Assembly (NCBI GenBank): GCA_964016885.1
Contig: OZ024750.1
Span: 20,956,001 to 21,020,000, forward strand
DNA from: Eledone cirrhosa
Taxonomy: Eukaryota
Reading direction: 5' to 3'
Length of the DNA stretch: 64,000 nucleotides
In this document: positions 1 to 64,000 of the stretch, piece by piece
Position numbering within the stretch: the stretch's first letter is position 1
How the letters are laid out: the number at the start of each line of letters is the position of its first letter
The notes under the pieces: model-generated
Told to the model about the DNA's origin: nothing
Seen by the model: only the letters and a program-made list of their open reading frames with translations
The model's database searches: none
Made by a program: the position numbers and the translations under genes

Positions 1-15083: not shown

Positions 15084-15756
15084 ATGTGTGTATTTGTATG
15101 TATATATATAAATATATGAAAATGATAAACGTTTCAAAGAAAGAACTAAATGTACTTTCATTTTATATTCTTATTACCTGTAGTGTACACAAGGAAAAAC
15201 ATTGTTTGCTTCAAAAAGAATAGATTATATATTTTACTTGTTACATATATACATGACCTGTTTCGCTTAAAACAGGTTGTCAAAATTTAGTCCTGTCTAC
15301 TTACTAATTTTCCACTTGTGTTATTTTCGCCTTACAAATGGAAAATTAGTAAACTAAACAAGAAAAACCTTTTTAAATGAAGTTTTATGCGAAACCAGTT
15401 AAAAAAACTCTTTTTGTTGTGAAAGTAATTTTTCGTTGTGATATACAATAAAATTATCGATATATAAAAATATCGTCTTGTTGACAAATAATCCCTCGAT
15501 AGAAAAAAGGCGCTAAAATGAACAACAGAGGGCACTCATATATATTTTTTGTTGAAACAACTCTTTTAATATCCTGCAGAAAGACATGTAGCACGTATAA
15601 CTATTTAGAACAATGAAATATCCCTTACATTGTATTAGCAATATATAGTTGTATTAAATGCACAGACAACAGTGTTTGACTAATAAGCTGGCTGATTAAT
15701 AATGTTTAGATTCGAACCTACGTCCGTGAACCAATCGTGGTATGTATATAAATATA

Positions 15757-15817
<61 letters not shown>

Positions 15818-15931
15818 AATGTGTGTGTGTAGTGTGTGTGTGTAGTGTGTGTGTGTGCCTGTGTGTGTATGTATATGTATATATATATATACATACATGT
15901 ATTCTATATATATATATATATATATACATAT

Positions 15932-16045
<114 letters not shown>

Positions 16046-16141
16046 CATATATATGTATTTATATATACATATATATGGATAAATATATATGTATATGTAT
16101 ATATGGATAAATATATATGTATATGTATATATGTATATATG

Positions 16142-16202
<61 letters not shown>

Positions 16203-16275
16203 GTATATATATATGTATATATATGTATATATATATATATGCATATATATATATATATACATATATATATTTATA

Positions 16276-16490
<215 letters not shown>

Positions 16491-16495
16491 TATAC

Positions 16496-16533
<38 letters not shown>

Positions 16534-17105
16534 GGTGGCTGCCAACTCGTTTTCGAGTACGGCCACTACTTTATATCCATGTAGGAGAACCCCTACCAAT
16601 GCGCTGAACGAGTGTGACTTTTTAGTCCAGCCAGCGACTTGAAAACTCTGGTACAAACACTACACCTGTGACAATTATTGACACATAGTGCTGGGCCCAT
16701 GGTACCATGTGATGACAAGTGCAGAGAGATCTCCAGATATAAAGCAATGCCTGTGCCGTGAAGCTTTTATAGTGAGCAAAGGCACTGCACAAAGCCAGTC
16801 CCACTCTCTTAACCAAGATAATATTTACCAAAAAGAAGAACAAGTCAACATCATTGGATACCATCAGGGTTGCAGATGTTATATCAGAGTTTTCCTTCTC
16901 CTAGAATTCTGCCTTGACAAAGGCTAAGGGGTCATCTCTCCCAGTGATTTTGGATAGCCATTGACTCTAAAGAGCTCCTTTGCCCTTTGACAGGTTTTGT
17001 TTTTAGTCCTGCAGGATGTCCAAAGTCACCCTCCTCACCAAGAAACCTTGGTGGGGTTGCCAGTTTAGTCGCCAACGACCCGACCATGGAACAGGTTGTA
17101 CTGGG

Positions 17106-17107
<2 letters not shown>
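16534..17107 (-). mobile_element. Bipartite RTE-derived non-autonomous element (5' UTR joined to 3' end)
   Basis: Minus strand has the RTE 5'UTR-like CTAGGAGAAGGAAAACTCTGA, then a frameshifted C2H2 remnant ([18 protein letters not shown]) and an RTE-like end CGTACTCGAAAACGAGTTGGCAGCCACC running into (TA)n. Confidence 0.6.
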
Positions 17108-17961
<854 letters not shown>

Positions 17962-18875
17962 CATGTATATATTACATACATATGGATGAGTGTGTGTGTA
18001 AATAGTGTGTATATAATGGTATGCTATATGTATTCTATTTGATTTCATTCTTCGTCTTCCAATATCTGGGTAGAAAACTTATTTTGAAGAGTGTGAGTAC
18101 GGGAGAGATAGAAAGACAAAGTCTCTGGTATTAAAACCCAGAAGTGATATAAAGGGTTTTTGAAGCGATGCACTCCTAAATGCATTCTTTGAAGTGACGT
18201 ATAGCTATTCGTCAGAATTCTTGGTCATGAGAGAGATTTGGGGCGTAATGTGTGGGGCGTAAGCTTTATCAAGAGGTGATATAATCGCTGCAAGCTCATA
18301 TCACGCTGTTTTATTCATCCCTCTTTTCCTCGTGTTGATATGAAATGGAAAATATTTATTTTATGCATCAGAGAATATGGCAATCAATGATGTTGCGTTA
18401 CTTATTTTTATTGCGATATATCTCATTTCCTATAACGTATCTCCCACACCATCGTATCGTGCCGGTTAAAACCAACTAATTTGTTCCCTTTAGCGTCACG
18501 TTCTCTGTGTCTCTATGTGTGTGCCCTTACTTGTTAGCCATAATATATTATATATATATAATATCTATATGTATGAGTATCTGTGTGTGTGTCTGTGAGA
18601 GATAGAGAGAGCTAGTAATACTAGTTGAAAAGATACTGGGCACATATATCTGTGTAACGCAAAGGGAAAAGGGCGAGAGGGTTATTTTATGTAATTGTCA
18701 CTTCGGTTTGTCAGCGTATCATTTTCTCAGCAAAATTGATGTTTGATCTCATATCAATAACCTACGGCATATCACACCGATTACCATAGCAGATATTTAT
18801 ATTCATATACAATTTTGTATACAGACCTACATACGTGGGTGTGTTTCTTTATACCTCACACACATCCACACACAC

Positions 18876-18930
<55 letters not shown>

Positions 18931-18949
18931 CATGTGTGTGTGTATATGA

Positions 18950-18982
<33 letters not shown>

Positions 18983-19057
18983 TATCGTAAATCATGTCCT
19001 TAGTATTATTAGATAAAATATATACCAATTCCTCTTCCAATTTGGTAATATGGAGAC

Positions 19058-19100
<43 letters not shown>

Positions 19101-19507
19101 TACATAGATGAAAGCATAGCTATAACTATGACATATGGAATTTTATAGAAGCTTACGTTTAGATAGTAATAAAGCAAGAGAATTAGAACCCATGTGTTTC
19201 TTGAGATATTAGAAATCAGGTGAGGGTATTAGAAGCCTCCACTATCATACTTTACACATGGCAAAAACGATTCGTGTTTAAATATGTTCAAACTAGTACC
19301 ATGCTATATGTGTGTTCAGAAATGTACACAAAAGCAACGTTATCCAATATATTTTTGCACGTTGGTGCCAAATCGACTGAAACATCTCCTGGTCGATTAT
19401 ACAAAGCTGTTTATTTTAATGTGTTTATACACATCTAAACGTTTTTCACCGTAATTTTTAAAGAATGTTTGTTTACTCGTACAAATACTAGCTTAATAAT
19501 GGTGTCA

Positions 19508-19937
19508 GTTTTAATCACAAGGCCAACAATTATGGGGGATGGGAACCTCGATTGAATCAAGCTCGCGGCGTTACTGTTACATCATTTTATATACTCTTCA
19601 AGGATGAAAGGCAAGATGAGCTCGGCTAAATTTGAATTCAGAATGTAAATTAACGTAACTATATTTGGTAAAGCATATTGCCCATCACTCCACCGTGAGC
19701 CCCATTCAACCGCCCTTAAAATAATGGATTCTTTTTTAGGCACAATGCCAATAATATTCGGGGGATGGTAAATTCGATTAAGGCGACCCAGTGCATTACT
19801 AGTACTTACTTTTATCGACCCCATAAGGATGAAAGGCAAAGATACCAGGGCAGGATTTGAACTCAAAACACAAAGCGTCGTAACTCTATGCCGCTAAGCA
19901 TGTTGTCCAACGTTCTACCAATACTGCCAATCTACCT
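19508..19937 (-). mobile_element. Two older tRNA/Nin-domain SINE copies
   Basis: Diverged AGGATGAAAGGCAA...TTTGAACTC motifs. Confidence 0.8.
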
Positions 19938-21288
19938 CTCTCAATATGCGTAAAATAAAGAGATTATTATACTAAAAAATTTATCATTTAAATATGTTTG
20001 AAAATCATTTTTTGAGAAATTTCCACTGCATTTTATTTGAAAATATTTCACTGCAATTTTTTCTAGAGTTGAAGAGCCAAGTATAATCTCAAAAATACGA
20101 GTCCGTATGTTATATTTTTTTAGATTAAACAAGAAACGGAACCTCCTCGTAACATTTACTAACTCATGTCTAATCGACATTAAATTACGATTCAATTTAG
20201 ACCCCATCACATCACTTTGTAAACACAGGGAAACCACATAATATACCGCTCCTTCAAGAGGAATATATCTTCGGACATATCAATATTTCAGCTCTCCTCT
20301 CTCTTAAACACTATTTAATCTATGCACTGAAAGGTATACATGTGTAGTTTGTATTATTACATCTCATCTGGACATCAACAACAAGGTATTTCAATAATTT
20401 GTGGTTAAAGCCTCCATCATCTTTCTTCTAAATAGATTTACTTCATCTTCTATATCCCACAGCCCTTTAACGTACAACCACACATATTGTAAGTACTCTC
20501 GTTCAAAATGTTGCCTACATATCGTTCACTAGCAACCGCATTCTTATCACGCTCACTTACAATATATAAGCTATATGTATGTGTATATATATGTAGAGGT
20601 ATGCAAGCACACACACATACGCTCTACTGTTTAATTATACGTCTCCATGTGTCAGTAGTTTTTAAAGTTTTAATAAATTGTCACTTTCTCATCTACTCTA
20701 AAGGTATGAAACCACTCTGGTATTCACAGTTGAAATCTCAAATATGTGAACATACTCTACTATAGCAAAGAATAAAATATTTTCTATACTATTAGCCAGC
20801 TTCTGTAGATGCGTGTGTTTCTTTTCAATATTGCTGAGATAATTCAGGTCGATATATAGATTTTTATCGAAAGACTTGGGTGGCATAGAACACTATTTGT
20901 TCAAATTCTAAAGACACATAACTACCTAAAGAAGTTAAGCAACTTCACAAGATGTCTAGAATATCTAGAATGTAGTGGTGCCCATCAAATCTGTAGAGAA
21001 TTAGCATACGAAAAGCAGAATGCCGAATATATCCTCCCAAAACCGATGAATAGATATTTTAGAAGAAGTGTCTATCATATAAATTATTCCGTAATAATCA
21101 TTGCTGATACTTTAAGGACTGGAGAAAAATAGTACTTTGAGTTCAACGATACCATACAATTGTATAATAAAAAGTACACACATACACACATACACATTCA
21201 TATTTGAACGTACATAATACATATATGGCACACGTATATATTTGTATATATGTATATATATATATATATATACACACATCTATGTATA

Positions 21289-21339
<51 letters not shown>

Positions 21340-21840
21340 AGACACACACATACATATATATATATATATTTACAGCATTCTGGCTTGGTTTGGCAAAATA
21401 CTTCGTATGAAATTTTGGAATGTTGTGCCTGACAAGTTGGATTAAATGATAGAAGATCAGAACAAAATGAGGACGCAGAGGATAAAATAATCCTTGGGAA
21501 TGTATCACAATACTCTGGCGGGGAGGTTTTAAGAATTAAACATAGCATTTAAACAACTATCTGGTTACGTAATTAACCTAGGAATGGGCTAGTTACATAA
21601 TCAATTATAAGGCTGATGTCAAGTTTAACTGGTGCATGTCTCGGAAAGTATAGCAACATATATATATATATTCAAAATAGAAACTTGGGCACCAGGAAAT
21701 AGGGTTGGCTTCAATTTTAACACGTGTTTATGCCCATTTGTTTCTGTTATGTATCGTTAACATGGCCTTTTATTAGAATATGTTCTGTTGTCAAACTTCG
21801 GAGAAGCTTATCTATATATATACATATATATATATATATA

Positions 21841-22341
21841 TTAGAATTGGAGCTCTGAAATAGCAATATATATATGAATGTATATATAATGTATTTTGCA
21901 ATACACTTTATGCTTAATTAAAAGCATTTTGAAGACCGTATGCTATTGTTTTAGAGTAGTGACAAACTCACTTACTTTAAATCTCAGCAAACAAGAGGAG
22001 ATAAGCCGACGAGGCCTTGTTTCGCATGTATTGATACTTATCAAGGCTAACTACTCCCTCCTGTATACTGAGATCACTGATGTTATATTCTTATAGAATT
22101 CTAGTAAATAATCAGGAACTGATTATACAGAGCGGTTGCCGGTAAGGCAGAAATTAAAAATTAGAATTGGAGCTCTGAAATAGCAATATATATATATGAA
22201 TGTATATATAATGTATTTTGCAATTTACTGAGATTAAAGTAAGTGGGTTTGTTACTACTCTAAAACAATAGCATACGGTCTTCAAAATGCTTTTAATTAA
22301 GCATAAAGTGTATTGCAAAATACATTATATATACATTCATA

Positions 22342-22342
<1 letters not shown>
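21841..22342 (-). mobile_element. Family D hammerhead element with both direct and inverted partial repeats
   Basis: Direct repeat 21841-21902 / 22161-22224 (~320 bp period); inverted copy 22225-22342 of ~21870-21991; TA flanks. Confidence 0.8.
22004..22048 (-). ncRNA. Hammerhead ribozyme with U3-A8 variant core
   Basis: Minus strand: AGCC-TTGATAA-GTAT(CAATAC)ATGC-GAAA-CAAGGCCTCGTC-GGCT; GUC triplet, palindromic AGGCCT stem III. Confidence 0.65.
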
Positions 22343-23342
<1,000 letters not shown>

Positions 23343-23736
23343 CAATGATATTAATAAATGGAAACTATATTTATGAAACCATATTTATTCTAGTATATAT
23401 ATTTCAAGGTTACAAACACTTTGGTACGCTCTCATCAGATAAAATACAAAGTTTGTTTTATAAATATTGACATATCCAGGAATGAGACCTTAAAGGTTCA
23501 AGTTTTGCCGTTAAGGTCTCATTCCTGGATATGTCAATATTTGTCAAACAAACTTTGTATTTTATCTGATGAGGGCGTACCAAAGTTTTGGTACCCTTCA
23601 TATATATATATATATATAATAGAATAAATATGGTTTAATAAATATAGTTTCCGTTTATCAATATCATTCTTATTATACTCAAGAAACATTGTATATATAA
23701 TTGTTGAATTACCAACAAATTAAATACCCCTTTGCT
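23343..23736. mobile_element. Family A-related diverged hammerhead element
   Basis: Arms ~23344-23493 / 23511-23668; shares AAATGGAAACTATATTTAT..AACCATATTTATT with family A; CTGATGA at 23566 (+) and 23432-23438 (-). Confidence 0.82.
23386..23446 (-). ncRNA. Hammerhead ribozyme, partly decayed
   Basis: Minus strand: TATTTTAT-CTGATGA-GAGCGTACCAAAGTGTTTGTAACCTT-GAAA-TATATATA-CTAGAATA. Core intact, stems I and II with mismatches. Confidence 0.65.
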
Positions 23737-23762
23737 TATATATATATATATATATATTTATA

Positions 23763-23836
<74 letters not shown>

Positions 23837-23858
23837 CATATACATATATATATATATT

Positions 23859-24169
<311 letters not shown>

Positions 24170-24663
24170 CAACATGATATGAGGCCTAAAAACACTTGTG
24201 AACAAGAAAGTCTGCAGTCAACATATGACAAAAATATAAGGGAAGAGAAAATAGGAAAAATGAGGAAAATGAAAGAAGAAGGAAAAAGGAAGAAATAAAT
24301 AGAAGAGAGGAAAAAAGAAAGAAAGAAGGAGCAGAGAGAAAGAGAAAGAGAGAGAGAGAGATTTTTGATCGGAACGCTGTCCAAAAAGGAAAAACAACGG
24401 TGAATAACGGCTAAAAAATATATATATATAATAAAATTAAAAATAAAAATAAAAATAAATATAAAAATAAATAAATAAATAAATTGATGAGGTGAATGTG
24501 CTAATATAACGAATATTAGATCTCTAGAATATATAAACTGGGTATATTATTTAATATTGAGTTTGAATACTAAATATTGGATTAAGAAGTGTAAAAATGT
24601 ATTATAAAATAAAATAAAATAAAATAAAGTAAAATAAATATAAAAATAAAAATAAATTTAAAA

Positions 24664-24848
24664 TAATTGTTTCTACTTTAGGCACAAGGCCAGCAATTAC
24701 CCAGTGCATTACTGGTACTTTATTTTATCGACCCCGTAAGGATGAAAGGCAAAGTCAACCTCGGCGGGATTTGAACTCAGATCGTAAAGGGACGTAACTA
24801 TGCTGGAAAGCATGGCGTCCGACCTTCTACCGATACTGCCAATCCACC
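24664..24848 (-). mobile_element. tRNA/Nin-domain SINE, full length
   Basis: Near-identical to 43722-43906 and to the reverse complement of 51728-51915. Confidence 0.93.
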
Positions 24849-24985
24849 AGGGATTCCTGATGATTTCTAAAGAATGAAACAGTTCTAGTCCTGTAGAATC
24901 TCATCTATATTAAAACTTGTATACTCTGCTATGTATTGAGTGCCTTACTTACTGTGGTTAGCTCCGATTCAACCCGGAATAACGT
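24849..24985 (+). mobile_element. Family B short hammerhead element
   Basis: Near-identical to 57239-57376; ends in (TA)n; 5' end abuts the head of a minus-strand SINE. Confidence 0.8.
24850..24902 (+). ncRNA. Type I hammerhead ribozyme
   Basis: GGGATTC-CTGATGA-TTTC(TAAA)GAAT-GAAA-CAG(TTCTAGTC)CTG-TA-GAATCTC. 7 bp stem I, 4 bp stem III, GUA triplet; stem II is short with a U.U closing mismatch. Confidence 0.75.
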
Positions 24986-24987
24986 AT

Positions 24988-25044
<57 letters not shown>

Positions 25045-25048
<4 letters not shown>

Positions 25049-25333
25049 TGAAATGACAGGAGGCTGGATTTGTGTAAATCCTTGAAAGGTTTATTATACT
25101 ATGATCATTTCAATGACCGGGTCATTGAAATGATCATAGTATAATAAACCTTTCAAGGATTTACACAAATCCAGCCTCCCGTCATTTCATTATAATATTT
25201 AACTCCGTAATAGCACCACCAACTACAAAAACAAAGAGAGTTGAACTGCCTTACGTTGAGTACTCTCTATATTATTGCATTACGATTGACCATACGGAAT
25301 AGACCAGCTCTATACAGTGGTGAACCTCAAACC

Positions 25334-25337
<4 letters not shown>
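25045..25337 (+). mobile_element. Short fold-back element in (TA)n, Penelope-like 5' inversion
   Basis: ~74 bp arms centred on 25119, unique tail to 25337; GAAA-TGATCA-TA hammerhead 3' half at 25127-25138. Confidence 0.7.
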
Positions 25338-25395
<58 letters not shown>

Positions 25396-26041
25396 ATCAG
25401 ATTACTATACTTCATTTGATGTCGTAACAGATAATAATGAAAATATCAGATGTAACTAACCGAATCCAAATAAAGATTCATGTATTATCTATAATACCAC
25501 CAATATACATGCTAGTTAATACCATACTTATGATTAAACTCCATTGCATGTGGACTTCTATGCATGTTCAAATTTTCTAATCATAACTCAGATTTAGATT
25601 TTTAATAAAATCCTATTGATGTTTCTCGCATGATCATACTTCATATCGTAATATAGTAACATGACACTGTTTAGTGGTTTACTGATCGTATATGTTATTG
25701 AAAATTATTGGAATCAAGATATGTACAAGCAGTAAGTTCTATAAATACTTAATATTCTATATTAATATTCTATATTTATTGTTGAATATCTGGACATCAT
25801 ATTTCTGATATATATTATATCTGCTGATTGAAGAAGGAAAATCTGTGTGATTTGAAACTATACATATATATATATATAAATATATCATGGTAGTTGGCAC
25901 ATAACATATTTACCATAAGTTACGTGAGCATCTACACTTGTTCTATTGACTGTCTAGAAATAACATCTCAATATCCCTCAAACCACAGATAGCAGATTAA
26001 AGGAATGGCTAATAATAAGAATAATAATATTTTATAATGAT

Positions 26042-26505
26042 GCTTTCTTTATTAACCACAAGGGTCTACATAAAGTAAACATTAAGGACAGTACTGGTTC
26101 GCCCTGGCGGTACAAATGGGCATTTCTGCGTGTAAAAAACAAGAAACAGAGGATGTAATAATAGAACAATGAAAACATTCCCCAATAGGGGGCAGACTTC
26201 CGAGGGACATTCGTGGAGAAAGCCCATTAAAAAGCCACAGTGACCCTGACAACCAGGGCATGTGCCCTCTCCCAGTTTTCCACCTTTAATTTACAGACAC
26301 ATACTCTTCCATCTTTCAACAAAATGCTGGTAAGAGAGCACTTCCCTCTCTACCCTGATTTTCCTTTTCAAATGAAATTTGAAAAAGTTAATCAGGGCAT
26401 CACCGAAGAGGTAAGTGCTCGTCTTCAGCCCTTTCAAACGTGTCCACCATACTATCTCTTTCGCCATGGCCACCAGACTGATAAAAACTGCCTGCCCTTC
26501 CCGGC
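26042..26505 (-). mobile_element. Tx1/L1-like LINE 3' end
   Basis: AMAKEIVWWTRLKG...FFKFHLKRKIRVERE...FVERW resembles a Tx1 ORF2 C-terminus; (TAA)n flanks. Confidence 0.7.
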
Positions 26506-26550
26506 TATAACAATAATAATGATAATAATAATAATAATAATAATAATAGG

Positions 26551-27080
26551 GTTTCTGATTTAGACACAAGGGCAGCAATTTTGGGAGACGGGAAAATCAA
26601 TTCAATCGATCCCAGTGCATTGTTGGTGCTTTATTCTATCGACCGTGTTAGGATGATAGGCAAATCTAACCACCACGGGATTCCAATTCAGAAGGTTAAT
26701 GGATGCTATTCTATGCTAGAAAACTGTCTAAAATTGTTTCTACTTTTGGCACAAGGCCAGCAATTACCCAATGTATTACTGGTACTTTATTCTATCGATC
26801 CCGGAAGGATGAAAGGCAAAGTTAACCTCGGCGGGATTTGAACTCAGATCATACAGGGAGGTAACTCTATGCTTCATATATTATATAATAATTGTTTCTA
26901 CTTTTGGCACAAGGCCAGCAATTATCCAGTACATTACTGGTACTTTATTTTATCGACCCCATAAGGATGAAAGGCAAAGTTAACCTCGGCGGGATTTGAA
27001 CTCAGAATGGCAAGGGCCGTAACTCTATGCGTCAAAGCATGGCGTCCAACCCTCTACCGATACTGCCAATTCACCGCCCT
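26551..27080 (-). mobile_element. Three tandem tRNA/Nin-domain SINEs
   Basis: Consensus repeated at ~26551, ~26731 and ~26889. Confidence 0.9.
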
Positions 27081-28467
27081 ATATATTATATAATAATGAT
27101 GGGAGTTACGTAATATGTTTGCCTATACATAAGTGCGTGCATGCGTGTAAGTAAGTAAGTATGAATGAATGTATGTGTACATGAGTATATATCTGTATTA
27201 TGAAGATTTACGATGTGTTTCTCTACACGTCATAATCCTCATTGAAGATAATAGAAGAGTATAAGAAATGTATTCCCACAGCATTCCATCATATACTGCT
27301 TCACTATCGTTATCACCTACAAAAACATTCAAATACAAAACCTGTATCTACATTCTCTAACTGCAGCGTGAATCTATCATGTTATATAGCAATACACTAT
27401 ATATTTCATTTCTTCAATAATTCAATAGAAATAAGCAATATCACTATTTTAAAGAAATATATGTCATATCTATCTCTTATGTCAGTTACATGACATAAAA
27501 GAGAGATGAATGCATTCATAGGAAAATATTCATATTCAAAATAATCACGCAATTTTTATAGATTCCTATAAATCCTTATATAAAGTAGGCAACAGAAATA
27601 CTCCTACCTTCATATAAACAGGATTACTAACTCATATTATGTATTGCAAAGCGAATGTCCTAAACATTCGGCCATGCTTCGGCTCCTCAGCACACATATA
27701 GAGTATATCTATACACAATCAAAAATGTTTCTTGATGGGGGAACAACCTCTTGCAAAAAACAATAGACACTTCTCCTTTAATATATTTACAAACGGCATG
27801 AAGCATTTCCTGTGACGGAAAAGGCAGGAGATATTTTCTGGGTCAGGATAATGATGGCTAGCACACATTTTGCTGTAGATCTTTTAAGACAGAACATAAC
27901 CCTATGCAGATATAATCTGTATAAAACCATCTTTTGACAGGCAGTGATGGTTTGAAAAAATTCGGTGACCAGTATATGTTGGTAGTATATTTATTTTCAG
28001 CATCACCGATAAATATTGCATTTGTGTGATTTGAACTTTGAACTATGCAGAAAAACTGTCAGCTGTCTCATATTAGAAACTAATCTAAACTCGTCGTAAC
28101 AACTTCTCGAAAGTTGGTAAGTGGTGGTAAGCGTACTGAAGCGATATAGAGATCGAAGAGAAAGAGATAGAGAGAGAGTGGTAGTCAAGAATAATTGAAC
28201 TGCACTCTCGTACATGATTTTGTAATACAAACTCATGGAACTGTATTTCCTCAATGCAAGATTTCACAGAGGTCGTAATTTTTATCATATCACGTCTAGA
28301 AGCAACACTTAATATTCCCACTCACTGAACTCAGTATCTGTCAACAGACACAGCTACATCGTGTGTATCAATTCATTTAGTGCATGTGAATGTCAGGTTA
28401 AATGTACACGGCTCCGTGTTTCGCATCAGCCACAGTCAAACCACATAGAAACGCACACACACGCGAT

Positions 28468-28501
<34 letters not shown>

Positions 28502-28516
28502 GGCACACACACACAT

Positions 28517-28551
<35 letters not shown>

Positions 28552-28641
28552 ATGTGTTAGAGAGAGGGAGAGAGAGATATGCATGGCAACATACAGAACT
28601 ACAAAGACACACACTATTAGGCACAAATATACACACATAGT

Positions 28642-28677
<36 letters not shown>

Positions 28678-28720
28678 CATATGTGTGTGTGTGTGTGTGC
28701 AACATCTCCCCACACACGCA

Positions 28721-28759
<39 letters not shown>

Positions 28760-29639
28760 TGTGTGTGTGTGTATCCATCAATGTCGTTGCGGAGACTTCC
28801 CATGTTATGTGGGGCGTGCCAGACAAATAAACAATTGACGTATCTCTTCCTCAGATCTATCGATGTGAATTAGTTCTACAAAGACTCTCTCATATTTTAA
28901 CTGAACAATATTGTTATTACCTACAAGCGGAAAGTTGCTATACGGTAATGTGTTAGCAATATTTCAAATATATTCGGAAAACACATCATATTTTTATCGA
29001 TCTATGGGTGAAATTTGTTTGGCTTTTAGAGAGCATAGGCATTAGAAAATATTGAAATATTGCTGTATTTGCAGTTTTTTTATCATACTCTTTATGTTGT
29101 CTTGATGATACTGGTGTTTGCTGTAGTAGAGTTGGCGTTGGTGGTGTTATTAGTGGGGTTCGTGATGGTATGTCTTTCAAATTGTCATGGAGTTTAATGT
29201 CCACGCAACAGTAATTTATGTACGTATTTATGCATGTATGAATTTATATATGTGTATATTTCCAATCCCTATATATATGAGTATATATAATACACACCCA
29301 CATACACACACACACACGCACACACACACAAATATATACACAGACACACACGCACATACACTTATATATATAAAGTAAAGTAATTCCACTTTCCATTCTC
29401 GGTCAATATATATATTTATATTTAGTTTGAAGATAAATCTTATTTTGGTTAAACAACGTATCAATGGAGATTATTATTCTTTAACCCACGATCAACGAGC
29501 AGGCCTATGATCAAATTTATAGTTCATATAACCACCAAGTCCTTCTCAATAATAGGTTCTCTATAAACGATAGTATCACTCCGTATATATATCTGAGCTG
29601 AGTACAGTTGGATGTAATTTATATGTGTTTTAGCTGCTA

Positions 29640-29900
29640 TCCCTCGGTGAGATGATAAGAAACGTCGACTCTGATATGCAGGACATTTTGCAGGGCGTCC
29701 TTGAAAGGGTGTTTCAAATATGCCTCTGTGGGATAGTTGGTATAATGTGTGAGTATGTGGTGAGATCCATATCATACACATTAACATTTTGATACTGGTC
29801 TGTACTTTAGCTAGGAGCAGAGGTTGGCGACGATGGACAATGAAATATGTTGGATAGCAAATCACATCCATTGACGACATATAAGCCGGATACTGGCCTC
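29640..29900 (-). mobile_element. Highly decayed RTE/RTEX-like fragment
   Basis: WISPH...GRPAK remnants resembling an RTEX ORF C-terminus. Confidence 0.3.
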
Positions 29901-30149
29901 GAATATATACATGTACTGACGATGGCAATTATGTATAGTTGACATCATATGATATATTGACAATCTAAACCTGGATTCAACGAAATCAAATTGAACAATT
30001 AGATACGCATCTCACCTCCAATATTGTCAACGAAAACAACATCAATAAAAGCTAACGTCTTTCTATGTTCAACATCAACACTAACAACACCATAAAAATA
30101 AACATCACTCACAGCAAAACAATTATTTCCAGTATAGACACAGGGACAG

Positions 30150-30338
30150 TAATATGGGAGGAGAGAAAAGGCGATTAAATCGACCCCAGTGTATTACTGG
30201 TACTTTATTCTATCGACCCCGTAAGGATGAAAGGCCAAGTTAACCTCGGCAGGATTTAAACTCAGAAGTTAAAGAGACGTAACTATGGCGCGAAGCAAGG
30301 TCTCCGACGCCCTAGCGATTCTGCCAATCCACCACCCT
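30150..30338 (-). mobile_element. tRNA/Nin-domain SINE
   Basis: Same consensus. Confidence 0.88.
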
Positions 30339-32877
30339 ACTCACAGCAAGACAATAATAACATCAACAGCTACCTAACAATCCAGAAAAGTAGAGCACTA
30401 TCCCCACTAAACCAACACAGCAATGATAGTTAGAGAAACAACAGCACAACAAGGCCCACGTCTGCAGCAGCAAAATCTCTAAGATCAAAAGCAAACGTTC
30501 TCTTCTGCACTAAAAGGAATAGGAAAACGGAAATCCAACGCTTAACCGCACTGCAATCTTTAATCGACAGATTTATTAAATATCTAATGAGATTTAAAAT
30601 TTCTTTGAAGAACGGTTTAAATACTATCATAGGTTGAGGTTTATGTGAATAATTTGAATTCACGAATTATTCAGCTTTTCAGAAGGACCGCAAGTCAAGT
30701 AGAAAATGGCTTTCAAATCATACTTGTAATGGTCTAATCCGTTTCGTTTCATCTTATTCTATGCTGTTTGTTCTGGCCAACTAATGTACGTATGTATGTT
30801 TGTTTACACCGATGTAATTTCCAAAACCGGCAAATCATTAACATATTCTACATGTTGGCTTAGTAGGTTCTGGTTTAAGAAGAAAAGAAACGTTGAAATT
30901 GTATTTACCATCGAATAGAGAGTGTATTTATTTACTCATTTATTAACTAATATTATCAATATTATCATTTATTATTTATTTTGTGCATTTTATATCTGAT
31001 TAGGTATGTCATGACCTTAGAGATTTTAATAATTCTACCAAGATAAGGATAGTTATGTTCCTCGCCACCCTCGTTCTTCATGAGGCATACAGGTCAATGT
31101 TATATTAGAAATGAAAAGAATTGTCCGATATCAATTACTTTTCCCATAACATTTATTGACGAAATTAAAGTTTAATTTCATCAACAGAGAATAGAATCTA
31201 ACAGAATGCTTTTCGGTATATAGTTATGCCTTTCTACGCTTGGATTTATGTTTGAACCGAGGTCGAATTTCCTTTTATAACGTTATGGAATCGACGCAAG
31301 AAATACCTATTGTTGCTGATATGGTCCTTTTTGTTGTTGATGTGTTAAATGCACGTTGTTGCAAGTTCAACGGAAAACAAAGCATGATTAAATTTAGGCG
31401 GAAACAAGTAGCCTACTCGAATTATGTGAAACGAGACAGCTTAACTTAGCCTGATATGTATATATATCAATGCTTATACTAATTAGAACTATCACTTTCC
31501 AATCTGCAACCGGGAGATGATCTATCTATATTGTGTAGAGGAATACTGACGTAGAACATACAGGGCTGCGTATCTGGTATTCAGAACCGAAGACACATTA
31601 CAGAAACGAAGCTAACATTGTATGACCCACACTTGCGTTCATATATTTGCAACAATATTTAGGCCAACGTAACAAGCATGTAAATCCGTCGCATCGGCCA
31701 TGGTTTCATTCCCTATGTTTACTCTCACTTTGTCCTCCTTGTATTTATATGCAACCAGTGCAGATTGTACAGAGATTTTAACAAATACATTAACTATACC
31801 CCAGTTCTTTAGTATATATAAGATCTCAATCCTACCTCGAGTCGCTACTATATATAATATCTAGACAATAGATAATATCTCAACTACAACTAACAACTTC
31901 ACGACACCTCAGATCACGTCTCAACGTTAACGAGGATCTCGAGTAAAGCTAACATGATGATAATTCCTAAAAGCTAGACACTAAATAATAACTGAATATA
32001 TTTAATATCTTGATTATAGCTCAGATCTCTAAAATAGCTAATATCTTGTTTATTAATAATACCGTGAATACACGTCAAATCTATACTATAACTAAATTTT
32101 CGAATATATTAGAAATTACGACTATGCTTAAGATCTCTAATAGACATAAAAGCCCTACTGCCTATGCCTTTGTTGATAACTGTCGATATTGTCTATAAGT
32201 AAGAATTCAAATTTGTCTAAGATGCTGCTATACATTAGAATATACTTCAAATCTTCGTCATAACTAAAATCTCCTTTATAACTATCATCAAGACTTACCT
32301 AATAGAAGATAGTTGTCATCGTTTTAATAAAACAAAACATATCAGTTTCTTACCCTAAAAGATCTATAAATGAAAAACATAGATTTCTTTTTTCTTTTTT
32401 TTTTTTTGGTATTTCTTTCAGACATTAATTGATTCGTTTTGTTTTGTATATTTTATTTATTGCATCTACAGAAAGAATTCGGATGAATAATGTATTACTA
32501 ACGAGACAGCTTCGATCGCAGTCTGAAGCAATGGTTCTTTTGAAAAGCAACTTTACTATACTGAAGCAACGTTTATTGATCTTTTAGTTAATACTTCACT
32601 CATTTTATCTGGCTAAATAACTCACTGACTGAACATTTCTTTCTTAAATACAAATTATAAAGCGCAGGTCTTCATTTTCCTTTCCACAAATCTTCTTCTT
32701 CTTCTTCTTCTTCTTCTTCTTCTTCTTCTTCTTCTTCTTCTTCTCTTCTTCTTCTTCTTCTCTCCCCCCCCCCCTCCTCTTCCTAATTCTTCTTCTTCTC
32801 CTACTAGCCCCTCCTCCTCTTCTTCATTCTTCGTATTTTTCTTATCATTATTATTATCATCATTATTATTATTATTT

Positions 32878-32912
<35 letters not shown>

Positions 32913-33128
32913 TATTATTATTATCAGAGATTACTGTCATTATTTATGAGCTACTGGTTCTATTGAACGTCGTATCTGTTTAATTATCTGGAGTAATATA
33001 TGTCATAATTTATAGAAAAGATATTTAACATTAATCTACGCAGCAGAGGTTTTATATACTGACCATACACACACATACCCATACACACACGCACACACAC
33101 ACACATACACACACATACACACACATAC

Positions 33129-33159
<31 letters not shown>

Positions 33160-33160
33160 A

Positions 33161-33423
<263 letters not shown>

Positions 33424-33551
33424 TATATATATATATTTATATATATATATAAATATATATATTTATATATATATATTTATATATATATATTTATATATAT
33501 ATATAAATATATATATTTATATATATAAATTTATATATATATTTATATATA

Positions 33552-33594
<43 letters not shown>

Positions 33595-33957
33595 TTATAT
33601 ACTGAGACTACACACAATTTTGATGGCAATGTCCACCATAGCACTATCTGATATTTAGACTGGTGTCGACCTGGTGTCATTTTTTGGCAATTGTTAAAGG
33701 AATTGACAATTCTTTTCAACGCTGCTTCATTCTTCAATATTTCTATAACTTCATTCATCAGATCTATTCCGCCATTTTCTCAACATCTCAATATACTTAG
33801 TTTTTTTCTTATTCTTCTGAACTTTCCAGTTATTTCACTAAATTTCGGGTACTTATTTTCTCAAGTCTTGAATTTATTATAACAATCCTTTTTTTTGTCC
33901 AACAACATTTCGAGGCAAGTACACAAACACACTCAGGCATACACACTCACACATATT

Positions 33958-34045
<88 letters not shown>

Positions 34046-34108
34046 ATTATATATATATATATACAGATATATATATAGATATATTTATATATATATATTT
34101 ATATATAT

Positions 34109-34497
34109 GGAAAGTTATATTTAAAATTGTTGGGTTACAACTAGTAAATATTTATAACTGATATAAAAGCACTCGACAAATATTTGGAGTATATTTACAA
34201 TATTAAATAAATGGAAACTATATTTATAAAACCATATTTATTTCATTATATATATTTCGGGGATATCATATTAACAATATGCTATGCCTTCCTCAGACAA
34301 AATACAATATAAACAGTTTTATAGACAAATGCAAGTCGGTGTTGTTACGGTATGTCGAATCTATTTATCTATAAAACTGTTTATATTGTATTTTGTCTGA
34401 GGAAGGCATAGCATATTGTTAATATGATATCCCCGAAATATATATAATGAAATAAATATGGTTTTATAAATATAGTTTCCATTTATTTAATATTGTA
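34109..34497. mobile_element. Family A hammerhead element, second copy
   Basis: Same terminus (AAAGTT.TATTTAAAATTGTTGGGTTACAA) and arms 34196-34330 / 34363-34497, with a different spacer than the 10419 copy; in (TA)n. Confidence 0.88.
34389..34454 (+). ncRNA. Type I minimal hammerhead ribozyme (mirror copy at 34239-34304, minus strand)
   Basis: TATTTTGT-CTGAGGA-AGGCATAGCATATT(gtt)AATATGATATCCCC-GAAA-TATATATA-ATGAAATA. Confidence 0.8.
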
Positions 34498-34515
34498 TAT
34501 TTATATATATATATT

Positions 34516-34549
<34 letters not shown>

Positions 34550-36907
34550 TATATATATATATACACACACACATATATATATATATATATGTGTGTGTGT
34601 ATGTGTGTGTGTGTGTGTGTATGTCTGTCTGTCTGTATGTATGTGTATGTATGTGTGGTGATGTATGTCCAAATGTATACTGAAACCTGTTTGAGTATAC
34701 ATTTGAACGTTTTTTTTCGTGCATTCATTCAGCTGTATGAAGTAGATTGTATCACAATTCTCTAATAACCATGCTGAAATGTTTCATATATGTTATGTAC
34801 TCTCTATTGTACCATAAATTGTGTTTGGGTATAACAAACATATATTTAAACAAACTGTAATTCTTTAAAACTGTGATCATATAATCGCATCCGCGAAAAC
34901 TGAGATGATATCAGAGATTGTAATAAACCCAACGAGACAAAATGTAGAGGTTTTTGAGTAGAAATATTATATGTTTGCCCATGTACGTTTTTCTTTTGAA
35001 TCACACTATCTTACTGTTATCATTAATAACTATTAATCAGTCAATTTATATTGTGTTATATACTCACAAATAAAGAAATGTAGGTTTATATTACAGTATA
35101 AGTTTACATATATATTCTTTTATTCCAAACTATGCTGTATTCAGGTAAGGCTATATAATGCTAGCAGAGGTATATGTGATATGATTACATCAACACTAGA
35201 TGCATATATATATATACCCATATGTATATATATATACCCATATTGAATATGGGTTCATATAGGCCTTTATTCCGAACCATACTGTGTTAATTCTATCACT
35301 ATATATATATGTTTTCATTTCATGTCTTACTGCTGTCAAATTTTGCGTTATATTCAAATATGTTACTAACTATACCAGTAATTTACATTTTGCATTAAAT
35401 TACATTCCGTATACGACTATTATTATTTAATCAACTGCATTATACATACATACATACATACATAAATACATACATACATACATGCATACATACACATACA
35501 TACATAATTCCGTACATACAGTGCATATATAAATACATATGTGACTGCATACATGCACACATACATTCATATGCACATATATACAAAGAGAGAAACACCA
35601 ATACATCTCTAACTGTAACAAGATGTTGCCATCTGCGATATATCAATGCCACCAATTATATGCATATATGTAAAAATATCCTGCTTTTATTTCGCAGTTT
35701 AAGATCATATTTTAATACAGTTCACACACGTAGATCACTGGAGGTGTCTGTTTCTAAATTGATTATAAGACCTGTAGTTAAACAGCTGTTAACCAGCTTA
35801 GTTTTCTCACTATGCTAGTCTTCTATAAGACTACTTACAAGTATACAGACATTGATATTTCCAACTACGATTTAATAGTTGTTAGCTATGCTCTCTTTAA
35901 TTGCAGGTTTATACAATATAGCTGATATATTTCAAATTGATGCAATTTATTATCATTCCTTACCGGTGAAACGTAATATAGTCTTATCTGAATGATAACT
36001 GTTATCGATTTCTTACAACTTAATATAAAATCTCTGTAAAACCTGAAGGAATAATGTAGAAGTAGACGTGACATGGATTCGTTTCCCAAAAGATTAATGA
36101 TACCACTTAGTGAGGCCAATGAACACAGTATCCTCATCAGCCCCCAACTATCTTGTACGGTGATAACAACCATCGTATGAAAATGCCTTGATATAATCTT
36201 TTATTTTTTAATTGGTGTCTGTCATTAGGATACGTGTATACTGGGGGCCCACCATAATTTAGCCGACCGTATCGTCTCCAATAAATATCTCTTCAAAATA
36301 GGGACTTCACTTATCAAAATTGTCTTTTTCGAACCACAAGGTTGCTAAGCGATATCTTTAAGTACACCTATGCTTAAATATTGATATTACAGTAGTTATT
36401 TAATTGTTGCTCAGTCAATAAAATCTACGTACGATCCTTTCAGAAACATGATAAACATTCCTTATGGTCAAAGAATTTCATGAAATCACCTCCTGCTTGC
36501 TTTAAAGAGGAATTAGCACACCGTGTAATGCATTGATCTATGACGGTTGTGGACACAACATAGCTGAGTATCAAGGAATTTCTTTCCTCAATTATAAAAG
36601 CCGAACCTATAATATCGTAATAGAAAATCTCTGTTCAGCATTGAAGTAAGTATATAGAGTCGCAGGGTGTGTTTTTCCTGAACTATTAAAACTGTTAGTT
36701 CAGTGAAGTAATAATTTGAACAGGCTTCCAAAGAGTGCAACTCGTATCAAATTGCTATTCAAATTCATATAAAATGCTTTAATATATATATAAACTACAG
36801 CGAGACACTAAAACGGGAGAATGTCAGGGGATAGATGGTGGTGTCAGAATTCAATCTACATGGCAACCTATTTCTACCGTACATACACACATACACAATA
36901 CACACAT

Positions 36908-36947
<40 letters not shown>

Positions 36948-39189
36948 GCGTGTGTATGCGTGTGAGTGCGTATTCGTGTGTGTTTATGTGTGAGTCCGCA
37001 CCTTTTTGTCTGTGTGTACATGTGCGAGTGTGCTGTCTTGGTACTTCTTACGAAGAGAGTGAGAGAGAAGAGTTTTAAACTAATACTTAGTATCCCTTAA
37101 TAATTTAACCCTCACAGAAAATCACAAGTTGATCGCCAATTCAGAGTTAAATGTAAACTTATATTTTTGATCCAACTTTAGTTTTACCATCAATGAGAAT
37201 TACTGAACAAATATGATTACATTTTATGAAATATGAATTTCGTGTCATCCTTTTCTTTCTCCTTAATTCGAATTTTTGTTTTTCCATATAATCTCCCAGT
37301 TTTCAAACGTTTGGGCGGAGGACAGAGCATATAATGTCTTCCTGTATCGATACGTGACAACCTATAAACCTCTGTACAAGAAGTCGGATAGTCGTAGGAC
37401 TAACTCTGAGCTACTATATTTATTCATATTTACCTGTGTGAAGTAGAGTAACTTAAAATGAATCCTCTTCCTCAAGAACGCACAAGCCTATGGTAATCAT
37501 ACTAGTACAGGGATAGAACATACATTGTTATAATCGTGAGCTCAATATCTTTCACTAATATATAATGAATACATTGACCAAAGTTGAACACTCTACGTCA
37601 ATTGATATCATAAGTCTTTTCTGATCAAACATCAAATGTTAACAATGAAGCCAGTCATAGAATATACATGAGTAGTTTTAAACCGTTTTAAGGTTCAAAG
37701 TATAGATTATAATCGTTAACATGATTATAAGGTTATAGTGCTTATGTTATAGCTATAATTATATTGATCGATTTGGATATTTTATTACCAACAGCTTACA
37801 TATTAGCAAAGACATTACTACACAACAAGGCCACCATAACTTTTAACATAGGCAATGGATATCTATTTACATTAAAGTCAGCTTTCATTTCTAATTATCT
37901 ATTAAATGTTTACTGTGGATAGTTACGTTACCGTAGGCAGTACTGGAATCTCTCTAGTTGCAGTGTTGAAACTACTACCCCATTGTCCTTTATCTCATTT
38001 AAACACATGAGTGGAGAAACACAATGATTTATGAAGGCCTAGCAATTTGACATTTCACTGCTGATTCATAATCACTAAATGTTAAAAACAGCTGCCTAAT
38101 GTTTATTTCAGAGATCCGTACAGAGAATGGTATATCACGTATTAAAGAGATTTCATATCAGGAGAAATGACGTGAATGTTAGTATCTTGCCTAGTTAGGA
38201 AATCTTCATAATAGGTTATAATAAATAAGAAATGTATGCATAGGATAAAATGAATAACGAAAAGTGATAAGCTTCCAACAGTCAGAATTCACCTGCTATA
38301 TATAGAAAATAACTTACAATTTAATATGAAAAAGAAAATGTAGTATTTCTTAAGAGAAGCTGCTTTGATTTGTTGAAAGTATCATTGACAATAGCTTCAT
38401 TATATGAAATCTAATACAAATAAATTATTTATATGAATGACGTAGTAAGAGCATTCTTTCTTTTCTAATCTTATTTATTGTTGTTTAAAAAAATGATTTT
38501 TTGCCCAACATCTCATCAATGATGCAAAGGTCAGTTAAACCTGTTACATTATGCGAGCTAATGTTGAATATAAATAATTAATATGATTTCATGTTATCAT
38601 TTGCAATGATAAACATTGAAAACAATGATAGAAAACAAATACAAATTCTCGAGTTATTTTCAAGCCCTAAACATCTGTAATGTATGCTCATACATGTTAT
38701 ATTCTATACATTCTGTCCAGCAGTTTCCATTTCAATTCAAGGGATTGGATTTTTTTTTTATCATAAAAGATTTTTCGGAAAACAAATGTTTCATCTTCCT
38801 AAGTATCATTACAATTTACACAGGGAGGTAATATCAGTGGGCATGATAATTGTTAGCGTTTCTGAGAGGTGTACTTCTACAAAAGAGAACAAGGGTATGG
38901 ACACAAATTCCATGTGAAGCAGGTAAACCGAGCGATGAATTAATTCTGGCAGCCAAGTAGGCTACAAAATAATTTGAACAGAGAGTACAGAAGCATCTCA
39001 ACCAATGCTTTAACAATTCTGGTAATCCAGTGCTGTTACAAAAGAAGTTTTTTTATTGACCGCAGACAGATACAAAAGCCACGACTATTTGGGTCGCTGT
39101 TGAAATCCGAAGACAGATAGCTGGAAACAAATTCCCAAACCCATTATTTGTTATGCTCTAACGACACAACTAAGAGTGCATTATTCATA

Positions 39190-39553
39190 GAGAGTCGGAC
39201 GCCATGCTTTCCAGCATACTTACGTCCCTTTACGGTCTGAGTTCAAATCCCGTCGAGGTTAACTTTGCCTTTCATCCTTACGGGGTCGATAAAAATTAAA
39301 GTACCAGTAATGTACTGGTTAATTGCTGGCCTTGTGCCAAAAGTAGAAACAATTATTCATAATAGAGGGTGGTGAATTGGCAGTACCGGTAGAGGGTTGG
39401 ACATAGAGGGTTTCCACCATAGTTACGTCCCACTACGATCTGAATTCAAATCCCGCCGAGGTTAACTTTGCCATTCATCCTTACGGGGTCGATAACATAA
39501 AGTACCAGTAATGCACTGCGTCGTGCTGGCCTTGTTCCAAAAGTAGAAACAAT
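39190..39553 (+). mobile_element. Two tandem tRNA/Nin-domain SINEs
   Basis: GAGTTCAAATCCCG B box and GCCTTTCATCCTTACGGGGTCGATAA, each twice. Confidence 0.9.
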
Positions 39554-39732
39554 TATTTATAATAGAGACATATATGAAAGCATATACCATATGTTTATGT
39601 ATAATAAACATATGGCAGAATTTTTTACTTGTATAATGAGTTTTAACCTGATCCTAAATAAAATACCTGCACAAGTCTTTATCTGTATCTATTATAGATA
39701 AACATATTGCATATGCTTTAAAATACATAAAA

Positions 39733-40113
39733 TAATTGTTTCTATTTTTGGCACAAGGCCAGAAATTATCCCAGTGCATTACAGGTACTTTATTTTATCG
39801 ACCCCGTAAAGATGAAAGGCACAGTTAACCTCGGTGGGATATGAACTTAGACCGTGATGGGCCGTAACTCTATGCTGCAAAACATGGTGCCCTGCCCTTC
39901 ACTGATACTGCCAATCCACCACATACAATAATTGTTTCTACTTTTGGCACAATGCCAGCAGTTACCCAGTACATTACTGGTACTTTATTTTATCCACCCG
40001 TACGGATGAAAGGCAAAGTTAACCTCGGCGGGATTTGAACTATGAATGGCAAGAACCGTAACTCTATGCGTCAAAGCATGGCGTCCGACACTCTACCGAT
40101 ACTGCCAATCCAC
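39733..40113 (-). mobile_element. Two tandem tRNA/Nin-domain SINEs
   Basis: Same consensus, inverted relative to 39190-39553. Confidence 0.9.
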
Positions 40114-40591
40114 CATAATGAACACAATATAGAACGGAACACTAATCAGTTGAACATTGTATACTTGTGCAAGATATAATTGAAAACTGCATTGCAAAGC
40201 ATTACAGAGATGACCAATAAGTAGATGAACACTATATAGATGACTATTAAACCACTGAATACTAAATACTTAAAAGCTATAGGGCAAAACCATACATAGT
40301 TGAACTTATATATGTATAGAGATAAGTAATATAAAATTTTTCAATAAATAGTGGAAGATTTGATGTAAAAAGGTAGATTATATAAAATGTTCGTAGATCG
40401 ACCATTAGGTCCCGGGTCCCTTCCCACATCTTAGTATTTCGAGCAAATGTTGTTTGCTATACCTCAGGTATTTTGTCAGTGCAATTTCGTAGCCTGAGAG
40501 AGGTTGGAGGCCGCGTTTGCGAGAAAAGTTTTAAAAGTTAAATATAACTCCGCCATTCACATTTCTGAGCTTTTGTACATGTATGCGTGTA

Positions 40592-40749
40592 CGGGTAAAC
40601 TTCCGTTATAACGAAAACCATTATAATGGATTATCCAGTATAACGAACTGTTTTCAATCCCCGGCTAGAAGCTCAAAGAGTTAGGCCGATCTCGTTACAA
40701 CAAACTTTATTTTATACCCCGTGAATTTCGTTATAACGGAATTTTACTG
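40592..40749. mobile_element. Pogo/Tigger-like MITE
   Basis: TIR C.GGTAAACTTCCGTTATAACGAA / TTCGTTATAACGGAATTTTACTG, preceded by TA. Confidence 0.7.
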
Positions 40750-41136
40750 AGTATAAATGTGCCATGTTATGAGTGTAATTAAGATTTAGAATATTATAAA
40801 TATTTTATCATTTTTAACTGCCTTTGAATATTTTGCAATTTGGATTTATTTTTTGTATATTAAATAACAGTGCACGTTAGATTAATCGGAATTACAATGA
40901 GAAGGAACGAAACAAAAATTTGCAGATCACAACTATGTAGATTTTGCTAGCCTCATAGGCGCTTCTTCGGAGGTTGTAATTCTATTATGGGAACTAACGA
41001 AATATGCAACGTCTTTCTCAGGAATAGAGCACACCATCTGTGCAATTATCATAATTGCAAAAATCTAACCACTGTGTGCAAATTCAGATACATACTGTAG
41101 TATTATATTTCATGTTATATTCCTGTGTGCTACTGC

Positions 41137-41193
<57 letters not shown>

Positions 41194-41205
41194 ATATATA
41201 TATAT

Positions 41206-41303
<98 letters not shown>

Positions 41304-41315
41304 ATATATATATAT

Positions 41316-41410
<95 letters not shown>

Positions 41411-41441
41411 AATATATATATATATGTATATATATATATAC

Positions 41442-41499
<58 letters not shown>

Positions 41500-41508
41500 G
41501 TATATATG

Positions 41509-41710
<202 letters not shown>

Positions 41711-43721
41711 TATAAGAGTATATATATATATATAAGAGTGACAGAAAAAGTGAGAATGAGCCAGTGAGAGAGAGAGAAAGAAAAAAGAAAGAGAGATAAT
41801 CTCTAATGCATAGCTAATTCAAATACGCACGATTGTCGAAATCAAATTTACCTCAAAATAATTCAGAGTGTAATCTATTTGGTTGACAATGGTTTCATAA
41901 ATAATTGTGTATCTCTGCACCGAAAAGCTCCATTTTGTATATACCATAATAAATAAGCAAGCGATTAATGACGTTAACAAAACATATTGATATCAATAGC
42001 ATCAAAATATCTTTATTGACGTTTTGGTATTTAATTTACCAATATATTTAACATTATTACGAAACAAAATCGAACTAGAGCAGGAATTGAAAGCGTATAT
42101 GGTTCCGTAATGCGTCAGTAATTCGCGAATAATGCAATTAAACACGATCGATTAAGCGTTGTATGCACATCCGCGCGGAAACCCACAAACATACAGATAC
42201 ACACAAATACACACAAATACACACACATGTATAAATATATATATATGTATTTATATATAATAATGCATATTAGTGTGTGTGTTTTCGGAATGAGGTGCGA
42301 AAAATCCAACTCCGTAATGACTAATAAATATCAACAACACTTTTTTTATTAACCAGATGCTGCGGAGATCGGAGAAACAAATAATAGTTGCGACATATTT
42401 TCAAACACAGCAGAAGCTATTTTTTCCGTCATACCTCCATTGTGACGTGAGGTTATTGAGTACTAACGTACAACTTTAATATCGAGTTTTCCGTGACGAT
42501 TTATATTGCACATTTAATTTTCTGTTTTATAACAGAGGGAATTGGATAGAAACTATAAAATATATATAAATTTAGAGAAAAATATCAAAAAATTATTCAT
42601 TTCTCTGCTATAATCACACAAATTTCAAAGTCCCTAACGTCCATATAGTACACTCATATTATCTTATTTTTACTGTTTGTAATATTTTCAATGTTATATA
42701 CATTCCTTCCAAATTGCATACAACTGAAATGTTTATAATTGTGTGCCCTTTTATATTATTTAATGAGAAACAAATTAGTACTTCGTTTTTCCTATGATAT
42801 TCAATAAGTTACTTCCTCTATTTCATTCATCTGGTTTCAAATATAATTCCCTATCTAATTAAATTCTTCTATTTCCCTGTACTCATTGATAAATCACCTC
42901 ACAACACAGCTGTTGTCCTAATCTTTATCTTACCATATTTCCTCTACTCTCAATACTGCCATTCCTAAAATAGTCCGTGAGGCATTCTGGAGTCAGAGGA
43001 GGTAAGGAAATACACACTTTGACATGGTGATTAAAAACGGCCACGACCGCGATCAAAAAGCTAATAAATATGAAACAAAAGGAAACAAATCTGTTGAAGC
43101 CACCAAAGCACGCATATTCGCCTGCTTTTGTGCATTGAGAGCATGCGTAAAGATCAAAAATGTAATTTTCATAATATACATACGAATAATTTCTAGCACA
43201 CGCATAGCCAGAAAGATAATACTATTTGTAATAATACATTTAATTTGATACAGGGTCATCACATGAAAGATATATATTATAATTGCAAGTTTAAACAAGG
43301 CGATGGTGTTTTAGGTTTATATGAGAAACAACTATATAACAATATTACTTAGTATACAATGTAGGTATATGTAGCATAAAATGAAATGATGTATTCCGTC
43401 GTCCCATTACAGTCACATGCGTTTTTAAGGCTAATTGATAAACCCCATAAACCCACAATCATCCTGATCCCAAATATCGTTGTCGGATCTACTGACGCAT
43501 GCTAAAAGTAGCTATATTGAATATTGCTATTTTCGCTATTTTCATCTATCATCATACATATATAGATTTACCACAGGGATTCTATGTTATTAAAGCAAAA
43601 AAGGTTTCGTTCATGTGTCACAAGGAGGCTCAATACATGAGACGACACTATAATGAAATATAATTCTACGGTTCATACTGAGTAAAGAGAGGGGATATCT
43701 ACAAATGGGAAATAGTTGATA

Positions 43722-43906
43722 TAATTGTTTCTACTTTAGGCACAAGGCCAGCAATTACCCAGTGCATTACTGGTACTTTATTTTATCGACCCCGTAAGGA
43801 TGAAAGGCAAAGTCAACCTCGGCGGGAGTTGAACTCAGATCGTAAAGGGACGTAACTATGCTGGAAAGCATGGCGTCCGACCCTCCACCGATACTGCCAA
43901 TCCACC
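43722..43906 (-). mobile_element. tRNA/Nin-domain SINE, full length, with probable target-site duplication
   Basis: Consensus match; AGTTGATATAAT occurs on both flanks. Confidence 0.93.
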
Positions 43907-44939
43907 GAGTTGATATAATGGTAGACAATAGTATCAATAACAACAACAAAAATTAATAATAAGAAGAATATTAATAAAACTGTGACGACATTAGTGGTGG
44001 TGATGATGGCAAAGATCTGCTTGCTACCCTACTAATTCTTTTGCATAAAAACAATAGATCCATCATTTCTGATCACCAAAACGTCTGCAAAATCCTATCC
44101 GTAGGCCTTTCTATTATGTAAATATATCAGTCTTACACACTATATATCATAATTCTTTTGAAAATGACTTCCTTGCCAGGCAGCTTTTACTCACATCTTT
44201 TTTTTTTCTTCTCAACATTCACTCAATACAACTATTAGAGATTTCTTACTATGTCATTCACACACTATTGTGTATAGACAGTAGAACATTGTATATTTTT
44301 CTAAACACAAACGTAATTTCTATTCAGCATTCCAAATGAAATTTCTGCTTTGCTATTGTGTAGTTGTCTTGAGGCTGCAACTATTTTCTTGACACAAATT
44401 TTCACACAAGGAACAGACGTAATCTATCAAGATCGAAAACACAAAAAAACATAAACGGACCTAAGGGAGTAAATTCTCGTCGTGATCAAATAATGGAAGG
44501 AGGATATGTTTGAAAATATACATGCATACCTATAGCACACATGTAAATATATATACGCTTATATGTATACTCAGGACGTTATATGAATGTATATAGCAAC
44601 ACGCATGTATGTACAAATATACACATGTAAATATGCAGGGACAAGCATACATACATACAAACATGTCTGCGCAAAATACATTCTCCCAATCACAAATATG
44701 TATAAACACAAATATGAACACACATGATGGGTTTGATAATGTGAATGAAATAAAGATTTCTTTGATTCTAAATGTATTCGAGTATGAAATATAAACATGC
44801 GCAACTTCCTTTCTTCTTTATATGGCATTGTCCCCGCCATATTGAAATCTAGTTTCAGAAATCTGGATTATATTGGGAAAATGTCTAATTCGGAACATAT
44901 TTATGCTTGTATATACCCAGTTGTCTGGTCATAACCATA

Positions 44940-45350
44940 TTCGTGTATGCTTCAGAGTCTTGGGCAATAACAGTGGTTCTGGAGAGAAGAATACAGGCTA
45001 TGAAGAGGAGATGTTTCAGACAGCTCCTTGTACCCCGTGCAGAGACCGCACCTCCAATGAGGAGGTGCTAAAAGGAATTTGGAAAGATATTGGGCCCTAC
45101 AAAGACCGGTTGGCCATTGAGAAAAAACGCAAATTGAGATGGTACAGGCACGTGAATAGTACAAGAAGGAAGAAAGAGAAGCAGACAGAAAACGAGATGA
45201 GAGGACAACATCCCGGAATGGACAAGCATGAAACTGCGTGCAACCATGAGGAAGGCGCAGAGGTGAGCGGAATGGAAGGAGCTGGTAAACAGGTCATCTG
45301 TGGCGCCCCAACGGTCCACCAGACTACGGGACTGATAAGAAGATAAGAAG
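44940..45350 (+). mobile_element. RTE-clade LINE 3' fragment
   Basis: RDRTSNEEV...IGPYKD.LAI.KKRKLRWYRHV and terminal GTGGCGCCCCAACGGTCCACCAGACTACGGGA followed by a short (TAAGAA) tail. Confidence 0.85.
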
Positions 45351-45859
45351 AATATATGTCCCGCAAAATGTATGCATATATATGTGAGCGTGCGTATACT
45401 TAAGTGTGTAAATATCGTCACGTATGCATTTATATACACATGTATATTCCTACGTGTATACCTTTGTGCACTTGAGCATATTCATATGCAGGATATGTGC
45501 AGGTCGGGAAATACAAGTTTCACGCCGACGTTTTCATTACAGGAACTGGTGCAATAATGAGTTGATTTCAAGAAAGTGTAAACGACAAACTAACTATGTT
45601 GAATTTATTATTCGAAACGAATTTTAGATCTGCCATGAATCTGGGAATGATAAAGTAAGACCTCTAATGCAAGCAGTTGGCATGGCCTTCTCAAATGTTA
45701 GTTCCAGTGACTGTACGTTTGTTTCTGGAAATGTTTAAGCGTTTCAGAAAAACATACCGCTGACATTTTAAGCGACGCTCTAGATATTATTTCTATATAT
45801 TGTCTTATGCTACCGTTTACATCCCTATTTCTTGGAAACAACTTCTAGTATATTTACGC

Positions 45860-45995
45860 GCTTGATACTGCAGTCATTCCTTTTATTACAAAGGGTAATA
45901 TGACGAGTAAGATGAGCTACAATGGTGCTTGATACTTCACTGACATTCATTTTATTACAATCGGGTAATATGACGCGTAAGAGAGCTACAGCGAT
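45860..45995. repeat. Diverged ~68 bp tandem duplication
   Basis: GCTTGATACT...TTTTATTACAA..GGGTAATATGACG.GTAAGA.GAGCTACA occurs twice. Confidence 0.85.
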
Positions 45996-47039
45996 ATGTA
46001 CGATAGAAAGAAAATAAGAAAGAAATCCGTGAAGCCATGGCTTAGTGGACTAATGACGTCGTCCAAGAGGTGCGTCATTTAAATGTAATAATCAGTATGG
46101 TAACTACTGACAAGGACTTTCATAGCTCCCATAACGTAACTGAAATATGTTTCTCCTTTGAATTTGTGGTAACTACGAAAAGGATACTAGGCTCGCTATA
46201 TAACTTAATTTAGTTTGACATACCCAGGCAAAACTCTATACCCATTTCAGTTTCCGCTTATTCGGGAGTTACGTGTAAATGTGATATTATCTATCCATTA
46301 ATTTTTGCATAATGAACTTTAGTTACAGTCTTCAGGCATTGATTTCATTAATTGAAGGTAATTACGACTAATTAATAATATATCTGTTTCGTAAACATAC
46401 ACCTCATAGACTAATGTAATTATTTGTTATGGGTGACGTATGACAAGTTAAATCATTAAGTTCTCAACAATCGTCCATTATCTACCATACAATTTAACAG
46501 CGTTATCTAAATGTACCAATGAGACGCATACTAGAAAATTATATCACATAATACGTACCTATAAATAATTTCGTATTAAAGTAGTGCATAAATCTGCATT
46601 CAAACTTAATTGTATGTTTGATGTGAAGGCGCGTAGCCAAGTGGATACGACGTTTCATTACCATTAAATCACATGAGATAGCCTCTCTGAGACGCCATTT
46701 CGTTGAAAGCCAGTTAGACCTGCATAGATGTCAGTTGTATTTCCTTTCATCTTTTGTTATGGGCTTCATATTTTTACATGTTGAAATGGCAGAATCCTTA
46801 AATCCTCCAACTGAATCTCGCGGTAGTTGTACATGTTATTTGTGTCGAAATCAAATTTCCCTACACTATTAAAGTGGGGGATAAAATACCAGTACACATG
46901 CGAGAGAATTAATGGAATAGGGATCTGATCCGGCTCTCTGTATTCTGAGTTTAACTCCCTACTTCTTCCTCCACAAATTACGATTGATTGATAGTGTCAG
47001 CAATTGAATGGCCAATGGAATCATTGCTTCTCTGGCGAG

Positions 47040-47176
47040 ATCTTATGACCAGATAATTTCTTTTCCGAGTAATATGAAACGAGAGATGAGGCACGGGAGA
47101 GACATGGTAGATATGAAATTTAAAAGAAAAACGTCTATAGGGAAATGAACCAGGCAACGACGGGCTATTCTACTAG
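47040..47176 (+). mobile_element. Possible Helitron 3' end
   Basis: CCAGGCAACGACGGG imperfect hairpin followed by CTAG|T; 5' boundary uncertain. Confidence 0.45.
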
Positions 47177-48005
47177 TAATGTATAATTTATAAAGATACA
47201 TATAAAACACATATATATATACAGTTAATAGAAAAAGAACACAAAATTAAACACGACTCCGCTCTCTGTTTGCCGTGTTTAAGTTTGAGTTCATTAACTG
47301 TGAAGCAATATAGACAAGCTTTAAAACTAACTGTGTATGTGTGTGTGTGTGTTTTCGAGTGTGTGTAATTAAAATAGTTAATGAAGAGTAATTATTTCCT
47401 GATAAGAATGAAATTCACATACATTGACATACACAGGCACACATGAGACCTATAAATATGCTGCAATAAAACCGGAGCAATGGACTTGTGTTAGCAATAA
47501 CTAAACGGAGTCATTCATTGAAGTAAGCCAGACAGATGACACATAAAGAGCATATATACGTAGCATATCCTTTTATTGCTTCATTTGTGATATATTCCAG
47601 ACTCTAACAACTCCCAAAAGAACGACTTACACTGGAATAATATTTGAGATGAAGTCAATAAGATGATACAAAGTAATCAAACATCATGTATATATTCTAT
47701 TTCATTGAATACCATAGCGCCATTAATTATATGTAGAAACCTTGCATGTGTGTGTCAGAGAGAGAGAAAGGGAGTGAGGTAGAGTGCTGTAGCCTTACTT
47801 TTATGAACCTACTGAGCAGACAGTCTACATATGTTAATGAACTGCAGAAAGGTATGCTGTACAGTTTGCCCTACGTACCTATTTTACACACACACGCGCG
47901 CACAAACACACACACTCACACACACACACACACGCATATATATATATATATGTGTGTGTGTGAGTGTGTATATATATAAATATATATATACACTATATAT
48001 ACATA

Positions 48006-48138
<133 letters not shown>

Positions 48139-48265
48139 TATATATATATATATATATACACTATATATATATACATATATATATACATATATATATATAT
48201 ACATATATATATATAGATAGATAGATAAATATACACGGGTGTGTATGATTGTGTATAGAAGATTA

Positions 48266-48409
48266 TATTAATAAGAGGAATTCCAACTTTGTCTGATTTA
48301 CTCGTTTTATTTAATATTCTAGCATACTATTTTATTATAATACCATTATAAATTTTAAAGGATTGTAAATAAAACGAGTAAATCAAAGTTGGAATTCCTC
48401 TTATTAATA
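48266..48409. mobile_element. MITE-like element with ~45 bp terminal inverted repeats
   Basis: TATTAATAAGAGGAATTCCAACTTTG...ATTTACTCGTTTTATTTA mirrored at 48366-48409. Confidence 0.6.
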
Positions 48410-48410
48410 C

Positions 48411-48446
<36 letters not shown>

Positions 48447-48462
48447 GTGCGTGTGTGTGTGA

Positions 48463-48499
<37 letters not shown>

Positions 48500-48512
48500 A
48501 TGTATGTATATA

Positions 48513-48583
<71 letters not shown>

Positions 48584-48602
48584 ATATAAAATATATATAT
48601 AC

Positions 48603-48681
<79 letters not shown>

Positions 48682-48697
48682 TGTGTGTGTGAGTGTG

Positions 48698-48729
<32 letters not shown>

Positions 48730-48736
48730 ATGTATG

Positions 48737-48808
<72 letters not shown>

Positions 48809-48860
48809 AATATACATATATATATATACATATATATACATATATATACATACATATATA

Positions 48861-49755
48861 CGAGGTGGGCCAGAACAGTTCCAGGACTGATGTCACCAAA
48901 GATTTATTTCAAACCCAAACTTCCCACTAAGAGTTATCCACTTCAAAGTAATCCCCCTGGAGTCTAATGCACTTTTCCATCCTTTTCTGCCACGATTCCA
49001 TGCACTCCTGGAAGGATTCCTCCCGGATCCTCCGGAGTTCCGTCGTCACGGCATTTTTGATGTCGTCCACGTCTTTAAAACGGGTCCCCTCCGGGTCGTA
49101 CTCGAAGATTCATGATTCATTACCAATGATGACTGTCCCTAGCAAGTCTGGGTCGGTTTCAAGACGCTCGAGGATGTCCTGGCACACTTTCATGCGTCGA
49201 ACCTTCTGGTCATCGTTCAGCAGTTTTGGCACCATCTTCGCGCAGACTTTCCGCATGTCCAAATTTCAGTGAGAATCTTCCAGATGCTGTCCCGATTCAT
49301 GCCCAGCTCATTTGCCATCAGTCGAACAGTGAGCCGACGATCGCTGCGCACCATCTGCCTGACGCGCTCAACATTGATCTCAGTCCTGGTAGTTGAGGGC
49401 CTTCTGCTCCTGGGGTCATCTTCCACGTCCTTGCGTCCTTCTTTAAACCTCTTGCACCACTCAAAAACACGTGAGCGTAACATCGTCTCATCTCCATACA
49501 CTTACTGCAGCAATCTCAGTGCCTCTGGCGGAGTTTTCAAGTTTGTTCGTTGCTCTGTGCTCATTGCTTGACGACCTGAAACGGGGGATATTTATATAAA
49601 ATTATGAAGAAAAAAGTTTGATCGCTGCAGAAAGCTACGATTACAGTTACATACTCCAGGGGGATTACATTGAAGGAGAAAACTCTCAGTGTGTCGTTTT
49701 GGTTTGAAATAAATCTTTTGTGACATCAGTCTTGGAACTTTTCTGATACACCTCG
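48861..49755 (-). mobile_element. Mariner (Tc1/mariner) transposon, internally deleted
   Basis: ~100 bp imperfect TIRs (CGAGGTG..CAGAA.AGTTCCA.GACTGATGTCAC), TA at both ends; transposase HTH remnant YGDETMLRSRVFEWCKRFKEGRKDVEDDPRS.RPST at 49217-49501. Confidence 0.95.
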
Positions 49756-49761
49756 TATATA

Positions 49762-50022
<261 letters not shown>

Positions 50023-50028
<6 letters not shown>

Positions 50029-50167
50029 ATACTTTGGGAGGGTCATGTTGCCAATAAGAAACACACGCACCAGTGTTTCACTTCAATTTATTATAATAAA
50101 TTTATAAATTTAGGAATCTATAAATTTCCGGTTGGTTGGTTGGTTCCACAACCAGATGGTTGTTTAT
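50023..50167 (-). mobile_element. Family C 3' fragment
   Basis: Reverse complement aligns to 11308-11465; TA flanks. Confidence 0.8.
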
Positions 50168-50339
50168 ATATATATATATAATGCGACATTAAGTAACGCA
50201 GAAGATAAATCAATATGTCTGTTCATTGCTATAAATGAATGCAATTACAAATGCATTTGTTTGTCTTCTCTCTCTCTATATATATATATATATAACTGCA
50301 TGTTGAATATGTTTGGTGTGTGTGTGTGGGGGGGGGGGG

Positions 50340-50378
<39 letters not shown>

Positions 50379-51727
50379 GACGACATTTGATTAATATTTT
50401 GGCGTAATAAATTAAGGAACGCAAATATAAATTACTTTCATTAGTTTGAACAACTAAATTGGTATTTCATTATATTCTAGTGTTATTGTACACGATAGTC
50501 TTGCTTATTATTTTAGTTTTGAGAACAATTGGTAGATAATGTAGAAACCGTATGTGTGTGACACTTTTACCAACCAGATTTGACACGTTTACCAACGTAA
50601 GATGGTCGAATGTTTAAGTGGGATCTGTTTCAACTATTTGACACCCAATTTCGAAGCTAATACTTAAGATCTATTACACGTGTCATATATATTGATTTGG
50701 ATCAGTCCAAACCTATTCAGTGACACCGGCTAGACGTCAACAATTTTTAAGCTCGGAGAGGCGGTGGTTGTACTGAGCCATGCTTCACATTTACGTCAGC
50801 TGTACAAGAATCTGTGGAATAAGCAGCCACTTTAAAGTGATGAGTTGTCTGTTCCACTAGAACATTCGTTGTGGCATCAGACAGAGATTCGTTTCACTTC
50901 ACCTAGCTTTATGTAACTTCGCTTTTAGCACTGATCTAGGATTTACAGCTCAAATTTACACAGTTCCAGTTGTCCTTATACGATCTAACATTTCATATGA
51001 GTCGTCAAAATAGTTTCAATGATAGAGTCCGCAATCATATCATGAAACCCAATGCACCATGTATCATCATATATATATATATAAATTTCGTTTAATTTTT
51101 TCCTTTTATATATATATATATATATGTGAGTGTGTGTGTGTGTATGTGTGTGTGCCTGTGTGTGTGCGTGTATGTGTGTATACACATATGTATATGTATA
51201 TCACAAACACCTGTATACATATGCATATACACTGATATATATGAAGCTTGACACATATACACTTGAACACATTTAGATTCACGTCAGAATTATATATTGA
51301 TATTTCATATATACCATGCTTACAAGATTTGTTTTATACTTCAATCTCCTTCTATAAAATATCGTTTATTTTTTCCTTTCAATTTTTCAGACTATATCTG
51401 ACGATCATTTTACTTCTTTCACTGCCAGCACACCATTTTCCTATAAGTATTCCATCCACATACCCTCACCTTTCCCTCACATCGTATACTCCATTAGAAT
51501 TTTGTGACAAATTGAAGTGCATTTATAATCCTCTGTTACGTAATTGTAGCGTTGTCGTCCATTACGTTTACTCAAGAATCCTAAAGTTTGAATCCTGAAC
51601 GTCAATGAATTGTTGGAATCCACGCATATGCACACACGTATATGTATAAACAAAGAGATGGGAGAGAGTATGATAATATTTATAAATATATATATGTATA
51701 CTTTGAAGAGCATTAATATATGATATT

Positions 51728-51915
51728 AGGGTGGTGGATTGGCAGTATCGGTAGAGGGCCGGACGCCATGCTTTCCAGCATAGTTACGTCCCTTTACGAT
51801 CTGAGTTCAAATCCCGCCGTGGTTGACTTTGCCTTTCATCCTTACGGGGTCGATAAAATAAAGTACCAGTAATGCACTGGGTAATTGCTGGCCTTGTGCC
51901 TAAAGTAGAAACAAT
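51728..51915 (+). mobile_element. tRNA/Nin-domain SINE, full length, with probable target-site duplication
   Basis: Consensus match; ATTAATATATGATATT occurs on both flanks. Confidence 0.93.
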
Positions 51916-53482
51916 TAATATATGATATTTTTCCCAAGGCAGTATTTAGCGTCTCGCCTCTTTCTTAATAAAAATAACATAACCAAAATAAATTAAAATC
52001 AAATCTTGACAGTATATTTTATAATCTTCGTCACCTCGACGAATTTTCACGTTGAAAATATCTATTTTTACATTATTTTCAATACATGTTCTTGCTGCTG
52101 TGATTTGTATTTCCATTCTTCGTATTTTACCGTTTAGGGTTTTATATGTTTATGTTGTTCTCTTTTATTTCTATTTCCATATTTTCTTTTCTTTATATTC
52201 CCTATTTTCTCTACCTTTCGTGTTATTTATTTCCCTGTTACTTTATTTTTTCATAGTATTATTTTCATTCGTCTCTTCTATTATTCCCTCTACTCTCATT
52301 TTCTAACGACTGCGTTTTCTTTTTGTGTTTCTCTTTTCTTCTTTATCTTTATCATCTTCATCTTCGGCACCTTCTATTTTCTAACTTTCCTGCTTATTTA
52401 TCTTCGTCATCGCAATCTTATTCCCCATTATTATTATTTTCCGTTTTTAATATTTTGCAACCATTAATATTGATACGGGAATATCATATGTGAATACATT
52501 TGAAATTTCACTCGGAATACTTTGAAACCTTATTTGTTTTCCGCACTCAGAACAGTCATACTCGGACTTCTTTTTACAATTGTTAACCAGCCAACAATTT
52601 ACACAATTATTCTAATATACATAATTATTTACGTTGTTCCTAATGTATAAAGCCTGCTTCTTAAGAGGAATCGAATACCCGTATGATACGCATTCAAATA
52701 TATTGCGTATGAATGTGGAAAAAGAATGACTCATACAATAAAAAAAATCGTCTTCATGATAGCATTCAGTTCAGGTCTTGTTCTGATTCTATGGATGCTC
52801 AATTCCTAATGGTATAGTAGTCGTCCGTGGTGCCATGCATTTGTCTGGGGAATTTTAAACATGGTGGATCTCATCTCTCATGGATTCTAAACACAGCCAA
52901 TTTAATCAAGAGAAAACATTAAGATAAAGTGTGAGAGACAGACAATGAGTTTTCCCTCACTATTGGACTTTTACTACACTTATCGATCTTGAAAGAAGGA
53001 TAGGAAACTTTGATTTCGGTTGGATTTGAAATCGTAGTGCAGAAAATTAAAAATATCTTAACTGGCATTTGAACGAGTCAATGGCATGCTTATATAGATG
53101 AAATAAATCCATTGAATATGTCAGTAACCTGACGTTGTATTCAAGTAGCTGGTAGTCTTGTGCACTGCATAGGGGTTTCGAGCATCTAACAACTAACGTT
53201 ACTATAATGAGCCCAACATTATGACCCGTGTTGTTATGTTGTGTTCTATAGCATATTTTTCTTTTATTTCACGTTACTAGTGAATGCGCGTGATCCAGTA
53301 GTTAAAGTGTAGCATTTCAAGTTAATTATAATTTTTTAATATCAATTGTTGGTTATATTTTTACGCAAAAAACAAAATTAACTACTTAGTCATATTTATC
53401 ATTGAATGTCAACATTACAAAAATCAGAATATGAAATAGATAACCTGACAATATTAGCCTGACAATATTATAACAGAATGTA

Positions 53483-53660
53483 GGGCGATGGATTGGCAGT
53501 ATCTGTAGAGGGTCGGACACCATGCTTTGATGCATAGAGTTACGGCCCTTGCCATTCTGGTTTCAAATCCTCCCGATGTTGACTTTGCCTTTCATCCTTA
53601 CGGGGTCGATAAAATAAAGTACCAGTAATGTACTGGCCTTGTGCCAGAAGTAGAAACAAA
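53483..53660 (+). mobile_element. tRNA/Nin-domain SINE
   Basis: Consensus match; CAA(A)TATTATAACA on both flanks. Confidence 0.9.
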
Positions 53661-55825
53661 TATTATAACATAATGTATTATTTAGATGTACTATTATATA
53701 AAGATTATAATAGTTAAATCATAATTGCAATTATCATTACCTTTACAAACATTATTGAGGTAAACATTTTAAAAATTTGACAGTTTGCAAAAATCCTGTA
53801 TATGTCAATTTCCGGAAGATTATAACAAGAATGATAATATTCTGTAGTCTGCCAAAAAATGTAGGCGAATGGAAGGGAAAATCTCATTAATATTTTGATT
53901 ATATGAAATCAATATTATTCATGGATGTAAGGAAAGATACACCGACTTTGACCTGTGAGGTCTAAGTAATTATAGAGAAGTAATAAGCGTTTAGTTGAAG
54001 TTTACTTTTAACTGAAACCTATGTATGGGCGTAAAGTCGGAAAGAAGCCAGTAATTGAGGATACTGGACAGAAAAATCAATATAGTTATCTTATTGGGCA
54101 GATGGAAGGCTTTAATGGTGATCAGGCTATACCGGATATATGGGGCGAAGGAAAGGTGAAAAAGGACAATCTGGAGAAGAGAGGTGGAAAAGAAATGAAA
54201 TATTTACAGAGAGAGAGGGGGTAAAGAAGAGATAAACAGAGAGATATTTTGACTGATAACTTTCTGTGAAACTATATTGAACCTATCATCTCTCAGCGAT
54301 GGGGAAATCAAACAATATTCATTTTCTCAAGTGATCCAATATCTGCTGTGTTCGTAATAACTTTACTTTCGTTTTACCGGCGGAAACATCAACATTTGAA
54401 CTTTCACTGGCAAAGACTAAAGGGTTATCTCCAAAACCTAACGGGTATATGGATATTTGCCAATACGTCCATACGTTCATACGATGGACAAATCTTCCAT
54501 ATGAATTATTTCAAACAGTAATACCTTCTTAGGATTTCGATAATAACATTTCGTTTTAACATTTCTCACATGACATGTCTCTTTTCCCATTTCTAACGAA
54601 GCTCGGATTAAAGTTTAACGTAGTCGTATAACAAGTAAAAGGTGGTATGGACAATGTTGTAATTAATATATACTGACAAATAATTTGAAACTGAGGAGAA
54701 ATCGAGGAAATCCGTTATTAATGTATCGCAAGAACCCTTGTAGATTTTAACGTAAATATGGGTCATGGTTTGCTTTTGTGGCATTTGCTTTGTTTCTATG
54801 TGCTTTCCTTTCAATCCCTCTCAGTAACAGATTCAACGATATTCCTCTTTACATGAAGATTGAAGACATAATTATCTTTCTCCGACAAACTATACTGCCG
54901 GGAGGGGGGGGGGGCAGTAATACGAAAAGACCGCTGCTGCAATAAAACAGCCGTAATAAGAACTCACATGAAACCGCTGAAAAACGATTATAACCACGGG
55001 TAGACGAAAGCCTTGAGGCACTACAAATGTGGAAAGCCTTATGAACACTTGAGGCACTGCAAATGTGTACAAACCTGTCAAGGTAAACTTTTTCCCCCGT
55101 GGAGGGAGGTGTTAAGCCTTCGCTTGGCTTAACAACAATTCTTGGTTCTTGATTGGATTTAGTAGATCTCAGTCTGTTGCAGACCCTCAGGCCAGGCTGC
55201 TGGTTTCAGGATAGTTTCGGCTGTCGTTCTTCTCTATTCTAGCTGAAAATCTCCAATTGCTAGAATTGACAGCCAGAGTATTTCACTTCATACCACTACA
55301 AAATTAATATGATAACGAACAGGTTGAATTATGTAGTAGTCATTATTTTACATATTCAAATAATCTGTCTCAAGCTGTGAAGGCTAGACTGGCTTTTATC
55401 AAATCTCTGCTTGATCGCAGTTGAATTGGTGCTAAACAACAACAGCAAAAACAACCACAACAACAACAACACAAAATAGTTGAAAGCAGATCAGTTATGG
55501 TTTGATGTACACTGCGAACATATGTCAATAGATACCAGATAACTGTTGAATGGCACTTCTTGGTTTGAATCCAAGAATTCTCCTTCCGATAAAATCTTAT
55601 GTAAATTTGTCAAGACAATCTACTTGTTAACAATGTTATCTTAACACATAACTATAATTGAAGCTCTTCTCTTTGAGGAAAATGTTTCAGTCTTTGAAAT
55701 TCTATGCCAACTTTTCGACGTAGTGTTATCTTAAATGTCTTTAAGAACAATCGTTGCAGACCCGAAAACATTAGTTGAAAGAACTAAGTTGTTTTCCAAA
55801 AACTTTCGACAAAACTTTAGCCTCC

Positions 55826-55898
<73 letters not shown>

Positions 55899-56034
55899 TC
55901 TCTCTAACTCTCTCTCTCTCTCTTTTCTCGCTCTCTCTCTCTCTATATATATATATATATTTATACATACACTCAAACACACACATTCACACGCAGACGC
56001 ACACACAGACACACACACATACATATAAATGTAC

Positions 56035-56104
<70 letters not shown>

Positions 56105-56228
56105 GGTATCTCTGTATCTGTATGGTACTTCAGTTGGATGAATCAAACAGTGAAATGTGAATTCTAACAATAAAACGTGTGGAGTGAGAAATGGAATGAG
56201 AGAAAGAGAATACAGAAATACAAACCCA

Positions 56229-56318
<90 letters not shown>

Positions 56319-56683
56319 AAGTGAGTCCTTCATCAGTGACCCTCCAACCGTCCTAGGCATTTCATCGCTTTAAGGGCCATATACCTCAGTTGGTGCGAAC
56401 AACGGCTAAAAAAAGTCGCTGGGACACGTAATTAAAGAGAACGTTAGGGTGAACAAACAAAATGGTTTAAGCAACAGAAAGTGAGGAGAAAGAGACAAGT
56501 CCCAGATTTCTATGAATATAACCTCGATAAAATCGTGAACGAGAGAATAAAGACCATCAAACCTTGTTGAAATGTGAGCAAGGAAGGAATTTCGCACAGG
56601 CCTAACGGGGGGAAGAAGAAGGGGTCTAGATGCGAATTCGGTAAATATAAGTTCTGTGAAGTCGCAGATGAGAGAGAGAGAGA

Positions 56684-56730
<47 letters not shown>

Positions 56731-56852
56731 AGTGGTATTGTGGAGATGTATGTGAGTCTATATTTTAATTTAAAATTGCTTTCGAAATTTGACAAACCTT
56801 AATATACTGTAGAAAGAATAATGAATAAATATCGAATATATTATTATGAAAA

Positions 56853-56912
<60 letters not shown>

Positions 56913-57173
56913 AAGTAGTAGTAGTGGCAAGAGTACCAGCAGCTGCATCGTTACTGAGCATCATGCCACATTGGAGTCAAATGTTATTTATTTTTAATTG
57001 TCAACTTACATCAGAAATAAACTGTAATATTTGATTACTTGACCTTGTCTCTAGTATTCTCTGCTTCGTTCTTTGATATGTACAAATAAATAAATATATT
57101 CATATATATGATATGTATAATATATATATATGTATGAATATATATAAATATATATGTATATATATATATATAT

Positions 57174-57376
57174 GTATACAAGTTTTAATATAGATGAGAT
57201 TCTAGAGGACTATAACTGTTTCATTCTTTAGAAATCATCAGGATTCCTGATGATTTCTAAAGAATGAAACAGTACTAGTCCTGTATAATCTCATCTATAT
57301 TAAAACTTGTATACTCTGCTATGTATTGAGGACCTTACTTACTGTGCTTACCTCCGATTCAACCCGGAATAACGTG
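57174..57376. mobile_element. Family B hammerhead element, fold-back copy
   Basis: Palindrome centred on 57244 (TCATCAGGA-T-TCCTGATGA), arms 57174-57243 / 57245-57314, with hammerhead cores back to back; in (TA)n. Confidence 0.85.
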
Positions 57377-57402
57377 TATATATATATATATATATATAAT
57401 AT

Positions 57403-57478
<76 letters not shown>

Positions 57479-58222
57479 GAAAGATTTGAATGGATACAGT
57501 TTAGTTGAAAGGAATTTATTGACACGTGTTTCTATAACAGTTACATAACCTAAAACAGCTATCTACAAACTTTTAGTTATGCAGACATTCAATATTTCAA
57601 TGTTATTATTTACTGTCATTTCATCAGAATAATATTACTGAGGACCTATTTAGTTTTTATAGAGAATATTAGGAGGGAGGGGTGAAGTTGTTAGAAGAAT
57701 AGTTGAAGGAGTGGTTTTTCGATAGCAGTGAGAATTCTTGGTGGCAGTGGGTAATTAGATTCCCATCTGTTGTTTTGACATTTTTTATGGAATATATTAT
57801 TGGTTATTTTTCTAAATCTATAGAAGGATTAGAGATAGTAAAGATATGCGTGGTTGGTTTTGTGTTTGCACTTAACATTCAGACTTAAATTTTTCTTTCA
57901 AGTGTACGTATTCTTTCACCCACGCATTCACACAAATATATTTGCACACCTCTACAAAATACATATACTCACAATTCACATATTCATACTTACATATATA
58001 TACACATGCATACACATATATATACACACATGTATTCATGTACATACATACGCGCTCATGTGTATACATTTTCATACTCAACTTATCTTTATATATACAC
58101 ACGTATAGACACACACATATATACATACATACTCTAGTCCATGTGTACACACATACGCATACATACACATCCACATACACATACATACATACACATATAT
58201 ATATATATATATATACATACAC

Positions 58223-58283
<61 letters not shown>

Positions 58284-58606
58284 CATATACCCACACACAC
58301 ACATATACACATACACACATATATATATATATATATAAGCACTTTAATACATGAATACACTTACATCTAACTATACACATCAAACATATATATATATTTA
58401 CTTATTTATATACATTTTCACATATATATACATACTTATGGACGTTTTTAGACACATTCATTATCGCATATTTGTACCTATTCTCATCAGCATATCTTTT
58501 CATTATTAGTATGGTAATTTAAGGTTATTAATATATGTTGAGAAGAGATTGTTTTTATATTTTTCTGACTAGATTAAGGTTTATATAGTTGGGGGATGTC
58601 CCTCTT

Positions 58607-60722
58607 TTATGTAATATTCGGCTTGTAGTGGGAAAAAAGGGTTTTAGTTCTGTGACGGCAGAATAATGTTCGTTCAATTCTGTTATTCAGCAGTTTCTTC
58701 TTGTGTGTGATTATGTAATAAATCTCAAGATTACACAATTTGCAGAAATTTTGGCTCCTGGAAAAGCTTTGGGTTTTAGCTAATTTCTCCCATTTTAGGG
58801 TAAACTTTTGATTGCTATCCCTGAGCGTCCAAGCTTTTTCTGCTAAAGTTGTTACATTTCTTTGGCTCTGGTGTTTTATTGAGTAAGAATGCCTATACAA
58901 TCGAGATTTAAACGATGTTGCCGTTGATCCCACGTAATACCACTCGTTGCCTCCGGATTTAATGGTACACTTATAAATAATATTTTTTTCCAGGCAGTTA
59001 TTGCCGAGGGGGCAGTTGTCAGGATAGGTGCAGTTACAGTTGTGTACGTTGGGTTTTCTCTGGAGTAGTATTGCGGACGAACTTAGGTGTGGTTTATTTA
59101 TGTTCTGTAGTGTATTGTCTACTGTTTTTTGGGGGTTCTTTGTACTTAAGTTCTTAGTGTTTTCGTTTAACCTTCTAGTATTGATCTTTTTTATGTGTTG
59201 TTCAAGGTTTAACGCTGTAGAGTATGACAGTCTTATAGTGGTAGGGTTTAGGATTTTGTGGTATTTGTGTGATGTGGGAAAATGTCTTTTAATTATTTTA
59301 AAGAAGAGTACTGGTAAATTTGTACTAATGGAGCTATTGTATTCGGGGTTATACCATAAGTACTCTTTGCATCGCTTTCTATTAGTTTTGTTTGTTGGTT
59401 TACTGGTGTGCATACTATGGTAGTAAGTGTGGTTTGGTGTTGTGTTATTATATCTACCTATGTGGGATTTATTTTGGGTGTTTTGATTGTTCCCATCTAT
59501 GTACTCTATTTTGTTGAGGTAGCCTGCTTTACTAAGGGCGTTATCGTAGTACTCGGCGTGTTCCTTAAATACTTGTATGTTAGAAGATAGACCCGAGATT
59601 CTAAGGGAAATATTTTTAGGGATAGATTTAATTATAGAGATGGGGTGGTTAGACCCAACATTTACGTATTTGAGATTTTCATTCAATTTATGAAACGGTT
59701 TAATCAAACCAGAGTTTAAATTGAGTGTGACATCCAGGAAGTTAACTACTTTAAGGTTGTATTCATATGTTATAGTTAGTCCTATTTCGAGTAGTAGTTT
59801 TCTTATATCTTTGCGTAGTTTTTCTAGTTTTTGGTTATTAAGGTTTTTAGCTAGGAGGAGAACATCGTCGCGGTATATTCCGCCGTGGAGATTGCTGAAT
59901 TTTTCCTGGAGTCTAAAGGCGATAAATAACCCCACAATATCAGTTATTTCCGCCGAATCGTTAGAGCCCATTCTTATGTCAAAGTTAGAGGGTCTATCTT
60001 TACGTACCCAATAACTGTTCTCAAATTTGACTATAGTTTTCCTAGCTTCTAATATAATCTTAATTTCATCGTTTGTAAGGTCAGAGTTATCCTTAGCAAA
60101 CTTAATGGCTCTATTCAAAGTTTCAGGTGATATCGATGAGTAATATTCATCGATATCAAACTGGATAAACTTAGATTTATTCTTATTGCTAATGCTATTA
60201 AACCATCTTATTGCTTCTTGGGTCTTCCCCCAGAGTTTAATGTTAACCTTAGCCTTAATTTGGGGGATGATTCTATCTAAGATATATTTGCTTATTTTAC
60301 CTATATCTGATTTAGAGGGGCAGATTAATCTTATTTTAGGGTCATTATCAAAGTTTACCTTGTGGTCCTTAAGATTGAAGGTGGGTACCGCCGGTAAGAG
60401 TGGTCCTGTCCTATCTTCGATTCCGAGATTTTTCACTATTTCGCATGCCTCATCATTGATGTGCTTAAGGGTTACTTCACTCGTTTTTCTATATTTTTTA
60501 TGTAATTCTTTTCGAATGAACTTGTTGTATGTAGTGCAATCCATAGTGTACAGGTTTGATGTTTTGTCCGCTTTTACTACAATTCCTTTGGTGTTTTTAA
60601 GGTCGTCCAGTAGTTTTTTTTATATCTTTCTGTAATTTGCTGTTGGTGTTGCGTCCTTTGAATTTAATTTTAAGGATTAAGTTCATAAGGTCCTGCTCAA
60701 ATGCATCTAATAGTGGGTTGGT
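58607..60722 (-). CDS. Penelope-like reverse transcriptase + C-terminal GIY-YIG endonuclease (Naiad-type); 645 aa open from Met at 60544, homology continues upstream to the inversion junction
   Basis: Motifs: KADKTSNLY, RLICPSKSDIG, FIQFDIDEYYSSI, FDIRMGSNDSAEI, GIYRDD (catalytic), VNFLDVTLNL, SNHP, WYNP, CNC-x4-CPLxxxC, IIYKC...YYVGSTATSFKSR..H (GIY-YIG), CKLC...E, LN...CRH. The upstream LLDAFEQDLMNLILKIKF segment is out of frame by one extra A in an A8 run at ~60614-60621. Confidence 0.93.

Positions 60723-64000: not shown

Follow-up and report, generated by a model that had tools for sequence, protein, structure and literature searches.

The feature at positions 21842–22348 of the window (the whole 64,000-nucleotide stretch of Eledone cirrhosa DNA that was analysed) is a single insertion of a 319-bp non-coding repeat family into (TA)n, with two head-to-head arms that start from fixed sites 24 nt apart. 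The surrounding animal genome, 3.0 Gb in size, is rich in AT and in microsatellites. Its features very probably place the family among a known kind of element, the non-LTR retrozymes, as a previously undescribed member: tandem units within the ~150–450 bp range, one type I hammerhead per unit, no coding capacity or LTR arrangement, a dispersed multicopy distribution and, by prediction, a stable self-paired RNA fold. The insertions are likely to have been produced from a retrozyme RNA, predicted to self-cleave and circularise, that a Penelope-like reverse transcriptase (RT) copied from both cut DNA strands, a mechanism in which the circular template appears likely mainly on evidence from a sister family, family C.

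The window copy (Table 1; unit position = 22162 minus window position) is flanked on both sides by (TA)n tracts and carries 1 extra base relative to the 319-bp family monomer. Position 21842, the 3′ end of its monomer, corresponds to the distal start site (D) and abuts (TA)n, and the inverted arm, joined 5′-to-5′ to the long arm with a 1 nt overlap, ends 3′ at the proximal start site (P), likewise abutting (TA)n. No target-site duplication was readable in the right (TA)n tract of this copy; in non-LTR retrozymes such duplications, when present, are >4 bp. A previous sequence-only reading had reported a 62 bp direct repeat at ~320 bp spacing, which was recovered as a match of 21842–21902 with 22162–22224 at 61/63 positions, with one 2-nt gap and a spacing of 320, and an inverted arm of 118 bp, whose inversion was reproduced (22224–22342 is the reverse complement of 21872–21991 at 116/120 positions) but whose extent was too short, since the arm continues to 22348 (126 bp). 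The reported lack of an ORF was confirmed, as no stop-to-stop frame of at least 90 aa lies in 21842–22271 and the frames starting at or after 22272 are readings of the TA repeat. One hammerhead per unit, also proposed, applies to longer arrays elsewhere (spacings ~320) but not as a repeated feature to the window copy, which has one complete unit with one hammerhead and none in either the partial unit or the inverted arm. A monomer of ~320 nt and the assignment to retrozymes both hold, the monomer being 319/320. The predicted fold of the window monomer RNA beats 100/100 shuffles (z −6.5).

Table 1. Coordinates of the retrozyme insertion, its flanks and related elements (window positions unless a contig or locus is named).
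Feature	Position	Strand	Basis or remark
Left (TA)n target tract	21809..21841	.	
Complete monomer, unit positions 1-320	21842..22161	-	Repeat alignment; 320 bp
Internal AT run of unit, positions 287-296	21866..21875	-	About half of all arms terminate here
Type I hammerhead, U3-A8 core 22044-22038, 4-bp helix II, helix III with palindromic loop	22004..22048	-	Inspection and covariation
5′-truncated upstream unit, positions 260-320, head-to-tail register	22162..22224	-	Repeat alignment; 63 bp
Inverted arm, unit positions 171-296	22224..22348	+	Repeat alignment
Right (TA)n tract	22349..23345	.	~1 kb
Penelope-like element copy	58610-60619	-	
Inverted 5′-truncated partner of this copy	60725-61717	+	
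Sister retrozyme family C, 310/311 bp	G000, e.g. L205-L224, L302-L341 (C1:1239971-1244170 and others)		

The family was characterised from 116 loci: 40 were retrieved by a long DNA query, which favours long arms, 17 by either a short query or a pattern with a wrong setting, and 59 by the hammerhead pattern on contig C1. These loci are spread over many contigs and yielded 219 arms; the arrays consist of the unit only, and most array ends lie in (TA)n. Four subfamilies were distinguished, A (that of the window, 1.2% from its own column majority), B1, B2 and D, with a single subfamily within 83 of the 84 multi-segment loci, and further sister families are 78–82% identical (L009:2617-2854, L011:3087-3183, L019:856-1077), one of them with compensatory changes in helices II and III. 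What looked like a position-specific variant at unit 181/183 arose from gap placement within a T run, and the site was masked. Two sequencing runs of unspecified kind contain related sequence, which has no bearing on expression.

The window's families form short tandem arrays with a 319-bp period and up to 4.1 units per arm. Arm 5′ ends are scattered, and 184 of the 219 3′ ends fall at two sites 24 nt apart, 90 at unit 291–298 (site P, the internal AT run) and 94 at 315–320 (site D), the remaining 35 (10 of them in sister-family fragments) lying elsewhere. Nearly half of the arms (104/219) exceed 335 nt, 50 cross the predicted cleavage site at least twice and none of the 219 has its 3′ end there. 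A template longer than one cleaved linear monomer is needed: arms of more than one unit, repeated crossing of the cleavage site and the absence of ends at that site exclude a single cleaved linear monomer. Of the tandem arrays and circularly permuted copies anticipated from a circular template, the former are present and randomly permuted copies were not found among the examined loci. Fixed ends had been taken to point to an ordinary pseudo-LTR; the 3′ ends are indeed fixed, at two sites, but the 5′ ends vary, and fixed 3′ ends are expected from internal priming and are compatible with a circle.

The hammerhead was read by hand and predicts cleavage between 22008 and 22007, after unit position 154. 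No Rfam hammerhead model matched at the gathering score in the whole window or at E ≤ 10 in 21700–22400. The hammerhead pattern has 1,035 exact matches genome-wide, compared with 0 for the reversed control, an abundance that is not due to chance. In a comparison of seven natural copies, each from a different subfamily or sister family, the 13 hammerhead pairs are kept in 96.6% of cells, a level reached by 0/500 shuffles and well outside the 26–38% of slid controls, although the structure was drawn from the same seven sequences and the test therefore leans towards it. Ten of the 13 pairs show two-sided change, including the 3-8 pair (C3-G8 to U3-A8), and the letters at the cleavage site are conserved in 86/87 copies at each of unit positions 154 and 155. 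The minimum-energy fold hides the hammerhead core, with an opening cost of 4.5 kcal/mol in an intact copy and 13.3 kcal/mol in the window copy, which also has three private changes (unit 126, 134 and 151) in helices II and III that weaken the fold; on these grounds the window copy is probably a decayed one. The available parts of PMC4209133 and PMC3088659 describe the same U3-A8/C3-G8 covariation in nature and cite earlier work for its activity in vitro. In those accounts U3-A8 is known from minimal motifs of Schistosoma and others, whereas the present genome has both core states, in sister retrozyme families that are homologous to each other.

Head-to-head pairs are present at 76 of the 116 loci. 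The two arms combine one P and one D end in 53 of 59 classifiable pairs (a count that includes two near-duplicates, L109 and L111), compared with 50% if the ends were independent (p = 7e-11); the window copy is such a pair, and the proportion among pattern-chosen loci is 28/30. An inverted 5′ copy and a one-sided tail are known insertion features of Penelope-like elements (PMC8557442 and PMC3846280, as far as available), and inversion alone is consequently not evidence of circularity. Their origin is called unresolved in the accessible text of PMC8557442, and the accessible text of PMC3846280 proposes fold-back or self-priming for Penelope. Applied to the present family, such an origin would generate the inverted arm on the first copy with no second priming on RNA, and it would suit both the 1–7 nt overlaps seen at most arm–arm junctions and the 31 of 52 pairs, the window copy among them, in which the short arm is contained in the long one. 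In the other 21 pairs, however, neither arm contains the other, so that both must have been primed on RNA and simple fold-back is excluded for them, and in the 53 P + D pairs the second arm has its end at the fixed site that the first does not use; we therefore assign fold-back a vanishingly small probability. Double priming at two sites is, on these sequence comparisons, the well-supported reading. Stopping of one arm where its partner's primer sits was considered as an additional pattern and rejected (Fisher p 0.27, 0.03 and 0.012 for windows of 5, 8 and 10 nt in the window's families; not evident in family C).

Biochemical work on an anole Penelope-like RT in vitro (PMC11167929) provides a close parallel, with two adjacent internal start sites and with both target strands cut and extended. 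In that system no start-site difference was found between strands, whereas the two arms of the present family almost always use different sites. The anole enzyme also used uncleaved RNA, and hammerhead cleavage was not needed.

Evidence on the form of the template comes mainly from family C, which aligns with the window's family along the whole unit. It has a canonical core, a very short palindromic helix III and the same predicted architecture as family A, and is much younger, with ~1,000 or more very young head-to-head arrays whose arms reach at least 24 units. A block common to families A and C has 16,695 exact matches, and 1,006 exact family C D ends abut (TA)n. Among 20 loci (186 segments), 42 variants are present in all covering units, none in part of them and 19 in single units; 12 haplotypes were distinguished, and all 18 pairs are P + D. 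Forty further loci (448 segments), taken consecutively along C1 by D end with four hits in two close same-strand pairs skipped, gave 72 variants in all units (56 in both arms), 11 partial variants at 6 loci, 94 in single units and 22 haplotypes, with P + D in 32/33 pairs and one pair cut by the stretch end. Combined, array-wide variants outnumber partial ones 114 to 11 and 50/51 pairs use both ends. The haplotypes are separated by single steps, and the same haplotype is found at unlinked loci. From a one-unit change filling all units of both daughter arms we infer repeated copying from one monomer, for which a circle is the simplest template, and the family C pattern is best explained by repeated copying of a single monomer from two primers, as would happen on a circle. 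In the window's older families, the rate of variant sharing is 17.9% within the same arm and 14.7% across opposite arms of a locus, compared with 1.0% between loci, and sites covered at least three times carry 9 array-wide, 22 partial and 327 single variants. The circular or multimeric template proposed in the sequence-only reading is thus favoured, in its circular form, by the sister family; the window's own family is compatible with it but not decisive.

Uniform arrays might also be written from a linear template by the same element with the same double priming, the template being a long uncleaved transcript of internally uniform master arrays and circles, if made, being by-products. This would accommodate two family C loci with position-matched differences in both arms: at L337 both arms open with two units of one haplotype, followed by a different haplotype for 17 units, a pattern unexplained by a single circle, and at L321 the outer unit carries a variant in each of the two arms. 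Both are consistent with copying from a linear template or, alternatively, with nested insertion and conversion. Potential masters of at least 24 units exist (L302, L323), the excess of partial over array-wide variants in the older families points the same way, and uncleaved RNA was the main substrate of the Penelope-like RT in vitro (PMC11167929). Single-step haplotypes that are each fixed array-wide (the 12 and 22 above) nevertheless need repeated passage through one monomer, and copying with 5′ truncation would be expected to shorten arrays over generations. An A>G change at position 113 of family C is also all-or-none per array, with one exception (L312), rather than scattered, and we consider a linear template rather unlikely.

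Alternatively, arrays could have been short at insertion and later lengthened and evened by unequal crossover or gene conversion, or evened by assembler smoothing. The longest family C arrays do show block duplications after insertion, with block-spaced shared variants (L302, L303, L323), and in the older families partial sharing occurs between neighbouring or mirror units. Such processes would not readily place one haplotype at unlinked loci (L209 on C1, L221 on C4) or make a haplotype common to both inverted arms, and the youngest arrays are the longest and most uniform, which makes later homogenisation very unlikely as the main cause. Array uniformity was read from the assembly and smoothing could contribute to it, yet 113 single-unit variants in family C persist unhomogenised.

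The position 113 change lies in helix I in a UAG context, the preferred context of ADAR enzymes. It is array-wide at 6 loci on 6 backgrounds and never confined to a single unit; at L312, the first four units of one arm carry A and the remaining nine carry G. This recurrence may reflect editing of the RNA template. Taken over all array-wide variants, A>G changes show a small excess (8 A>G and 3 T>C sites, compared with 9 and 10 among single-unit variants), so that the editing case rests on one or two recurrent sites. Whatever its cause, the all-or-none pattern supports a single template molecule.

Active Penelope-like elements are present in the genome, and the window contains a copy of one of them with an inverted 5′-truncated partner (Table 1); elsewhere this element has a 785-aa ORF, in copies that are 99–100% identical. 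It has two 3′ ends 119 nt apart and follows the two-end rule of the retrozyme, with one of each in 3/3 examined pairs, a spacing that differs from the 24 nt of the retrozyme. Its ORF matched no Pfam family, and PF26215 is carried by many of its homologues; it has RWK, DKT and CxCX5C motifs, which are Hydra-clade motifs in the available text of PMC8557442. The window contains short inverted pairs with hammerhead-like cores at 23350–23700 and 10560–10770, probably (TA)n insertions of 5′-truncated ends from other Penelope-like families. Other fragments in the window, at 7822–8313 (−), 49220–49501 (−) and 44849–45346 (+), include a transposase-type helix-turn-helix (PF13565, just under the cut-off) and pieces with no Pfam match that resemble non-LTR retrotransposons.

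Because partial tandems, inverted 5′ copies, one-end tails and (TA)n targeting are known for Penelope-like elements (PMC8557442, PMC3846280, in the parts available), the copies could be regarded as truncated pseudo-LTR remnants of an autonomous element of this type. One locus offers apparent support, with a retrozyme arm whose 5′ end directly abuts an interrupted Penelope-like ORF in the same orientation (L006:1337-1341). That junction, however, lies inside the endonuclease region, 11 relatives of the element concerned have a different 3′ end, and either template switching or insertion could account for the arrangement. Where an arm continues beyond unit position 1 it enters the previous unit, up to 4.1 units, rather than a Penelope ORF, and reading frames upstream of retrozyme arms are heterogeneous at the examined loci. 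Continuation into a Penelope ORF had been named as the sign of an ordinary pseudo-LTR, and the unit was the end-repeat of an RT + GIY-YIG ORF at 0 of the 116 loci, a sample of the family. Among the best matches of six Penelope-like families, the 785-aa element of the window (30 loci) and five others (12, 10, 20, 15 and 20 loci), no homology to the retrozyme unit was found beyond AT runs and neighbouring retrozyme insertions, and a pseudo-LTR origin of the copies is highly improbable. A Penelope-like family with a U3-A8 hammerhead in its 3′ region (L247-L266), which we take from its motifs to be Neptune-like, shares the helix II stem of family A and is otherwise dissimilar. In Xenopus, kinship with a resident Penelope-like pseudo-LTR extends to 24 of 57 non-LTR retrozyme families or fewer.

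In the mechanism we consider likely, arrays would be transcribed, the hammerhead would release monomers and these would be ligated into circles. A Penelope-like endonuclease/RT would cut both strands of (TA)n, and the two cut strands would prime on the same circle, one from site P and the other from site D; the distance that each cDNA travels round the circle would vary, and the two cDNA ends would be joined through short microhomology. As a more tentative and broader proposal, which we hold to be possible though doubtful as a whole, each insertion may be the record of one RNA circle read by two RTs at once, each primed from one cut (TA)n strand at sites 24 nt apart. The head-to-head arms of Penelope-like insertions, and their tail on one side, would thereby have a general explanation, and A-to-I edits on the circle would be written into every repeat, with L312 perhaps caught in mid-copying.

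The metazoan non-LTR retrozymes described by Cervera and de la Pena 2020 (PMC7229834) and in bioRxiv 10.64898/2026.07.22.740005 likewise combine non-coding tandem units of 150–450 bp, each containing a single type I hammerhead, with a low GC content and strong self-pairing in predicted folds, and they coexist with Penelope-like elements, according to the available text of both. Their circles were shown by Northern blot, whereas the present family is known from genome sequence, and the present core differs in being U3-A8. Rolling copying from circles is proposed there, and the accessible part of the preprint makes the case for an origin of animal retrozymes from Penelope pseudo-LTRs and calls the evidence on the life cycle limited. 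Twin head-to-head arrays, two fixed start sites, (TA)n targeting and one haplotype per array are not described in the available parts of these two sources. Penelope-like insertions (PMC8557442, PMC3846280 and PMC11167929, the sources being available in part) share partial tandems, an inverted 5′-truncated copy, a short tail at one end and a (TA)n preference with the present family, which differs in having no ORF and a tail of 24 nt compared with 30–40. Non-autonomous elements of Chlamys such as MRC1 also form Penelope-type multicopy head-to-tail insertions but, in the available text of PMC8557442, as a rule show 3′-end similarity to an autonomous partner and in most cases have no canonical hammerhead, whereas no partner homology was found for the present family.

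In the openly accessible main texts covered, we found no report of one haplotype per array or of P/D pairing, and copying of retrozymes from circles is proposed rather than shown in the sources found, as far as their text was available. Some 1,000 young insertions are available in this genome, with a single haplotype throughout both arms and a separate start site for each arm. The family therefore provides a test system, with an RNA of 310–320 nt, a known target and a precise expectation of what an in vitro reaction should yield, and family C is a better subject for follow-up than the window copy. If the proposed mechanism is true, a eukaryotic RT would make kilobase concatemers from a small circle and integrate them.
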